Source of the DNA: Candidatus Binatia bacterium | Lineage (GTDB): Bacteria > Desulfobacterota > Binatia > HRBIN30 | NCBI GenBank assembly: GCA_038245295.1 | Contig: JBBRSP010000003.1 | Span: 64,001 to 128,000, forward strand | Length of the DNA: 64,000 nt | Direction of reading: 5' to 3' | In this document: one piece after another, positions 1 through 64,000 of the stretch | Numbering within the stretch: the stretch's first letter is position 1 | Layout of the letters: each line of letters opens with the position of its first letter | Made by a program: the position numbers and the translations under genes | The notes under the pieces: generated by a model | Told to the model about the DNA's origin: nothing | Database searches by the model: none | What the model saw: the letters and a program-made list of their open reading frames with translations, nothing else

Positions 1-531
1 CAGGCTGAAGGCGGCGCTGTAGTCCGCGGTTGTGTCTACCTCGACACCGTTGAGCCGCATGGTGCCATTCGAGATGATTCCCGGTGGTATGGCGACGTTC
101 CAACGGCCGGCGCGGCGACTCGTATCGAGTGCTACGGGGAACTTGCCCAACGACAGTTGGTGCGTGCGCCAAGATCCGTCGCGACGATGTGCGAGAAAGA
201 CGAGCGCGGTTTCGCCGGCTTCGTATTGCGGCGCGCCGTCGATGACCTCTGTGATATCGGCAAGCTCGCCGCCGTCTTCGACGAGCTCGATGTCCGTGTC
301 GGGCAAGATCCCTGTCAGGACCTCGTCGACGTGTAAGCCAACGTGGCGTTCGATATGGCCGTCGGCGCGTAAGCGCGGCGTGACCCGCGAGACAGTTGCT
401 CGGACGACCACCTCGGCGCCGGCGGTGAGGTCATCAACGCTCATCGGCACGATGGTCGTTGCCACCGCTGCCTGGGCGCAAGCAACGAGGAGGAGGAGAA
501 TCCAGCCGCGAGGGTTTCCCGGGATCAGCAC
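1..531 (-). CDS. Secreted protein, N-terminal part (runs off the window start); prodomain-like N-terminus seen in secreted metalloprotease/matrixin-type proteins
   Basis: Hand translation of the minus strand from GTG at 531: VLIPGNPRGWILLLLVACAQAAVATTIVPMSVDDLTAGAEVVVRATV...EDGGELADITEVIDGAPQYEAGETALVFL... Open to position 1, with a signal peptide. Not in the ORF track; start approximate. Confidence 0.7.
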   Translation of the reverse strand, partial: MLIPGNPRGWILLLLVACAQAAVATTIVPMSVDDLTAGAEVVVRATVSRVTPRLRADGHIERHVGLHVDEVLTGILPDTDIELVEDGGELADITEVIDGAPQYEAGETALVFLAHRRDGSWRTHQLSLGKFPVALDTSRRAGRWNVAIPPGIISNGTMRLNGVEVDTTADYSAAFSL

Positions 532-892
532 GGGCGGCAGTTTCCGTGAGCGGCGCGGCTGAAGCAAGCCGCTTATCAGAAATGGCGTCTGGCGAACGGC
601 TGGTGGGCCGCCTCGCTGCCGTTGCCGAGTCTTCCATGGCGAGATTCCGCTGCAAATTCAGGGGGTGAATGCGGTTAGCGGACGTGAAAAGCCGAAAAAC
701 GTTTAATTTGGGTGGCTAGGTCAGGTCGTCCGGGCCCCTGAAAGCGCCTCCTGGGGCTTCCTGGTGCGTCAGGCGCGGGAGCGACACCTTGCGAAATGCC
801 ACATTTGTCCTCGGGAGCGGGCGACGGCGGGAGAAGCGCCAATTGCTTGGCGGGTGGTGCGTCGTCGGCGACTGGTGATATGAGGCGCCGCC

Positions 893-2482
893 ATGGCGCG
901 ACGCCCGTCCCTCGAAGAAATCCTCGCCGCCGACCAGCGTGATCTGCAGCGGCTGGGATACGCGCAACAGCTCTATCGCGAGATGGGTGGCTTCTCGAAC
1001 TTCGCCATCTCCTTCTCGATCATCTCGATCCTCACCGGCGCCGTGCAGTTGTTCGGTTACGGGCTGCAGTTTGCCGGGCCGGTGATCAACACCTTCGGTT
1101 GGCCGTTGGTCAGCCTGTTCGTCCTCTGTGTTGCCGCCTCGATGGCCGAGCTGGCGTCGGCGTATCCCACGGCCGGTGGTTTGTATTTTTGGGCGCATCG
1201 TCTGGGTGGCCACCGCTGGGCTTGGGTGACGGCGTGGTTCAACATGATCGGCCAGGTGTGCATCACGGCGGGCATCGACTACGCCGCGGCGCAGTACGGC
1301 ATCGGCGCCTTTAATCGCATCACCGGGTCTAGTGTCGCCATCGACACGCCGACGACCATCGCCGTGATGACCGTGCTGTTGCTGCCGCAAATGCTGATCA
1401 ACATCTTCGGCATCAAACTGACGTCGCGCCTCAACGACTTCAGCGTCTACTGGCATCTCGGTGGTGTGGCCATCATCGCGCTGCTCCTCCTGCTGCTCGG
1501 CGAGCATCGTCAGCCGCTGTCGTTTCTCTTTCAGGCCTCGACGACGCTGACGCCGCACGATGCCGGCGCGACTTTTGCGATCGGGCCGTGGACCTTCGAC
1601 TCGTTCATGCTGAGGCTGCCGGCGTTGCATGAACTTTACACCCGCGGCGGCTTCGCGTTGGCGTTTGTGCTCGGGCTCCTGCAGGCGCAGTGGACCTACA
1701 CCGGCTACGACGCATCGGCGCACGTTGCGGAAGAGACGGTCATGGCTCGACTCAACACGGCGTGGGGAGTCTTCCTTTCGGTCGCCGTGTCGGCGGTCGT
1801 CGGGTATCTTCTCTTGCTGATCATCACGTTGCACGTTCCCGATGTCGCGGCGACGGTGGATCCGGCCAACAGCCCCGCCGTCCTCTACGTCGTCTACGCC
1901 AACGTGCCGGCGATGGCAGGGCATCTAATCGCCGTGATCATCGGCGGTGCCATGTGGTTATGCGGCTTGTCGTCGATCACCAGCATGAGCCGTATGTGGT
2001 TCGCCTTCGCGCGCGACGGCGGCATGCCGGGGCATCAACAGATCGCTCGCGTTCATCCGCGCTGGCGCACGCCGATCTGGGCGATCGTCGTGACCTGCAT
2101 GCTGTCGGTGCTTCTTACGGTGTTTGCGGCTCTCTATTCCGTCGTTGTGGCGCTCAGCACCAGCGCGCTGTACGTCGCCTACGGTATTCCCATCTACCTC
2201 AATTTGCGCAACCGGCTGCGGCGGCGCGGCGAGTTCGTCACCTCTGAGTTGGCGCCGTGGAACACCGGGCGATGGAGTCCCTGGCTCAACGCCTTATCGC
2301 TCACGTGGATCGGATTCTTGATCGTCCTGTTCTCGCTGCCGCCGAACGAGCTGGCGGGCTGGGCGTTGGTGGCTCTCGCGGTCTTCATGTTCGGCTACTG
2401 GCATGCGAGCGCCAAACATCGCTTTCACGGGCCGAGGCCGACGGGCGACGCGGCGGGGGACGACGCCGCGGGGGTTCGATAA
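893..2482 (+). CDS. Amino acid permease (APC superfamily, GABA/choline-permease-like)
   Basis: 529 aa with about 12 TM helices; motifs LGYAQQLYR, FSNFAISFSIISIL, SMAELASAYPTAGGLYFW, GYDASAHVAEET. Confidence 0.9.
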   Translation: MARRPSLEEILAADQRDLQRLGYAQQLYREMGGFSNFAISFSIISILTGAVQLFGYGLQFAGPVINTFGWPLVSLFVLCVAASMAELASAYPTAGGLYFWAHRLGGHRWAWVTAWFNMIGQVCITAGIDYAAAQYGIGAFNRITGSSVAIDTPTTIAVMTVLLLPQMLINIFGIKLTSRLNDFSVYWHLGGVAIIALLLLLLGEHRQPLSFLFQASTTLTPHDAGATFAIGPWTFDSFMLRLPALHELYTRGGFALAFVLGLLQAQWTYTGYDASAHVAEETVMARLNTAWGVFLSVAVSAVVGYLLLLIITLHVPDVAATVDPANSPAVLYVVYANVPAMAGHLIAVIIGGAMWLCGLSSITSMSRMWFAFARDGGMPGHQQIARVHPRWRTPIWAIVVTCMLSVLLTVFAALYSVVVALSTSALYVAYGIPIYLNLRNRLRRRGEFVTSELAPWNTGRWSPWLNALSLTWIGFLIVLFSLPPNELAGWALVALAVFMFGYWHASAKHRFHGPRPTGDAAGDDAAGVR

Positions 2483-2651
2483 GCACACCTGCCATATTAC
2501 GTGAGCGGTTTAGTTGCGCCGCAGCGGCCGCGTTACCTTGACTGATAGGTGACCATCACATACTTGCATCGCGACCCCGGTCCGCGCGCGTTCATCCGAT
2601 TGTTCTGGCTGTGAGGGAGAGGTGGGAAGCGCGCGGGTCGAGTACAGAATT

Positions 2652-3008
2652 ATGGCTGAACTTTATTTACCGATGTTGATTACGTGTCTCCTCGCCGGCG
2701 CGATGGTGGGGTCACTCGTGTTTGCCGGGCAACTGCTGGGTCCGCACGTCGAGAACCCGGCCAAGGGCGAGTCGTTCGAGTGCGGCAATCCATCGACCGG
2801 CAGTGCCTGGGGTCGCTTTTCGGTCAAGTTCTACATGACCGCAATCCTGTTCATCGTCTTCGATATCGAAGTCGTCTTTATGTATCCGTGGGCTGTGGTG
2901 TTTCGCCGCTTGGGCTGGTTTGGGTTTGGGGAGATGATGACGTTTGTCGCCATCCTCGGTGTTGGGTTGCTCTATGTTTGGCGAAAAGGGGCACTGGAGT
3001 GGGATTGA
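2652..3008 (+). CDS. nuoA: NADH-quinone oxidoreductase subunit A
   Basis: KGESFECG, RFSVKFYMTAILFIVFDIEVVFMYPWA, WRKGALEWD. Confidence 0.95.
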   Translation: MAELYLPMLITCLLAGAMVGSLVFAGQLLGPHVENPAKGESFECGNPSTGSAWGRFSVKFYMTAILFIVFDIEVVFMYPWAVVFRRLGWFGFGEMMTFVAILGVGLLYVWRKGALEWD

Positions 3009-3036
3009 TTCCCCTTCAAGCGACCAACCACGGACA

Positions 3037-4137
3037 ATGATCCTTCTCATCATCATTTCGCTCGTCAAAGCGCTGATTGCCGTCCACATCGTGCTGATCT
3101 TCGCCGGGGTTCTCGGTTGGATCGAACGTAAGGGCAGCGCCCTCATTCAGGATCGCATCGGCGCCAACCGCGCCTCGATCTTCGGCTTCGCCGGGGCAGG
3201 GCTCATCAACACGATGGCTGCCGATCCGCTGAAGTTCCTGACCAAGGAAGACATCATCCCCGACGGCGTCGATCGACTGCTGCACACCTTGGCGCCGTGC
3301 GTGAATCTGTTCCCCGTGCTGGTGGCGTTCTGTGCCGTGCCGTTCGGCGACGTCTTACACCTGCCGGGTGGCGTCGACGTCTCACTGCAGGCCATCCCTC
3401 TGGGTGTTGGCGTCTTGTTCGTCCTCGCCATGGCCTCGATCGGCGTTTACGGCGTTGTCCTCGGCGGCTGGGCTTCAAACAATCGCTTCTCGCTGCTTGG
3501 CGGCATCCGCGGCTCGGCGCAGATGATCTCGTACGAGCTCGCGATGGGGCTGTCGATCGTCGTCATGGTGATGACCTTCGGGTCACTCGATCTGCAGGAG
3601 ATCGTTCGCGCCCAGGGCCATCTCATCGGTGGTTGGCTGCCCGGCTGGGGCATCCTGTACCAACCCGTCGCCTTCATCGTCTTTTTGATCGCCGGTATCG
3701 CCGAGAGCAAACGTGTGCCGTTCGACTTGCCGGAAGGTGAGTCGGAGTTGGTCAGCGGCTACTTCACCGAATACTCCGGCATCAAGTATCTCATGTTCTT
3801 CATGACCGACTTCGCCGAGGTGGCGACAATCGCGGCGCTGATCACGACGTTTTTCTTCGGTGGTTGGCAGGTGCCGTATCTGACGCCCGACGGCTTTGTG
3901 TTCCCGGGTGGCGCGTCGCTGCACATCAACCACTACGTCATCGTGCTGATGCAGTTCGGTGCCTACCTGCTCAAGGTTCTGTTCTGGTCGTGGTTCCAGA
4001 TCATGCTGCGCTGGACGTTGCCGCGTCTGCGTTACGATCAACTCATGTGGTTTGGCTGGAAACGTATGTTGCCGGTGGCGCTGGTGAACATGGTGATCAC
4101 GGCAGCCCTGATCCTGGCCTTGCAGGGGGCGCCGTGA
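3037..4137 (+). CDS. nuoH: NADH-quinone oxidoreductase subunit H
   Basis: [61 protein letters not shown]. Confidence 0.95.
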
Positions 4138-4640
4138 GCCCAATTGTCTTCGGCATTCTAGCGATCCTGCTGGTTATGAGCGGCCTCGGCGTCGTGCTGG
4201 CGCGCAGCCCCATTCGCTCGGCGATGTCGCTCGTTATGACCCTGTTCTTCCTCGCCGTGATGTTCCTGCTGCTCGACGCGCAGCTCGTCGCCGCGCTGCA
4301 GATCATCGTCTACGCCGGCGCCATCATGGTGTTGTTCCTGTTTGTCATCATGCTGCTCAACCTGCAGGAAGAGCCGGCGGCGCTCGGGCGTGTCGGCTTG
4401 CGCTACGGCGCCTCGTTTATCGTCTCGCTGTTCGTCCTGGCGGCAGCGCATTTCCTTACTACGGGGACACTTCAGCCGGGCAATGCCATGGCCGACGCAG
4501 TCGCCCCCGGGTTTGGCTCCACGGAGCAGATTGCCGAGCGTTTGTTTACGCAACATATCTTCGCCTTCGAGCTCACCTCCTTCTTGTTGTTGGTGGCCGT
4601 CGTAAGCGCCGTTGTGCTGGCAAAGAAGAATCTCCAATGA
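4134..4640 (+). CDS. nuoJ: NADH-quinone oxidoreductase subunit J
   Basis: GTG start overlapping the nuoH stop; [33 protein letters not shown]. Confidence 0.93.
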
Positions 4641-4945
4641 CAGCAGCTCCCATCAGTTGGTTCCTCGTCCTTGCCGCCGTTCTGTTCGGCCTTGGTGCGC
4701 TTGGCGTGCTGATTCGCCGCAACATCATCGTCATATTCATGTCGATCGAGCTCATGCTGAACGCGGTGAACCTGGTGTTCGTCGCCTTCTCGCGTTTCCT
4801 GCATGCGATTGACGGGCAGGTGATCGTGTTCTTCGTCATGACCGTGGCGGCCGCCGAGGCTGCTGTTGGTCTGGCCATCATCATCTCGGTGTTCCGCAAC
4901 CGCGAAACCATCAACGCCGACGATCTCAATCTCTTGCGCTGGTAA
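4637..4945 (+). CDS. nuoK: NADH-quinone oxidoreductase subunit K
   Basis: [32 protein letters not shown]. Confidence 0.95.
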
Positions 4946-4949
4946 CCTG

Positions 4950-6881
4950 ATGCACGAAACCGCTAGCGCTGTGGCCATTCATGCTCCGTACCTCTGGCTC
5001 ATCGTCGCCTTGCCGGCGCTGGGTGTGTTGATTCAACTCTTCCTCGGCGAGCGCCTGGGCAAGGGTGCCGTGACCGTCGTCGCGCCGGCGGTGATCTTCG
5101 GGGCCTTCCTGGTTGCCGCCTACAGCTTCCTGCAGGTGTGGGGCTCGCCGCCGGGGACATCTCTCGAGCTGAACTTGTGGCCTTGGATCTATGCCGGGTC
5201 GCTGCATGTCGACGTGGCGCTGCGGGTCGACGCGTTATCCGGCGTCATGATCATGATCGTCACCGGCGTCGGCTTCCTGATTCATGTCTACTCGACCGGT
5301 TACATGCACGACGACGAGAGCTTTGCGCGCTTCTTTACGTATCTGAACCTGTTCATGTGCGCGATGCTGATCCTGGTGATGGCCGACAACTTGCCGTTGT
5401 TGTTCGTCGGTTGGGAGGGCGTCGGTCTGTGCTCCTATCTGCTGATTGGCTTCTGGTATCAGGTGGATGCCAATGCCAGTGCCGGCAAGAAGGCGTTCAT
5501 CGTCAACCGCGTTGGTGACGCCGGCTTCTTGCTCGGGCTCTTCCTGATCTATTGGAATCTCGGCGCCGGCCCGCACACGTTGAGCTTCGGCGAGTTGGCG
5601 ACACACGCGCATGAGATCCCGCTGCCGGTTGTTGGCCTGGCCACTCTATTGATGTTCGTTGGTGCGACCGGCAAATCGGCGCAGCTGCCGCTTTACGTTT
5701 GGTTGCCTGACGCCATGGCCGGCCCGACCCCTGTCAGCGCCCTCATCCACGCGGCCACCATGGTCACGGCCGGTGTGTACATGATCACCCGGATGAACTT
5801 CCTGTTCGTCCTGGCGCCGCAGACCATGGCGGTGATCGCTACGGTTGGTGCACTGACGGCGATCTTCGCCGCGAGCATCGGCCTGGTGCAAAACGACATC
5901 AAGAAAGTGCTGGCGTATTCGACCGTCAGCCAACTCGGTTACATGTTCCTCGCGGTCGGCGTTGGCGCCTTCAGCGCGGCGGTCTTCCACCTCATGACCC
6001 ACGCATTCTTCAAAGGCCTGCTGTTCCTGGGCTCAGGCAGCGTGATTCACGGCATGGGCGGCGAGCAGGACATGCGTAAGATGGGCGGGCTGAAGCATCA
6101 TATGCCCTGGACCTATCGCACCTTCCTGGTCGGCACGATTGCCATTGCGGGAATCCCGCCGCTCGCCGGCTTCTTCAGTAAGGATCTAATTTTGGCGCAC
6201 GCCTTCGCGACGTTTCCCGTGTTGTGGGGGCTCGGTATGTGCGCCGCGGCGATGACTTCGTTCTACATGTTCCGTTTGTTCTACATGACGTTCGAGGGTG
6301 AGTGCCGCGCCGACGAGCACACCAAACACCATATCCACGAGTCGCCTGCATCGATGACCGTGCCGCTGATGATTCTTGCCGTGCTGTCCATCGTCGGCGG
6401 CTGGGTTGGCCTGCCCGAGTTCGTCCTTTGGGGCAACCGCTTTGATGAGTTCCTGGCGCCGGTGATTCACGCGGCACACGGCGAACACCTGGCCGAGAGC
6501 ACCGAGATCATTCTAATGCTTGCGTCGGTAGCCGTGGCCGTCGGCGGCTGGTTCACGGCGCGCACATTCTACGTGACACGCCCTGAGCTGCCAAAGCAGT
6601 TGGCCGACTCGTGGGCTGATTTGTACGAAACACTCAGTCAGAAATACTACGTCGATGAGATCTACGATGCCGTCTTCGTGCAGCCGATCTTCGTGTTGTC
6701 GAACTGGCTGTGGCGTTTCTTCGATGTGGCGATCATCGACGGGCTGGTGAATGGCGCGGCGAGTTTCGTCAGCGGCAACAGCAGCGTCTGGCGTCGTTTA
6801 CAGACCGGCAATGTGCAGCACTACGCCGTGTCGATGCTGGTCGGCGCCGTATTGGTGCTCGGCTACTTTGCCCTCAGGTAA
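4950..6881 (+). CDS. nuoL: NADH-quinone oxidoreductase subunit L
   Basis: FVGWEGVGLCSYLLIGFW, KSAQLPLYVWLPDAMAGPTPVSALIHAATMV, C-terminal lateral helix and QTGNVQHY. Confidence 0.95.
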   Translation: MHETASAVAIHAPYLWLIVALPALGVLIQLFLGERLGKGAVTVVAPAVIFGAFLVAAYSFLQVWGSPPGTSLELNLWPWIYAGSLHVDVALRVDALSGVMIMIVTGVGFLIHVYSTGYMHDDESFARFFTYLNLFMCAMLILVMADNLPLLFVGWEGVGLCSYLLIGFWYQVDANASAGKKAFIVNRVGDAGFLLGLFLIYWNLGAGPHTLSFGELATHAHEIPLPVVGLATLLMFVGATGKSAQLPLYVWLPDAMAGPTPVSALIHAATMVTAGVYMITRMNFLFVLAPQTMAVIATVGALTAIFAASIGLVQNDIKKVLAYSTVSQLGYMFLAVGVGAFSAAVFHLMTHAFFKGLLFLGSGSVIHGMGGEQDMRKMGGLKHHMPWTYRTFLVGTIAIAGIPPLAGFFSKDLILAHAFATFPVLWGLGMCAAAMTSFYMFRLFYMTFEGECRADEHTKHHIHESPASMTVPLMILAVLSIVGGWVGLPEFVLWGNRFDEFLAPVIHAAHGEHLAESTEIILMLASVAVAVGGWFTARTFYVTRPELPKQLADSWADLYETLSQKYYVDEIYDAVFVQPIFVLSNWLWRFFDVAIIDGLVNGAASFVSGNSSVWRRLQTGNVQHYAVSMLVGAVLVLGYFALR

Positions 6882-6893
6882 GGCGCGACTGGC

Positions 6894-8429
6894 ATGCTCT
6901 CACTCATCGTATTCTCCCCGCTGCTAGGCGCACTGCTTCTGATGATGATGCGCGGGGATAACGTCGTCGCGTTGCGCCGCTTTGCGTTCATCTATTCGCT
7001 GGTACCGTTCATCCTGTCGCTGATGATGCTGTCGATCTTCAAGGCCGACGAGCCAGGCATGCAGCTGACGGAGACCGCTGCGTGGATCCCGAGCCTGTCG
7101 ATTTTCTACCGGGTCGGCATCGACGGCATCAGCTTGTTCCTCGTGTTGCTGACGACGTTCCTCATGCCGATTGTCGTGCTGACCGGCTGGGACGTCCACA
7201 AGCGCGAACGCGAGTACATGGTGTTCTTGATGCTCCTGGAGACGGGCATGCTCGGGGCGCTCGTCGCTACCGACCTCTTCCTGTTCTACGTCTTCTGGGA
7301 AATCATGCTGTTCCCGATGTACTTTCTGATCGGCATCTGGGGCGGCCAACGACGTGTCTACGCGGCCGTCAAACTGGTGCTCTACACGATGGCCGGCAGC
7401 CTCCTGATGTTGGTCGCCATCCTCTACATCGGTGCGGCGCACCAGCAGCAAACCGGCCAGTTGTCGTTCAACCTGGCACAGCTCACCAACTTCAATTTGC
7501 CCATCGAAGCGCAGCGCTGGCTGTTTGCGGCTTTCGCGTTGGCCTTTGCGATCAAGGTTCCAATGTTCCCGTTGCATACCTGGTTGCCCGACGCGCACAC
7601 GGAAGCGCCGACCGGCGGCTCGGTAATTCTGGCCGGCGTGTTGTTGAAGATGGGCACCTACGGCTTCCTGCGCTTCGCCATCCCGTTGTTTCCGCTCGCC
7701 GCGGCCGAGGCCATGCCGATCATCGCTGTGCTGGCGGTCATCGGAATTGTCTACGGCGCCCTGGTGTGTATGGTGCAGCCCGACTTGAAGCGCCTGGTTG
7801 CCTACTCCTCGGTGAGCCACCTGGGTTTCGTGATGCTGGGCCTGGCGGCTCTGAACGTCGAAGGAGTGCAGGGCAGCTTGTATCAGATGCTCAATCACGG
7901 GTTGTCGACGGGCGGACTGTTCCTCTGTGTCGGTGTGATTTACGAGCGCCGCCATACACGCCTCATCAAAGAGTTCGGCGGCCTGTGGAAGCAGATGCCG
8001 GTGTATTCGTCCATTTTTTTGGTGGTGATGATGTCGTCGGTCGGCCTGCCCGGCCTCAACGGGTTTGTCGGCGAGTTCTTGATCCTGCTCGGCGCCTTCG
8101 GGCGTTATCCGGTGCTCGCGTCCATCGCCAGTAGCGGCGTGTTGTTGGGTGCCGTCTATCTCTTGTGGATGTATCAGCGGGTCATCTTCGGACCGTTGGA
8201 GAATCCGGAAAACCAGAAACTCAAGGACCTATCGCCGCGCGAGTTGTTGATGTTCGTGCCGCTGATCGTCCTTTTCTTCGTGATGGGCATGTACCCGAAA
8301 CCATTCCTCGGGCGCATGGAGCCCGCGGTGCGCGCCACTCTGGAGCGGTACGAGAAACGTGTGGCTCAAAGTGCCCCCGGTGCGGTCAAACTGACGACCT
8401 CGGCGCAGAGTAAGGCGGGAACGAAATGA
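6894..8429 (+). CDS. nuoM: NADH-quinone oxidoreductase subunit M
   Basis: FYVFWEIML, IKVPMFPLHTWLPDAHTEAPT, AYSSVSHLG, GLPGLNGFVGEF. Confidence 0.95.
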   Translation: MLSLIVFSPLLGALLLMMMRGDNVVALRRFAFIYSLVPFILSLMMLSIFKADEPGMQLTETAAWIPSLSIFYRVGIDGISLFLVLLTTFLMPIVVLTGWDVHKREREYMVFLMLLETGMLGALVATDLFLFYVFWEIMLFPMYFLIGIWGGQRRVYAAVKLVLYTMAGSLLMLVAILYIGAAHQQQTGQLSFNLAQLTNFNLPIEAQRWLFAAFALAFAIKVPMFPLHTWLPDAHTEAPTGGSVILAGVLLKMGTYGFLRFAIPLFPLAAAEAMPIIAVLAVIGIVYGALVCMVQPDLKRLVAYSSVSHLGFVMLGLAALNVEGVQGSLYQMLNHGLSTGGLFLCVGVIYERRHTRLIKEFGGLWKQMPVYSSIFLVVMMSSVGLPGLNGFVGEFLILLGAFGRYPVLASIASSGVLLGAVYLLWMYQRVIFGPLENPENQKLKDLSPRELLMFVPLIVLFFVMGMYPKPFLGRMEPAVRATLERYEKRVAQSAPGAVKLTTSAQSKAGTK

Positions 8430-9877
8430 TCGCGGCACCGGAAATCTCCTGGATTGCGATTCTTCCGTTGCTGATCATCACCGGTACGGCGCTGGTGACG
8501 ATGATCGCCGACTTGTGGATGGATGGCCCGGACCGCGATGCGCTCGGCTGGCTCGGGATCATTGGGTTGGCGATCACCGCCATTACAGCAGTATCCCTGT
8601 GGGGCACATCGATCAGCAGTTTTGCCGGCGTAATCGGCGTCGATCGCTTCGGCTTGTTCTTCACCCTGCTGTTCTGTCTGGTGGGCAGTTTGACCCTGTT
8701 GATGTCGATGAACTACCTCGAAGTCACCGACATCCGCACCGGCGACTACTACACACTCGTGTTGTTCTGCACGATGGGCATGGCCGTCATGGCTTCAGCC
8801 ACTGACCTTATCGTCATCTTCGTCGGGCTAGAGATCATGTCGATCGCGGCATACGCCCTGGCGGGTATCTGGCGCTCGCAACTGCGCGCCAATGAGGCGG
8901 CTCTGAAGTACTTCCTCCTCGGAGCGTTCGCCACCGGCTTTCTCCTGTTCGGTATCGCGTTGCTCTACGGGGCGGCGGGTTCGACCGGGTTGAATGCCAT
9001 CGCCAAAGTTGCTGCCAAACCGACGGCGGAGCAGCATGCGTTGTTGTTGGCGGGCACGGGACTGCTGCTCATTGGCTTCGGATTCAAGGTTGCGGCTGTG
9101 CCGTTTCACGGCTGGGCTCCCGACGTCTATGAAGGGGCGCCGACGACGGTCAGCGCCCTCATGGCGGTTGGCATCAAGTCGGCGGCCTTCGCGGCGTTCG
9201 CCCGTGTATTCCTGCACGGCTTGCAGCCGCTCGAGGCGGACTGGAGTGGGGCGTTGTGGATCCTGGCGGTTGCGACCATGACCGTCGGCAACGTGACCGC
9301 GCTGTTGCAGCGCAACATCAAACGTATGCTTGCGTACTCCAGCATCGCGCACGCCGGCTACTTGCTGGTCGGCATGGTAGCGGGCGGCGAGCTCGGCGGC
9401 AGCAGTGTCCTCTTCTACCTGCTCACCTATGCCCTGATGACGATGGGCGCCTTTTGCGTTGTGATTGCCCTGGGTCGCCAGGGACACCCGAATGAAAATC
9501 TCGACGACTACGCGGGCGCCGGCTTCCGTAGCCCGTTGCTCGGCATGGCGATGATCGTCTTCATGTTGTCGCTCGCCGGTATTCCGCCGTTCGGTGGCTT
9601 CATCGGCAAGTTCTACGTCTTCAGCGCCGCGGTGAAGTCGGGCTATGTCGGCTTGGCGATCATCGGCGTCATCAACAGCCTCATTTCCGTCTACTATTAT
9701 GTCGGCGTGTTGGTGCGAATGTATATGTCCGACGGTGGCGTCGAGGTTCCGACGATGTCTGGTCGTCCGTATCTGATGGCGACACTGGTGCTCACTATCA
9801 TCGGCACGATTGCCCTCGGCATCATGCCCTCCAGCCTGTTCGAAATCGCCCGGCAGTCGTTCCAATCCCTCGGCTGA
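8426..9877 (+). CDS. nuoN: NADH-quinone oxidoreductase subunit N
   Basis: EAALKYFLLG, FKVAAVPFHGWAPDVYEGAPT, KRMLAYSSIAHAGY, SLAGIPP. Confidence 0.95.
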   Translation: MIAAPEISWIAILPLLIITGTALVTMIADLWMDGPDRDALGWLGIIGLAITAITAVSLWGTSISSFAGVIGVDRFGLFFTLLFCLVGSLTLLMSMNYLEVTDIRTGDYYTLVLFCTMGMAVMASATDLIVIFVGLEIMSIAAYALAGIWRSQLRANEAALKYFLLGAFATGFLLFGIALLYGAAGSTGLNAIAKVAAKPTAEQHALLLAGTGLLLIGFGFKVAAVPFHGWAPDVYEGAPTTVSALMAVGIKSAAFAAFARVFLHGLQPLEADWSGALWILAVATMTVGNVTALLQRNIKRMLAYSSIAHAGYLLVGMVAGGELGGSSVLFYLLTYALMTMGAFCVVIALGRQGHPNENLDDYAGAGFRSPLLGMAMIVFMLSLAGIPPFGGFIGKFYVFSAAVKSGYVGLAIIGVINSLISVYYYVGVLVRMYMSDGGVEVPTMSGRPYLMATLVLTIIGTIALGIMPSSLFEIARQSFQSLG

Positions 9878-9889
9878 GGCACTGCGCAG

Positions 9890-9990
9890 CGCAAGCTAAA
9901 GCGTGCGCCTACCGGTCGGCCTGCCGTCTTGGTTCCGGACGGCGGTGGGCGGTACCGGCCGCTCATGGTAGGCGCAGGCTTCAGCCTGCG
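9890..9990. repeat. Inverted pair of GTAG-type REP-like palindromes
   Basis: Degenerate reverse copy at 9890-9913 and canonical GGTAGGCGCAGGCTTCAGCCTGCG at 9967-9990. Confidence 0.8.
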
Positions 9991-10081
9991 CTGGCGGCGT
10001 TGCTCTGCGGCGCCCTGAAGCTAGATTGACCGGAGCGCCCCCCTCGCATAGCTTGCCTGCTATCTGGAGGGACCTGGTCTT

Positions 10082-10294
10082 ATGGTTGAGAAAACGATCG
10101 AGCTAACGGGCACGTCGTCGAACAGTATCGAAGACGCGGTGAATCTGGCCGTCTCACGCGCCGCCGTGACGATCCAGAACATCCGCCGCGTCAAGGTGAA
10201 AGAGATCACTGCCACGGTCGATGGTGGTGCGGTTGCGACCTGGCGCGTCAGCGTCGACCTTTCCTTCGTCGTTTCCGATCGCTTGCACGAGTAG
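10082..10294 (+). CDS. Dodecin family protein
   Basis: 70 aa; KTIELTGTSSNSIEDAVNLAVSRAAVTIQNIR...WRVSVDLSF; GGAGG RBS. Confidence 0.88.
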   Translation: MVEKTIELTGTSSNSIEDAVNLAVSRAAVTIQNIRRVKVKEITATVDGGAVATWRVSVDLSFVVSDRLHE

Positions 10295-10308
10295 AGCGTC
10301 ACCAGACG

Positions 10309-11289
10309 ATGAGTGACGCCAAAGTCCGACAGGTCGCTCCGGGGGTGCATGTCGTGCACCTGCCGCTGCCGATGAAGCCGACGATCGTCAACGTCACGCT
10401 GCTGCGAAGCGGCGACGAGTGGGCGCTGATCGATACCGGGGTCGACACGGAAGAGAGCCACACGGCGCTGCTCGCCGCGATGCACGAGGTTGGCTGCTCA
10501 CCGAAGAAAGTGCGCACCCTGATCGGCACGCATCATCATCCCGATCACTTCGGCGCCTCCGCCTGGTTCAAGGAACAAAGCGGCGCCACTGTCCTGTTAC
10601 ACGAGCGCGAAGCGCAGGCGGCTTCGCATTACGCACCAACGAAACACAGCGAGGCGACGATTCAGTTCTTTCTGGCGAATGGGATCCCGCTGCGGCGCTT
10701 TGCTCATGTACCGTCGGCGGGCGAGTTCTGGTCGCGTCTCTATAAGCCGACTGTGCCTGACCGCTTCATCGCCGACGGTGATCATATCCAGGTCGGGCAC
10801 TTCGACCTGGAGGTGATCGGTACACCCGGACACACGGCGGGACATTGTGTTCTCTATGCTCGGCGCGAGCGGGTCATGATCGTCGGCGACCATTTGTTGC
10901 CGAAGATCACGCCACACGTCGGATTCTTTCCGGAGGGGCCGGTTGATCCCCTCGGTGATTTCCTGGCGTCACAGCGCAAAGTGCAGAATTTCGAGGTCGA
11001 TCTGGTGTTGCCCGCACACGGTGGTGTCTTCAGTGAGCATCGCCGTCGCGCCGTGCAGATCATTCAGCACCACGAGTACCGTCTACGCGAGATGTACGAC
11101 CTCATCCTTCGGGTGCCGCGTAGCGCCTATGAGGTGGCGAGTCTGTCGTTCGGCTTCGATTTCGACAGTCCGCTACAGGTACAATTCCCGGCTACATTCG
11201 AGACCTTGGCGCATCTCGAGCACCTGCGGGTCCAGGGTAAGGTCGTCAAGGAGACGGAGAATGATGTCGTGCTTTATCGGGCGGCATAG
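10309..11289 (+). CDS. MBL-fold metallo-hydrolase
   Basis: LIDTG, THHHPDHFG, TPGHTAGH, GDHLLP, LPAHG. Confidence 0.92.
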   Translation: MSDAKVRQVAPGVHVVHLPLPMKPTIVNVTLLRSGDEWALIDTGVDTEESHTALLAAMHEVGCSPKKVRTLIGTHHHPDHFGASAWFKEQSGATVLLHEREAQAASHYAPTKHSEATIQFFLANGIPLRRFAHVPSAGEFWSRLYKPTVPDRFIADGDHIQVGHFDLEVIGTPGHTAGHCVLYARRERVMIVGDHLLPKITPHVGFFPEGPVDPLGDFLASQRKVQNFEVDLVLPAHGGVFSEHRRRAVQIIQHHEYRLREMYDLILRVPRSAYEVASLSFGFDFDSPLQVQFPATFETLAHLEHLRVQGKVVKETENDVVLYRAA

Positions 11290-11471
11290 GTGGTCCGGTA
11301 GACGGTAGGCGGCGTGGCGAACTAGGGGCGACCCACCCTCTGTTCCACGCACGGTCTGAATAACGGCGCCCGGCGCCCGTCGGAGGGTGTCGGCGGAGGT
11401 TGGTTGAGCCGTTTGGAGGCTCATGCTAACACCACGCCACTTTGGCGAGTCTAAGGGAGGAGAAGAAGCTT

Positions 11472-12302
11472 ATGCAGCGGTCCAAGTTTGCTCTGATGTC
11501 GGTCGCGGTCCTGGCTGTCGCCGGAACGGCGATGGCACAAGATACGACCAAGCTGGTCGAGTACTACAAGCGCAAAGCCAACGTTCCACCGAACGTTGCC
11601 GTCACCGCGAGTGGGGTTGGCGATTCGAAGATTGCCGGGGCCAAGAGCGGTTCTTTGGAAGCAGGGGGCCAGAAGGTTCCTTTCACCATGTCGGCGGATG
11701 GCCGCTACGTCGTCTTCGGTGAGATGGAAGACCTGACGGTCGATCCATTCGCTGCGGTGATGAAGAAGATCGACCTGAAGGACAAGCCGTTCAAGGGCGG
11801 TAAAGACGCCAAGGTTACGATCATCGAGTACTCCGATTTCCAATGCCCGTTCTGCAAGAAGGGCTTCGACACCATCGAGTCGCAGGTCCTGAAGGAGTAC
11901 GGCGACAAGGTGAAATTCTACTACAAGAACCTCCCCCTGAGCTTCCACCCCTGGGCTGAGCCGGCCGCCGTTGGCGTGATGTGCGCCCAGATGCAGAACA
12001 AGGACGCGTACTGGAAGCTGTACGAGTATTACTTCAACAACCAGAAGGACCTGAATCCGCAGAACCTCAAGGAAAAGAGCCTTGAAGTGCTGAAGGACAC
12101 CAAGGTCGATGCCGCCAAGTGGACCGATTGCTTCGAAAACAAGAAGTCTCTCGACGTCGTCAAGGCGGAGTCCGCCGAGGCCCAGGGCCTTGGTATCCAG
12201 GGCACGCCTGGCTTCATTATCAATGGTCGCGCTCTCAAGGGCGCCTACCCGTTCGAGCAGTTCAAGGCCGTCATCGACGACGAATTGGCTCGCGCCAAGT
12301 AA
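11472..12302 (+). CDS. Periplasmic DsbA/thioredoxin-fold oxidoreductase
   Basis: Signal peptide; EYSDFQCPFC (CXXC), GIQGTPGFIING. Confidence 0.92.
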   Translation: MQRSKFALMSVAVLAVAGTAMAQDTTKLVEYYKRKANVPPNVAVTASGVGDSKIAGAKSGSLEAGGQKVPFTMSADGRYVVFGEMEDLTVDPFAAVMKKIDLKDKPFKGGKDAKVTIIEYSDFQCPFCKKGFDTIESQVLKEYGDKVKFYYKNLPLSFHPWAEPAAVGVMCAQMQNKDAYWKLYEYYFNNQKDLNPQNLKEKSLEVLKDTKVDAAKWTDCFENKKSLDVVKAESAEAQGLGIQGTPGFIINGRALKGAYPFEQFKAVIDDELARAK

Positions 12303-12327
12303 GCTTCGATCAACCGGACGTTCTGAG

Positions 12328-12364
12328 AAAGGCGGCGGACCCGATGGGTCCGCCGCCTTTTTTT
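12328..12364 (+). terminator. Rho-independent terminator
   Basis: AAAGGCGGCGGACCC-gat-GGGTCCGCCGCCTTT followed by a T-tract. Confidence 0.9.
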
Positions 12365-12453
12365 CGTGACGAGCATCGCGTTCCCAGAGCGGTGCGATTG
12401 ACCGACGGCGGCTGAGCGGTAAACCACTCCGGCGCACGAAAGGGAGGATAAGC

Positions 12454-13416
12454 ATGTTGCGAACCGATATCTGCGACCTTTTAGGGATCGAATACCCGAT
12501 CGTCTTGGCTGGCATGGGTGGTGTGTCGATGCACAAGCTGGTCGCGGCGGTGTCAAACGCCGGCGGGCTTGGCGTCATCGGCGCGGCGAACCTCGATGCC
12601 GAAGGGCTGCGGCGTGAGATCCGTAAGACACGTGAGTTGACCGACAAACCCTTCGCCGTCGACCTTCTGGCGCCGATTCCCGACATGATCCGCCCGCAGA
12701 TTCAGGTGCTGTTCGACGAGAAGATTCGTATCTTTGTCGCCGGCCTTGCCGTGCCGGGTGAATTCATTGTCGAGATGCACGAACGCAAGATGATCGTCGC
12801 GGTCATGACCGGGAAGGTGCAACACGCCATCAAGGCCGAACGCGCCGGTGCCGACATCGTCGCCGCGCAGGGAACCGAAGCCGGCGGTCACACCGGCGAG
12901 ATCGGCACGCTGGCTCTGGTGCCGCAGACGGTCGACGCGGTGAAGATCCCGGTACTGGCGGCAGGTGGCATTGCCGACGGACGCGGTGTTGTCGCGGCGC
13001 TCGCGCTCGGAGCCCAGGGTGCGATCATCGGCACGCGTTTCATCGCCACACCGGAAGCGCAGGCATCGCGTCTCTACCAGGAGGCGATCATCAAGAGCAC
13101 GGAAGCGGACACGGTACGAACCCGCTGCTACACCGGCAAGCCGGCGCGCACGATCCGCAATGCCTACAACAACGATTGGGAACAGAACAAACGCGACCAG
13201 ATCAAACCGTTCCCGATGCAAATGTTCTACTCGGCCCAGAATGGCGTCATGGACTACATGGACAGCGGCCTCGGTGCCGACCCGGAGCGCACCTTCATGC
13301 CGGCCGGGCAGGGCATGGGGCTGATCCGAGAGATGAAACCAGCCGCCGAGGTGATGAAGGACCTCCTGCGCGAAGCCGAATCCGTAACGCATTCCGCGCT
13401 CTTCCGGAACTCCTGA
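12454..13416 (+). CDS. Nitronate monooxygenase / FabK-like FMN-dependent oxidoreductase
   Basis: PIVLAGMGGVS, AVSNAGGLG, QGTEAGGHTG, AAGGIADGRG, GTRF. Confidence 0.9.
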   Translation: MLRTDICDLLGIEYPIVLAGMGGVSMHKLVAAVSNAGGLGVIGAANLDAEGLRREIRKTRELTDKPFAVDLLAPIPDMIRPQIQVLFDEKIRIFVAGLAVPGEFIVEMHERKMIVAVMTGKVQHAIKAERAGADIVAAQGTEAGGHTGEIGTLALVPQTVDAVKIPVLAAGGIADGRGVVAALALGAQGAIIGTRFIATPEAQASRLYQEAIIKSTEADTVRTRCYTGKPARTIRNAYNNDWEQNKRDQIKPFPMQMFYSAQNGVMDYMDSGLGADPERTFMPAGQGMGLIREMKPAAEVMKDLLREAESVTHSALFRNS

Positions 13417-13420
13417 GCGA

Positions 13421-13503
13421 AAAGGGTCCTGTCCCCTTTTGGCGGATGTTTATCCGATTTGGCCTAAGGAATGCCGCTTAAAACAAAGGGTCCTGTCCCC
13501 TTT
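13421..13503. repeat. 19-bp perfect direct repeat (AAAGGGTCCTGTCCCCTTT, two copies) between convergent genes
   Basis: Copies at 13421-13439 and 13485-13503; each has self-complementary AAAGGG/CCCTTT ends. Confidence 0.8.
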
Positions 13504-13534
13504 GCCTGGATCGCCGGATGGCGTTCCACCGTCG

Positions 13535-14614
13535 TTACTCCGGCTCCGTGATGACCGGCTGCACGGCGGCATAGCGTTCCTGGTAAATGCGGGCGAACGC
13601 GACGAGTGTGGCGATGACCACCGGCGCCAGAAATAGTCCGAAGAAACCATAGGCTTTTAGGCCGCCGAAGATGCCGAAGAAGAGCAGGATCGTCGGGATC
13701 TCGGTGCGGCCACCGATGATCAGCGGGCGCACGAAGTTGTCGATGGAGCTGATCACTAGGGCGCCCCATAACACCATCAGGGCTGCCTTCAGACCAGTCT
13801 GCATGAAGTACAGGTAGATCGCCACGCCGCCCCAGGCGATCGGAGTGCCCATCGGGATGAGCGACACAAACCCCGAGGCGCAGCCAAGAAACAGTGCGAA
13901 CGGCACGTCGAGGGCCCAGTAGCCGATGCCGGCGACGAAGCCCTGGAGCACGGCGGTGACTAGCGTGCCCTGGACTACCGCCGAGACGGTTTCGTAGAAA
14001 CGCGCCAGGACGAGGTCTTTGTGCTCCAACTCCATCGGCAACATATCCCGCAGGGTTGTCACCATGCGATCGCCATCGCGAAAGAAGAAAAACAGGGCAC
14101 AGGTGCACAGGAAGAAGTCGATGAGGAACGTGGCGACGTTCTTGGCGATGTCTGTTGCCTGGGCCACCAGGAAGCTGCTGACGGCGTTCGTTGCTTTCAC
14201 GGACAGGCCGGCGAGGTCGACGTTCCAGTCGTTCAAATGGGGGGCCAGGCGCTCCCAGATGCCGGCCAGGCGCGAGGCCTGAACCTGTTCGACGAAGCGC
14301 TGCGGTCCGCCGTGGGCAACAAATTCATTACTGTACTGGTAGAGAGCGACCGACTGATTGGCGGCGACAATGGTCAGCAGAATCGTCGGCACGATGACCA
14401 CTGCAATGACCCCGCTCGTCAACAGGAACGCCGCGAGGCCGCGGCGGTTGCCCAGACGTCGCGTCAGCCAGGTCTGCAGCGGATAGAAGACGATCGCCAG
14501 CAAGGCGGCCCAGCCCATGGGTGCCAAGAAGCCTTCGAACATGAGATACAGCTGGTACAGCAGGAATAGGAACACGGCGAAGAAGAAGGCCGCGAAGAGG
14601 TGCTGGCGTGTCAT
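13535..14614 (-). CDS. AI-2E family transporter
   Basis: Multi-TM protein; FFFFRDG, IDNFVRPLIIG, FGIFGGLKAYGFFGLFLAP; start taken at MTRQHLF. Confidence 0.92.
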   Translation of the reverse strand: MTRQHLFAAFFFAVFLFLLYQLYLMFEGFLAPMGWAALLAIVFYPLQTWLTRRLGNRRGLAAFLLTSGVIAVVIVPTILLTIVAANQSVALYQYSNEFVAHGGPQRFVEQVQASRLAGIWERLAPHLNDWNVDLAGLSVKATNAVSSFLVAQATDIAKNVATFLIDFFLCTCALFFFFRDGDRMVTTLRDMLPMELEHKDLVLARFYETVSAVVQGTLVTAVLQGFVAGIGYWALDVPFALFLGCASGFVSLIPMGTPIAWGGVAIYLYFMQTGLKAALMVLWGALVISSIDNFVRPLIIGGRTEIPTILLFFGIFGGLKAYGFFGLFLAPVVIATLVAFARIYQERYAAVQPVITEPE

Positions 14615-14760
14615 TGGGTCGACGCTACCAACGCCGGACCGCCGAGGCAAACGCTGCCGCCGATCACGGCCAACTCTCATGCCATCGGTCGCTTCCCATT
14701 TTGCCAGGGGCGTTGGTGGTGGCGAGTGTGTGGGTCCACCACACATGCCCGTACCTTTCC

Positions 14761-14790
14761 TTGACGCAAGTACGCTGAATTGTTAGCTCT
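14761..14790 (+). promoter_or_regulatory. Possible sigma-70 promoter for tRNA-Val/thrS
   Basis: TTGACG-17 nt-TAGCTC with TG extension, about 60 nt upstream of the tRNA. Confidence 0.35.
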
Positions 14791-14847
14791 GCCCGTCCCA
14801 GGCTTTCCCGCTCGGTTCCCGTAAGGGCGCCGTGGACGGGGCATCAC

Positions 14848-14922
14848 AGGCACGTAGCTCAGTGGGAGAGCGCTTCCTTGACACGGAAGAGGTCGGCGGT
14901 TCAATCCCGCCCGTGCCTACCA
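14848..14922 (+). tRNA. tRNA-Val (GAC)
   Basis: AGGCACG/CGTGCCT acceptor stem, anticodon arm CTTCC-TTGACAC-GGAAG, GGTTCAATCC, encoded CCA. Confidence 0.96.
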
Positions 14923-14966
14923 TGTACCCGAAAGTTGCCTGGGGATGAGAACAAAACGATTGCCAC

Positions 14967-16892
14967 ATGCCCATCACACTCACCATACCGAACGGCGAGC
15001 AGCGCCAATTTGAGCCAGGCGCTACCGCCTTCGAAGCGCTGAAGGCGACCGGCCTCTTCAATAAGCGCATCATCGCCGCCTCGCTCGATGGCAAGGCAAT
15101 CGACCTATCGCGGCTGCTCCACAGCGACGGCGCACTCAACGCAATCTCTCTCGATTCTCCCGAAGGCCTCGACGTCATCCGCCACTCCTCGGCCCACTTG
15201 ATGGCGCAGGCGGTCAAGCGGCTGTTCCCGGAGACGCAGGTGACCATCGGGCCGGTGATCGAGAACGGCTTTTTCTACGACTTCAAACGCGCCACGCCGT
15301 TTACGCCCGAAGATTTCGAACGCATCGAAAAGGTGATGGCCGAAATCGTCAAGGCGGACTTTCCGGTGACACGCGAGGAATGGCCGAAACAAAAGGCCGT
15401 CGAGTTCTTCCGCGAACAGGGCGAACTCTACAAGTGCGAGATCATCGAAGGCTTCACCGACGACACCGTATCGCTGTATCGCCAGGGTGAGTTCGTCGAC
15501 CTGTGCCGCGGACCACACGTCGCATCGACCGGCCGCATCCCGGCCGTGAAGATCACCAGCCTGGCCGGCGCCTACTGGCGCGGCAACTCCGACAACGAGA
15601 TGCTGCAACGCCTCTACGGCACCGCCTGGGCCAGCAGCAAAGATCTCGAGGCCTACCTGAAGCGCCTCGAAGAGGCCAAGGCGCGTGACCATCGCCGCAT
15701 CGGCCAGGCGCTCGACCTGTTCTCGTTGCATCCGATCGCCCCGGGCTCGCCGTTCTTCCACCCCAAGGGCACCATCGTTTACAACCTGCTCGTCGAGTTC
15801 ATGCGCAATCTCTACGGGCGCTACGGCTATACCGAAGTCATCACACCGCTGATCTACAAGACCGAGTTGTGGAAGACCTCGGGGCACTACGACGCCTTCC
15901 ACGACGACATGTTCCTGATGTCGGCCGACGAGGACGAGTACGGCGTCAAGCCGATGAACTGCCCCGGCCACTGCTATCTCTACGCCACACGCAAGTATTC
16001 GTATCGCGACCTGCCGTTGCGCTTCGCCGATTTCAGCCGCCTGCATCGCTTCGAATCCTCGGGAACCCTCACGGGCCTGACGCGCGTGCGCTCGATGGCG
16101 CAGGACGATGCACACATCTACTGCACGCCCGACCAGGTCGAGCAGGAGCTGGCGAGCTTCGTGGCGATGACGCGCGAAGTCTACGACGCCTTCGGTTTCG
16201 ATCGTGTGCAGGTCAGCGTGCAAACCCGACCGGCGAATTTCCTCGGACGTGTCGAGCTCTGGGATGCCGCCGAAGCGGCGCTGCAGAAGGCCGCGGAGAG
16301 CACAGGCTACCCGGTTACCATCCTGGCCGGCGAGGGTGCCTTCTACGGACCGAAGATCGGGTTCGATTTCCGCGACGTGCTCGAGCGCTCGTGGACCCTG
16401 TCGACGGTGCAGATTGATTGTGCCATGCCAGAGCGTTTCGGGTTGAAGTACGTAACGCCGGAAGGTCACTCGGCGACGCCGGCGATGCTGCATCGCGCCG
16501 TCCTCGGATCGATCGAACGATTCATCGCCATCCTGCTGGAGCACACCGCCGGCAACCTGCCGCTGTGGTTGGCGCCGGTGCAGGCGCGTGTGTTGACGCT
16601 CACCGATCGCCAGGAAGCGTACGGACGCGAGATCGTTGCCAAGTTGCAAGCCAAGGGTTTGCGCGCCGAAGTGGACAACCGCAGCGAAAAGCTCGGTTTC
16701 AAGGTGCGCGAGGCTCAGTTGCAAAAGATCCCCTACATGCTTGTGGTGGGAGACCGCGAAGCCGCCGAGGGTTCGGTGGCACCGCGCAGTCGCGCGGGCG
16801 GAACTATGGACACTCTACCGGTGGATGCGCTTGTCGCCCGCCTGGTGGACGAAGCGGTACCTGGCAAACGGCCGGCGCCAGCACCGCATTAA
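14967..16892 (+). CDS. thrS: Threonine--tRNA ligase
   Basis: TGS domain, [44 protein letters not shown]. Confidence 0.97.
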
Positions 16893-16906
16893 GAACGGAG
16901 GCAATC

Positions 16907-17104
16907 ATGCCCAAGTTGAAGACCAGCCGCGGAGCCGCCAAACGGTTCTCGGTCACAGGAACTGGCAAGTTCAAGCGCAGCAAGGCGTTTCTACGCCACC
17001 AACTGTCCTGCAAGACGCGCAAGCAGAAGCGCGGTCTCGGGAAGTCGGCGATTGTGCATCCGACCAACGCCAAGGCGCTGCGCAAGCTGCTGCCGTACCT
17101 GTAA
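16907..17104 (+). CDS. rpmI: 50S ribosomal protein L35
   Basis: [24 protein letters not shown]...LLPYL, 65 aa, GGAGG RBS. Confidence 0.96.
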
Positions 17105-17128
17105 CCCGAGCCCTGGAGGAATACCGCA

Positions 17129-17488
17129 ATGCCGCGAGTTAAACGTGGAACCAAGACGCGCAAGCGTCACAAGAAGATCCTCAAACTAGCGAAAGGCTAC
17201 GTCGGCGGACGCCGCAAGGTCTATCGCCAGGCGCGTGAGACCGTCGAAAAGGGCCTCACGTATGCCTACCGCGATCGCAAGGTACGAAAGCGCGAGTTCC
17301 GCAGCTTGTGGATCGTCCGCATCAATGCGGCGGCCCGCGAAAACGGCCTCAGCTACAGCCAGTTTATGAACGGGCTGACCCAGAGCGGCGTTACCGTTGA
17401 CCGCAAGGTTCTTGCCGACCTTGCCGTGCGCGATCCGCAGGGTTTCCTGGAATTCGTCACGCTGGCCAAGGCCAGTCTGGCTGCTTGA
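17129..17488 (+). CDS. rplT: 50S ribosomal protein L20
   Basis: MPRVKRG...[25 protein letters not shown]. Confidence 0.97.
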
Positions 17489-17501
17489 GAACGAGGGGAT
17501 G

Positions 17502-17538
17502 GGGTTGGCGGTCAGGAACGATTCCTGATCGCCAACTC
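17502..17538 (+). other. Long intergenic hairpin between rplT and pheS
   Basis: GGGTTGGCGGTCAGGAA-cga-TTCCTGATCGCCAACTC, 17-bp stem with two G-U pairs and no U-tract. Confidence 0.6.
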
Positions 17539-17582
17539 GACCTCTGCCTCATCAGATCCTCAGCCCTCGCCCCCTCACCATC

Positions 17583-18605
17583 ATGAAAGAAGAGCTAGAG
17601 CGCATTCGCCGCGAAGCGTTGACGGCGTTGGCGGCGGTTTCGAGTGAAGCGGACGCCGAGCAACTGCGCCTGCGTTTTCTCGGGCGCAAGGGCGAGTTGA
17701 CAACCGTCGTTCGCGGCCTACGCGATGTCCCGGCCGACGAACGTCCGGCTGTCGGTGTCTATCTCAACGAGATCAAGACCGAGGTCGAGGAACAGATCGA
17801 TCGCGTTGTCTCGCAAGCGCGATCGCAGGCGCGCGCCGCTCAGGTGGCACGCGAACGGATCGATGTCACCGTCCCCGGCAAACGCCGACAGATCGGTCAT
17901 CTGCATCCGCTGACGCAGACCATGGAGCAGATCGTCGACATCTTCGTCGGCCTGGGCTTCAACGTCGCGACCGGACCAGACGTCGAAGATGACTACCACA
18001 ACTTCACGGCGCTGAATTTTCCGGCCGACCATCCGGCGCGCGACATGCAGGACACGTTTTTCATCGACGAGTCGCACATCCTGCGCACGCACACCTCGCC
18101 GGTGCAGATTCGTGTCATGGAGGCTCTCAAGGCACCGCTGCGCGTCGTGGTTCCGGGCACGACCTATCGCCATGACAGCGACGTCACGCACTCGCCGATG
18201 TTTCATCAGGTCGAGGGCTTCATGGTCGATCGCAAGGTCACATTCGGCGATCTCAAGGGCGTGTTGACGCTGGCGATGCAGCGTCTGTTCGGCTCAGGCA
18301 CACGGGTGCGCTTCCGCGCCAGCTTCTTTCCGTTCACCGAACCGAGTGCCGAGGTCGATATCGGTTGTGTCATCTGCAAGGGCGCCGAGCCCTCGTGCCG
18401 CATTTGCAAAGGCACCGGCTGGCTGGAAGTGCTCGGCTCGGGGTTGATCGATCCGAATGTTTTCGAGGCGGTCGGTTACAATCCAGAAGAAGTATCCGGC
18501 TTCGCCTTCGGCATGGGTGTCGAGCGCATTGCCATGCTGAAATACCAGATCAACGATATCCGGCTCTACTCCAACAACGACGTCCGGTTCCTGCGGCAGT
18601 TCTGA
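17583..18605 (+). CDS. pheS: Phenylalanine--tRNA ligase alpha subunit
   Basis: HPARDMQDTF, RTHTSPVQIR, FPFTEPSAEVD, FAFGMGVER. Confidence 0.97.
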   Translation: MKEELERIRREALTALAAVSSEADAEQLRLRFLGRKGELTTVVRGLRDVPADERPAVGVYLNEIKTEVEEQIDRVVSQARSQARAAQVARERIDVTVPGKRRQIGHLHPLTQTMEQIVDIFVGLGFNVATGPDVEDDYHNFTALNFPADHPARDMQDTFFIDESHILRTHTSPVQIRVMEALKAPLRVVVPGTTYRHDSDVTHSPMFHQVEGFMVDRKVTFGDLKGVLTLAMQRLFGSGTRVRFRASFFPFTEPSAEVDIGCVICKGAEPSCRICKGTGWLEVLGSGLIDPNVFEAVGYNPEEVSGFAFGMGVERIAMLKYQINDIRLYSNNDVRFLRQF

Positions 18606-18612
18606 GGCAAGC

Positions 18613-21024
18613 ATGAAGGTCAGTTGGAATTGGTTGGGCGAGTTCGTCGAGCTCGAATGGTCCGTCGAGCGTGTCGCCGAGCGTCTGGCGATGTCGGGGC
18701 TTGAAGTCGAATCGATCGAACAGCGCGGCCGTGAGCTTGGTGCCGTGCTGGTCGCCGAGGTCGTTCAAGTTGAACGCCATCCAGGTGCCGATCGGCTTTC
18801 GGTGTGCACAATTCGCGTCGAAGCGGAGCAGACGATCCGTGTCGTCTGCGGTGCCCCCAACGTGCGTGCTGGATTACACGTTCCCTACGCGGCACCAGGC
18901 GTGCAGTTGCCCAACGGCAAGCGCATCGAAGCGGCGGAGATTCGCGGCGTTGCCTCGGCGGGGATGTTGTGCTCCGAGGTCGAACTCGGTTTGGGGCCCG
19001 ATGAAAGTGGCCTGCTGATCTTGCCCTCGGACGCGGTGCTCGGAGACTCGATCGCCAAGCTGCTCGACGTTGACGACGTGGTCCTCGATATTGCGATCAC
19101 ACCGAATCGCGGCGACTGCGCGAGTGTTCTCGGCGTGGCGCGTGAGATCTCGGCGCTAACCGGCCAACGCCTGCGCCGGCCGCGCGTCAGCGTCACCGAG
19201 TCGGCGCAGCACGCGGCCGAAATCCTACGCGTCAAGATCGAAGATCCCGAGTTGTGCGGGCGTTATGTGGCGCGACTGATCCACGGTGTGAAGATCGGAC
19301 CGTCGCCGCTGTCGTTGCAGTATCGGCTGCGGTCGGTTGGCATTCGGCCGCACAACAATGTCGTCGACGTTACCAACTTCGTAATGATCGAACGTGGTCA
19401 GCCGCTGCACGCCTTTGATGCGCAGCGTTTGCCGGCTGCCGAGATTACCGTGCGCCGTGCCGGCAGCGCCATGAAGTACACGACGTTGGATGGCCAGGAA
19501 CGTGACCTGGAGGCCGACGATCTCTTGATCACCTCGGGCGGTCGGGCGGTTGCGCTTGCCGGCATCATGGGTGGCGCCGACAGCGAAGTGATCGATTCGA
19601 CGCAACAGATCCTCCTGGAAAGTGCTTGCTTCGCGCCAAGCCGGATCCGGCGTACCGCGAAACGTTTGGGGCTGCGCAGCGAGGCGTCGTTCCGTTTCGA
19701 ACGAGGCATCGATATCGAAGCCGTCGCCACGGCGGCTGATCGCGCCGCGGCGCTGATCGTGCGTTACGCCGGCGGCAAAGTGGCGGCAGGCCGGGTGGAC
19801 GAATACCCCGGCGCACAACCCGTGGCGCCGATCGCGTTGCGTCTGGCTCGTGTCGGCGAACTGTTGGGTATGGAGATCGCCAAGCCCGACGTGGTTTCCC
19901 AGCTCAAAGCGCTCGGCATGAGTGTAACGCCGGCCACACGTGGCACTCTCACCGTGGTGCCGCCGTCGTACCGCACCGACATCACACGTGAGATCGATGT
20001 GATCGAAGAGATCGTTCGTATGGTCGGCTACGACAACGTGCCGACGACCATGCCTGAGGCGGCGTTGGCGGGCGAGGGGCTCGATGTGATCGAGCGTTGT
20101 TATCGCGAGATTCGCCGCCTGCTGAGCGCCAGCGGTCTGAGCGAAGCGATTCCCTATACATTCTGTTCGCCGCGCTTGAATCGACTCTTCCCTCCGGCCG
20201 ACGGTGCCCGTGTGCCGGTGGCTATTCTCAATCCGATGAGTGGTGAAGAGTCCGAGATGCGGCTCAGCGTTCTCGCCGCGCTGGTGCGCGCGCTCAAGTT
20301 GAATGTTGATCAGGCGGCTGGCCACGTGGCGTTGTTTACGCTCGGCAAGGTCTTCTGGAGCGACGCGACGACTACGGGTGTCTATGGCGAAGCGATGCAT
20401 CTGGCACTCGCCGTTCACCGCGGTATCCCGATGGCCGGCGTTGGGACGCGCGAGCAGCAGGCCGATTTCTTCGATGTCAAAGGAATCGTCGAATCCTTGC
20501 TCGAGTCGCTGCGGGTTTCGGGAGTGACCTGGGAGCCGGCGGCGGATGTGACGTCTTTTCATCCCGGCAAGACGGCGCGTGTCTTGATCAATGGGCAGAG
20601 CGTCGGGGTGATCGGGGCGCTGCACCCAGATCTTGCCGACGAACTCAACTTAGATGCCTCAACGTGGCTCGTTGAGCTTGACTTGGAAAATTTGCTCACG
20701 TACTGTCCGCCGCGCGTTGGGTTCAAAGAACTACCAAGATTTCCGGTAGTTATGAGAGACCTCGCAGTCATGGCAGAGGCTCAATTCGCGTCCGATGAGG
20801 TCGTCCGATTCGTCCGCGAGTGGCCTGAGACAGTGGCGTTGATTGAGGGCGTGCAACTTTTCGATCAATATTCCGGGGCGCCGATCCCGGAAGGAAAGAA
20901 GAGTCTGGCGTTTTCCGTCGCGTATCGAGCCGCTGATCGTACCCTGACTGATGTCGAGGTGAATGAGTTGCATGGGCGATTGGTGCACGCGCTGACGATG
21001 GGGTTGGGCTTGGAGCAGAGGTAG
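18613..21024 (+). CDS. pheT: Phenylalanine--tRNA ligase beta subunit
   Basis: VVCGAPN, ITPNRGDC, RFERGID, RDLA, RTLTDVEV. Confidence 0.97.
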   Translation: MKVSWNWLGEFVELEWSVERVAERLAMSGLEVESIEQRGRELGAVLVAEVVQVERHPGADRLSVCTIRVEAEQTIRVVCGAPNVRAGLHVPYAAPGVQLPNGKRIEAAEIRGVASAGMLCSEVELGLGPDESGLLILPSDAVLGDSIAKLLDVDDVVLDIAITPNRGDCASVLGVAREISALTGQRLRRPRVSVTESAQHAAEILRVKIEDPELCGRYVARLIHGVKIGPSPLSLQYRLRSVGIRPHNNVVDVTNFVMIERGQPLHAFDAQRLPAAEITVRRAGSAMKYTTLDGQERDLEADDLLITSGGRAVALAGIMGGADSEVIDSTQQILLESACFAPSRIRRTAKRLGLRSEASFRFERGIDIEAVATAADRAAALIVRYAGGKVAAGRVDEYPGAQPVAPIALRLARVGELLGMEIAKPDVVSQLKALGMSVTPATRGTLTVVPPSYRTDITREIDVIEEIVRMVGYDNVPTTMPEAALAGEGLDVIERCYREIRRLLSASGLSEAIPYTFCSPRLNRLFPPADGARVPVAILNPMSGEESEMRLSVLAALVRALKLNVDQAAGHVALFTLGKVFWSDATTTGVYGEAMHLALAVHRGIPMAGVGTREQQADFFDVKGIVESLLESLRVSGVTWEPAADVTSFHPGKTARVLINGQSVGVIGALHPDLADELNLDASTWLVELDLENLLTYCPPRVGFKELPRFPVVMRDLAVMAEAQFASDEVVRFVREWPETVALIEGVQLFDQYSGAPIPEGKKSLAFSVAYRAADRTLTDVEVNELHGRLVHALTMGLGLEQR

Positions 21025-21065
21025 GTGGACGCGCGTCTGGAACAGCGGAGGGCCGGGCCGTGACC

Positions 21066-21350
21066 ATGACGAAGGGCGACATCGTGGAGCGCATCTACGA
21101 GAAGGTGGGATTCTCGAAGAAGGAAGCCAGCGATGTTGTCGAGTCTGTATTTGAGATCATAAAAAAGCATCTGGAGTCGGGAGATAAAGTGAAGGTCTCC
21201 GGCTTCGGTAACTTCCAGATCAATCAAAAGCGTCCTCGCAAGGGGCGCAACCCGCAAACGGGCGATCAGATCGTCATTACGGGTCGCAAGGTCCTGACCT
21301 TCAAAGCGAGTCAGGTCCTTAAGAAATCGATGAACGGCGCCGGCGAATAG
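21066..21350 (+). CDS. ihfA: Integration host factor alpha subunit
   Basis: MTKGDIVERIYEKVGFSKKE...SGFGNF...GRNPQTG; directly after pheT. Confidence 0.92.
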   Translation: MTKGDIVERIYEKVGFSKKEASDVVESVFEIIKKHLESGDKVKVSGFGNFQINQKRPRKGRNPQTGDQIVITGRKVLTFKASQVLKKSMNGAGE

Positions 21351-21363
21351 CCGTTCTGCACCA

Positions 21364-21398
21364 GACCGGCCACTTCCATGTGGCCGGTCGTTCATTTT
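21364..21398 (+). terminator. Probable terminator hairpin after ihfA
   Basis: GACCGGCCAC-ttccat-GTGGCCGGTC followed by GTTCATTTT. Confidence 0.65.
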
Positions 21399-21454
21399 CG
21401 TTCAATCCATCCACGCATCTCCGCGTTTCGATCCTGCGGGCTGTCCTGTGCCCG

Positions 21455-21470
21455 TGGCATGAGCGTTGCT
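21455..21470 (+). promoter_or_regulatory. Sigma-54 (-24/-12) promoter motif
   Basis: TGGCAT-GAGCG-TTGCT fits TGGCAC-N5-TTGC, 50 nt upstream of a small ORF. Confidence 0.6.
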
Positions 21471-21520
21471 CGTTTGAGCGCTGCTGTGCCGACTTTGATG
21501 ATCAACGAACGGAGACGCCT

Positions 21521-21760
21521 GTGACTTTCCAAGCGTTGCGATTACTGATGCTCAACCGGGTTCTCTGGGGCCGCAACGCAGCGATCTGCGTCAGCGAGCT
21601 GGCCGCGATGCTGCACGCCACTGAACTGGAGACCGAGACGTTGCTGGCGGAGCTGAGTGATGGCGGCTGGATTGCCCGCAATCGCGATGCACGCACGGTT
21701 TGGCTTACGGCGCGCGCCGCGCGTGACCTGATGCGCGACGACAATGCTGCCGTGAGTTGA
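21521..21760 (+). CDS. Small hypothetical winged-helix-like protein (79 aa)
   Basis: GGAG RBS and GTG start; VSELAAMLH...LLAELSDGGWIARNRDARTVWLTARA resembles a wHTH core. Confidence 0.55.
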   Translation: MTFQALRLLMLNRVLWGRNAAICVSELAAMLHATELETETLLAELSDGGWIARNRDARTVWLTARAARDLMRDDNAAVS

Positions 21761-21820
21761 GTTTACTCCCACAAAACACTAACACCCTGTGGCGGCCGGC
21801 TTCCGGCCGCATCAACATGT

Positions 21821-21894
21821 CGGGGTGTAGCGCAGCCTGGTAGCGCACTCGCTTGGGGTGCGAGTGGTCGTGGGTTCAAATCCCGCCACCCCGA
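21821..21894 (+). tRNA. tRNA-Pro (GGG), CCA not encoded
   Basis: CGGGGTG/CACCCCG acceptor stem, anticodon arm CTCGC-TTGGGGT-GCGAG, GGTTCAAATCC. Confidence 0.96.
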
Positions 21895-21987
21895 CTCTCT
21901 TCTGTCCTGCGGCTTCGCTCCTGAGAGCCGGACGATTTCTCCTACTCGGCGCTTAATTTGGCTTGACGCGAATGATAACGTCGCGCC

Positions 21988-22728
21988 GTGGCAATTTTGT
22001 TGAGCAATGATGATGGGATTTCGGCGGCGGGGTTGCAGGCGCTCAAGCAGAGTTTGTCGCCGCTCGAGGAAACCTGGGTGGTCGCGCCGGACCGCAACCA
22101 GAGCGCCGTGAGCCATGCCCTTACGCTGTACAGGCCATTGCGTATCGATGAGGTGGCCAAGCGTTGTTTCACCGTCGACGGCACACCGACCGATTGTGTC
22201 AAGCTTGGCATCGATCAGATCTTGCCGATGCGACCACGCCTGGTGGTGTCCGGCATCAACCATGGTGCCAACCTGGGTGATGACGTGACCTATTCGGGAA
22301 CTGTTTCCGCGGCTTTCGAAGCAACCCTGTTGGGCGTACCGGCCATTGCCGTCTCGCAGATGGGCCGCGTTGCTTTCGACTTCTCGGTGGCGGCGTCGTT
22401 TGTACGCGCCCTCGTGGCGCGTGTGCTCGTTTACGGTCTCCCGCCCGATACGCTGCTCAATATCAACGTGCCTGAAGGCGAAGTGACCGGCTATGCCATC
22501 ACGCGCCAGGGCAAACGCCGCTACGACGCGGAGATCATCGAGAAGGTCGATCCGCGCGGGCGCAAGTATTACTGGATCGGCGGCGACGAACCCGGACATG
22601 TTGTCGAGGAAGGTACCGACTTTGCCGCCGTGCACAGCGGTCTCATCTCGATCACGCCGCTGCATCTCGATCTCACCAACTACGCTTCGTTCAACACCCT
22701 GGCGGAGCTCAATGTGCAGTGGCCATGA
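21988..22728 (+). CDS. surE: 5'/3'-nucleotidase SurE
   Basis: ILLSNDDG, DGTPTDCV, SGINHGANLG, YSGTV. Confidence 0.96.
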   Translation: MAILLSNDDGISAAGLQALKQSLSPLEETWVVAPDRNQSAVSHALTLYRPLRIDEVAKRCFTVDGTPTDCVKLGIDQILPMRPRLVVSGINHGANLGDDVTYSGTVSAAFEATLLGVPAIAVSQMGRVAFDFSVAASFVRALVARVLVYGLPPDTLLNINVPEGEVTGYAITRQGKRRYDAEIIEKVDPRGRKYYWIGGDEPGHVVEEGTDFAAVHSGLISITPLHLDLTNYASFNTLAELNVQWP

Positions 22729-23438
22729 ACACGCCGGCGCGCCTGCAGCGGCCTGTGCTGATCGCTGTGGCCTGTCTGATCGCCGGCTGCAGCCACGGCG
22801 TGCACCATCGCGTCAAAGCCGGCGAGACACTCTTCCGCATCAGCAAGGCCTACGGCGTCTCGGTGGCGGAATTGACCAGGGCCAACCGTATCAGTGATCC
22901 ATCACGCATCGAGGTTGGTGATGAGTTGGTGATCCCCGGCGCCGACAACTCCGTGCCCGTCGACCTGGTTGCGCCGAAAAGCGTCAGCCTACGCGGCACT
23001 CCCCAGCGCCCCGCGCCGAGCGGCAATCTGGCGTTGCAGTGGCCGGTACGCCGTGGCCAGGTCTCGTCGCATTTCGGCACGCGCGACGGCAACGTGCACG
23101 ACGGCGTCGATATTACGGCGCCGGTCGGCACGCCGATCTTTGCGGCGGCCGCCGGAGAGGTGATCTACGCCGATACATTGCGCGGCTATGGCAACGTCGT
23201 CATCGTGCGCCATCCCAGTGGCTTTGCGACGGTGTACGCGCACAACGACAAGAACCTCGTGCGAGCCGGGCAGCCCGTGACGCGTGGCGAGCAGATCGCC
23301 ACGTTGGGCGACAGCGGCCGCACCACCGGCGCCAATCTCCACTTCGAAGTACGCCAGGACAACATTGCCCGTGATCCATTGCCCTATCTGCCTGCCGAGC
23401 CGCGCCCCCCAGCGCTTACGGTGCGAGCCGCCGACTGA
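22725..23438 (+). CDS. LysM + M23 peptidase lipoprotein (NlpD-like)
   Basis: Lipobox IAGC, LysM HRVKAGETLFRIS, HDGVDI, YAH, LHFEVR. Confidence 0.92.
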   Translation: MNTPARLQRPVLIAVACLIAGCSHGVHHRVKAGETLFRISKAYGVSVAELTRANRISDPSRIEVGDELVIPGADNSVPVDLVAPKSVSLRGTPQRPAPSGNLALQWPVRRGQVSSHFGTRDGNVHDGVDITAPVGTPIFAAAAGEVIYADTLRGYGNVVIVRHPSGFATVYAHNDKNLVRAGQPVTRGEQIATLGDSGRTTGANLHFEVRQDNIARDPLPYLPAEPRPPALTVRAAD

Positions 23439-23459
23439 CAGCCACGAAAGGATCCGACC

Positions 23460-23972
23460 GTGACCGATCTGAAGAAACACATCCGTGACATCCCCGACTT
23501 CCCGAAGCCGGGCATCTTGTTTCGCGACGTCACGCCCTTGTTGGCGGACGGCCCGCTGTTGCGCGAAACGGTGGATCGACTGAGTGAGCCATACAAAGGC
23601 AAGATCGACATGGTCGTCGGCATCGAGTCACGCGGGTTCATTTTCGGCGCTCCGGTGGCCTACGCCCTCGGTGCCGGCTTCTGCATCGTGCGCAAGCCGG
23701 GCAAGCTGCCGTCGGCGACCTACAGCGCCGAGTACGCACTCGAGTATGGCACCGACAAGTTGGAGATTCATCGCGATGCCTTCGCCGAGCCGACGCGAGT
23801 GCTGCTCGTTGACGACCTTCTGGCGACAGGTGGCACGGCCGGTGCGGCGTGTGAGCTCATCGAGAAGCTCGGTGGGCAGGTTGTGGCCTGTGCGTTTGTG
23901 ATCGAGCTTGGTTTTCTGGCCGGTCGTAAGGCCCTCGCTCCTCGTCCGGTAAGCGCATTGCTCGAGTATTGA
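23460..23972 (+). CDS. apt: Adenine phosphoribosyltransferase
   Basis: [39 protein letters not shown]. Confidence 0.96.
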
Positions 23973-23982
23973 CCAGCCGCCG

Positions 23983-26187
23983 ATGTTCCGCCTCCGCCTC
24001 ACGCCCCTGCGGTTGGCGCTGCTTGTGGCAGCCCTCCTGTCGACAATGCGCCTGCGGAGCTGCTCGCAATATCTGGATCTGCTGGACGCGCGGCTGGGCG
24101 ACTATCGCCTGATTCAGCGCGGCCGCCAGCTAGTGTCGCCTGAGATCGTTATTGTTGCGGTTGATGATGCGAGCATCGATGCCGTCGGTCGCTGGCCGTG
24201 GTCGCGAGCGGTGGTGGGGCGTCTGGTCGATCGCCTTACCGAGGCCCGGGCCGCGGTAATCGGCTTCGATATCGTCCAATCGGAGCCCACGGCGCCGCAA
24301 GATCTCTCCTTGCTGCGCACGAAACTGAAGGATCTCGACGACGCCACCTGGGCCAAGGTGCGCGAAGGCATGTCGGTATCGCCGGAGGACGAAATTCTAG
24401 CGACCTCGGTCAAGGCGTCGGGGCGCACGGTTCTCGGATACTTTTTCAGCAAGACGGGCGGCAATGCCGCCGCGTCGCCCAAGATCTCCCAGTATGTCGT
24501 GAAGAAGCCCAAAGGTATCGCGCCGGAGGTGGATGCCAACCTCGACAGGCTGCTGCACCAGGAGCGCGCCGTGGTGGGCAACCTGCCCATGCTCAACGCC
24601 GGAGCGACCGCCGTGGGATTCTTCAACATCGAGCCGGATCCCGACGGGTATTGCCGGCATGCGCTGATGGCGATGCGCTACGGCGATCGCACCGCGCTGC
24701 CGCTGTCGATTGCGGTGCTGCAGGTGTACCTCAAGCTGGGCAACCCGGTCTTGCGATATCTGGATCCGTTTTCGGTGGAGATTGGTCTTGGGAAACTGAC
24801 AATCCCGATCGGCCTCGATGGCAATCTGGTGATCAATTACCGTGGGCAGGGACGAACATTCCCTCATATCTCCGCCTCCGACGTGCTGGAGGGGCGTGTC
24901 GGTGCGGATCAACTCGCGGGTAAGATCGTCATCGTCGGCGTCACGGCGAAAGCCGTCTACGATTTGCGAGTGACTCCGTTGGACAAACAGTTCCCGGGAG
25001 TCGAGACCCACGCCAATGTGATCGACAACGTATTGCGACAGGATTTTCTCATTCGCCCGGCGTGGGCACCGCAATTCGAGGTTGGCGTCATCATTGCGGT
25101 TGCGCTCCTGCTGACGGGGGTCTTGCACTATGCCCGTGGTGTCTGGGGGGCGATCGTCGGATTGGCGGCGCTCGCCGCGTATCTGATCGGCAGCCAATGG
25201 TTGTTCGTGGCGCGAGGTCTCGTGCTGAGTGTGTTCTATCCGTCGGCCGCCATTGTCCTGACGTATTCGGCGCTCACCGTGCACCAGTACGTCACCCAGG
25301 ATCGCGAGAAGCGCCGCCAGCGTAAGGCGCTTGAGCTTTACCTCAGCCCGTCGTTGGCTGCGATCGTCAGCGAACACGCCGGCGAAATGCGCATGGGCGG
25401 TGAGAAGCGCGACCATACCGTCCTGTTCTCCGACGTGCGCGGCTTTACGACGATTGCCGAGCAGCTCGATGCCGACGTCTTGGTCGAGTCACTCAACGCC
25501 TACCTCGGTGCGATGACCGACGTCATCTTCGAGTACGACGGCATGCTCGACAAATACATCGGCGACGGGATCATGGCGATTTGGAGCTCCCCGTTGCCGC
25601 AGGAAGATCATGCCGTCTTGGCGTGTCGTGCGGCGCTGTCGATGATGGCGAAACTCGCGACGATGCAGATTGAGTGGAGTAAGAAGGGTTGGCCGGAGTT
25701 CGTCATACGCATCGGCTTGCACACCGGGCCGATGATCTTCGGCAACATGGGCTCGAGCCAGCACCTGAGCCTGACTGTCGTCGGCGACAACGTCAACCTC
25801 GGCGCCCGGCTCGAAGGTCTGAACAAAGCGTACGACACCAATATCATCGCCAGCGAGAGTACCGTCCAACAAGCCGGTGATGCCATCGTCGTGCGTGAGT
25901 TGGATATGGTGCGCGTCAAAGGCCGCCTGCAACCCGTGCGGGTCTACGAAGTACTAGGCTTGGCCGAGGACGCGTCGCGCTGGGCGGCGATGCTTGTCTA
26001 CTGGAACTCCGGTCTGGCCGCTTACCGCGAGCGACGCTGGGACGACGCAATCGCCGAATTCCAGTCGGTCATCAACGTTCGGGCCTTCGATGGCCCGGCG
26101 CGTATCTATATCGCTCGCTGCAAGGGCTTGATGGAATCGCCACCGCCCGAGGACTGGGGCGGCGTCAGGACGATGGAGGAGAAGTAG
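23983..26187 (+). CDS. CHASE2-domain class III adenylate/guanylate cyclase
   Basis: GRWPWSR and PGVETHAN (CHASE2), 3 TMs, FSDVRGFT, DKYIGDGIMA, GDNVNLGARLE. Confidence 0.94.
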   Translation: MFRLRLTPLRLALLVAALLSTMRLRSCSQYLDLLDARLGDYRLIQRGRQLVSPEIVIVAVDDASIDAVGRWPWSRAVVGRLVDRLTEARAAVIGFDIVQSEPTAPQDLSLLRTKLKDLDDATWAKVREGMSVSPEDEILATSVKASGRTVLGYFFSKTGGNAAASPKISQYVVKKPKGIAPEVDANLDRLLHQERAVVGNLPMLNAGATAVGFFNIEPDPDGYCRHALMAMRYGDRTALPLSIAVLQVYLKLGNPVLRYLDPFSVEIGLGKLTIPIGLDGNLVINYRGQGRTFPHISASDVLEGRVGADQLAGKIVIVGVTAKAVYDLRVTPLDKQFPGVETHANVIDNVLRQDFLIRPAWAPQFEVGVIIAVALLLTGVLHYARGVWGAIVGLAALAAYLIGSQWLFVARGLVLSVFYPSAAIVLTYSALTVHQYVTQDREKRRQRKALELYLSPSLAAIVSEHAGEMRMGGEKRDHTVLFSDVRGFTTIAEQLDADVLVESLNAYLGAMTDVIFEYDGMLDKYIGDGIMAIWSSPLPQEDHAVLACRAALSMMAKLATMQIEWSKKGWPEFVIRIGLHTGPMIFGNMGSSQHLSLTVVGDNVNLGARLEGLNKAYDTNIIASESTVQQAGDAIVVRELDMVRVKGRLQPVRVYEVLGLAEDASRWAAMLVYWNSGLAAYRERRWDDAIAEFQSVINVRAFDGPARIYIARCKGLMESPPPEDWGGVRTMEEK

Positions 26188-26355
26188 GCGATTGGCCCGA
26201 CCGATCGTTGCCGGCAATCGTGGGGCAACGAGAACCGCGAACCCTGAATTAGAACAGGGATGGTCGAAGTCTACCGAGGTTCGCCCGCACCCTGCGCGCC
26301 GAACCCCGTACCTGCGAGAATTGGCAAGTCGGCCTGGGCAGTGTCTTTGGTCGCG

Positions 26356-27783
26356 CTACGCCGGCCGTGCCCCGGCAACCTCGGCGGCCTCGACCAATTC
26401 GGCCAGCGCTTCGCGAATGAACCCGTTGATCAGTTCCAGGTCAGGCATGGTGTCGTAGTCACCCATCAGGCCGAAGGTCAGGGAACCGTTGTAACTGACC
26501 AGCGCGACGATCAGGCGGAAGCCGTCGACGATGAAGCCGACCGGCGCCATCTCGAGCAACTGGCGTCCCAGCAGGTAGAGCGGGAACTGCGGGCCTGGAA
26601 CGTTGGTGACGGTGACGTTGGCGAACATCGGTGAGAAGTGCAGTCGCGATGCCTGGGCGAACAGCGTCGGCGGAGCGAAACGCTCGAGGCCGATGATCAG
26701 CTGGGCGCCGAGCGCTTGTTTCGAATCCTTCAGGTCGCGCATCGACTCGTGCACGATGTTGAGCCGCTCCACCGGGTCGTCACAATACACAGGTAGCGGA
26801 GCAACCATGAGCGTGATCCGGTTTCCAAACTGGTTGTGCTCGCCTTGCGTTCGCACCGAAACCGGTACGCCGGCGCGCAGCTCGAGACCTTCGGTCAGCA
26901 CGCCGCGGCGTCGCAACCACCGCGACAACGCCCCGGCGACGACCGCCAGGACGACATCGTTGATCGTTCCGCCCAGCCCACTCTTGATGATCTTGTAGTC
27001 GTTCAGATCCGTGCGCAGCCATGTCACGCGGCGATGCGCGCTGATCGGCCCGTTCAACGGCGAGTCGGGCGCCGGCGACATGCCGGCCCACAGCACTTCG
27101 CCCAGGGCGGTGGCAACCTCGGCGGCACTCCCAAACGAGCTCTGCGGCGCCTGCAGGGATTCGATGGACTTGGTTACCAACTCACCGGAGACCTTGGCGG
27201 CATCACGCACGAGGTCAGCGACCAGCGCTATCTGCGACGGCTCCGGGTTGGGGGTCCATTTGTCGGTTGGGGGGTCCTTGGTGATTTCCGGAGACACGTC
27301 GAAAAGCAGGGTGGCGATGTCGACTCCGGATACGCCGTCGATCATCGCGTGGTGCGTCTTGCTCAGAACCGCGAAGCGGCCGCCCTCGAGGCCTTCGACC
27401 AGATACAGCTCCCACAGCGGCTTGGAGCGATCGAGGCGCTGCGAGAAGATGCGCGCCGTCAGACTCTTCAGCTGGTCGATGGTCCCAGGCGGCGGCAATG
27501 CCGTGTGGCGCACGTGATAGGTGAGATTGAAGCGCGTATCGTCGATCCATAACGGCCGTCCGAGTTCGAGCCCGAGGCCCGGCAACTTGGGTACGGCGAT
27601 CTTCTGGCGATAGCGCGGTACCAGATGCAGCCGGCTCTCGATCTTGGCGGCCAGGTCAGGGTAGGGGGGCGGCGGACCCTCAAAGATCATCACACCACCA
27701 ATGTGCATGTGTGACGGACCGGTCTCCTGAACCAGGAAGGATGCGTCGGTCGCACTCAGTCGATCCATGTGTGCTTGCGCCAT
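26356..27783 (-). CDS. Wax ester synthase/diacylglycerol acyltransferase (WS/DGAT)
   Basis: RLSATDASFL, LDRSKPLWE, catalytic HHAMIDG, TNVPGP. Confidence 0.94.
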   Translation of the reverse strand: MAQAHMDRLSATDASFLVQETGPSHMHIGGVMIFEGPPPPYPDLAAKIESRLHLVPRYRQKIAVPKLPGLGLELGRPLWIDDTRFNLTYHVRHTALPPPGTIDQLKSLTARIFSQRLDRSKPLWELYLVEGLEGGRFAVLSKTHHAMIDGVSGVDIATLLFDVSPEITKDPPTDKWTPNPEPSQIALVADLVRDAAKVSGELVTKSIESLQAPQSSFGSAAEVATALGEVLWAGMSPAPDSPLNGPISAHRRVTWLRTDLNDYKIIKSGLGGTINDVVLAVVAGALSRWLRRRGVLTEGLELRAGVPVSVRTQGEHNQFGNRITLMVAPLPVYCDDPVERLNIVHESMRDLKDSKQALGAQLIIGLERFAPPTLFAQASRLHFSPMFANVTVTNVPGPQFPLYLLGRQLLEMAPVGFIVDGFRLIVALVSYNGSLTFGLMGDYDTMPDLELINGFIREALAELVEAAEVAGARPA

Positions 27784-29243
27784 CACTTCTCCCTACGGCG
27801 CGTTGCGGCCGCGACCGGTTTCTTCTTGGGCTTACCGCGCTGGCGGCGTGCTGCCGCCAGCAGCTCGGCAATCGAGTCTTCCAGATAACCGCCGATCTCG
27901 TCCAATTCGCCGAGGACATCGGGGTCGCACAATAAGCCGAATTCCAGTTTGCCGTTGTAACTCGCCACTACGACACTCAACGCCGAGTTCTCGACCAGGA
28001 AGCCGACCGGCCCGATACGCTCGACCTCGCGGCCGATCAGGTAGAGCGGCTGCTGCGGACCGGGTACGTTGGTCGCCAGGAGATTGAAGAGGCGCGTCGA
28101 GAAATTGAGTCGCGAGGCCTGCGCCAGGAGGGCCGGCGGAGCGAAGCGCTGCACCGTGCTGATGGTCTGCGCGCCGAGGGCTTGCTTCGATTGCTTGAGC
28201 CCCTCGAGGGCTCGCTTGACTGTACGTAGTCGTTCGACCGGATCGTTGATGTGTACCGGGAGCGGTGCGAAACATTCGACGATGCGGTTGCCGAGCTCGC
28301 CCTGCTCATCGTTGGTGCGCAGTGAGATCGGAATGGCGGCGCGCAACTGCAGGTTCTTGGTGCTGACGCCGCGCGTGCGCAGCCAGCGCGCCAACGCCCC
28401 GGTTACCGCCGCCAGATAGACGTCGTTGATTGTTCCGCCGAAAGCGTCCTTGATCTTCTTCATGTCGGCGAGCTTACACTCGCCCCACCAGACGCGACGG
28501 TGCGAGCTCAGCGGAACGTTGAGCGGCGTCGGCGACGGCGGATTGAGCATGGCGGAGATGAAGTCGCCGACGCCTTGCGCCACCTGCTGGGCCAGCAGGA
28601 CAGCACTTTCCGGATCGTTCCATAGATCGACGAGCTGCCGTCCTAGTGCCAAGGGCACACTCACGGCATCGCGTACGCCGGCGGCGAGCATTTGCGGCGC
28701 GTTGGGCTCCGGATGTGCCAGCCAGACGCGCGGTGCCGGCAGGGTATCCATGTGCTGTGGGTGCGGCGTGGCGTCGAAGAGCACCGTATTCAGATCGACC
28801 CCGGCGACGCCGTCGACCATGGCGTGATGCGTTTTGGTGATGATGGCAAAGCGATCGTCCTCGAGGCCCTGAACCAGCCACATCTCCCAGAGTGGCTTCG
28901 AGCGATCGAGGCCCTGCGAGAAGATACGCCCAGTCAGGCGACGCAGATGGTTCATCGAGTTGCCGCTCGGCAAACCGGTGTGGCGCACATGGTATTCGAG
29001 GTTGAAGCGCGGATCGTCGACCCAGAACGGTCGCCCGAGCTGCAAGGGCGGGTACCACAGCTTCTGGCGGAAACGCGGCGCCAGATGCAAACGTGAGCGC
29101 ACGTGGGCGACGAAGTCGTCGAGCGACGGCGGCGGTCCCGCGGCAATCATCACCCAGCCAATGTGCATGTGGGTGCCGCGGTCTTCGTGCGCCAGGAAAG
29201 ACGCATCGAGAATGGATAATCGGTCGAGGTGCATGGCCATCAT
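27783..29243 (-). CDS. Wax ester synthase/diacylglycerol acyltransferase (WS/DGAT), paralog
   Basis: RLSILDASFL, HHAMVDG, TNVPGP; stop overlaps the next start (TGATG). Confidence 0.94.
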   Translation of the reverse strand: MMAMHLDRLSILDASFLAHEDRGTHMHIGWVMIAAGPPPSLDDFVAHVRSRLHLAPRFRQKLWYPPLQLGRPFWVDDPRFNLEYHVRHTGLPSGNSMNHLRRLTGRIFSQGLDRSKPLWEMWLVQGLEDDRFAIITKTHHAMVDGVAGVDLNTVLFDATPHPQHMDTLPAPRVWLAHPEPNAPQMLAAGVRDAVSVPLALGRQLVDLWNDPESAVLLAQQVAQGVGDFISAMLNPPSPTPLNVPLSSHRRVWWGECKLADMKKIKDAFGGTINDVYLAAVTGALARWLRTRGVSTKNLQLRAAIPISLRTNDEQGELGNRIVECFAPLPVHINDPVERLRTVKRALEGLKQSKQALGAQTISTVQRFAPPALLAQASRLNFSTRLFNLLATNVPGPQQPLYLIGREVERIGPVGFLVENSALSVVVASYNGKLEFGLLCDPDVLGELDEIGGYLEDSIAELLAAARRQRGKPKKKPVAAATRRREK

Positions 29244-29422
29244 GTGCTCCCAGGCTAACGGACGACGATCCTGTAGTTCATCGTTGGTGCTAGTCCAAGC
29301 GCCCTTGGGCTGATAAAGGCCTTGGCTCGATCAAAGGAGGGGCGAGCGATGTCGACGCGCGAAACCCGCCGTCGGCCGAGGCTGAGCGGGATGCACAACT
29401 CTACCGTGATAGGGATGCAATC

Positions 29423-31585
29423 GTGGCCGCGGTGAAATCCGGTGGTGGCTTACGGGCCGTTCGTTACACTCTCAAGAAGGCCGGCGAGGCAGGCGGGATC
29501 GTGCGGCTGACGCGGCGCATGTCGACGCACAATGCCTGCAAAACCTGTGCGGTCGGCATGAGCGGCATGCGCAACGAGGCCGGCAGCTTCCCCGAGGTGT
29601 GCAAGAAGTCGGTGCAGGCCCAGGCGGCGGATATGCAGCCGCCGATCAGCGAGTCGTTCTTCGGCGAGCATTCGATCGCCGATCTGGAACGCTGGCCCGG
29701 CCGAGCTCTCGAAGCTGCCGGACGGCTTGGCTTCCCGGTCGTGGCGCGTCCCGGTGATACACACTTCCGCCGGATCCTTTGGGACGAAGCCTATGCTGTC
29801 GCCGCGGCCGCTCTGCGTGCCGCGCCGCCACCGCGCACCTTCTTCTATTCCTCGGGACGCAGCAGCAACGAGGCGGCCTTCCTGCTGCAATGCTTCGCGC
29901 GCGTCTTCGGGACCAACAACGTCAACAATTGCTCTTACTATTGCCATCAGGCGTCGGGAGTCGCGCTGCAGCGAGCCATCGGGACGAGCACCGCGACCGT
30001 AACGCTCGATGATCTCGAACACGCTGACCTGGCGCTGATCATCGGCGCCAACCCGGCGTCGAACCATCCGCGTCTGATGACCCAGTTGGTGCAGCTGCGC
30101 CGCCGCGGCGGCAAGGTCATTGTCATCAACCCTCTGAAGGAAGTCGGGCTACAGCGGTTCCGCGTGCCATCCGACTGGCGCAGCATGGTGTTCGGGTCGG
30201 AGGTCTGTGATCTCTACTTGCAACCGCACATCGGCGCTGACATTGCGATTCTCAAGCTGCTGCTCAAGGATCTGATCGAGAGCGACAACGTCGATAGACC
30301 TTTCGTTGCGGCGCATGTCGAGGGCTGGGATGAGGTTGAAGCGAATGCGCGGCAGGCCTCCCGGCAAGCACTGCTGCAAGACTGCGGAATCGACGGCGAC
30401 AGCGTTGCGGCGGCGGTGCGGTTACTGGCCGGTTCGCAACGTGCCGTGTTCGCCTGGGCCATGGGCATCACGCAACACGCGCACGGTGTCGACAATGTGC
30501 ACGCGATCGTCAACCTGGCGCTGTCGCGCGGCATGCTCGGGAAGATGGGCGCGGGCCTCCTGCCGATCCGCGGCCACAGTAACGTCCAGGGTGTCGGTTC
30601 GGTCGGGGTGGCGCCGGCGCTGAAGGCCGAGTTCGCCCGCCGACTCGAAGATCTTTACGGGATCGATCTGCCCAAAGAAGCCGGGATGCATACCCTGGCG
30701 TCCATCGAGGCGGCCGACCGCGGCGCGATCGACGCGGCAATTCTCTTGGGTGGAAACCTGTATGAGGCCTCCCCGGACAGTCCGTGGACGGCCCAGGCGC
30801 TGCGCAAGATTGGCACGACCATCGCGATCACCACCAAGCTCAACGCCGGCCACATCCACGGCCGCGGCCGCGACATGCTGCTTCTGCCGGCGTTGGCGCG
30901 TGATGAAGAGTCGCAGTGCACGACGCAGGAGAGCATGTTCAACTTCGTGCGTGTCTCGGAAGGCGGCGCGGCGGCACTCTCGGAAGACATGCGCTCCGAA
31001 GTCGAGATGATGGCCACCTTGGCGGCGGCGGTCCTGCCGCCAGGCCCTGTCGACTTTGCCTCGATGCGCGACCACGGGGCAATCCGTGAGGCGATTGCGA
31101 AGGTGGTACCCGGATATGCTGCCGTGCGCGGCATCGAGTCTTCGAGGCAAGAGTTTCAGGTTCCCGGGCGGACGTTTCACGCCGCCGAGTTTGCGACCGC
31201 TAGCCGAAGGGCACTGGCGAAGATTACGCCGGTTCCACCCTTTCATTTGTGCGCAGGTGAATTTCGACTCATGACGTTGCGCTCCGAAGGCCAGTTCAAC
31301 ACGGTCGTCTACGAAGACGAGGATATCTACCGCGGCAACGAGCGACGCGACGTCGTGATGATGAATGAGGGCGATGCGCGGGCGCGTGGCTGGCAGCGCG
31401 ATCAACGCGTTTCGGTCGAGAACGACACCGGGGCTATGATCGCGCTCATTCGATTTGCCGATCTGCCGCCGGGCAACTTGGCGATGTACTACCCAGAGGC
31501 GAATGTGCTGATTCCTCGACGCGTCGATCCTGAATCGGCGACGCCGGTGTTCAAGTCGGTTGCGGCGCGCCTGCGCGCGTTGTAA
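29423..31585 (+). CDS. FdhF/YdeP family molybdopterin oxidoreductase
   Basis: CKTCA, YSSGRSSNEA, NNCSYYCHQASG, NPASNHPR, IRGHSNVQG, TLRSEGQFNT. Confidence 0.92.
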   Translation: MAAVKSGGGLRAVRYTLKKAGEAGGIVRLTRRMSTHNACKTCAVGMSGMRNEAGSFPEVCKKSVQAQAADMQPPISESFFGEHSIADLERWPGRALEAAGRLGFPVVARPGDTHFRRILWDEAYAVAAAALRAAPPPRTFFYSSGRSSNEAAFLLQCFARVFGTNNVNNCSYYCHQASGVALQRAIGTSTATVTLDDLEHADLALIIGANPASNHPRLMTQLVQLRRRGGKVIVINPLKEVGLQRFRVPSDWRSMVFGSEVCDLYLQPHIGADIAILKLLLKDLIESDNVDRPFVAAHVEGWDEVEANARQASRQALLQDCGIDGDSVAAAVRLLAGSQRAVFAWAMGITQHAHGVDNVHAIVNLALSRGMLGKMGAGLLPIRGHSNVQGVGSVGVAPALKAEFARRLEDLYGIDLPKEAGMHTLASIEAADRGAIDAAILLGGNLYEASPDSPWTAQALRKIGTTIAITTKLNAGHIHGRGRDMLLLPALARDEESQCTTQESMFNFVRVSEGGAAALSEDMRSEVEMMATLAAAVLPPGPVDFASMRDHGAIREAIAKVVPGYAAVRGIESSRQEFQVPGRTFHAAEFATASRRALAKITPVPPFHLCAGEFRLMTLRSEGQFNTVVYEDEDIYRGNERRDVVMMNEGDARARGWQRDQRVSVENDTGAMIALIRFADLPPGNLAMYYPEANVLIPRRVDPESATPVFKSVAARLRAL

Positions 31586-31589
31586 TTGA

Positions 31590-31635
31590 AAACGTCCCAA
31601 AGGGGGGCAGGAGTCATCCTGCACGTGGGACGTTT
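31590..31635. promoter_or_regulatory. 10-bp inverted repeat upstream of the LuxR-type regulator
   Basis: AAACGTCCCA-26 nt-TGGGACGTTT. Confidence 0.4.
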
Positions 31636-31651
31636 GTATTGGGGGAAAGCG

Positions 31652-33886
31652 ATGCCCGCAACTTCTGTAGCGAGTCGGCTTCGCCGTGGGGGCAAGCCTG
31701 TCGGTGCGGTGACCACATTGAACAGTCTACGGCGCGCCGTGCGCGATGCGGTCGCCGGGGGCGGCGCCGATGCGGTGCCGCAACTGTGTCAGGCCCTGCT
31801 GGCACTCGCCGCCGCACAATGGCGCCGCGGCGACATTCCGCATGCGCAACGTGCCTATCGGCGCGCTGCCAAGGTGGCGGAGGAAGCCGGCCTGGCGGAT
31901 GAGTTGGCGCAAGCCGCTCTCGGATTCGGGGGGCCGGCGCCGCGCCCGCAGTTCTTCGATGAGCAAGCGACACTGATCGAGCAGGCCCTGCGCCTCTTGC
32001 CGCCCCAGGATAGTGCCTTGCGGGCTCGATTGCTGGGCGTGTTGGCGGTGACGTCGTCGATGTCGCGATCCGCCACGGATCGACGCGCCATGGTGACGCA
32101 GGCACTGACGATGGTCCAGCGGCTGGACGACAGGGACGCCCGAGCAGCGGTGCTCGATGCGGCTCACCGGGCCTGCTGGGAACCTGAGTTTCTGCAGGAG
32201 CGCCTGCGGCTCGCCGACGAGATCCTCGCACTGGCGCGCCGTCAGCGCGATCTCAAGCGTGAGATCCTCGCCTATTCGCTGCGATTCACGGATCGCGCCG
32301 AGGCTGGTGATGTCCATGGAGTCGACGCGGACCTCCTCAAGTTCGGCGAGCGTGCCGACGAGCTTGGCCATCCGGTCTACGAGCAGCCGGCGGTATGGTT
32401 CTCGACCTGGTGGCGTGCCACGCGCGCCTTGCTGGAGGGGCGCTTCGGCGAGGTCGAGCGCCTGGCTGAGCGCAGCCTGTCGCTTGGCGAACGTGTGCAG
32501 AAAGATCTGGCCAGGCAGAACTACGGAGTGCAGCTGTTTGCGTTGCGACGCGAACAGGGGCGATCGGCCGAGTTGGTGCAAGCGGCGGCGGCCATCGACC
32601 CCACGGCGCGCGGAGCAGGCTGGCGGATCGGTATCGCCGCGCTTTCGGTTCCAACCCTGCAGCAGCGCTACGCCGAGTTCTGGCACGAGCCGAGTTGGCG
32701 CGTTGGCTACGTCGTGGCGTGTTGTGATGGAGGTCTCTTCGATGCGGCTCGCGAGATGTTCGACGAGTTGGCGGAGCATCAGTTTGCTGCCACACTGCAG
32801 GACTCGGCTTGGCTGGCCAGCGTCGCTCTGCTTGCCGAGGTGTGTGTCAAACTCGGCGATGCGGGGCGGGCGCGATTGCTCTACTACGCCCTGTTGCCGT
32901 TCCGTGATCGTTATGTCGTCGTGGGACCGGCATCCTTTTACTGGGGGCCGGTATCGCGAGCCCTCGGTTTGCTGGCTACCGCCATGGAGCAAGGACAAGT
33001 GGCCGAGCAACATTTCGAAGCTGCCATCCAAGCCGCCGAGCGAATCGGGGCATTTCCTTGCCGAGCGCACATCGAGTTTGAGTTGGCGCTAGCCCTGCGT
33101 CATCGCGGCAGTGTGCGAGATCTGGAGCGTTCGACTGCGTTGATCAGCAGCGCGGCGGAATTGGCCGAGCGATACGGTATGGCGCGGCTGCGGCTGCTGT
33201 GTCGGGAGTCGACAGAACGTGTCGTCGAGCCCGCCTCCGAGGCGGGCCGGACGTCCGGCGACAACCGCGTCACGGCCACCGTGGCGGCCCTTCTTGATGC
33301 GATGTCGGATGGAATTGCCTTGATCGATGCCAATGGTGCGGTTCTCTATCTCAACGAGGAGGCGGCGAGCCACGTGCACAGTGGCGAGGTCTTTACAGTG
33401 CGAGGCCGCACGCTTGTGTTGCAGCCAACCCTTCCGCAGGCGTCGTGGCTCGGCGACGCCTTGCGACAAATTGTGTCGGATGGCGCAGCGCTTTGCGCCA
33501 CCGTCGTGCCCAGGCGGCGGCAGCCGGGATTGCGAGTGCTGGTTTCTCGCTTGTCGATCGCGGGCGAATCGAAGCTCGGGGCCTTGATCCTGGTGCGGAT
33601 TGTCGATCCACTGGCCGACCGCGGCATGTGTGTCGATCTGGTCCGCCGGCTGTACGGCCTGACTGCTGCGGAAGCACGCCTGGCGCGGTTCCTCTGTCGT
33701 GGCATGACACTCTCCGAGGCTGCCGCGGAGGCGGGGATCGCGACGAGCACGGCGCGCAATCAGCTCAAGTCCATCTTCGAGAAGACGGAAACGTCTCGAC
33801 AAAGTGACCTCCTGCGCCTTTTGCTATCGAGCAGCGCGGGGTGGCGCATGCCCTTCTCGGAGGACGGCGTCGGCGCGATGCGCTGA
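31652..33886 (+). CDS. TPR-like helical + PAS-like + LuxR HTH transcriptional regulator
   Basis: LLDAMSDGIALIDANGAVLYLN (PAS-like); YGLTAAEARLA...TARNQLKSIFEKTETSRQSDL (LuxR HTH). Confidence 0.85.
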   Translation: MPATSVASRLRRGGKPVGAVTTLNSLRRAVRDAVAGGGADAVPQLCQALLALAAAQWRRGDIPHAQRAYRRAAKVAEEAGLADELAQAALGFGGPAPRPQFFDEQATLIEQALRLLPPQDSALRARLLGVLAVTSSMSRSATDRRAMVTQALTMVQRLDDRDARAAVLDAAHRACWEPEFLQERLRLADEILALARRQRDLKREILAYSLRFTDRAEAGDVHGVDADLLKFGERADELGHPVYEQPAVWFSTWWRATRALLEGRFGEVERLAERSLSLGERVQKDLARQNYGVQLFALRREQGRSAELVQAAAAIDPTARGAGWRIGIAALSVPTLQQRYAEFWHEPSWRVGYVVACCDGGLFDAAREMFDELAEHQFAATLQDSAWLASVALLAEVCVKLGDAGRARLLYYALLPFRDRYVVVGPASFYWGPVSRALGLLATAMEQGQVAEQHFEAAIQAAERIGAFPCRAHIEFELALALRHRGSVRDLERSTALISSAAELAERYGMARLRLLCRESTERVVEPASEAGRTSGDNRVTATVAALLDAMSDGIALIDANGAVLYLNEEAASHVHSGEVFTVRGRTLVLQPTLPQASWLGDALRQIVSDGAALCATVVPRRRQPGLRVLVSRLSIAGESKLGALILVRIVDPLADRGMCVDLVRRLYGLTAAEARLARFLCRGMTLSEAAAEAGIATSTARNQLKSIFEKTETSRQSDLLRLLLSSSAGWRMPFSEDGVGAMR

Positions 33887-33966
33887 GTGCGCGCGCCGAC
33901 CAAGCGCCGAGAGTCGCTACGATACAGACTCGACAGAGGTTGGATTCCCTCCTAGGCTTTTGAGCC

Positions 33967-36900
33967 GTGGTTACAGATCCTGCCCGTGATGCCTGGGCTC
34001 ACCGTTCGCCGTTTGTCGGTCGCACGCATGAGCTCGCCGAGCTACGCCGAGCGCTCGACGACGCCTATGAGCGCCGGACGCGCGTCGTCCTCATTCCGGG
34101 GGATCCGGGAATTGGCAAGACCCGCCTGGCCAACGAAATCGCTGAGGAAGCGGCGCAGCGCGGCGCCGCCGTCCTATGGGGACGCTGCTGGGAAGGCGGC
34201 GGCGCGCCGGCCTACTGGCCGTGGGTGCAGGTGCTGCGTGCCTGCAGTACGCACGAGTCTGTCGATCCGCTGATCGCCGGTGAAGCCGCGGCTCTGGAAC
34301 GTCGCCTGGCTCCGGATACGCGTCGTCAGGCCACCCCGGAGCCGCGTGTCGAACCGACCAGATTCGATCTCTTCGACGAGACCACTCGGCTGGTGCGGCA
34401 CCTCGCCGCCAGCGGTGTCGCCGTGATTGTGTTGGATGATTTGCACGCGGCCGACGAACCATCCCTGCATTTGATGTTGTTCCTGGCGCGTGAACTGCGC
34501 AATGCTTCCGTGCTTGTCGTTGGCACCTATCGCGACGCGGCTACCCGACAATCACCGGCGCTGGCGCGACACCTCGCCGCCTTGTCGCGTGAAAGTCGGG
34601 TGCTGCCGCTACGCGGCCTGAGCGACGCCGAAGTGGGAGAGTTCGTCGCCGCTCTCGTCGAAGCCCCACCTCCGGATACGCTTGTGGACGAGTTGTGTCG
34701 CGTCACGGAAGGGAACCCCTTTTTCCTGGACGAGATCGTGCGTCTGTGGCGTGCCGGCAAAGGACGGAACGTGCCTGACCGGTTGCCGATTCCGGATCAG
34801 GTGCGCGATGCGATCCGCTATCGGCTGGAGCCGCTCGGCGATGCGATTCTCAATGTGCTGCGCGTCGCCGCCGTGTTGGGCCGTGAATTCGAGCAGCGCA
34901 TTGTCGAGCGTCTCGTCGCCGCCGATGCGGCGCCATCGGTGTATCGTTGCTTGACGGAGGCGGTCGCGGCGGGTGTGGTGCACGAGATGCCGACGCAGCT
35001 CGGTCGGTACCGTTTCTCTCATGCCCTGATCGTCGATACCCTTTACGCCGATCTAGGGAGTCCGGAGCGCGCCGCGGTCCATTGCGCCGCGGCGGCCGGG
35101 CTCGAACGCCTGTATGCCGCGGCCCTTGATGCCCACGCGGCCGAGATTGCCGAGCATCACCTGCGCGCCGGGCGCAGCGGTGACGCCCATAGCGCCGTTG
35201 CCTTTGCGCTGCGGGCAGGGCGGCGCGCGATGCGTGTGCTCGCCTACGAAGATGCGGCCTACTGGTTTGAACGTGCCGACAAGGTGATGGACGAGCTTGG
35301 CGCGGAGCCGCTCGCGCAAGCCCAGGTCTGGCTCGATATCGGGGAAGCCCACCGCCTCGCCGGCAGTTTCGCTCAGGCGGCGCCGGCATTTCAACGCGTC
35401 GTTGCCGTGGCACGGCGACACGGGTTGCGCGAGGCATTCGTCGAAGCCGTCCTAGGAATCGGCCAGGTCGCTGCCGAGACGGGTGTTGTCAATGCCAACC
35501 TGGTGGCGTTGTTGGAACAGGCACTGACCTGGCTTCCCGAGGAAGATAGCGCCGTGCGGGTGCGACTCCTCGGTCGCTTGGCGGTGGCATTGTACTTCTC
35601 GCCGAGCGACCCACGGCGCGAACTTGCTAGCCGGGACGCCGTCGCCATGGCGCGCCGCCTGGACGATGCTGGTGTGCTTACGGTGGCGTTGCGGACACGG
35701 CATTTCTCTCTGTGGAAGCCTGGCGCGGCCGAAGAGCGGCTGGCTCTGGCGCGTGAGATGCTGCGTTTGGGGGAACGGATTGGCGACGTCGAAGCGCAGT
35801 TCGGCGGCCTCAACTGGGGTGTGATCGATCAACTTGAGCTCGGGCAAATCCAGGCGGCCCGCGAGGACCTTGCGGCCTATGGTCAACTCGCGGCCGAACA
35901 CCACGCGCCGCGCGAGCAGTGGAATGTTACCCTGCTGCGTAGCGCCCTGGCTTTGTATCAGGGCGATCTGAGCTCTGGGGAGTATTTGGCGAAGACGGCA
36001 TTCGCACTCGGCGACCGCTGGGAAGTCGCCAATGCGGCGCAGTTTCTCAGTGTCCAGACATTCATCTTGTTCCGCGAGCTCGACCGCCTGCAGGAGCTCG
36101 AGGGCAGCGTGCGTACTCTGGTGGAACGCCTGCCGAATCTACCCGTTTGGCGCTGCGGTTTGGCGCTGTTGTATGCCGAGACCGGTAAGAGAGAAGCGGC
36201 GCAGCGTGAGCTGGCGTTGCTGGCGGCCCACGATTTCGCCGACTTGCCGGCGGATGCAAATTGGATTCCCGCCCTTTGCCTGCTCGCCGAGATTGCCGCG
36301 GCCACGAAAGATGCGGCGCGTGCGCAGACTCTTCTTGATCTACTGCGCCCCCATTCCGGCTGTACGTCGGTGTTTGGCACAGGCGCCGCGTGTGCCGGGT
36401 CGGTGACCTACTATCTTGGGTTGCTCGCGGCGACCGTTGGCAAGACCGACGAAGCGGCAAGCTGGTTTGCCGCGGCAGAGCACACTCACACCGAAGCGGG
36501 AGCATTCCCGTGGATCATTCGCGGACACGTCGCCGAAGTTGAAATGGGTCTGCGTTTCGGCGTCGCCGTCGATGCGCCGCTGGCGCGCTTGCATGCCGTG
36601 TTGGATGGCCTTGTTCTGCCGCGCCTGCAACGCCAGGTCGAGGAGATTGAAGCGTCGTTGCGAGAGCGCCGGAAGCCCGGCCCGGCGGCAATCCAGTTCG
36701 AACAAGCGGGGGAGTATTGGTCGTTGCACGGCACCGGGGAGCCATTCCTGCTGCAGGATACAAAAGGCTTGCGCTATTTGGCGCATCTGTTGCGCCATCC
36801 TCGCGACGAGTTTGGTGCCGCGACGTTGCAACAGCTGGGCGAGGGCCACAGCAAGACACGAATCGATGCTGCCGTATGCGCCGAACGTGCGGAGCTAGAA

Positions 36901-37179
36901 GTGCTGCAAAGTGAGTTGGCCGAGGCCGTATCGTTCAACGATCTTGGTCGCATCGAGAGAACTCGGGCTCAGATCAGCGACCTGGCACGCCGGGCGACGA
37001 GTCGCTCGGAAGCCGAGGCGCCGGCAGCGGAAAAAGCCCGGCTGAATGTGACCCGCGCCATCCTGGCGGCGGTGCGTCGCATTCGTGCGCAGGACGAGGT
37101 TCTTGGCCGCTACCTCGCGACGAACGTTCACACCGGCAGCGTTTGTTGCTTCCAGGCGGGTCCCTGGCCGCCGAAGTAG
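33967..37179 (+). CDS. STAND-like AAA ATPase/TPR regulator
   Basis: FVGR, Walker A GDPGIGKT, Walker B VIVLDDLH, GNPFF, TPR-like repeats, C-terminal KGLRYLAHLL...EKARLNVTRAI domain. Confidence 0.88.
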   Translation: MVTDPARDAWAHRSPFVGRTHELAELRRALDDAYERRTRVVLIPGDPGIGKTRLANEIAEEAAQRGAAVLWGRCWEGGGAPAYWPWVQVLRACSTHESVDPLIAGEAAALERRLAPDTRRQATPEPRVEPTRFDLFDETTRLVRHLAASGVAVIVLDDLHAADEPSLHLMLFLARELRNASVLVVGTYRDAATRQSPALARHLAALSRESRVLPLRGLSDAEVGEFVAALVEAPPPDTLVDELCRVTEGNPFFLDEIVRLWRAGKGRNVPDRLPIPDQVRDAIRYRLEPLGDAILNVLRVAAVLGREFEQRIVERLVAADAAPSVYRCLTEAVAAGVVHEMPTQLGRYRFSHALIVDTLYADLGSPERAAVHCAAAAGLERLYAAALDAHAAEIAEHHLRAGRSGDAHSAVAFALRAGRRAMRVLAYEDAAYWFERADKVMDELGAEPLAQAQVWLDIGEAHRLAGSFAQAAPAFQRVVAVARRHGLREAFVEAVLGIGQVAAETGVVNANLVALLEQALTWLPEEDSAVRVRLLGRLAVALYFSPSDPRRELASRDAVAMARRLDDAGVLTVALRTRHFSLWKPGAAEERLALAREMLRLGERIGDVEAQFGGLNWGVIDQLELGQIQAAREDLAAYGQLAAEHHAPREQWNVTLLRSALALYQGDLSSGEYLAKTAFALGDRWEVANAAQFLSVQTFILFRELDRLQELEGSVRTLVERLPNLPVWRCGLALLYAETGKREAAQRELALLAAHDFADLPADANWIPALCLLAEIAAATKDAARAQTLLDLLRPHSGCTSVFGTGAACAGSVTYYLGLLAATVGKTDEAASWFAAAEHTHTEAGAFPWIIRGHVAEVEMGLRFGVAVDAPLARLHAVLDGLVLPRLQRQVEEIEASLRERRKPGPAAIQFEQAGEYWSLHGTGEPFLLQDTKGLRYLAHLLRHPRDEFGAATLQQLGEGHSKTRIDAAVCAERAELEVLQSELAEAVSFNDLGRIERTRAQISDLARRATSRSEAEAPAAEKARLNVTRAILAAVRRIRAQDEVLGRYLATNVHTGSVCCFQAGPWPPK

Positions 37180-37189
37180 GGCGGCTGCC

Positions 37190-37255
37190 GCCATTTGCCC
37201 ATTTGGCTATTTGGCCATTTAGTCTTTAGTCATTTGGCCATCGGGCCACTTGGCC
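37190..37255. repeat. Degenerate octamer tandem repeat (GCCATTTG-like)
   Basis: gccatttg-cccatttg-gctatttg-gccattta-gtc-ttta-gtcatttg-gccatcgg-gccacttg. Confidence 0.65.
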
Positions 37256-37258
37256 GTC

Positions 37259-38212
37259 TTAGGCGGGTAGGCCGGTCGTTTCACCGAGCCCGAGCATCAG
37301 GTTGATATTCTGGATCGCCACACCGCTGGCGCCTTTGCCCAGGTTGTCGAGAATGGCAACGAGCAGGACATGTCCGGAAGGATGCGGTAGGACGTGCAGG
37401 TCCATACGATTGGTGTCGTTGCAGGCGAGCGGATCGAAGCTGCGATCGTGGGTCGCCGGTGCTTCCTGAAACTCGACAACTCGGACGAACGGCTCCTCGG
37501 CATAGCGCGCCTGCAGAGTTTCCCAGATCTCGCGCCCATTGGTGTCGGCGACCAGCGCCGCGTGCAGCGGAATCTGGATGCGCATGCCGGCGCGAAAAGG
37601 TCCAACCGCGGGCTCGAAGTACGGCTCCTGTTGCAGGCCGGAATATTTCGTCATCTCTGGAACGTGTTTGTGGACCCGCTCCAGCGCGTAGGGTGCTTCA
37701 TAGGCAAGCGACAGGAGGCTGCCCTCCGGATCTTCCCATTTCTCGATGAGTTGCCGCCCGCCGCCGGAGTAGCCGGATAACGCGTGTACGCTGATCGGGG
37801 CGAAAGGCGAGAGGAGCCCGGCGTCGATCAAGGGCCGCAGCAACAAGACGATGCCGCTCGGGTAACAGCCGGGATTCGATACGTACTTGGCGGCCCGGAT
37901 GGCGTCGCGCTGTTCGGGCGCCAGCTCCGGCAGTCCATAGACCCAGCCGTCGGCGACCCGATGTGCCGTGCTCGCATCGATCAGGCGCGTCGGTGTATCC
38001 CGCACCCAGGAAGCGGCTTCGCGCGACGCATCGTCAGGCAGACACAACACGGCGAGATCCGCCGCCTGTAGTAACTCGCGCCGCGCCGCCGCATCCTTGC
38101 GCTGTTCATCCGGGAGGGTGAGGAGCTCGACGTCGGTGCGTGCCGCCATCCAGTCGCGAATGCGCAGGCCGGTAGTTCCGACGTGGCCGTCTATGTAGAT
38201 CCGTGGTCGCAT
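37259..38212 (-). CDS. argC: N-acetyl-gamma-glutamyl-phosphate reductase (type 2)
   Basis: IDGHVGTTGL, DASTAHR, SNPGCYP, SGYSGGG, DNLGKGASG. Confidence 0.95.
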   Translation of the reverse strand: MRPRIYIDGHVGTTGLRIRDWMAARTDVELLTLPDEQRKDAAARRELLQAADLAVLCLPDDASREAASWVRDTPTRLIDASTAHRVADGWVYGLPELAPEQRDAIRAAKYVSNPGCYPSGIVLLLRPLIDAGLLSPFAPISVHALSGYSGGGRQLIEKWEDPEGSLLSLAYEAPYALERVHKHVPEMTKYSGLQQEPYFEPAVGPFRAGMRIQIPLHAALVADTNGREIWETLQARYAEEPFVRVVEFQEAPATHDRSFDPLACNDTNRMDLHVLPHPSGHVLLVAILDNLGKGASGVAIQNINLMLGLGETTGLPA

Positions 38213-38281
38213 GGGTAGCTGATGCTATCCGCTGGCGTCGTGTGGCTCAATTCGGGAGGCGCAAAAGCTTTCGACGAATGA

Positions 38282-39634
38282 CTACGGCGCCAGCGTCGCG
38301 CCGACTTCCGTCAGCGCATGGTCGAGCGCCGTCACGATGGTATCGATTTCTCGCTCCTTGATGATCAACGGCGGGCACAGCGCGATGGTGTCGACACTGG
38401 CGCGCACGATGACGCCCTGCGCCAGGGTGGCGGCGCGGATGCGCAGCGGGATGTTCCATTCTGGCGGCAACGGTTCCTTGCTCTGCTTGTCGCGCACGAA
38501 CTCGAGTGCGGCCATCAGGCCGGCGGCGCGCACCTCGCCGACGATCGGGTGTCGCTCAAGGGTACGCAGTTTCTTGGCAAAGTAGGGCGCCAGACGGCGC
38601 GTCCGCTGCACCAGCTTTTCCTTTTCTATGATGTCTAGATTCGCCAATCCTGCCGCACAGACGACCGGGTGACCCGAATACGTAAAGCCGTGGTACAAAG
38701 AAAAGTCCGGCCCGGCATCGACCATTGTCTGGTAGATATCCTCCTTCATGAGTACGCCGCCGAGCGGCAGATAGCCGCTGGTCACGCTCTTGGCGAAGGA
38801 GATCATGTCGGGAACGGCCTTCCAGCGCTGTATGCCGAAGTTGTGCCCGAGACGGCCAAAGCCGGTGATTACCTCATCGGCGATCATCAAGACATTGTAT
38901 TTGTCGCAGATGGCGCGGATGCGCTCGAAATACCCGGGTGGCGGAACGATGACGCCGCCCACACCTTGCACCGGTTCGGCAATGAACGCACCGACGGTGT
39001 CGGGACCCTCCTCGAGGATGATGCGCTCGAGCTCGTCGGCACAGGCCAAGGCGCATCCGGGGTACGTCAGCTTGAGCTCACAGCGGTAACAAAACGGTCG
39101 CGCCATGCGCAGAACCCCTGGCATCATCGGCTCGTAGTACTTGTGGAAGTAGGGCAGGCCGGTGAGACTTGCCGAGCCGGTCGACGACCCGTGGTAGGCA
39201 CGTGTCAGCGCCACCATCTTTACCTTGTCGGCTTTTCCCTTGAGTCGCCAATACAACCGCATGAAGCGGATGACGCTTTCATTCGCCTCGGAACCGCCGG
39301 ATGTGAAGGAGACGCGGGTCAGCCCCTTGGGCGCCATCTTGACGATGCGCGTCGCCAATTCCTCGGCCGCCGGAGAGGAGAAGCCGAGGAGAGTCGGAAC
39401 AAATTCGAGGGCCCGTATCTGGCGCGCCGCGGCCGCGGCGATCGTCGGTCGGCCGTGGCCGACAGCAACGTTCCAGAGCGATGCCAGGCCGTCGATATAT
39501 CTATTTCCCTCGTCGTCCCACACGTAGATGCCACGACCCTTCACCAAACGAGTCGTGCCGTTGGCGGCGATCGTCGCCGGCGAGGCAAAGCCGCAAATCA
39601 AGTTCTTCGGGGCGCGACGACGTGGTTTCGGCAT
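38282..39634 (-). CDS. Class III PLP-dependent aminotransferase
   Basis: SGGSEAN, AYHG, EPVQGVGG, DEVITGFGR, AKSVTSGYLPLG. Confidence 0.94.
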   Translation of the reverse strand: MPKPRRRAPKNLICGFASPATIAANGTTRLVKGRGIYVWDDEGNRYIDGLASLWNVAVGHGRPTIAAAAARQIRALEFVPTLLGFSSPAAEELATRIVKMAPKGLTRVSFTSGGSEANESVIRFMRLYWRLKGKADKVKMVALTRAYHGSSTGSASLTGLPYFHKYYEPMMPGVLRMARPFCYRCELKLTYPGCALACADELERIILEEGPDTVGAFIAEPVQGVGGVIVPPPGYFERIRAICDKYNVLMIADEVITGFGRLGHNFGIQRWKAVPDMISFAKSVTSGYLPLGGVLMKEDIYQTMVDAGPDFSLYHGFTYSGHPVVCAAGLANLDIIEKEKLVQRTRRLAPYFAKKLRTLERHPIVGEVRAAGLMAALEFVRDKQSKEPLPPEWNIPLRIRAATLAQGVIVRASVDTIALCPPLIIKEREIDTIVTALDHALTEVGATLAP

Positions 39635-39807
39635 TTCCAGGCTCCCTCCTGCGGCATAGACCTATAGAGTATGGACCGGCATCAAAGGAAGTCGCCAAAT
39701 CCAATACGCTGCGCCGGACGTAGTTTGGATCGAAGTGGTAAGACCAGAGTCGCTTCACGGCGGCGAGAAGGTTACACGGGAGACACGTTGTGGTAGGCGC
39801 CAACTGG

Positions 39808-40227
39808 ATGAGAAAGCGAAGCATCATGCCCAGGCTGGCCTCCGTGGTCATGCTGGCTGCCTTCGCGTTCCAGGCGGGAACGCCACGTGTCGCCGTTCTG
39901 TTTCACGAACATGCCGGCGGTGAGCACGCTCACGTACACACCAGCGACATCGACGCCCTCATCAACGAATTCGCTACCCCGCCGCAGATCCGTGCGCGCA
40001 TCGCCCATCGCGCCGCCAGAGGCCTTGCCCTCGCGGTCGAACATCACAGTGGCCTGCACGCGCACTGGCAACAAGCCTTTCACGGGATCGATCGCCCATC
40101 CGATCCTCCGGCGCTCGCCGTTGCTGGCCTTGCCAGATCCCTCGGCCGCGCGCCGGGCGCTGCCGCCCTTCGAGGCAGTACGCTCGTCCCCCAGGTCCGC
40201 GGCCCGCCCCTCCCCGCCTGCGTCTAG
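39808..40227 (+). CDS. His-rich secreted leader protein with C-terminal RGPP ribosome-arrest motif (CruR/DUF2946-like architecture)
   Basis: 139 aa; N-terminal signal/TM segment, FHEHAGGEHAHVH and EHHSGLHAHW, ends PQVRGPPLPACV; 79 nt upstream of the TonB-dependent receptor. Confidence 0.72.
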   Translation: MRKRSIMPRLASVVMLAAFAFQAGTPRVAVLFHEHAGGEHAHVHTSDIDALINEFATPPQIRARIAHRAARGLALAVEHHSGLHAHWQQAFHGIDRPSDPPALAVAGLARSLGRAPGAAALRGSTLVPQVRGPPLPACV

Positions 40228-40306
40228 AACATACTACCAAAGCAGGAACGGGGACCGGGTTGTCGGTTTCGCAGCACCGCGCCCCGGATGTTCATGGAGG
40301 GAGCGG

Positions 40307-42571
40307 ATGAAACGCATGACTATGGCGCTCGGCGTCGCGACTGTAGCGGTGTGCCTGGGCGCGCCGGCATGGGCACACGACCCGGACAACGGCGACCAGA
40401 CCGTTGCCGGGGCAACGCATGAGACCAAGCTCGACGAGGTTGTCATCGAAGCCAAGAAGCCGGTGTCGGCGGCCTCGTCCGACGAGGTGCGGGCGCGCGA
40501 CTACGAGCTACGCCCGCACGATACGACGCAAGAGATTCTTAATAACCTTCCTGGCGTTGTCGTGGCGCAACACCAGGGCGGCGGCAAAGCGACGCAGTAC
40601 CTCGTGCGCGGATTCGACGCTGACCACGGCACCGACTTCGCCGTCTCCGTCGACGGGCTGCCGGTCAACCTGCCGACACACGCGCACGGCCAGGGGTATG
40701 CCGATTTGAACTTCGTCATCCCGGAGACCATCGAGCGCTTGCAGCTGCGCAAAGGTCCGTACTTTGCCGACCTGGGTGATTTCGCCAATGCCGGTGCCCT
40801 CAACATGGTGACGCGGGATGAGGTGCCGGAGAACTTCGGACGCGCCGAAGGCGGTTCGTTCGGTACACAGCGCTACGTCGCCGCGGTTTCGCCGAAGCTC
40901 AGTTGGACGAAGAACTTGACCGCGGCGCAGGCGTATTTTTCGGACGGACCATTCGTCAATCCGCAACACTACGCGCGCTACAATTTCTTCACAAAGTTTA
41001 CGATCGATTCGTTGCCCGACTCGAAGTTGTCGCTGACGGCAAGTGTGTATCAGGGTGACTGGGACGGTTCGGGCGAAATCCCGCTGCGGGTCGTGCAAGA
41101 CGGCCGCTTGCAGTTGGATCCGGCCGGGACTCCCAATCCGCGAAGCCGCTCGTTCACGCGCTTCGACTCGATCGATCCCACCGAAGGTGGCTCAAGTGAT
41201 CGCGAGAACCTCAATCTTCAATATAACTATACGCCCAGCGCCCGCGACGACTGGTCGTTCCAACTCTACGGCTCGCGCTATAAGCTGCAGCTGTTTAGTG
41301 ATTTCACCTTCTTCAAGGACACGGGGTTGCGATTCAAAGATGCCAACGGCAACTACATCCCCGGCGACGGCATCGAGCAGAACGACTCGCGTCTGTTGTA
41401 CGGTGGGAAGGCCAAGTACACGCGAAACTGGGGCCTCAGCGATCTGCCCGGTCCGGTCCACGACATCGCGATGCAGACAGAGGTCGGTGTTGAAACACGC
41501 AACGACATCATCGACGTCGCGTTGCACCGCCAACTGCGCCGCCAAAGGTTCTTCACGGTGAACGATGTGGCCGTCGAAGAGCACACGTTCAGCGGTTTTT
41601 TGCAGCAGCAGGTATTCCTTACCGACTGGTTGCGGATTGAGGGTGGGTTACGCGGCGACGTCTTCCTCTTCGACGGCAGCAATCGGCTGCCGCAACAAGG
41701 CAACGACCCGAACTTCGACGCTGTGTACGTTGCCGGGAACTCGACCAACTCGATTGTCAGCCCGAAGGCGAGCATCATCTTGACGCCTCTCAACGACACC
41801 GACGTCTACCTGAACTACGGCAACGGTTTTCATTCGAACGACGCGCGCAATGTCCTGTTGGCCAAAGCCAACCCGCAACTGGCCGGAAATGCGACCTCGG
41901 CGTTGGCACGCTCCACCGGCTACGAGCTCGGCGCACGGACCCGCCAGTTCGGCAAACTCGACGTCGCGGCGGCCTTGTGGCTGCTCGATCTGCAAAGTGA
42001 GTTGGTGTTCTCCGGTGACGGTGGCAACCAGGAAACGGCGGCCGGAGGTAGCTTTCAGCCGAGCGGCCCAACCCGGCGCTGGGGCGTCGACTTCGAAACG
42101 CGTTACGAGCTGACCAGTTGGTTGTTCGCCGACTACGACTTGTCGTGGTCTGATCCGCGCTTTCGGAACACCGGCGAGGCCGTGCCGTTGGCCCCAACGC
42201 TGTTGATGAACGGTGGTTTGACGGCCGAGTGGGCGAATGGCTTCTCGGCTGGCTTGCGTGGGCGGTACCTGGGGGATCGGCCCGCCATCGAGGATCGCAG
42301 CCTGACGGCGCGAGGTTATTTCCTGTTGGACCTGTTGGGCAAATACCGTTGGCGCAATATCGAAGTGTCGTTGGTGCTGCTCAATCTGACCGACACGGAC
42401 TGGCGTGAGGCGCAGTTTGCCGACACGACCTGTGTCTTGGGGGAAGTGGGGAAGGGGAACTGCGCCGCCAACCCCGGCAAACAGGGCAGCCAGGGCGATC
42501 CACCGGACAGCATCCATTTCACTCCGGGTAATCCGTTCAACGTGCGCGGCGGCGTCAGTGTCTACTTCTAG
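40307..42571 (+). CDS. TonB-dependent outer-membrane receptor
   Basis: GGAGG RBS, signal peptide, TonB box LDEVVIEA, plug QHQGGGKATQYLVRGFDADHGTD and PTHAHGQGYAD, C-terminal VSVYF. Confidence 0.93.
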   Translation: MKRMTMALGVATVAVCLGAPAWAHDPDNGDQTVAGATHETKLDEVVIEAKKPVSAASSDEVRARDYELRPHDTTQEILNNLPGVVVAQHQGGGKATQYLVRGFDADHGTDFAVSVDGLPVNLPTHAHGQGYADLNFVIPETIERLQLRKGPYFADLGDFANAGALNMVTRDEVPENFGRAEGGSFGTQRYVAAVSPKLSWTKNLTAAQAYFSDGPFVNPQHYARYNFFTKFTIDSLPDSKLSLTASVYQGDWDGSGEIPLRVVQDGRLQLDPAGTPNPRSRSFTRFDSIDPTEGGSSDRENLNLQYNYTPSARDDWSFQLYGSRYKLQLFSDFTFFKDTGLRFKDANGNYIPGDGIEQNDSRLLYGGKAKYTRNWGLSDLPGPVHDIAMQTEVGVETRNDIIDVALHRQLRRQRFFTVNDVAVEEHTFSGFLQQQVFLTDWLRIEGGLRGDVFLFDGSNRLPQQGNDPNFDAVYVAGNSTNSIVSPKASIILTPLNDTDVYLNYGNGFHSNDARNVLLAKANPQLAGNATSALARSTGYELGARTRQFGKLDVAAALWLLDLQSELVFSGDGGNQETAAGGSFQPSGPTRRWGVDFETRYELTSWLFADYDLSWSDPRFRNTGEAVPLAPTLLMNGGLTAEWANGFSAGLRGRYLGDRPAIEDRSLTARGYFLLDLLGKYRWRNIEVSLVLLNLTDTDWREAQFADTTCVLGEVGKGNCAANPGKQGSQGDPPDSIHFTPGNPFNVRGGVSVYF

Positions 42572-42575
42572 GCCG

Positions 42576-43334
42576 ATGCCCCAGCAACTGTCCTCAACGA
42601 CCCGCTCGCCCGCTCTCGCTCCTGTGCGAGCGCGGGCGACGGCGGCTTCCGTCGCACTCCATCTCGTCTTGCTCGGGCTGGCATTTCTGTTGGGGCGGCA
42701 GTCGACCACACCACCGCCGATTCAGATTCGGTTGGTGTACGTCGAGCCCAAGGTGATCGATGCCCCAGCCCCCGCGCCGCCGCCGCCGGCTGCGGAACCG
42801 GCCCAAGCCGCACCGATTGAGGTGCCGCAGACGATGCCCCACAGGGCAGCCGAGAAGCCGATCGATCCGCCGCAACGCAAACATGTGATCGCCGCCAAGA
42901 AGCCGCCGGCAGCGCAGCAGGCGTCGCCACCGGCGCCGGATGCCGCTGCTTCAGATGCAGCCGTTGGTGGTCTCGAGGGTGGCGTGGTCGGTGGGGAAGT
43001 CGGCGGCAAAGAGGGCGGCCGAATTGGTGGCCAAGGTGATGCGCCTGTGCGTGAGGATCAGGTGGCACATCCGCCGACGGTCGTGTCGCGCGTCGTGCCG
43101 ACCTATCCCGCCATGGCACGGGCCCGCGGCATCGAAGGGCGTGTTCTGTTGCGAGCCATCGTTGATCGTGACGGCCATGTAGAACCGGCGGTGGAGGTCA
43201 TCGAATCGATGGCGCCGTTCGATGTCCCGGCAGTCGATGCCCTGCGCCAGTGGCACTTTCACCCGGGAAGCGACGCCGACGGAAAGACGGTCCGCGTGGT
43301 CGTCGAGGTGCCGATGCGTTTTCAGTTACGTTGA
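42576..43334 (+). CDS. tonB: Energy transducer TonB
   Basis: TM motif SVALH, Pro-rich linker, C-terminal PTYPAMARARGIEGRVLL...QWHFHP. Confidence 0.9.
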   Translation: MPQQLSSTTRSPALAPVRARATAASVALHLVLLGLAFLLGRQSTTPPPIQIRLVYVEPKVIDAPAPAPPPPAAEPAQAAPIEVPQTMPHRAAEKPIDPPQRKHVIAAKKPPAAQQASPPAPDAAASDAAVGGLEGGVVGGEVGGKEGGRIGGQGDAPVREDQVAHPPTVVSRVVPTYPAMARARGIEGRVLLRAIVDRDGHVEPAVEVIESMAPFDVPAVDALRQWHFHPGSDADGKTVRVVVEVPMRFQLR

Positions 43335-43342
43335 ATCAAACT

Positions 43343-43366
43343 GGTAGGCGCAGGCTTCAGCCTGCG
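43343..43366 (+). repeat. GTAG-type REP-like palindrome
   Basis: GGTAGGCGCAGGCTTCAGCCTGCG, identical to the copy at 9967. Confidence 0.85.
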
Positions 43367-43387
43367 GTGTGCTCCGATAATTTGCTG

Positions 43388-43690
43388 TCAGCCAAGCACG
43401 GCGCGGAATTGCCGGAGCAGCTCGTGGCGCAACTGTTCGGGCACATCGTCGTCGGTGAGTTTGGCCAGGTCACTGCGGTACCAGTGACAATCCTTGACGT
43501 AGAAATAGGAAAACACACTGTCGTAGGCGACCGTCGCGGTGAGAGCGTAGTCGCCGGCCCGCATCGCCAGCACGCGTTTGTCCGAGGCGATGACAAAACG
43601 CTTGTCGTGCATGGCGCGAAACAGGTTCAGTCGTAAACCCGTGTAGCGACGCAAACACGTCCATCTCGCTTCAAGCGAGTGCTGGCTCAT
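43388..43690 (-). CDS. Hypothetical protein (100 aa)
   Basis: ORF fills the gap between the REP and tldD; no recognisable motif. Confidence 0.45.
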   Translation of the reverse strand: MSQHSLEARWTCLRRYTGLRLNLFRAMHDKRFVIASDKRVLAMRAGDYALTATVAYDSVFSYFYVKDCHWYRSDLAKLTDDDVPEQLRHELLRQFRAVLG

Positions 43691-43785
43691 CGAGCCGCTC
43701 CATTGCGCGCTTCAAACACTCTATGTGGCTCCGTGTAGATCCGTATGGTAGTCAGAAAAAAAACCTGAGATCAAGGAACTTCTCA

Positions 43786-45240
43786 ATGCCGACCCCCCCG
43801 ACCACTGTCGATCCCGTCCGCTTCTTTTTGGAGCGCTTCGGGCTATCGCACAACCAACTCGAAAATACCGTCGCCTCGGCCATCGCCCGCCGCGCTGACT
43901 ACGCTGATCTCTACTTCGAATTCCGTACATTACAAAGTCTCAGCTTGGAAGATGGAATCGTCAAGAGCGCCGGACAGCACGTGGCGCAGGGCGCCGGCGT
44001 GCGCGTCGTCGCCGGCGACAAGACCGGTTACGCGCACTCCGACGACGTTAGCATTGAGAGTCTGCAGTTGGCCACGCGGACGGCTCAAGCGATCGCCCAG
44101 CAGTCGAGTGATCCGCGTTCGGTGGCGGTTCGCCCGATGGTCGCGGCGCACGATCTCTACACCCTGGCGCGGTCGCCGTTCGACATCCGGCTGGCCGACA
44201 AGGTCGACCTTCTCAACCGCATCGATATCGCGGCGCGGCGTCACGACTCGCGCATCAAGAACGTGATGGCCTCGGTGGCGGTCGAAGAAAAGTACATCGT
44301 CATCGTAGGGTCGACCGGCTTTATCATCGGCGACGTACAACCTCTCGTACGCCTCAATGTCACCTGCATCGCCGAGGAGAATGGCCAGCGCCAACAAGGC
44401 ACCTATGGCGGCGGCGGTCGGGTAGAATTCGAGTTTCTCCTGCAAGAGGACCGCTGGCTGCGCTACACGCGTACCGCTGCAGACCATGCCCTGCGCAACT
44501 TGAAAGCGGTGGATGCCCCAGCGGGATCGATGACCGTCGTGCTGGGCCCGGGTTGGCCCGGCGTGCTGTTACACGAGGCCGTTGGTCACGGACTGGAAGG
44601 CGACTTCAATCGCAAGCAGATCTCGGCGTTCTCGGGCCTGATCGGCAAACAGGTGGCGTCGGAGTTGGTGAGTGTCGTCGACGACGGGACGATGCCGAAT
44701 CGCCGCGGTTCGTTGAACGTCGACGACGAAGGCACACCGACCAGCCGCACGGTGCTCATCGAGAAGGGTATCCTGCGCGGTTACCTGCAGGACCGCATGA
44801 ACGGGCGATTGTCGGGAATGCCGCTCACAGGAAATGGCCGGCGCGAGAGTTTTGCGCACATGCCGATGCCGCGCATGACGAACACGTTCATGTTGGCCGG
44901 CGAGTCGACGCACGACGATATCATTCGGTCGGTCGACCGCGGCTTGTACGCCGCCTACTTCGGCGGCGGCCAGGTCGACATCACCAGCGGCAAGTTCGTC
45001 TTCTCGGCGAGCGAGGCCTATCTGATCGAGGGTGGTAAACTGACGCGTCCCGTGAAGGGTGCAACCTTGATCGGTAGCGGCCCCGAAGCGCTCAAGCGTG
45101 TCTCTATGGTGGGTAACGATCTTGAGCTCGACGAAGGCATCGGCACTTGCGGCAAGGACGGCCAATCGGTGCCCGTTGGGGTCGGTATGCCGACGGTGCG
45201 AATCGACGGCATGACCGTCGGTGGAACACAGGCGAGCTGA
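43786..45240 (+). CDS. tldD: Metalloprotease TldD
   Basis: ADLYFE, GPGWPGVLLHEAVGHGLEGDFNRK, TGNGRRES, CGKDGQSVPVGVG. Confidence 0.96.
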   Translation: MPTPPTTVDPVRFFLERFGLSHNQLENTVASAIARRADYADLYFEFRTLQSLSLEDGIVKSAGQHVAQGAGVRVVAGDKTGYAHSDDVSIESLQLATRTAQAIAQQSSDPRSVAVRPMVAAHDLYTLARSPFDIRLADKVDLLNRIDIAARRHDSRIKNVMASVAVEEKYIVIVGSTGFIIGDVQPLVRLNVTCIAEENGQRQQGTYGGGGRVEFEFLLQEDRWLRYTRTAADHALRNLKAVDAPAGSMTVVLGPGWPGVLLHEAVGHGLEGDFNRKQISAFSGLIGKQVASELVSVVDDGTMPNRRGSLNVDDEGTPTSRTVLIEKGILRGYLQDRMNGRLSGMPLTGNGRRESFAHMPMPRMTNTFMLAGESTHDDIIRSVDRGLYAAYFGGGQVDITSGKFVFSASEAYLIEGGKLTRPVKGATLIGSGPEALKRVSMVGNDLELDEGIGTCGKDGQSVPVGVGMPTVRIDGMTVGGTQAS

Positions 45241-45243
45241 GCT

Positions 45244-46599
45244 ATGGGACTCGACATGCAACTCGAAGACGTGGCGCAGCAGCTTCTGGCGGCGGCCAAG
45301 AGTGCTGGAGCAACGGCCGCCGACGTCGTCGTCGCCGAAGGCGACTCGCTCGAAACGGGGGTCCGCCTCGGCGAGATTGAGAAGCTCAAACAGTCGCGCC
45401 AGAAACATCTTGGTTTGCGCGTGTTCGTCGGTGACCGAAGCGCCGTGACCTCGTCGTCTGATTTCTCGGCCGCTGCGATTCGTCAACTCGCCGTCGATAC
45501 CTGTGAGCTGGCAAAGGTGATCGCGGCCGACCCATTTGGTGGGCTCCCGGAGGCGTCCGACCTGGCCCAATCGGTGCCAGATCTCGATCTCTACGACCCA
45601 GCCGTCGCCGAGTTCACGGCCGAGGCGGCCATCGAGCTGGCCAAGGAAGCCGAAGCGGCGGCGCTCGGAGCCGATCCGCGTATCACCAATTCCGAGGGTG
45701 CCGAGTGTGGCGCGTCGACGTCGCGTGTTTTGTATGCCTCGTCGCTCGGCTTCTTGGGCAGCTATCGCGACTCGGGTGTATCCCTGTCGACCGTACCGAT
45801 CGCCTCCGAGAACGGTTCGATGCAGCGCGACTACTGGTACACCGCGCAACGCCGCCTTTCGGCGCTCGAGGCGCCCGGGGACGTTGGTCGCAAGGCGGCG
45901 GCCCGGGCTTTGCGGCGCCTCAACGGCAAGCAGGTCAAAACGTGCGCGGTACCGGTCGTATTCGATCCGGACGTTGCCGCAAGCCTGATCCGTCACCTCG
46001 CGGGAGCGGTCTCGGGATATTCTCTCTATAAGGGGAGCTCGTTCTTGATCGGTAAACTCGGCCAACGCATCGCGCCGGAGTTTGTGACGATCTTCGACGA
46101 TGGCACCCTGGTCGGGCGCCTGGGCTCGAAGCCGTTCGATGCCGAAGGTTTGGCGACCCGCCGCAATGTTGTGGTCGAGAAGGGTGTCTTGAAGAGTTAC
46201 CTGTTCGACACCTATTCGGCACGCAAGCTCAACAGCCGCAGCACCGGCAATGCGGCGCGCTCGGTTGGTTCGCCGCCGATGGTGTCGACGACCAACTTCA
46301 TTCTCGAAGCCGGTACTTCAACGCCGCAAGAGATCATCGCTTCGGTGCGTGACGGGCTCTATGTGACCGAGCTCATCGGTATGGGCGTCAACGGGACCAC
46401 CGGTGACTACTCGCGTGGTGCCGTCGGCTTGTGGATTGAGAACGGCCAGCTGGCGTATCCGGTGGAAGAGATCACCATTGCCGGGAACCTGCTGGAGATG
46501 TACCAGCGCCTCGAGATGATCGGCAACGATCTCGACTATCGTCATTCGGTTTGTGCGCCGACGCTCAAGATCGCCAAAATGACCGTTGCGGGAAGCTGA
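45244..46599 (+). CDS. pmbA: TldE/PmbA metalloprotease partner
   Basis: MQRDYWY, FDAEG, STGNA, TGDYSRGA, EITIAGNL; follows tldD. Confidence 0.94.
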   Translation: MGLDMQLEDVAQQLLAAAKSAGATAADVVVAEGDSLETGVRLGEIEKLKQSRQKHLGLRVFVGDRSAVTSSSDFSAAAIRQLAVDTCELAKVIAADPFGGLPEASDLAQSVPDLDLYDPAVAEFTAEAAIELAKEAEAAALGADPRITNSEGAECGASTSRVLYASSLGFLGSYRDSGVSLSTVPIASENGSMQRDYWYTAQRRLSALEAPGDVGRKAAARALRRLNGKQVKTCAVPVVFDPDVAASLIRHLAGAVSGYSLYKGSSFLIGKLGQRIAPEFVTIFDDGTLVGRLGSKPFDAEGLATRRNVVVEKGVLKSYLFDTYSARKLNSRSTGNAARSVGSPPMVSTTNFILEAGTSTPQEIIASVRDGLYVTELIGMGVNGTTGDYSRGAVGLWIENGQLAYPVEEITIAGNLLEMYQRLEMIGNDLDYRHSVCAPTLKIAKMTVAGS

Positions 46600-47240
46600 T
46601 GCGATTGCGCTCCGTCGTCCTGTTGCTGCTGCTCGTCGGGGGCAGTGGCTGCGGGCTTTTCCGGCACAGCATCGAGGCGACCCCTGGCGCCAGTGAGGAG
46701 GGCACGGCCTCGTGGTACGGTCCTGGGTTTCACGGCAACAAGACGGCCAGCGGCGAAGTTTATGATCAGCGCGACCTCACGGCGGCGCATCAGACCCTGC
46801 CGCTGGGCACGCGGGTGTCGGTCACCAATCTGGCCAATGGTCGTGAGATCGAAGTGCGCATCAACGATCGCGGCCCGTTCGCGCGCCGGCGAATCATCGA
46901 TCTGTCGTATGCCGCGGCGCAAGCGATCGGTATGGTCGGCCCGGGGACAGCCACCGTGCGGATCGAAGTTCTTGATCAAGGCGGCGAGACAATGCCCAGC
47001 GCCACCTTCACCATTCAGGTCGGTTCGTTTGCGGATGAGCGTAACGCCACGGCGTTGCGCGAACGCCTTGGGACGCGTTTTGGCGACGTTCGCATCGTCC
47101 CGGCCGTGACCCCGTCGGGCAGCTTCTTCCGTGTTCGCGTCGGTACGTTCACGCAGCGTGAGCGCGCCGCCAAACGCGCCCGGGATCTCGCACCCATAGG
47201 CCTGACTCCGATCGTCGTCGAAGACGGGCAACGCCTCTAG
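46599..47240 (+). CDS. rlpA: Septal ring lytic transglycosylase RlpA (DPBB + SPOR)
   Basis: Lipobox, GTASWYG, TAAHQTLP, RINDRGPF, IIDLS, SPOR IQVGSF. Confidence 0.94.
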   Translation: MRLRSVVLLLLLVGGSGCGLFRHSIEATPGASEEGTASWYGPGFHGNKTASGEVYDQRDLTAAHQTLPLGTRVSVTNLANGREIEVRINDRGPFARRRIIDLSYAAAQAIGMVGPGTATVRIEVLDQGGETMPSATFTIQVGSFADERNATALRERLGTRFGDVRIVPAVTPSGSFFRVRVGTFTQRERAAKRARDLAPIGLTPIVVEDGQRL

Positions 47241-47258
47241 GGAAATTGCGGGAACTGC

Positions 47259-47876
47259 GTGTCGGGTAACTCGAAGCCGCTGGCTGAAGCTCTCGTGTTG
47301 CTCGTCCTGACCCTGGCATTGGCGATTGGCCTGCACGCACCGATGATGTGGTTGGTAGTGCCCGTCGCCTGGCTGAGTTGGTGCGGTCGCGAGCCGGCGG
47401 CCTACGGCCTGAGCGCGCGCCATTGGGGTTCTTGGAGTTTTCACCTGTTCAATGCGGTTGGGATCCTTGGGGCCTATCTCGTCGTCCACTATTGTTACGG
47501 GCACTTCTGGCTGGGACATGAGTTTGTCCTGCGCTGGCCCGAGGAACCGCTGTGGTTCGCCTTCAACCAGATTCTAGCCACGGCTCTTCCTGAGGAATGC
47601 TTCTTCCGCGGCTATTTGCAGACGCAGCTCGACCTGGCCTGGCCACCACGTTGGCGTCTTCTCGGCGCGACGGTCGGCCCTGGATTGTTCCTCACAGCTC
47701 TGTTGTTCGGCCTTTGTCATCTGTTTCATGGCGGGCCCGCCCGAGTGGTCACGGCGCTGCCGGGATTGTGGTACGGCTGGCAGAGGGCGCGTACCGGATC
47801 CATCGCGGCCTCGGTCTTCTACCACGGCGCCAGCAACGTTCTGATGGCGACAATGCTTGGAAGTTTAAGTTCTTGA
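47259..47876 (+). CDS. CPBP (CAAX-protease) family intramembrane glutamic endopeptidase
   Basis: PEECFFRGYLQ, FGLCH, HGASN motifs; several TMs. Confidence 0.88.
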   Translation: MSGNSKPLAEALVLLVLTLALAIGLHAPMMWLVVPVAWLSWCGREPAAYGLSARHWGSWSFHLFNAVGILGAYLVVHYCYGHFWLGHEFVLRWPEEPLWFAFNQILATALPEECFFRGYLQTQLDLAWPPRWRLLGATVGPGLFLTALLFGLCHLFHGGPARVVTALPGLWYGWQRARTGSIAASVFYHGASNVLMATMLGSLSS

Positions 47877-47951
47877 CGAGTCCGTCGACTCGGTGACACG
47901 CCGCCGCCGCCGGTGCGGTTGTCAATCGCCTGTGTCGGAAGCTCTTGCATC

Positions 47952-47967
47952 TGGCGTGCGAATTGCT
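47952..47967 (+). promoter_or_regulatory. Sigma-54 (-24/-12) promoter motif upstream of pilT
   Basis: TGGCGT-GCGAA-TTGCT, 31 nt before the pilT ATG. Confidence 0.55.
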
Positions 47968-47998
47968 GCATTGCAGAGGTTGGAGGGGACTGTACGCC

Positions 47999-49114
47999 AT
48001 GGACATCACGCAACTACTGACGTTTGCACATCGGGAAGGCGCCTCGGACGTCCATCTGTCGGCTGGCGAGCCCCCGATGGTGCGTATGCATGGCGACATG
48101 AAGAAGATCGAGCACCCGCCGTTGTCGCATGAGGAAGTGCACGACATGGTGTTCGACATCATGAGCGACGCCGTGCGGCGTGTGTTCCAAGAAACCAACG
48201 ATGTCGACTTTTCCTTCGAGCTCGGAGATATCGCCCGCTTCCGCGTCAACGTCTTCCGGACGCGACGCGGCGAGGCAGGCGTCTTCCGAACAATTCCGAC
48301 CAAGGTCATGACACTCGACGAGCTCGGCCTGCCGCCGATCCTGCGCGACTTGTGCAATAAGGAGAAGGGTCTGGTTCTGGTCACCGGACCCACCGGCTCG
48401 GGTAAATCGACGACGCTCGCGGCGATGATCGACTACATCAACGAGACCTATGAAGGCCACATCTTAACGATCGAGGATCCGATCGAGTTCGTGCATAAGT
48501 CGAAGAAGTGTCTGGTCAACCAACGCGAGGTTGGGCCGCACACCATGAGTTTCGACAACGCGCTACGCGGTGCCTTGCGTGAAGATCCGGACGTCATTCT
48601 GGTCGGCGAAATGCGTGACCTGGAGACAATCTCCTTGGCCCTGACGGCCGCTGAAACGGGCCATCTCGTGTTCGGTACGCTGCATACGTCGAGCGCTCCG
48701 AAAACCGTCGATCGCGTCATCGACGTATTCCCCGCGGCGCAGCAGGAGCAGATCCGCGCCATGTTCGCCGAGTCGATCCAAGCGGTGGTGACGCAGACGC
48801 TCTTAAAGAAGCGCGCCGGCGGGCGCATCGCGGCACTGGAGATCCTCATTGGCACATCGGCCGTGCGCAATCTGATCCGCGAGAACAAGATTCACCAGAT
48901 CCCGTCGATGCTACAGACGGGTCAATCCTTTGGCATGCAGACGATGGATATGGCGCTGACCGAGCTGGCGAGCCGTGGCGTGGTTACCAAGGAGGAAGCA
49001 CAGGCCAAGAGCATGACGTCGAACCTGTTTGGTGCACCAATCCCGGGCAGTGGTCCTGCCGATCCCAGGGCGGCACAACAGCGTCTGACTCGACCAACGT
49101 TGGCCGGTCGTTGA
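47999..49114 (+). CDS. pilT: Type IV pilus retraction ATPase PilT
   Basis: ASDVHL, GPTGSGKSTT, TIEDPIE, ALREDPD, GTLHT, AVRNLIRE. Confidence 0.96.
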   Translation: MDITQLLTFAHREGASDVHLSAGEPPMVRMHGDMKKIEHPPLSHEEVHDMVFDIMSDAVRRVFQETNDVDFSFELGDIARFRVNVFRTRRGEAGVFRTIPTKVMTLDELGLPPILRDLCNKEKGLVLVTGPTGSGKSTTLAAMIDYINETYEGHILTIEDPIEFVHKSKKCLVNQREVGPHTMSFDNALRGALREDPDVILVGEMRDLETISLALTAAETGHLVFGTLHTSSAPKTVDRVIDVFPAAQQEQIRAMFAESIQAVVTQTLLKKRAGGRIAALEILIGTSAVRNLIRENKIHQIPSMLQTGQSFGMQTMDMALTELASRGVVTKEEAQAKSMTSNLFGAPIPGSGPADPRAAQQRLTRPTLAGR

Positions 49115-49123
49115 GGTAGGACG

Positions 49124-50284
49124 ATGGCTTGGGACGTTCGTGAGTTGCTCGGCGAGATGGTTGCGCAGGGGGCCTCTGACCTTTACCTGACAGTCGACAG
49201 CCCACCGATTCTGCGCGTCGAGGGGTTCAATCAGCCGGTCGGCGACGCCAAGCTCGATTCCAAGTCGGTGGAGTTACTCGCTGGCGCGCTGATGACCGAC
49301 CGACAGCGGGCGCTGTTCGACGAACGCCTCGAGATCAACCTGGCGATTGCTTCGGATCGCCTCGGTCGCTTTCGCATCAACGCCTACCGCCAGAGGGGCG
49401 CCGTCGGCGTCGTCGTGCGGCAAATTAAAATGAAGATCCCGACACTCGATGAGTTGGGATTGCCGCCGATCCTCAAGACGATCGCCTCGAGTCGACGCGG
49501 GCTGGTTTTGGTGACAGGCGCGACGGGCTCGGGCAAGTCGACGACGCAGGCGTCGATGATCGATTACCGCAACGAGACGTCGACGGGCCACATCCTGACC
49601 GTCGAAGATCCGATCGAATTCGTGCACCCGCATCGCAAGTGTATCGTCAGCCAGCGCGAGGTTGGCTTTGACACCGTGTCGTTCAACGAAGCTCTGCGCA
49701 ACGCACTGCGGCAGGCTCCCGACGTAATTCTCGTCGGCGAGGTACGCGACCTGGAAACGATGGAGGCCGCGCTAACCTTCTCGGAAACAGGTCACCTCTG
49801 TCTCGCCACACTGCACTCGAACAATGCCAACCAGGCGATCGAGCGCGTCATGAACTTCTTCCCCGTTGCTCGCCATGCCGAGATCTTTCTGCAGTTGTCG
49901 CTCAACCTGAAGGCGATCATTTCGCAACGATTGATCCCCGGGATCGACGGCAAACGCGCCGCGGCGCTGGAGATCCTGGTCGACACGCCGTACGCCAAGG
50001 AGCTGATCAAACGCGGCGAGATCGACACGCTCAAAGAAGCGATGGAGACCAGCACCCAGGAAGGGGCGCAAACGTTCGATCAGTCGGCGTTCGAGCTGTA
50101 TGCCGCCGGCCTGATCAGCGAAGAGCAGGCGCTGGCAAACGCCGACAGCGCCAACAACCTGCGCATCAAGATCAAACAGCTCGAGATCAGCCGCAAGAAC
50201 CCGGGGCAACGCCGACAGGCTCTGCTGCACGAAGGCGACGGAATCCGCCTGGACGAAGGCCGCGGCGGCTTCAACCGCCGCTAG
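49124..50284 (+). CDS. pilU: Type IV pilus ATPase PilU
   Basis: ASDLYLT, GATGSGKSTT, LRQAPD, TLHSNNANQA, ADSANNLR. Confidence 0.93.
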   Translation: MAWDVRELLGEMVAQGASDLYLTVDSPPILRVEGFNQPVGDAKLDSKSVELLAGALMTDRQRALFDERLEINLAIASDRLGRFRINAYRQRGAVGVVVRQIKMKIPTLDELGLPPILKTIASSRRGLVLVTGATGSGKSTTQASMIDYRNETSTGHILTVEDPIEFVHPHRKCIVSQREVGFDTVSFNEALRNALRQAPDVILVGEVRDLETMEAALTFSETGHLCLATLHSNNANQAIERVMNFFPVARHAEIFLQLSLNLKAIISQRLIPGIDGKRAAALEILVDTPYAKELIKRGEIDTLKEAMETSTQEGAQTFDQSAFELYAAGLISEEQALANADSANNLRIKIKQLEISRKNPGQRRQALLHEGDGIRLDEGRGGFNRR

Positions 50285-50339
50285 GTCAGACGGCGGACAT
50301 CGGAACACGCCCAACGCGGCTCAGGCTTTTAGCCTGCAA

Positions 50340-50412
50340 ATTCAGCGCGGTACGCGCAGGCTTTCGCCTGGGGTAGCCGAACGCTGCCTGCCCGTTGAAT
50401 GAAATGCAGAGC
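50340..50412 (+). repeat. Degenerate copy of the GTAG-REP-containing segment found at 56173-56247
   Basis: attcagcgcggtacgcgcaggctttcgcctggggt...gaatgaaatgcagagc aligns by eye with attcagcgtggtaggcgcaggcttcagcctgcggt...gaatttacgtgcaaagc. Confidence 0.65.
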
Positions 50413-50760
50413 TTTGGACTGGGGTGGCAATCGCAGAGCGAGAGCTTTCCCACCGAACTGTCCCGCGTGATGGGCCCAAGCCTGCGGCGGGGCGACGGAT
50501 TTGCAATCGCAATGCGCCTTCCGGGTATCCCCAAAGCGCAATTTCTTTCGCATTTCACTTTTCGGGATCCCGGAGATCAGAATGTTTTGCGCACAGCAGT
50601 TGTCAGCGACCTTGGATGTGGTGTGCCGCTCGCGGCGCGCTCGCGCTCTGAGATCGTGGGCTTGTCACGATCATCGTACGGGCCTTTGTTCACCCTGAGC
50701 TGGCTCTGCAGGCAATTCGTGTGAGCCGGTAGTTGGGAAACGGCCGCCATCCCGGCGGAG

Positions 50761-50964
50761 GAGACTGTCGATAAACTGAAATGAAGCAACGTCATCCCGG
50801 CGAAAGAGCCTGTCGTAAAACCAAACTGGAGCAACGTCATCCCGGTGAAAACCGGGATCTCTCCCTGCTGGAAGCCTCGAAAGCTGGCAAGATACCGGCT
50901 TTCGCCGGTATGACGGAGGTGTTTGCGGAGTTTCAAACGATGAATCAGAGAAAATCGACAGTCT
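50761..50964. mobile_element. MITE-like element with CGTC-type REP palindromes
   Basis: Terminal inverted repeat AGACTGTCGAT (50762-72)/ATCGACAGTCT (50954-64); two tandem 45-bp left-end units; internal CGTCATCCCGGTGAAAACCGGGATCT...ATACCGGCTTTCGCCGGTATGACG. Confidence 0.7.
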
Positions 50965-51069
50965 TCTGCGCCGCGCCGACGCCCGAAGCGCGACACGGCA
51001 GGAAGCTCACGACGCTGACTTCACCCGCAACCCAACCCGAAGTCTCAGGCCAGCCCTCGCCCTTGGTTT

Positions 51070-51879
51070 CCTACCCTGAACCGCGATAGTCTCGCCGACG
51101 ATGCAGCCAGATGTGGGGACATCGCGCTCGTTGCTTACGGGACCGGCAGTCAGATCACGAGTTCCGTGGACGAGCGCGATCTGGCGCTTACCCTTACCTA
51201 TGGCGGCATCTTCGAGCTGCCGGTAGGAGACAAGCTCTTTGCGGCCGAGGACATCCCGAATGGAATGGGCAAGACCCTCACCCCTGGGCGGCAGGCCGCT
51301 CGGCGCGGCAGGCGATCCCGAGAGCTGCCTGCTGTATGTGGCCGACGGCACGGCCGAGCTCAGCATCATCGACCTCTACTCGCTGGGCGGCACGCGCGAC
51401 CGCATCAACGCCGCCTATGCCCCAACCCCCGACAAGATCGACGATCGAGTCCTCAGAGGCGCATCCAATCGTGGTCCTCGCGGCATGCGGGGAGGATACG
51501 GATTGAGGAGTGCAACCGACATCGATGCACCACATCGCTGCCGCGCGTGGGGTCGCTTGCAGCCGACGACCGAGAATTGCGCGAATCGCCCATACGTCCA
51601 GGACTCGGCTTGATCTGTGGAAGGTCGTTTGTCGAGCTAGTGTGCGGTGGCACCGACCAAGATCATCTCTTAGTTTGTGACGCTGACATTACCCGGTTCC
51701 AGCCAAATGGCCGGTGGGCGTGGATCGTTAATCAGGGTGGCATTTGGGACGACTATGTCGCCAGCAGCGACAAGACCGCTGAAGTGCGGCGCGAACTCCG
51801 TGAACGTTCCGATGCAAGCTTTACGATTGCGAGACCGGTGTGTGCAGCGGTTCTGCCGATCGAGTGTACAATATGGTAG
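51070..51879 (+). pseudogene. Frameshifted mosaic remnant of a large secreted/repeat protein
   Basis: Protein-like stretches in alternating frames (DERDLALTLTYGGIFELP; LLYVADGTAELSIIDLY...DKIDDRVL; RWAWIVNQGGIWDDY); no clear start. Confidence 0.4.
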
Positions 51880-52787
51880 CGAACCGGCGATTGGTCACGG
51901 TGTGTGTCGCAGTGATGTGCCTTCCCGGGGGTGCCTCCGCGGAGATCTGGCGCAGCCCGACCCCAGCGTGCTCGCCGTGTACCATCGACTTAACCAACGA
52001 CCACAATCTGAGTGCTATTTTTGACGCGGGCCTACGGCCCTGGCGGGTTCCCCGCGCTGAGACCCACCAATGCTCTATCGAGTGGCGCGAGCAGCTACGC
52101 GTCGTGTTGCCAAATGGTCGCTCATTCGAACTCACGATTCGGCGCGCCGATATGAGCGTAGTCGCGAATAATGAGTTGTCCTTTATTACCCTCTTTGGCG
52201 AGGACGAAGGGATAACCTCGGCAATTGAGCGGGTGAGGGGCATCTGTCATGCGGCCGGCATCCCAAGCGAATCGTTCGAGCGAGTCGTGGCCGGGCTTGC
52301 TGGTAGCTCGACAGGAGAGAAGCGTTGGTTCAAGGCCGCGGAGGTGGATGATGTGCGAGTGTCGATCACATTTGATCCATTGGATCTCGGCAATCGGATC
52401 GTTGCAGGGGTCTTGGTTCAGCTAAACTACCAACCCTCGATCGCCAGGCGCTGGAAGAAGCAAGGGAGCATCGGGCCGGAGTATGTGCCGCTCACTGAAC
52501 CGATTCAGCCGCCGCGCGGGTACGAACACGTGTCGATGGATCCGCCGACACCGCAGCTTTGGCCTACGAATACGCCCACCCAACTACCGCCAGGAAATAT
52601 CAACGCCGGAGTTCGGTTGGCCGTTACTCCAACAATCACTGCATCTCCGACCGCATCTCCTCGACCGTCGATACCACTGAAAACACCTTCGGTCACACCC
52701 GCCGCGGCGAAACCTCACGGCGTCCTTGACGGCGGATGGGCGAAGACTGGTGGATTCTCGGCGATAGCTGCTCTGATTACATGTTAG
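51873..52787 (+). CDS. Hypothetical exported protein with Pro/Thr-rich C-terminal linker (C-terminal anchor probably frameshifted)
   Basis: Signal peptide MVANRRLVTVCVAVMCLPGGASA; atypical codon usage; start overlaps the upstream stop. Confidence 0.6.
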   Translation: MVANRRLVTVCVAVMCLPGGASAEIWRSPTPACSPCTIDLTNDHNLSAIFDAGLRPWRVPRAETHQCSIEWREQLRVVLPNGRSFELTIRRADMSVVANNELSFITLFGEDEGITSAIERVRGICHAAGIPSESFERVVAGLAGSSTGEKRWFKAAEVDDVRVSITFDPLDLGNRIVAGVLVQLNYQPSIARRWKKQGSIGPEYVPLTEPIQPPRGYEHVSMDPPTPQLWPTNTPTQLPPGNINAGVRLAVTPTITASPTASPRPSIPLKTPSVTPAAAKPHGVLDGGWAKTGGFSAIAALITC

Positions 52788-53099
52788 CACTGTATTTCCG
52801 TCGGAGGCGCGATGAGTAGGGTCTATGCGAGCAGCCGCAATACTAGATGCAGCTGCAGGATCTCCGAGTTGGCTGAACGGGCGGGGGCAGCTCGGCCATG
52901 GTCCGAAGGCTGGGCTCAAAACGTTCGCTTCACACGCCGTGGACGGATCGACGGCGACTGCCACGATATTGTTGCGAGGGACAGGCCCGCGATCGACGTG
53001 GCGAGGACCAAATCGAGGTATCTTGGAGTTGGGGCTACGCTAAGGGACGAGCGAACATGGGAACGGGCCCAATCACCCGGCTGGAGTAGAAGGCGCTAG

Positions 53100-53936
53100 A
53101 TGAGCATGCGGCCAACATTCACGTCCTCGTGGGCGGCGTTGCTTCTGGTGGCCGCGTCTTTGTTCTTTGCCTTCCCTGTGCGAGCCCAGCTTGCCGCGAC
53201 GGACCTACGCATCGCCGGTCGGCGTCCGGTTGTCGAAGATACCGAGACGACAACCCCGAAGAACCAGGCAACTGGCATCGTCGTGCGCCTGGTGGATGCA
53301 TCGCGGCCGGACGATGCCCTACCATCTGGATTTCAGACCGTCGACGGTGGTCGGACGACGGTAGTGAGAGCAACCCTCAGCGGCCCTGGGCTGACTGAGC
53401 CGCTGTCGCTTTCTGTGGAAGTCCCACCGGATCACGTACCAACGCCTCCGGATGGCGATCAGAATGCCGTCCTCCTACCCGTCCCGGCGCTGCCCGTGGC
53501 GGGTCACTACCTACTTGAAGACATTCGACTCACCGATTCGATGGGCAACCTGATCCTGCAGGCGGAGCCGTCGGTGACCACGATCAACGTCGTCGACCGG
53601 GTGCTGATTACCGGCGTCAGCACGCGCCCGTTGTCGCTGGAGGAGATCCAATCGCGCGGCATCCTGCTCGATGCCAATAGCTTCACGGCCTTCGAGTTCA
53701 CCGTCGGCTTCGGTACGTTGTCGAACAGTCTGCCGATCAAGCTCGACATGGCGTTCAAGATGGACACTGCCCCGGTCGGTGGTCTCGTTTACGTAACCGC
53801 CGTCGACACTGACACACAACACACGGCGGCGCGCGAGGCGCCGACGCTGCAGGAGCGCGAGGATCTGCGCGTTTCGATCCGTTGGGGTGGGCGAGGCGTT
53901 ACAGGCGCACGATCCGGCTGTAGTCGCGTTGCTTGA
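53100..53936 (+). pseudogene. Probably truncated N-terminus of a large secreted Ig-like/beta-rich protein
   Basis: Signal peptide ending VRA, beta-rich region (VLITGVSTRPLSLEEIQSRGILLD), then an abrupt unrelated tail. Confidence 0.5.
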
Positions 53937-53940
53937 AGAA

Positions 53941-54017
53941 CCCGCCTCCGCCCGCACCTTTGCCTCCGCCTGCGTTTTCACACAGGCGAGGGCGAGGGCG
54001 CGGGCGAAGCCGAGGGG
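53941..54017. repeat. Hexamer-based imperfect inverted repeat between convergent genes
   Basis: (CCCGCC/TCCGCC)n facing (GGCGAG/GGCGCG)n. Confidence 0.5.
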
Positions 54018-55118
54018 TTAATGAAGCTCGCCTAGCACCCAGGCGGCGGTATCGTGCGGCAGGTCGGGGATCTGGGCGACGAACTCTTCGACGTCCTTGC
54101 CGACGATGCGGGCGCTGAAGTTCTCCATCAGGAATGAGTGGTAGTGTTTGGCGACGCGCTCACTCAACAACCCACAACGCTTGAGAGTTGGGATGACGAA
54201 GCCTTGAACGGGACCGAGGCGCTTGCCGGCCGGTACCTGTTTCGACAACTCCTCGCGCTCGTTCTGCAGCGAGGTCAGCATGGCGGCCGGATCGACGCCG
54301 ACCTCGGCCCAGATGGCGAGGATGGTGCTGAAGAAGGTCTGCTGGTTGCGCTGATCGATCAAGGTGCGCGCCGCCTCGAGGGCGAAATCTTCCAGGTCGC
54401 TGCGTTGACTGTCGGTGAGCTGCGGCACGCAGCGCGAGAGATACGTGACGCCGTAAGCGTGATGACGCGCTTCGTCGCGCGCCACATACGTCAGGAGCTC
54501 CTTGAGCAGCGGCTCCTGGGTCAGGTTGCGCATCTCTCGAAAGCTGTAGAGGGCCAGGCCTTCGACGACGATCTGCATGCCGACGAGCTTTTTCATCCAG
54601 TCGTCGGTCTGTAGCGTCGCATCGAGGATGTGCTTGAGAGCCGGCGCAATCGGCCGTACCTCGTCGAGCTTCTTGATGTACTTGGCGAAGACTTCGACGT
54701 GGCGCGCCTCGTCCATCGTCTGCGTCGCGGCGTAAAACTTCGCGTCGGTATGCGGCGTGGCGTTGACCAACTGTGCGGCGACCATCAGCGCGCCCTGCTC
54801 ACCGTGCAGGAAGTTGCTGAGGCGAAAGCTGGCGACGCGGCGGTTGAGCTCCAGTTGTGTGTCGGCGGAGAGGGACTTCCAGTACGACGTCTGGTCGATG
54901 GCGATGGCGGCGCCGAGCGGCGTCGTCGCAAACTTCTCCATGTCGATCGGCCGGTCCCAGTCGATTTCGCGTTCAGCAATCCACTGCGCCTCGGTTGCCT
55001 TCTGATACAGGCTGCGCAGTTCGTCGACCTGCGGATTGTAGTTCCACTGGTAGATGACCTTCATGGCCGTATCGATCGGGGCTTCTTCGGTTGTGCTGGT
55101 GATGCTGAACTCGTTCAT
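54018..55118 (-). CDS. Ferritin-like diiron protein (AurF/N-oxygenase-like)
   Basis: HGEQGAL, DEARH, VVEGLAL, second DEARH: two ExxH diiron motifs. Confidence 0.88.
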   Translation of the reverse strand: MNEFSITSTTEEAPIDTAMKVIYQWNYNPQVDELRSLYQKATEAQWIAEREIDWDRPIDMEKFATTPLGAAIAIDQTSYWKSLSADTQLELNRRVASFRLSNFLHGEQGALMVAAQLVNATPHTDAKFYAATQTMDEARHVEVFAKYIKKLDEVRPIAPALKHILDATLQTDDWMKKLVGMQIVVEGLALYSFREMRNLTQEPLLKELLTYVARDEARHHAYGVTYLSRCVPQLTDSQRSDLEDFALEAARTLIDQRNQQTFFSTILAIWAEVGVDPAAMLTSLQNEREELSKQVPAGKRLGPVQGFVIPTLKRCGLLSERVAKHYHSFLMENFSARIVGKDVEEFVAQIPDLPHDTAAWVLGELH

Positions 55119-55139
55119 AGGTGTCTCCTTCAATTTGAA

Positions 55140-55883
55140 TTAACGGCTTCGGCCGCCGGCACGGACGGGCTGTGACGGTGGCTGTCCAATGATTTGCAAT
55201 GCTTGTCGCAGGGCGTCGATCGCGTCCTTTGGTTTGCCCGCCTCGATGGCGGCAAGACACGCGTCGATCACCGGTACGACGCGACCCGGATCGCGCTGCA
55301 GGTGTCGGCGTGTCTCACGTAACGGTTCGGAAGCCAGGAAGCCGCGCACACGTCGCGCCAGCATTTGCCAGACACGGTTGCCGGTGATGTCGGACAGCAG
55401 CACGATGACATCGCGCCCGGCGGCAAAGCGCGCCTCCACCTCCAGGGTGGTATCGGCCATGACGTCGCGCAACCGTCGCAGCTCGCCGACCTGCTCACTG
55501 CGGAAGCGCTCGATGGCGAGGCGGGCCATCTCGTACATGAGGAGCGACACGACCTCGTTCATCTCTTCGAGCAGGGCAAGGTCGACCTTACCGCCGTGCA
55601 GGATCATCGGCGCCAGGACATCCAGGGAGGCATCGGTGAGAGGCTGAACGGTCGCGCCGTCGCCCTGTCGCACACTGACGAGACCGAGACCTTCGAGAAC
55701 CTTGATGGCTTCGCGCACCGACGTGCGATTGACGCGAAACTCTTCGGCCAGTTCGCGCTCCGGCGGCAGCTTGCTGCCGGCGCGGTACCGGCCGTCGATG
55801 ATCGCATCGCGCAACTGCTGCGCCACGTCTTCGTGTAAACGGCGCCGCGCCGGGGGGCGAAACGGCGTGACTTTGCGGCGCAT
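55140..55883 (-). CDS. GntR family (FadR subfamily) transcriptional regulator
   Basis: LPPERELAEEFRVNRTSVREAIKVLEGLGLVSVRQGDG; alternative start at 55892. Confidence 0.92.
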   Translation of the reverse strand: MRRKVTPFRPPARRRLHEDVAQQLRDAIIDGRYRAGSKLPPERELAEEFRVNRTSVREAIKVLEGLGLVSVRQGDGATVQPLTDASLDVLAPMILHGGKVDLALLEEMNEVVSLLMYEMARLAIERFRSEQVGELRRLRDVMADTTLEVEARFAAGRDVIVLLSDITGNRVWQMLARRVRGFLASEPLRETRRHLQRDPGRVVPVIDACLAAIEAGKPKDAIDALRQALQIIGQPPSQPVRAGGRSR

Positions 55884-55910
55884 CGACAACATGGAATTGA
55901 ACTGGTTATT

Positions 55911-55927
55911 AAATGGTCCAACCAATT
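55911..55927. promoter_or_regulatory. FadR-subfamily operator palindrome
   Basis: AAATGGTCCAACCAATT (TGGT-N3-ACCA) immediately upstream of the GntR/FadR gene. Confidence 0.75.
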
Positions 55928-56032
55928 GCAAGAAGGGTTGGTAAATTTGTCGGCCCTTGTCGTTCAGGTGACGGCCGGGACCCAGTGTAACCGGATGCGG
56001 AGCTACGTTTTCATCACTGGACCCGGGCGTTC

Positions 56033-56351
56033 GAGAATGTCGTAAAGCCAAAGTGGAGAAACGTCATCCCGGTGAAAACCGGGATCTCCCCCTGCAGGCT
56101 TTGGACGGCAATTCGCCTTGGAGGACTCCGCAGGCTGAAGCCTGCGCCTACCGGTTTCCAATTCGCAAGTGTATTCAGCGTGGTAGGCGCAGGCTTCAGC
56201 CTGCGGTGAGCTGAGCGTTGGCTGCTCGTCGAATTTACGTGCAAAGCCCCCTGCTGGAAGCCTCGAAAGCTGGGGAGATACCGGCTTTCGCCGGTTTGAC
56301 GGAGGTGTTTGCGCCGTTTCAAACGATGAATCAGAGAAAATCGACAGTCTC
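56033..56351. mobile_element. Second copy of the CGTC-REP MITE-like element, interrupted by a GTAG-REP pair insertion
   Basis: Closely matches 50806-50964 apart from an insert at 56096-56246 flanked by CCCCCTGC direct repeats (56088-95, 56247-54). Confidence 0.75.
56129..56205. repeat. Inverted pair of GTAG-type REP-like palindromes
   Basis: Perfect copies at 56129-56152 (minus) and 56182-56205 (plus). Confidence 0.85.
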
Positions 56352-56456
56352 TTTCGCTGGAATGACGGAGACGCTGAAATCAACAGTTCAGAGAAAGTCG
56401 AGTCATGCGCCCGGTGACGGCTGTTGGGTTGAGCCTAAGTACTCCGGCTCACGCGC

Positions 56457-56532
56457 CGCAGGCTGAAGCCTGCGCCTACCAGACTGAGTGCGCACCGTAA
56501 AGCGGATCGGTAGGCGCAGGCTTTAGACTGCG
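56457..56532. repeat. Inverted pair of GTAG-type REP-like palindromes
   Basis: Perfect copy at 56457-56480 (minus); two-mismatch copy at 56509-56532 (plus). Confidence 0.85.
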
Positions 56533-56575
56533 GAGGGCGGTTGCGGATACGTCACCGCATTTGTGCCGAACAGCA

Positions 56576-56881
56576 CTAGGGTGCCGCTGCTGGTGCCGGC
56601 TGCGCCGTGTCGCCGGGTTGAGTCTGAGCCAGGTCGTTGAAGCGTTTTTCGAGAGTCTGGAAACTTTGCGCCATCTGCTCGGCGATCTTCTGGAAGTCTT
56701 CGAGCTGTTTGTCGGCGCGGGCGCGGGATTCTTCGGCGGCCGCGATCTTACGATTGAGCTCTTCGATGCGTGCCGGCGAGATGTTCGCCGCCGGTGGACC
56801 ACTCAAGACGAGCGCGGCAACAGCGCCGACGATGATGCCAAGACCGAGACCAACGACGAGGCCCTTGGTGAAAGGAGTCAT
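56576..56881 (-). CDS. Small membrane-anchored coiled-coil hypothetical protein
   Basis: N-terminal TM GLVVGLGLGIIVGAVAALVL, coiled coil, GGAAGG RBS. Confidence 0.7.
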   Translation of the reverse strand: MTPFTKGLVVGLGLGIIVGAVAALVLSGPPAANISPARIEELNRKIAAAEESRARADKQLEDFQKIAEQMAQSFQTLEKRFNDLAQTQPGDTAQPAPAAAP

Positions 56882-56953
56882 TGGCGAACCTTCCTAACAC
56901 CGCCGTCCTCGGTGACAACCACCCGGGCGGCTCGCGAGGCGGCGGCAGTTCGA

Positions 56954-58120
56954 TCAAGCCTCCGTGGCGACGACGACGGCGTGGACACGATCACCGGGCA
57001 CGAGGCGCCAGAAGACCAGGGCGGCGAGGGTCGGGGTGAATCCGGCAACGCCGAACATGACGCGGTGACCGAAATGATCGGCGACCTGGCCGAAGACAAA
57101 GGCGCTGCTCATGACACCGAGATTGAAGGCTCCGTTGAAGAGCGCCTGGGCCCGCCCGAATTGTGGTTTGGTGCTGATGTCGACCATGTAGGCGTGCAGT
57201 GTTGGGTAACTGATGCCCTGGGCAATCCCGAACGCCGCGCCGGCGGCGGCGAGGGCGGCGACGTTGGTGGCATCGGCAAGTCCGAAGATCGACAAGCTGA
57301 GAACAAGCAACGCTGGGATGACAACGCGGCGGCGGCCGACGCGGTCGGACAGGCTGGCGCCGATCAGCCGCGTGCCGATCGCCGTGGAGGTGTAGGCACC
57401 GAAGAAGTAGCTGGCGCGGCCGAGATCCATGACGCGCACAAAGGTCGGGATGAAGGTCATGACGCAGCCGAATCCCATTCCCTGCAGCGCCATGGTAGCG
57501 GCGACGATCCAGTGAAGTTGGCTGAGACTTGTGGCGACACCCGCCGTGGGAATGTCGGCCGGTTCATGGACCGGGATTGTGCGCGCCAGGACAACGGCCA
57601 CGAGGGAGAACGAGGCTGCCGTCAAAAACAGCGCGTGAAAGCCAAAGCTGGCGATGATCTGTTCGCCGATCATCGGCGACAGAGCATGGGTGAGCAGCGT
57701 CGATACGCCAAACAGACCAAGCGCCTGGCCGCGCTGTTCGAGTGGGGCGAAGTCGGCCGCCATCGTTGTCGAGGCGGTGAATGCCGCGGCGAAGCTGATG
57801 CCCTGCAACGCCCGCAGCACGAACAGCATCGGCCCCAGCTCGTGGATGAAAATGAAGGAAGCCGAGGCGAGCGACATGCCGAGGCTGCCGAGCGCCAGAA
57901 AGCGACGTCGCCCAAGGCGGTCGATCAAGCGCCCGAGGAACGGCAGCGACAACATCGACGCCAGCCCCGTGATACCCATCGCAATGCCGATCGTCCCCTC
58001 CGAGCCGCCGAGGGAACGCACGTACAGCGGTAAGAGAAAGAATGCCGCGAAGTTGAGGAAGAAGAAAAAGTTCGCCGCCATGACGCGGCCGAACGGGCCC
58101 TTCATCAGATCAATACGCAT
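56954..58120 (-). CDS. MFS transporter
   Basis: Motif A GRLIDRLGRRR and SDRVGRRR; about 12 TMs. Confidence 0.92.
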   Translation of the reverse strand: MRIDLMKGPFGRVMAANFFFFLNFAAFFLLPLYVRSLGGSEGTIGIAMGITGLASMLSLPFLGRLIDRLGRRRFLALGSLGMSLASASFIFIHELGPMLFVLRALQGISFAAAFTASTTMAADFAPLEQRGQALGLFGVSTLLTHALSPMIGEQIIASFGFHALFLTAASFSLVAVVLARTIPVHEPADIPTAGVATSLSQLHWIVAATMALQGMGFGCVMTFIPTFVRVMDLGRASYFFGAYTSTAIGTRLIGASLSDRVGRRRVVIPALLVLSLSIFGLADATNVAALAAAGAAFGIAQGISYPTLHAYMVDISTKPQFGRAQALFNGAFNLGVMSSAFVFGQVADHFGHRVMFGVAGFTPTLAALVFWRLVPGDRVHAVVVATEA

Positions 58121-58288
58121 GAGCTCACTTTGCCATTTGGCCGCGGCATCGTTTGATCATTTGCGGATGGACGACTCATCGCCCCCGTGTGCTCACCTGC
58201 TGACGGTCACCAGCATTGCGGCTATCGCTACGGCGCCGACAAACCCTGAAGTGACCAACCGACCAAACGACAAAATGGCCGATGTTCA

Positions 58289-60694
58289 TCACGCCGGCCC
58301 ATCGACGGTGCGCACCGTGCGCGCCGCGGGATCATAGATGACATGATCGAGTGTCGGCTGCGTGAATGCCTGTTGTCCGTCGATGAACAAGGAGAAGCCT
58401 TCGGGGATGCCGTCGTAACGCACTTTGCCGTCGGGTCTGTCCCAGACGATACGCAGATCCTTGCCGCGGTAGCGCAGGCGATCGATCAGGAAGTAGTCCC
58501 AATCGCGCGCCATCGGGTAGAGCTCGATCAGCTCGTCGCCACGTGGCGTCAGGCCGACCACCCCTTCGACGATGAGCGACAGATACATCGAATGGAAGTC
58601 ATGGGAGATGTCGGACGGCTTGGGACGCTGCACCGACTGGTTGGGCTCCCACTTCGAGTAGTACTCGTGCACGTTCGGGCGCCACAACGGATCGTAGGGA
58701 TTCACCCGCGGCAACATCAGGGCGTTGTAGCGCTCCATCAGATCCATGAAGTGTTTTGGCGTCACCGCGGTTTGCTTGTAATGCTTGATCGCCTTCAGCA
58801 CCGTGCGCGCGCCCATGCTGATCGGGTGGGGCGCGATGTTGCGGGTCAAGCCGTCCATGTCCCAGGTCCACTTCTTGTAGTGCACGAGGCTGGTGATCAC
58901 CGGCGGATACATGGCCCAGAACTCATTGGGATCGACGAGTTTGTTCAAGGCGCCGACGTAATGCCCGTCGTCGGGGGCGAGCTGCGTGGTGAACGGGAAG
59001 AAACCGTGCAGCTCGCGAATCGGCACGCGTGATTTCGTGTCGACGCTGCGCGGATAGAAAAACTGCGTCTCCGGATCCCACAGGTTCTGCAGGGTCGCGG
59101 TGCGGATCTTGTTGGCGATCTCGGTAAACTCACGCTCGATCGGCAAGTTTCCCGTGAGCTTGGCGAATTCGACCAGAGCACTGGCATTGGCAAATACGAA
59201 GCTGGCGAAGTCGACCCGCTCGAGAGCGGGCGGTTTTCCGTAGATGCTGAGCTTGATGTCGTTGAAATACCAGTACGAGAGGATGTCGAGGTCGTAGCCG
59301 GTGATGCGCGGGCGGTCGCTTTGCGGCAGGCCGTTACTGTCTTCGTCAAAGGTGGTCACCCAGGCACGCACATCGCCGGCCATGGCCGGTAGGAGTTTGC
59401 GCAGGGTTTCGGTTGGAATCGGGTGGACGCGCGAGAATTCGAGCAACGCGGCGGCGGCCCAGTGCGAGTACGATTCACCCCAGTAGGGGCTGCCGGGTGG
59501 ATCTTGAATCGCTCCGGTCGGCGCCAGGTTGCGATAGGCGTTTTCGATCTGGCTCATACCGTACGCCGGATCGCGCAAGTAGGTGAGCTCCTTCATGTGC
59601 ACGGGCGTCGCGAAGGTGATCGGGTTGTCGAACCCGAGCTTGCCTTCATAGAAGCGATAGCCCGAGAGGTCGGGCGTGTTGGCCTCGGTCATGTTGAAGC
59701 GAACGATCCAGGCGCGATAGTACCAGAGGCGTTTGAAGGCGGCGTCGGAGGCGTCGAAGTACGGCACGTTGTCGGCGTACCACTTCTGGTTGGCGCGCCG
59801 GTGTTGTTCGAAAAGGTCGTCGGCGATGCCAACGTTGTCGTTGCTGCGCTTCTCATTCTCATAGCTGGCGGCGATCTGGACTTGCGTCGAGCTGCCGTCC
59901 GCAGGCAACGAGATGTGCCGCCGTAAGTGGATGAGCCCCGTGTCCGTCTTGGTGAAACCGGGTGCATCCAGGTAGATGAACAGAGGCGAGCCCTGGTAGG
60001 CCCCGGCGCCGAGCAGCGGAAACTTCACCTCCTCGCCGCGCGGCATAGGGAGATAGGGAGCGAGCACCTCGATGTCGAGCTCATGCGCTTTCTTATCGGT
60101 ACTCTGCAGCCGCATACTCGAGACGGCGCGGTCATCGTAGGTGATGAACTTCTTCTCTTCGACGTTGACCCCTTCGAGGAAGTACTTCACTGCCGTATGA
60201 CTCGGGAAGCGTTCGATGCCGAAGGCGTTGTCGTAGATGACGACGGGTTTGCCATCGAGGAAAAACGTGACGTCGAACAGTCGCTTGCTGCAGAAGCTCG
60301 AGTGCAGGTAGCAGAACTTGCCCGACATGCCGGGCTGGTAGGTGACCTCCTGGCCCCACAAACGGCGACCGCATGAGAGGAGTAACTTGTCGTCGTCGAG
60401 GAGCAACTCGCGGGCCTGCTGCGTCGGCAAGCCTTGCGGCGGAAACATGAAGACCTGATGGCCGAGGACCGCGTCGATGTAGGCCTCGCCGCCCGCAGCG
60501 GCTGGGAGCTTGGCGTCGGCGGCTTCGTACTTCATCCACGATTCGAACAGCGCTGGCCCCGCCACTTTTACGGGGGGCGGATTTGCGGCCACGGGTGTGG
60601 CGGGTGCTGAGGTGGAGCTCGGCTGACACGCCGTGATCGTCACCGCCGTACCCAAGAGTCCGATGAAGGAAAGGATCCACAGAGTTCGCGTCAC
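58289..60694 (-). CDS. Lipoprotein glycoside hydrolase, (alpha/alpha)6 GH63/MGH1-like
   Basis: Lipobox ITAC; LWYYRAW, ITGYDLD, LWDPETQFF, HEYY, DFHSMY, C-terminal YRGKDLRIVWD. Confidence 0.7.
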   Translation of the reverse strand: MTRTLWILSFIGLLGTAVTITACQPSSTSAPATPVAANPPPVKVAGPALFESWMKYEAADAKLPAAAGGEAYIDAVLGHQVFMFPPQGLPTQQARELLLDDDKLLLSCGRRLWGQEVTYQPGMSGKFCYLHSSFCSKRLFDVTFFLDGKPVVIYDNAFGIERFPSHTAVKYFLEGVNVEEKKFITYDDRAVSSMRLQSTDKKAHELDIEVLAPYLPMPRGEEVKFPLLGAGAYQGSPLFIYLDAPGFTKTDTGLIHLRRHISLPADGSSTQVQIAASYENEKRSNDNVGIADDLFEQHRRANQKWYADNVPYFDASDAAFKRLWYYRAWIVRFNMTEANTPDLSGYRFYEGKLGFDNPITFATPVHMKELTYLRDPAYGMSQIENAYRNLAPTGAIQDPPGSPYWGESYSHWAAAALLEFSRVHPIPTETLRKLLPAMAGDVRAWVTTFDEDSNGLPQSDRPRITGYDLDILSYWYFNDIKLSIYGKPPALERVDFASFVFANASALVEFAKLTGNLPIEREFTEIANKIRTATLQNLWDPETQFFYPRSVDTKSRVPIRELHGFFPFTTQLAPDDGHYVGALNKLVDPNEFWAMYPPVITSLVHYKKWTWDMDGLTRNIAPHPISMGARTVLKAIKHYKQTAVTPKHFMDLMERYNALMLPRVNPYDPLWRPNVHEYYSKWEPNQSVQRPKPSDISHDFHSMYLSLIVEGVVGLTPRGDELIELYPMARDWDYFLIDRLRYRGKDLRIVWDRPDGKVRYDGIPEGFSLFIDGQQAFTQPTLDHVIYDPAARTVRTVDGPA

Positions 60695-61683
60695 ACTTCG
60701 CCTCGCAGCTTCAGTCCGGCCTTGTGATAGATCGCATCGATGACTCGCATGTTGCGCACACCGTCTTCCGGGTTGGAAGGCACGCTGCGCCCGTTGCGAA
60801 CCGCCGCCGCGAAGGCGCGCAGTTGGTGCGTGTACGTTGCGTCACCCTGCACGTGTTCGACGCGCGAGCCGCGTTCGTTGCGAACCGTGAGCCGATGATA
60901 GATGTGCGGCGCGATCGGGTTGAAAACCCGCATCTCGCCACGATCGCCGATGGCATGGGCACTCATGCGGAAGAGACTTGCCGACAGTAGCGAGCACAGG
61001 ATTCGCCCGCTGCGGCCGTCGGCGAAAGACATCTCGGCTTCCATGGCGCGGTCGACTTGTGACCGGATCAGCCAGGCCTGGGCGCGAAGCACTTCCGGTT
61101 CGGCGCCGGCCAGGTGGCGGAGAATGTTGATCGCGTAGCAGCCGGTATCCATGGTGGCGCCGCCACCGAGGCTGAATTCGTAGCGGATATTGTTCGGCAT
61201 CGGGAAGGGAATGCAGAACTCGACTTCGATGTGTCGCACGGTTCCGATCTCGCCGTTTTCCAACACTTCCTTCATGCGTGTGGCCAAGGGGTGATAACGC
61301 CAGTGAAAGGCTTCCATGAGGAAGAAGCCCGTGCGCCGGGCCGCCTCAGCCATGCGTTCGGCCTCGGCCGTGTTGTTGGCGAGGGGTTTCTCGCACAAGA
61401 CGTGTTTGCCGGCCTCGAGGGCGCGGATCGTCCAGTCGCAATGGTGGCTGTTCGGCAGTGGGTTGTAGATGGCGTCGATCTCGGGATCGGCGATCAGCGC
61501 CTCGTAGGAAGCGACAACCCGTGGGATACCATGCTTCGAGGCGAACGCTTGAGCGCGTGATGGATCGCGCGCCGCGACAGCGGCAATTTCTACGCCCCGT
61601 ACCTCGCGGGCCGGACGTAGCAACGCCATGGGCGTGATGCGTGCGGCGCCGAGGACACCAATACGAAGGGATCGATCCGCCAT
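60691..61683 (-). CDS. Gfo/Idh/MocA family oxidoreductase
   Basis: GVLGAARI, YNPLPNSHH, HVLCEKP, GGGATMDTGCY. Confidence 0.94.
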   Translation of the reverse strand: MADRSLRIGVLGAARITPMALLRPAREVRGVEIAAVAARDPSRAQAFASKHGIPRVVASYEALIADPEIDAIYNPLPNSHHCDWTIRALEAGKHVLCEKPLANNTAEAERMAEAARRTGFFLMEAFHWRYHPLATRMKEVLENGEIGTVRHIEVEFCIPFPMPNNIRYEFSLGGGATMDTGCYAINILRHLAGAEPEVLRAQAWLIRSQVDRAMEAEMSFADGRSGRILCSLLSASLFRMSAHAIGDRGEMRVFNPIAPHIYHRLTVRNERGSRVEHVQGDATYTHQLRAFAAAVRNGRSVPSNPEDGVRNMRVIDAIYHKAGLKLRGEV

Positions 61684-61688
61684 CGAGG

Positions 61689-62165
61689 TTACTTTGCGGC
61701 CGGGTGGTAGAGGACCAGCATCACGTAGATCAAACAGGGGCGCTCTTTGCCGGCGATGTGAACCTGGATCTCCTGCGTCATTTGTGTGCCGGCCGGCTTA
61801 GATTCGACGGCAACGAGGCGCGATCGTGCCTGGATCTTGGACCCGGCGGGCACCGGCGCGGTGAAGCGCAACTTGTCGGCGCCGTAGTTCGTTGCATTGC
61901 CGTACCCAACAATTTGGAAATTGGAGGAGACGCGCAGCTTGGGGATCAGGCTGAGGGTCAGGAAGCCGTGGGCGATCGGCTGTTTGAAGGGGCTTTCTCG
62001 CTTGCAGCGTTCTACATCAACGTGGATCCACTGATGATCGCCGGTAAGGTCGGCGAACTTGTTGATCATGTCCTGGGTTACTTCGAACTCGGGGCCGAAT
62101 GGTCCGAAGCTTTCGCTCACCTTGCTGCGCAGCTTCTCGATATCATCAAACCGAATCTCTTCCAT
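61689..62165 (-). CDS. MaoC family dehydratase
   Basis: FADLTGDHQWIHVD, IAHGFLTLSL, NYGADKLRF; AGGAGG RBS. Confidence 0.93.
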   Translation of the reverse strand: MEEIRFDDIEKLRSKVSESFGPFGPEFEVTQDMINKFADLTGDHQWIHVDVERCKRESPFKQPIAHGFLTLSLIPKLRVSSNFQIVGYGNATNYGADKLRFTAPVPAGSKIQARSRLVAVESKPAGTQMTQEIQVHIAGKERPCLIYVMLVLYHPAAK

Positions 62166-62294
62166 GGGAATGGTCCTCCTAAAGATATGTGGGGCCGTTT
62201 CTAGTCCAGGCCGAACCCTACGCCAAGCGGTTGTCACGATTCGTGCAGTGTACTTGGCTTATGTATGCCGAGGCGTACGGACGATGGAGGCTGT

Positions 62295-64000
62295 GTGAAG
62301 ACGTTGAATTGGCAAATAGTCCTGTCCCTCTGGCTGACCCTGTGGGCAGTGCGAGCCAACGCCTTGAGTGCGTGTAGTGCCGGCGACATCGCCGCCCAGG
62401 ATCCCGGATGCGGCGGCAGCGGTGCGTGTATCGTGACGCAGTCGTTCAATATTGCCGGCGGGTGCAATTTCGATTTTGGTCAGAGGTCGGTTCACATGAG
62501 CAGCGCGGCCGTCCTCCGGGTTGGCTCTCCGGTGTCGCTGCAAGCGGCCAGTCTCTCCATGGCGCCTGGCGCGTTGATCGACGGTAGCGGTTCGGCTGCG
62601 GCCGGCGACGGCGCGCAGCTCACGATCACGATGTCCGGAGCGATTACGATGCAGGGCACCGGCACGGTGCACTCGTCGATCAACGTGTCCGGGAACAATG
62701 GTGGAACGCTCCTCTTGTCTGGCTCCACTCTCGGCTTGCTGGGGCAGATCCGTGCTGATGGAACCAGCGCCACCGGTGGTACCTTGGCTTTGCTCGGCGC
62801 CCGCGGCGTCCAGGTGCTTGATACGATCAGCGCAAATGGCTCGAGCGCGGCTGCCGGCAACGGTGGTGGCATCACGATTGGCACGACGCTTGGCGACGTG
62901 ACGGTCAGCTCCAGCGTACAGGCGAAGGGTGGGGCTCCCGGTGGAATCGGTGGCGCGATTACGATCGAGGCGCAACACACTTTCGAGTTACAGAGCACCG
63001 GCTCCCTCTCGGCGCGCAGTGATGGCTCGCAGGGCGGCGGCGGGTCGGTGAGCGTGACAGCGCAGGGCATCAGCACGGCCGCTTTGATCGATGTCAGCGG
63101 GGGTTTCGAAGCTGGGACGGTGACGTTGAGTGCAAAGGGCAACATCACGCTCGACGGGCCGATTGATGCGACGGGGCGGGCCGCCGAAGGTATTGGCGGC
63201 GCGATCAGTGTCACAGCCGGAGACGGAGCTGCGGGCACACTGGTGGTGAAGAAGGACCTGAATGTTGGCGGCGGGAGCTGCGATCCGGATGCCTGTGGCG
63301 ACGCCGGACTGATCGACCTCGAAGGGTGCGTGATCGATATCCAGGCAAGCAGCAGTCTGTTGGCGCGCGCCCCGGGCGATGGCGGTGAGATTGGTCTCCA
63401 GGCGCGTCGTCAGTTGACGATCAGCGGCACGGTGAGCGCGGTGACGACTTCGGCCGGCGGGATCGATGGTGATAACACCTTGACCTATCCGATCGGCACG
63501 ACACCCAGCGTGAGCGGCGTGGTTCATCCGGATGCGGTAGCGGTGACGCAGCCGCTTTGCGCCTCGCTCACCGACACGGCCTGCCTGATTCCGTGTCCAA
63601 CGTGTGGCAACGGGCTGGTTGAATTTCCGGAGACCTGCGACGGCAGCAACACAGTCAATTGCGATGGATGTTCATCGTTTTGCGACGTCGAGACGTGTGG
63701 TCCGGGTGTGCCATGTCGCGAGACGTGTGATCCAACCTACGGCTGCGCCGTTGGTACTCCTTGCGTGCTGACGCCGACGCCGACGCCGACATCGACGCCG
63801 ACCGTGACGGTGACGTCGACGCCGAGCCATACACTTGCGCCCGGCGTGCCCACCTATACGCCGACGCAGACACCGACTGTGACGAAGACGCCGACCGCAA
63901 CGGCAACAATCACGTCGACGAAGACCCGCACGGCGACGCCGACCAACTCGCCAACCGTCACGCCGACGCCAACCCCGGTGACGCGCCACGATGCCTGGGT
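62295..64000 (+). CDS. Large secreted adhesin-like protein (Gly-rich beta-helical repeats, myxobacterial Cys-rich repeat, Thr/Pro linker); runs off the window end
   Basis: GGAGG RBS and GTG start. Hand translation: [32 protein letters not shown]...GNGGGITI...[27 protein letters not shown]...[11 protein letters not shown]. Not in the ORF track. Confidence 0.85.

Follow-up and report, generated by a model that had tools for sequence, protein, structure and literature searches.

Our findings suggest that a small open reading frame (ORF) in a Candidatus Binatia bacterium probably encodes a cis-acting leader in which ribosome arrest is released by metal, and which turns on a nickel-uptake receptor when nickel is scarce. 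Judged by sequence comparison, this 139-aa ORF is a member of a conserved, uncatalogued, histidine-based leader family, and nickel is probably the best-fitting metal for the leader-receptor system. The ORF lies in the 64,000 nucleotides of contig JBBRSP010000003.1 that were analyzed (hereafter, the window), and its features are listed in Table 1.

Table 1 Features of the leader-receptor-tonB locus (positions within the window).
Feature	Position	Strand	Remarks
His-motif leader ORF	39808..40227	+	139 aa; candidate metal-released arrest peptide
Hydrophobic helix, predicted signal or anchor (residues 7-24)	39826..39879	+	AlphaFold; absent from a 12-locus subfamily
Motif 1, HxHxGGxHxHxH	39904..39939	+	H33, H35, H42, H44 conserved; H40 64%
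Variable linker	39940..40056	+	39 aa in this leader; relatives 28-122, frequently rich in His
Distal motif, HxHxQxxF (H84, H86)	40057..40080	+	44 residues before R131 here
RGPP arrest-type motif	40198..40209	+	motif class as described in PMC12992588
Anti-Shine-Dalgarno stretch in Pro-Pro-Leu codons	40204..40213	+	predicted pairing with 40296-40306
Shine-Dalgarno region of receptor gene	40296..40306	+	
TonB-dependent receptor, nikR/hydrogenase-linked subfamily	40307..42571	+	754 aa; Plug PF07715 E 2e-15
Receptor plug motif HAHGQGYAD	40679-40705	+	
TonB	42576..43334	+	TonB_C E 5e-16

A conserved family of histidine leaders

The first-pass annotation had described a 139-aa ORF with 11 histidines, mostly in two clusters, and RGPP five residues from the C-terminus, situated 79 nt upstream of a receptor-tonB operon. 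The sequence confirms both clusters, the RGPP at residues 131-134 with five residues following, and the 79 nt between the leader stop (40227) and the receptor ATG (40307); the single Cys is residue 138, and inspection of the leader found no CxxC. The export signal proposed at the same time agrees with a basic N-terminus and a hydrophobic helix in AlphaFold models, after which Pro26-Arg27 follows directly and is conserved (Pro in 97% of relatives). Both models contain two strands only, at low confidence (pTM 0.34 and 0.38), and a fold search with the leader model was uninformative (best Z 2.7). No sigma-70 promoter or intrinsic terminator was found in 39600-40450, nor any Rfam match at E≤1 in 39500-43800.

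The expectation that similar ORFs would precede homologous receptors was borne out. An ORF ending in R[AG]PP was found upstream of 43 of 76 receptors, the locus of the window included, whereas scanning the opposite strand of these loci gave 4 and searching for A[AG]PP gave 3 (9 truncated loci were skipped and 3 duplicates dropped); RSPP variants were present at 4 of the 33 loci negative for R[AG]PP. A search of 1.84 billion representatives recovered 401 clusters of the leader family at E≤0.001, and within Binatia the leader is present in 94 of 401 genomes. Despite a mean identity among relatives of 16-24%, H33, H35, H44 and H84 are invariant and H42, H86 and P26 near-invariant in a 137-row alignment, in which the invariance of the R, P and P is partly a product of the selection criteria. 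The distal HxH is separated from R.PP by exactly 43 residues in 142 of 145 relatives, and CxxC was found in none of the 145 scored. C-terminal motifs among 150 relatives were RAPP (68), RGPP (65), RSPP (11) and RLPP (1), with 5 having none. The top covarying pairs, R27-Q88 (z 9.9) and F32-A85 (z 5.1), connect both strands. By these comparisons, the functional histidines would be those of the two conserved motifs; the His-rich bulk varies freely.

A basic N-terminus followed by a hydrophobic helix was found in 23 of 37 leaders scored. A subfamily of 12 loci has no hydrophobic N-terminus, yet keeps both His motifs and a fixed spacer of 39, with a PPP ending in 9 of the 12. The sequence TAnnnT was not found before signal-bearing leaders with the start calls used (9 of 75 overall, 7 of these 9 being signal-less). 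The proposal that the exported nascent chain is the sensor is weakened by this subfamily, as well as by the dispensability of the signal in the copper switch CruR (PMC9426467), and we lean slightly towards sensing on the cytoplasmic side.

The family falls below every Pfam and NCBIfam cut-off. Comparison with the DUF2946 profile (PF11162), suggested by the first-pass annotation, gave no match to the window leader at E≤1 and weak matches to one relative among 36 (E 0.029) and one among 137 (E 0.081). The leader profile aligned to the DUF2946 ORF of the source genome itself, which has a spacer of 45, over 6 columns with a probability of 0.2%. The nearest ESM Atlas clusters are unnamed (0.95-0.97). 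DUF6769, present on 35% of the cluster ranked 11, was rejected, as Pfam scans give it no support, and weak Zip, ZrgA and RcnA matches of the leaders were attributed to His-rich composition.

Nickel context of the leader and receptor

The metal had initially been left as nickel, zinc, cobalt or another, and is narrowed to nickel by the proximity of nikR, the mutual exclusion of leader and NikR, and neighboring genes. Among the 25 genomes in which both genes are listed, 20 have nikR no more than 2 kb from the receptor. Of 146 receptor genomes, 73 have the leader only, 30 NikR only, 3 both and 40 neither. Few independent swaps underlie this exclusion, the receptor tree containing about two independent groups with NikR. 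NikR had no match in the source genome (96.6% complete), in which NiFe hydrogenase, urease, LarA and LarC are present. Recurring neighbors of leader loci are TonB/ExbBD, nikR, NicO, HupE/UreJ and DUF4198, and are not copper-related; one leader heads a DUF4198-barrel-HupE/UreJ operon and one lies between NicO and the receptor. Receptor homologs on plasmids adjoin nikR-hypDEB, nikR, hoxN or HupE/UreJ in 4 of 6 records. Homologous receptors are carried by Cupriavidus necator pHG1 and Afipia pHCG3, among others. A His/RxPP leader was found in none of the 6 records, and the gene preceding the C. necator receptor reads as an FBPase-like fragment and not as a leader. The receptor has no solved close relative, the best being the BtuB plug (E 2e-8).

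Leader genomes do not stand out by their gene content, since hydrogenase is not enriched in them (11/94 vs 44/401) and nearly all genomes have LarC (348 of 381); a Ni-SOD search found no match anywhere, controls included. Rfam scans of 18 related loci returned two tRNA matches only, so leaderless loci are not explained by a riboswitch. The leader could account for the regulation of uptake in bacteria that lack NikR but have several nickel enzymes, and the large receptor subfamily would then be candidate nickel importers.

Predicted stall codons and a proposed arrest-release switch

CCTCC occurs at the predicted stall codons in 33 of 81 loci, compared with 11.0 ± 3.0 expected from synonymous shuffling, and five upstream windows showed no such excess. 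Cognate pairing was computed at -20.8 kcal/mol versus -19.4 when shuffled, and the coupling of CCTCC with GGAGG within loci was not significant (18/16/13/26, p 0.10). Relief exceeded 2 kcal in only 27 of 73 loci (control 10), and a cognate excess appeared in one control window too (p 0.002). At this locus, blocking the ribosome footprint did not lower the computed opening energy of the ribosome-binding site (10.3 vs 10.5 kcal/mol), and the predicted fold was no better than shuffles (z -0.17). An anti-Shine-Dalgarno stretch within the stall codons suggests translational coupling. Rho is present in the source genome and the spacer is rich in C (0.40, against 0.29 for G, with C exceeding G in 77 of 81 loci), but not at fourfold sites, and there is therefore no independent Rho signal.

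In the mechanism that we favor, the ribosome would stall at RGPP, as expected from the motif class, with the distal HxH strand just out of the exit tunnel on its fixed tether of 43-44 residues. This strand is predicted, with support from covariation, to pair with the strand carrying H33 and H35, gathering the conserved histidines. With no metal the stall would persist, the ribosome covering the Pro-Pro-Leu codons that otherwise pair with the receptor Shine-Dalgarno and probably also blocking Rho, and receptor and TonB would be made. Bound Ni(II) would complete the fold, pull the chain, free the stall and turn the operon off, a release by metal-driven folding for which ADR1a-SecM is a precedent (PMC4571824). 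The earlier logic that stalling turns uptake on is supported as inferred logic, with the leader standing in for the missing NikR. Only tentatively do we extend this to a nickel-specific nascent-chain sensor with a split six-histidine site completed only once the last strand leaves the tunnel. Nickel binding would then free the stall mechanically, the two arrest Pro codons would double as the receptor anti-Shine-Dalgarno, and NikR would have been replaced across much of Binatia. Signal-bearing (43) and signal-less (39) forms may in that case read different compartments, and the system would mark an uncharacterized family of outer-membrane nickel importers.

Histidine sites also bind zinc and cobalt, and His-only sites are promiscuous, so the same switch might physiologically serve either metal, or any of the three. 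In keeping with this, one plasmid receptor homolog is near iron-ABC and cobM genes, one nikR locus (L071) lies beside an ABC-3 (Zn/Mn-type) permease, a metal-sensitive repressor and a cation-efflux gene follow the receptor at another locus (L104), and the source genome has two Fur-family genes. Moreover, the HupE/UreJ, NicO and DUF4198 neighbors serve nickel and cobalt alike, going by Pfam and the descriptions in PMC9973294. Nonetheless, no metalloregulator other than nikR recurs next to the receptor (9 loci; 20 of 25 genomes) and no cobalamin or NiCo riboswitch reached gathering score in the 18 related loci, and we consider zinc or cobalt unlikely. A logic like that of CutF or SecM is more improbable. 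Here SecYEG would pull the chain and the stall would be lengthened by metal in the periplasm or by export stress, output then rising with metal or reporting secretion instead of starvation. CutF requires its Sec signal and stalls with copper, signal-like N-termini are frequent among the leaders, and a stretch of 43 residues, if extended, may be just long enough to get to the periplasmic side. However, the signal-less leaders retain their motifs and spacer, CruR functions without its signal, and induction by metal would have the wrong sign for the genes controlled here, which encode importers that NikR normally represses.

We give even less weight to a secreted, histidine-rich protein that serves the receptor as metallochaperone or metal store, with RGPP incidental or only limiting synthesis. 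The signal-like N-terminus and His-rich linkers of up to 122 residues would suit such a protein, and the covarying contacts could come from a mature fold. Against it, a fixed HxH-to-R.PP distance across an unconserved Ala/Pro spacer would be purposeless in a released protein, the leader sits first, ahead of the receptor, and a signal-less subfamily exists. The synonymous anti-Shine-Dalgarno signal also argues against it, as does the description of RGPP and RAPP in PMC12992588 as among the most avoided 4-mers of bacterial proteomes. In favor of an ORF that arose by chance from high GC content, 73 frames of at least 80 codons in the source genome have R[AG]PP within 15 residues of the stop. Among these, the leader and one DUF2946 ORF are the top two for an upstream hydrophobic segment, and the family's spread and invariant residues at such low identity already refute chance.

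Comparison with known leaders

The experimentally studied metal-sensing leaders that we found in the literature are copper/cysteine systems only, CruR and CutF, and their papers leave unresolved how metal binding frees arrest. With six named histidines, a 43-residue ruler and a natural signal-less variant, the family lends itself to precise tests of both a second metal and the folding-force model.

Arrest by SecM, ApdA and ApdP is released by force and unmasks a downstream ribosome-binding site. These peptides monitor protein export and have no metal motif; the leader shares their class of arrest motif (RAGP/RAPP/RGPP, as grouped in PMC12992588). Small ORFs with RAPP/RGPP upstream of TonB-dependent receptors were already predicted by Fujiwara et al. 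(PMC12992588), and the leader resembles them at the class level, being under 300 aa with a predicted localization signal and a C-terminal motif, before a TonB receptor. Metal sites of His/Cys were suggested there for Streptomyces members. Neither "nickel" nor "Binatia" occurs in its main text, and its descriptions of such ORFs neither define the present group as a family nor assign it a spacer rule or a metal. Closer in composition are the CutF-like clusters 14 and 17 of Ozturk et al. (10.1101/2022.11.11.516240; PMC9973294), proposed as Ni/Co sensors. As described there, these are small, signal-bearing, PP-ending and histidine-only, and the leader likewise has fewer than 150 aa, a predicted signal, PP in its last 15 residues and a His-only motif. 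Those clusters are reported beside HupE/UreJ, as also at one Binatia leader, but, compared by description, the Binatia family appears to differ in nearly always preceding TonB receptors: HupE/UreJ comes third after the leader in one of the 81 leader loci, and the next gene here is the receptor.

CutF of Rhodobacter capsulatus (10.1101/2025.02.05.636593) also senses metal through its nascent chain and by stalling exposes a Shine-Dalgarno that is otherwise masked, and its PPP ending recurs in the signal-less leaders. It differs in its CxxxC, copper, essential signal, metal-promoted stalling and control of a detoxifying oxidase. The nearest parallel is CruR (Bp2923, DUF2946) of Bordetella pertussis, a copper switch (PMC9426467) for which arrest was demonstrated in PMC12992588. 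Both leaders have about 140 aa, an N-terminal export signal (predicted here), a place as first gene before a TonB-dependent receptor with a long intergenic region, the inferred logic of stalling as the on state, and a metal motif at a fixed distance from R[AG]PP (45 in CruR, where it is length-sensitive, and 43-44 here). They differ in that CruR has CxxC, a copper context and another receptor family, and acts by Rho-dependent termination; the leader has HxH...HxH plus a distal HxH in a bipartite site with a linker of free length, a nickel context and an anti-Shine-Dalgarno stretch that suggests translational coupling. The first-pass reading of a CxxC-free His version of CruR thus holds for the conserved His leader with R[AGS]PP and its CruR-like geometry but not for DUF2946 membership, and the family, as its sequences indicate, is a histidine-based one on the plan of this known copper switch.

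A conserved histidine-rich leader family

The layout reported in the first-pass annotation, a His-rich ORF ending close to RGPP and lying 79 nt before a receptor gene and tonB, is present in the sequence (table), with a Plug match in the receptor (E 2e-15) and no Pfam or NCBIfam match in the leader at E ≤ 1. The conservation it predicted was borne out: among 76 non-redundant receptor loci with enough upstream DNA (window counted; 9 truncated loci and 3 duplicates left out), an R[AG]PP-ending ORF lies directly upstream in 43, versus 4 when the opposite strand is read and 3 when A[AG]PP is the motif sought, and four of the 33 loci lacking it carry an RSPP form of the same leader. A profile of 36 leaders, picked for an intact first motif, matched 94 of the 401 genomes of class Binatia, in which receptor homologs occur in 146. 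In a set of 1.84 billion representatives it picked up 401 clusters. Class-wide genome tallies, the 146 and the 94 included, take in unpublished genomes G177, G208, G340 and G392; nothing else claimed here depends on these genomes. In Myxococcota records the receptor is preceded by related, more distant His-rich leaders. The leader is a real, conserved and well-defined family.

Several further observations were made at these loci. Myxococcota-type leaders (L010, L012, L013, L016, L017) precede the same receptor and have a different distal motif, and the Archangium leader of this set ends in PQGP, not R.PP. In two leaders, L020 and L068, the first His motif is out of frame, reflecting either assembly errors or decay.

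Coordinates of features in the window and at compared loci
Feature	Location	Strand	Description
Leader ORF	39808-40227	+	139 codons, 11 His; RGPP at residues 131-134, then five residues
Pro-Pro-Leu codons	40204-40213	+	predicted stall site
Receptor Shine-Dalgarno region	40296-40306	+	
Receptor	40307-42571	+	TonB-dependent, 754 aa
TonB	42576-43334	+	252 aa
Convergent ORF	43388-43690	-	100 aa, convergent on tonB, no Pfam/NCBIfam match; also in nearest relative, L020
Tandem regulators	31586-37179	+	two, 766 and 1070 aa; TPR-like/ATPase and helix-turn-helix features, by reading
Small recurring families	L006:6583-7758, L068:6138-6662, L087:7114-7383, L080:6052-6465		after receptor-tonB pair, 2-6 loci each, no Pfam match
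Myxococcota-type leader	L010:2456-2884		
Intermediate leaders	L092:2449-2931, L105:2597-3004		weakly hydrophobic N-terminus, 42-residue spacer
DUF2946/CruR-type ORF	G000:C4:132103-132450 (window genome), L049	-	CPIC 45 residues before RAPP

A fixed spacer and a proposed split histidine site

Among the 150 top-ranked representatives, R.PP stands at the end of 145 (RAPP 68, RGPP 65, RSPP 11, RLPP 1) and is missing from five. The spacer from the distal HxH to the arginine of R.PP is exactly 43 residues in 142 of these 145 (44 in the window leader); the profile favours like spacing, and the linker between HxHxGGxHxHxH and the distal HxH, free in length at 28 to 122 residues in the same relatives, serves as an internal control. 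In 137 aligned rows, which include 136 of the 150 best profile hits, H33, H35, H44 and H84 are invariant and H42, H86 and P26 nearly so. Two AlphaFold models (pLDDT 67 and 72, pTM 0.34 and 0.38) hold only two strands, at about 30-34 and 83-87, which must therefore pair, and the strongest covariation joins the same two segments (R27-Q88, z 9.9; F32-A85, z 5.1). We infer that the metal site is split, with its last strand emerging at the mouth of the tunnel as the ribosome arrives at RGPP. Metal binding would fold the site and release arrest; a precedent for the release step is ADR1a, whose zinc-dependent folding relieves SecM arrest, according to the accessible part of PMC4571824.

The probable metal and the likely side of sensing

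The most likely reading, which we hold to be somewhat probable, is that the leader is a nickel-released arrest switch standing in place of NikR. In 20 of 25 genomes with both positions listed, no more than 2 kb separates nikR from the receptor gene, and the 146 receptor genomes divide into 73 with the leader only, 30 with NikR only, 3 with both and 40 with neither. In a 75-receptor tree, the loci adjacent to nikR fall into two groups and a single locus that has both; since kin are not independent and these groups are few, the exchange amounts to a handful of swaps, one of them inside a genus (leader in G258; NikR in G189, G221 and G270). One leader heads DUF4198, barrel-protein and HupE/UreJ genes at a locus with no receptor (L106), another comes after NicO (L016), and receptors without a leader sit after NicO, CbiM-DUF4198 or ureD. 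Receptor homologs occur in 51 plasmid records, and among six examined for neighbours, those of Afipia (nikR beside hypDEB), Methylomagnum (nikR), Cupriavidus pHG1 (hoxN 4.4 kb upstream), Hymenobacter (HupE/UreJ) and Methylorubrum (iron-ABC and cobM) had telling ones and that of Sphingobium did not. The window genome (96.6% complete) gave no match to NikR and encodes NiFe hydrogenase, urease, LarA and LarC. As evidence against nickel, hydrogenase is not enriched with the leader (11/94 leader genomes, 44/401 overall, 3/55 NikR genomes), and LarC is near-general (348/381 genomes, also taking in unpublished G213, G343, G350 and G371). The earlier proposal of Ni, Zn, Co or another metal is narrowed towards nickel; the same switch reading zinc or cobalt is compatible with the sequence, but the proximity of nikR makes it unlikely. 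Separately, one clade of 11 receptors (L055-L065, one family) has no leader, nikR or Rfam riboswitch upstream.

The first-pass annotation had also made the sensor an exported nascent chain. Twelve leaders of one family (L093-L104) have no hydrophobic N-terminus yet keep both His motifs, starting with GTG or ATG 3-5 codons ahead of the first His, with an in-frame stop at most 10 codons upstream in six. All twelve have a spacer of 39 residues; the motif is RPPP in nine, RGPP in two and RSPP in one. The gene after them encodes a different TonB receptor, which carries a carboxypeptidase-regulatory-like domain at its N-terminus. In seven, a TAnnnT box precedes the start by 6-12 nt; the mRNA is possibly leaderless. 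At L104, a metal-sensitive repressor gene and one for cation efflux follow the receptor, and two leaders are intermediate in form (table). From these twelve, together with the dispensable signal of the copper leader CruR in the available text of PMC9426467, we argue that export is not essential. An export-linked logic is in our view improbable, despite the copper leader CutF requiring its signal (accessible portions of 10.1101/2022.11.11.516240 and 10.1101/2025.02.05.636593) and 43 extended residues that might reach the periplasm; sensing in the cytoplasm is slightly favoured over the periplasm.

Output and comparison with known systems

In MFE and centroid folds of the window locus, the Pro-Pro-Leu codons pair with the receptor Shine-Dalgarno region, in a fold no better than shuffles (z -0.17) and not opened more easily by a blocked footprint (10.3 vs 10.5 kcal/mol). 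Across 81 loci, CCTCC occurs at the stall site in 33, versus 11.0 ± 3.0 expected under synonymous shuffling (maximum 19 in 500), with no excess in five windows upstream and a control CCACC at 15 versus 9.9; in 22 loci the two arrest prolines themselves spell CCTCC. After removal of 8 loci with doubtful starts, 73 remain, in which the stall site pairs with its cognate binding site at -20.8 versus -19.4 kcal/mol shuffled. Blocking the footprint eases opening by >2 kcal in 27/73 (control 10), but a cognate excess appeared in one control window too. Translational coupling is modestly supported; CCT could instead be favoured for stalling itself. Rho-dependent output is possible, with Rho encoded in the window genome and a C-rich spacer whose C-richness is absent at synonymous sites.

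The leader would work like CruR, whose spacer of 45 is, in the available text of PMC9426467, kept within one or two residues and whose regulation is blunted by a five-residue insertion. It is not a member of DUF2946: HMM comparison gave the window leader no DUF2946 score, and CxxC occurs in 0/145 R.PP-ending relatives. Copper and histidine versions coexist in the window genome, in which a true DUF2946/CruR-type ORF (table) precedes the gene for a coiled-coil protein that has a signal and no family assignment. Our literature search, which took in passages of PMC12914433 and few subscription papers, brought up neither a description of this family nor an experimental nickel-sensing arrest leader. 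The kind of switch is already known and its His/Ni version foreseen in print: as far as the accessible texts go, RAPP/RGPP small ORFs ahead of TonB receptors are a described class (PMC12992588), and His-only CutF-like clusters near HupE/UreJ, compared here by description, were proposed as Ni or Co sensors (10.1101/2022.11.11.516240). The spacer ruler, proposed split site, NikR swap and signal-less form make the leader family directly testable.

Follow-up and report, generated by a model that had tools for sequence, protein, structure and literature searches.

The window, a stretch of 64,000 nucleotides from a Candidatus Binatia genome, carries a leader open reading frame, a gene for a TonB-dependent receptor and a gene for a TonB protein in a row, the last of these beginning 4 bases past the receptor stop. 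The features of this region, all on the plus strand, are as follows (P, predicted pairing probability):

39790..40227, plus strand: leader ORF, 145 aa from the GTG at 39790; the ATGs at 39808 and 39826 are alternative starts
39904..39939, plus strand: first His cluster, H39-x-H41-AGG-x-H46-x-H48-x-H50
39920..40283, plus strand: C-over-G stretch, possible Rho-utilisation region (C 0.37-0.47, G 0.22-0.33 in 78-base windows)
40057..40065, plus strand: second His motif, H90-x-H92, 47 and 45 residues ahead of the RGPP Arg
40198..40209, plus strand: RGPP codons; putative stall with P site 40204-06 and A site 40207-09, the register being that of toeprints of other RAPP/RGPP peptides
40204..40213, plus strand: predicted anti-Shine-Dalgarno strand (Pro-Pro-Leu codons), pairing with 40296-40306 (P 0.75-0.99)
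40211..40254, plus strand: predicted local hairpin, 40217-21:40242-46 in the free fold, with 40211-16:40249-54 added in shorter transcripts
40223..40232, plus strand: predicted alternative strand including GAACAT, pairing with 40288-40298 only with the stall site blocked and re-covering the 5' part of the Shine-Dalgarno sequence (SD)
40249..40286, plus strand: predicted hairpin between the two genes with CGGGG:CCCCG as its closing stem, in the free and the stalled fold alike (P 0.93-1.00)
40296..40306, plus strand: receptor ribosome-binding region, SD core GGAGG at 40296-40300, 6 bases 5' of the ATG
40307..42571, plus strand: TonB-dependent receptor, 754 aa, signal peptide, His-bearing plug (Pfam Plug, E 2e-15)
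42576..43334, plus strand: TonB protein, ATG start (TonB_C, E 5.7e-16)

The receptor-tonB unit is followed by tldD-pmbA (43723-46599), and between tonB and tldD lies a minus-strand ORF of 100 aa (43388-43690) without a Pfam match. In five same-family relatives (L025, L028-L031) tldD also comes after the receptor, which is probably synteny only.

The leader peptide and its homologues

The leader has a basic N-terminus, a hydrophobic helix at residues 13-30, two His clusters and the C-terminal sequence RGPPLPACV*, whose codons occupy 40198-40227 with the TAG at 40225-27. An N-terminal export signal or membrane helix is predicted from the basic N-terminus and the helix, the latter also present in an AlphaFold model (pTM 0.35) that contains a predicted strand at residues 89-93. 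Pfam and NCBIfam assign the leader to no family, a Foldseek search with the model gave zero matches at E 0.001, and in the ESM Atlas it is similar to unnamed clusters (0.95-0.96; one set DUF6769, 35%). No match of the window leader to DUF2946 (PF11162) rises above the cut-off, and a single one of 55 family members matches at E 0.22, so that by Pfam membership it is outside DUF2946. The CxxC motif occurs in none of 62 leader sequences, as trimmed, and the leader family is Cys-free and His-only. A genome-wide search with PF11162 found one locus, not the window's leader: a second RxPP leader on the minus strand of another contig of the same genome (G000:C4:132115-132450; L139, L136), over the cut-off at E 7.7e-5. 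That leader has a CxxC 49 residues before RAPP and a strong footprint:RBS duplex of -24.8, and precedes a 518-aa secreted protein without a clear Pfam family.

Receptor relatives occur in 146 of the 401 genomes of the class, the named neighbours being Candidatus Binatia; the tally counts three unpublished genomes, from none of which the analysed loci came. These loci number 128, with 18 and 30 taken from two homologue lists and 80 more hand-picked from the second list for N-terminal coverage; 126 include the receptor N-terminus, and 5 are duplicates. Receptor starts were picked by a script from SD strength and signal features, blind to the leader, and verified only by eye. Requiring an ORF that ends in RxPP and has at least 4 His, together with a picked receptor start, gave a set of 62 loci, alongside 45 without such a leader and 14 without a picked start. 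Among these 59 excluded loci, 4 distinct ones do carry leaders that the filters missed, and 2 lack upstream DNA.

The shared leader pattern is F..P...HxHAGGxHxHVH, a later HxH and then RxPP. In 55 aligned leaders H48 and H50 are invariant, while H39 and H41 are present in at least 90%. The arrest-motif endings of the 62 homologues, which were selected by RxPP, are RAPP (33), RGPP (23) and RSPP (6); the window leader has RGPP plus 5 residues. In 54 of the 62 the second motif stands at -46/-44 from the Arg, its first His lies at 45 or 47 in 3 more, and in the window leader it is at -47/-45. This spacing played no part in the selection of loci, which used RxPP and His content. Two loci have other endings: at L121 (G045) a His-rich leader ends in RDPP instead of RAPP/RGPP, with a distant receptor downstream, and at L010 a His-rich ORF before an Archangium receptor ends in ...PQGP* without RxPP, and is possibly decayed or has a different arrest motif.

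The basic N-terminal stretch and hydrophobic helix, combined with RGPP as a strong, context-tolerant arrest motif (PMC12992588), would also suit a secretion monitor of the SecM/VemP type, where Sec pull on the N-terminal helix ends the arrest, slow export leads to receptor synthesis, and the His residues are secondary. This seems very improbable, as the fixed spacing is that from HxH to RxPP, whereas the first His cluster lies at a variable 87 to 170 residues from RxPP where measured, and as the gene downstream is not a sec gene but encodes a receptor of a kind with nickel-type neighbours.

Predicted RNA fold and the modelled stall

A first-pass annotation of this DNA had proposed that the RGPP codons form the outer strand of one long hairpin that hides the receptor SD, with two further helices nested inside, and that a stalled ribosome would cover that strand and free the SD. 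The six stretches it named are all in place, 40204-40213 being the Pro-Pro-Leu codons plus one base and the receptor ATG lying at 40307. Folding of 40190-40320 with and without a ribosome footprint predicts the SD to be paired, not open, in the free state. The outer helix (40204-13:40296-306; 10 bp, A40302 bulged) is dominant in the minimum-energy fold, with a pair probability of 0.75-0.78 in this 131-nt region and 0.94-0.99 in four larger ones, and it spans the entire SD-to-AUG spacer. The innermost helix, CGGGG:CCCCG (40249-53:40282-86), is likewise present (P 0.93-0.96). The middle helix, GAACAT:ATGTTC, is missing from the free fold (P 0.00 in 40150-40335), and the single long hairpin fails with it: the best structure with all three helices has -79.8 kcal/mol vs -84.3 for the free optimum, 4.5 kcal/mol worse. 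The predicted free fold is rather a three-way junction with CCUGC 40217-21 paired to GCAGG 40242-46, and in three 3'-truncated transcripts the local hairpin 40211-21:40242-54 beats the anti-SD helix.

Taken by itself, the helix at this locus is only modestly beyond chance. The 131-nt fold has a z of -1.21, with 19 of 200 shuffles equally stable. As for the duplex of footprint and RBS (-21.2 kcal/mol), 0.9% of 4259 plus-strand windows, 4.8% of 2000 windows of the same genome centred on Pro-Pro and 17.5% of 200 synonymous recodings do equally well. A riboswitch or known structured RNA was rejected for lack of an Rfam match (0 matches in 39500-40500 at E up to 1), and searches for an intrinsic terminator and a sigma-70 promoter consensus found 0, about the level of shuffles.

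When RAPP/RGPP peptides stall, the third residue of the motif is in the P site and the toeprint lies 15-17 bases onward (PMC7897499, PMC10987492). The same register placed on this locus gives a P site at 40204-06 and a leading edge near 40219-21. The whole anti-SD strand would then be under the ribosome, as first proposed; the model does not support a full freeing of the RBS, the SD being loosened and still partly paired. Keeping all bases up to 40222 unpaired lowers the energy needed to open 40294-40312 from 11.5-13.3 to 5.9-6.6 kcal/mol, and blocking 40190-40219 alone lowers it to 8.2-8.7 kcal/mol; for a narrow RBS region the gain amounts to about 4-6 kcal/mol. Against 350 strong-SD starts of the genome (background from crude gene calls, 3600 ORFs), the free site (12.4) ranks in the 82nd percentile, and with the stall the cost of 7.8-8.8 ranks in the 39th-53rd; 4.3% of the 350 genes show a drop of at least 4 with the equivalent stretch blocked. 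Over a wider region (-15..+12) there is hardly any gain: the cost is 10.4 in the free state, 13.5 ahead of the stall and 11.6 during it. In the stalled fold the first two G of GGAGG are unpaired with a probability of 0.01-0.13 and the last three bases with 0.31-0.82. The middle helix arises only in this state, where it and other alternatives re-pair the first two SD G; its alternative strand has P 0.00 free and 0.14-0.69 or 0.3-0.98 when blocked, varying with window and footprint edge. The model thus supports a stall that would move the site from closed to average accessibility, short of full exposure.

Cognate pairing of stall-site codons with the ribosome-binding region

Across homologues the intergenic regions diverge, falling into 56 clusters among the 62 loci, and the helix register shifts between loci; alignment-free swap tests were therefore used in place of column-wise covariation. 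Because Pro codons begin with CC and SDs are G-rich, each footprint was compared on its own versus other RBSs, using R-6..R+24 against -20..+3 with one locus per cluster. These swap tests reveal locus-specific complementarity of the stall-site codons to their own RBS.

Cognate duplexes average -18.75 vs -16.14±0.39 when permuted, a value reached by 0 of 20,000 permutations over the 56 clusters, while three flanking control windows gave p 0.064, 0.13 and 0.48. With permutation restricted to within families (null -16.98±0.36) the count is again 0 of 20,000, controls give p 0.21-0.55, and all seven groups of more than 2 members go in the same direction. In 42 of 56 clusters the real codons outdo their synonymous recodings (controls 29/56 and 28/56), and when nearest relatives are compared in 31 disjoint pairs, the footprint favours its own RBS in 24 (controls 13, 18 and 10). 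A two-way window scan over 55 clusters peaks at R+8..24 vs AUG-22..-6 (z -5.5); off-target cells reach down to z -3.4, so shared base composition adds a background signal. A perfect run of at least 7 pairs is seen for 17 of 55 cognate combinations vs 9.7% of non-cognate ones, and the cases include runs in which both strands differ between loci: UCCCGCUGC:GCAGCGGGA, CUCCUUUUU:AAAAAGGAG and UUUCGAGC:GCUCGAAA. The matching bases include U-rich and A-rich extensions past the Pro codons that track the bases 5' of each SD. These results are strong evidence that the stall-site codons are matched to their own locus's RBS across the leader family.

The match is looser at the level of single loci. Only 12 of 62 are in the best tenth of their own row of the pairing matrix, and full folds pair the SD mainly with the footprint in 26. 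Over the 62 loci the modelled stall lowers the median P(SD paired) from 0.82 to 0.70 and the median opening cost from 16.1 to 13.1, with a drop of at least 4 in 19. It might be asked, then, whether the helix is functional in many relatives and incidental or vestigial at the window locus, where CC-starting Pro codons face a G-rich SD. The frequencies found for recodings and Pro-Pro windows speak for this, as do a longest perfect run of 6 at the locus, the 28% of non-cognate RBSs that pair equally well with the window footprint, and the 36 of 62 homologues that fold otherwise. We give this explanation little chance, since the helix dominates the predicted folds of five windows and extends over the SD-to-AUG spacer, and the residual of the locus is -2.9, negative like the family mean.

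A second set consists of 15 CxxC leaders, drawn from the 30 best PF11162 loci in the class (L137-L166), with the CxxC 46-50 residues before RxPP. Here the cognate mean is -16.13 vs -14.14±0.70 (p 0.003; controls p 0.20-0.84) in a permutation across all families together.

A different origin of the pairing would be selection for C-rich RNA. In this explanation, modelled wholly on CruR, the stalled ribosome blocks Rho at a C-rich rut site, metal frees the stall, Rho terminates before the receptor, and the pairing of Pro codons with the SD is a by-product of rut selection. The mechanism was demonstrated for CruR with bicyclomycin and in vitro work (PMC9426467), and several properties of the present loci agree with it. 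At the window locus the leader and stall site are richer in C than in G, and 49-50 of 62 homologues show a C excess above 0.1 around their stall sites, the stretch ending about 30 bases past the Arg; an intrinsic terminator is absent; the intergenic regions from leader to receptor are long (median 104), as in cruR; and the excess of CCT at the first Pro (23 of 62 leaders vs 6-13% in background sets) yields YC-rich RNA too. Selection for C-richness, however, cannot yield a preference for the own over a relative's RBS, and the matches reach into the U-rich and A-rich extensions. We therefore regard this account, as the sole one, as unlikely.

The metal, known systems and a probable switch

The receptor itself says little about its ligand: comparison with solved structures gave plug-only matches (best BtuB, E 2e-8), and similarity in the ESM Atlas is generic only. 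The plugs contain DHGxD in 106 of 106 cases and H[AG]HGQG in 96 of 106. Gene context is more informative, as the receptor family adjoins nikR, NiCoT, urease and hydrogenase genes in relatives. NikR is a repressor of nickel uptake. A scan that covered 108 of 187 proposed neighbours found nikR as the immediate upstream neighbour at 10 receptors that lack a leader and at one locus that has one. Further nikR neighbours lie upstream at two loci and downstream at two, one of them at a receptor 68-69% identical to the window's; weak NicO matches lie upstream at three loci, and UreD and a urea transporter flank another. Of six plasmid receptor regions (31-35% identity), three of them chosen with hydrogenase plasmids in view, four have NiCoT, nikR or hyp genes and two are without. 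At one leader-bearing locus (L008/L043, G088) nikR, a His-rich leader and the receptor follow in a row on one strand, so that both regulators are present at one locus. In family f13 (L094, L095, L098, L099, L103, L116) six loci have a membrane gene of DUF475/TerC type upstream of the leader and in the same orientation, and DUF475 could be a metal-handling partner of these leaders.

With loci sorted by hand, NikR is found in 2 of 58 leader-bearing vs 19 of 46 leaderless genomes. Kinship enters these counts, in that a single family supplies 15 of the 19 NikR-bearing leaderless genomes and a second one accounts for 22 of the 27 that lack both leader and NikR; on a 100-column plug tree the leader and nikR labels need 4 changes, 3 of them forced by supported branches. 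Family f10 (L058-L077, L082, L105) is a tight clade of about 20 receptors that has lost the leader, in genomes without NikR and with varied upstream genes, and several of its loci share a short similar stretch ahead of the receptor start. The window's genome (96.6% complete) encodes a NiFe-hydrogenase large subunit and urease alpha, has a NicO match below the cut-off and gave zero matches to NikR; no nickel genes are adjacent to the window's locus. A loose palindrome resembling a NikR box occurs, in raw counts, upstream of the leaders in 10 of 62 loci without a common position, and is absent at the window locus. From the gene context the metal is most likely nickel, at somewhat better than even confidence, and otherwise cobalt or zinc.

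The first-pass annotation had cited secM-secA and mifM-yidC2 as precedents; closer ones are the metal-sensing leaders CruR and CutF and the RGPP leader of secDF2. CruR (Bp2923, DUF2946/PF11162) precedes crtA/bfrG in Bordetella pertussis (PMC9426467, PMC12914433). Its C90 and C93 precede R139 by 49 and 46 residues, regulation suffers when 5 residues are inserted, and its output has been assigned to Rho termination (PMC9426467). Like the window leader it has about 145 aa, an export signal and a metal motif at a fixed distance before a C-terminal RxPP, and like the window locus it has a long intergenic region, a C>G stretch and a TonB-dependent receptor downstream. The window leader differs in its two His clusters and in having neither CxxC nor a DUF2946 match, and its receptor is of another family, with nickel-type neighbours in relatives. 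An SD-masking helix, predicted at the window locus, is not described for CruR in the accessible text of the report (PMC9426467).

CutF precedes cutO in Rhodobacter capsulatus, where copper induces and the stall opens a stem-loop over the next SD (PMC9973294, bioRxiv 10.1101/2025.02.05.636593). It requires its own signal peptide, whereas that of CruR is dispensable (PMC9426467). CutF and, on prediction, the window locus combine an exported metal-motif leader with a helix over the SD of the following gene within reach of the stalled ribosome. CutF differs in its CxxxC, its EF-P-sensitive proline-rich motif, its oxidase target and a stem-loop that the available descriptions place in the intergenic region; neither CxxxC nor a copper-oxidase target is found at the window locus, with its His-only leader and receptor target. 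There the arrest codons would themselves serve as the anti-SD, at a distance of 90 bases from the SD, and the gene controlled would be that of an importer. Two CutF-like His-only clusters, 14 and 17, adjoin HupE/UreJ nickel-cobalt genes, and sensing of Ni or Co has been suggested for them (PMC9973294); next door to the window leader is a receptor instead.

At uDF_RQH_Enterobacterales, an RGPP leader ahead of secDF2, arrest exposes an SD hidden in a stem-loop, as stem mutations and purified translation show (PMC10987492). The secDF2 leader, ApdA/ApdP, SecM, MifM and VemP monitor export, lack a metal motif made of His and act on sec or yidC genes (PMC10987492, PMC7897499), whereas the genes downstream of the window leader are the receptor and tonB, not secA, secDF or yidC. 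RAPP/RGPP uORFs are small and signal-bearing and are enriched before TonB-dependent receptors across Gram-negative phyla; the motif by itself is sometimes insufficient for arrest (PMC12992588). As far as its accessible text goes, that survey assigns no mechanism to the downstream effect and does not mention a nickel family, and its main text does not contain 'stem-loop', 'Shine-Dalgarno' or 'secondary structure' (PMC12992588). In the open-access literature neither a nickel-sensing arrest leader nor the use of RxPP codons as an anti-SD was found; subscription papers and CutF Fig. S6, File S1 and EMBO J source data may hold the family.

The best explanation, which we consider probable, is a metal-sensing arrest-peptide switch of the CruR/CutF kind that governs initiation of receptor translation through occlusion of the SD. 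The His clusters with RGPP, the codon:SD pairing, its locus specificity and the fixed HxH spacing are drawn from sequence, predicted folds and homologues; stalling, the metal and the polarity are inferred. With no ribosome on the Pro-Pro-Leu codons, the helix would hold the receptor off. When the metal is scarce, the ribosome would stall at RGP/P and sit over 40190-40220, removing the anti-SD strand; the weaker structure left behind, open in part, would allow translation of the receptor and of the following tonB. When present, the metal would bridge the first His cluster and the HxH freshly out of the exit tunnel; given the tunnel dimensions, an HxH 45-47 residues from the peptidyl-transferase centre would be just past the tunnel and not yet periplasmic. 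Metal-driven folding would then pull the chain and release the arrest, the ribosome would end at the TAG at 40225-27, and the helix would re-form. Untranslated C-rich RNA may additionally be terminated by Rho; because blocked initiation exposes RNA to Rho, the two outputs may act together. By analogy, the locus would resemble CruR in its sensing and CutF or SecM in its output, with a conserved leader system.

The polarity, with metal releasing the arrest, was chosen because of the importer target and the CruR-like spacing. Under the opposite polarity, that of CutF, metal would cause or prolong the stall and the receptor would be metal-induced, for instance so that a metal complex is taken up only if present outside. 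CutF itself combines SD unmasking with induction by copper (PMC9973294), and the export signal would place the His clusters in the periplasm; the target here, on the other hand, is an importer that NikR, as a repressor of uptake, would repress in relatives, and the spacing fits CruR, whose arrest metal releases. Metal induction has a slim chance at best.

Returning to the switch released by metal, each of its components is already precedented: RGPP arrest, SD unmasking, metal-motif leaders before receptors, and His-only variants suspected of Ni/Co sensing. A 2025 survey of RAPP/RGPP leaders closes by asking whether and how arrest regulates downstream genes (PMC12992588), and for one large group the family test offers an answer that is concrete and open to mutation: codons at the stall site, together with the few unconstrained ones behind them, track their own RBS. 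Tentatively, a nickel-sensing nascent-peptide switch may replace NikR in most of the class, with the arrest codons doubling as the anti-SD. As this double use of RxPP codons extends to leaders of the CxxC/DUF2946-like kind (15 loci, p 0.003), SD occlusion may be a general, so far undescribed output of RxPP metal leaders beside or before Rho. If the metal is nickel, a peptide-based sensor would be added beside the protein repressors and riboswitches for nickel, and it would explain how uptake is tuned in genomes, the window's included, that have urease and NiFe hydrogenase without NikR.
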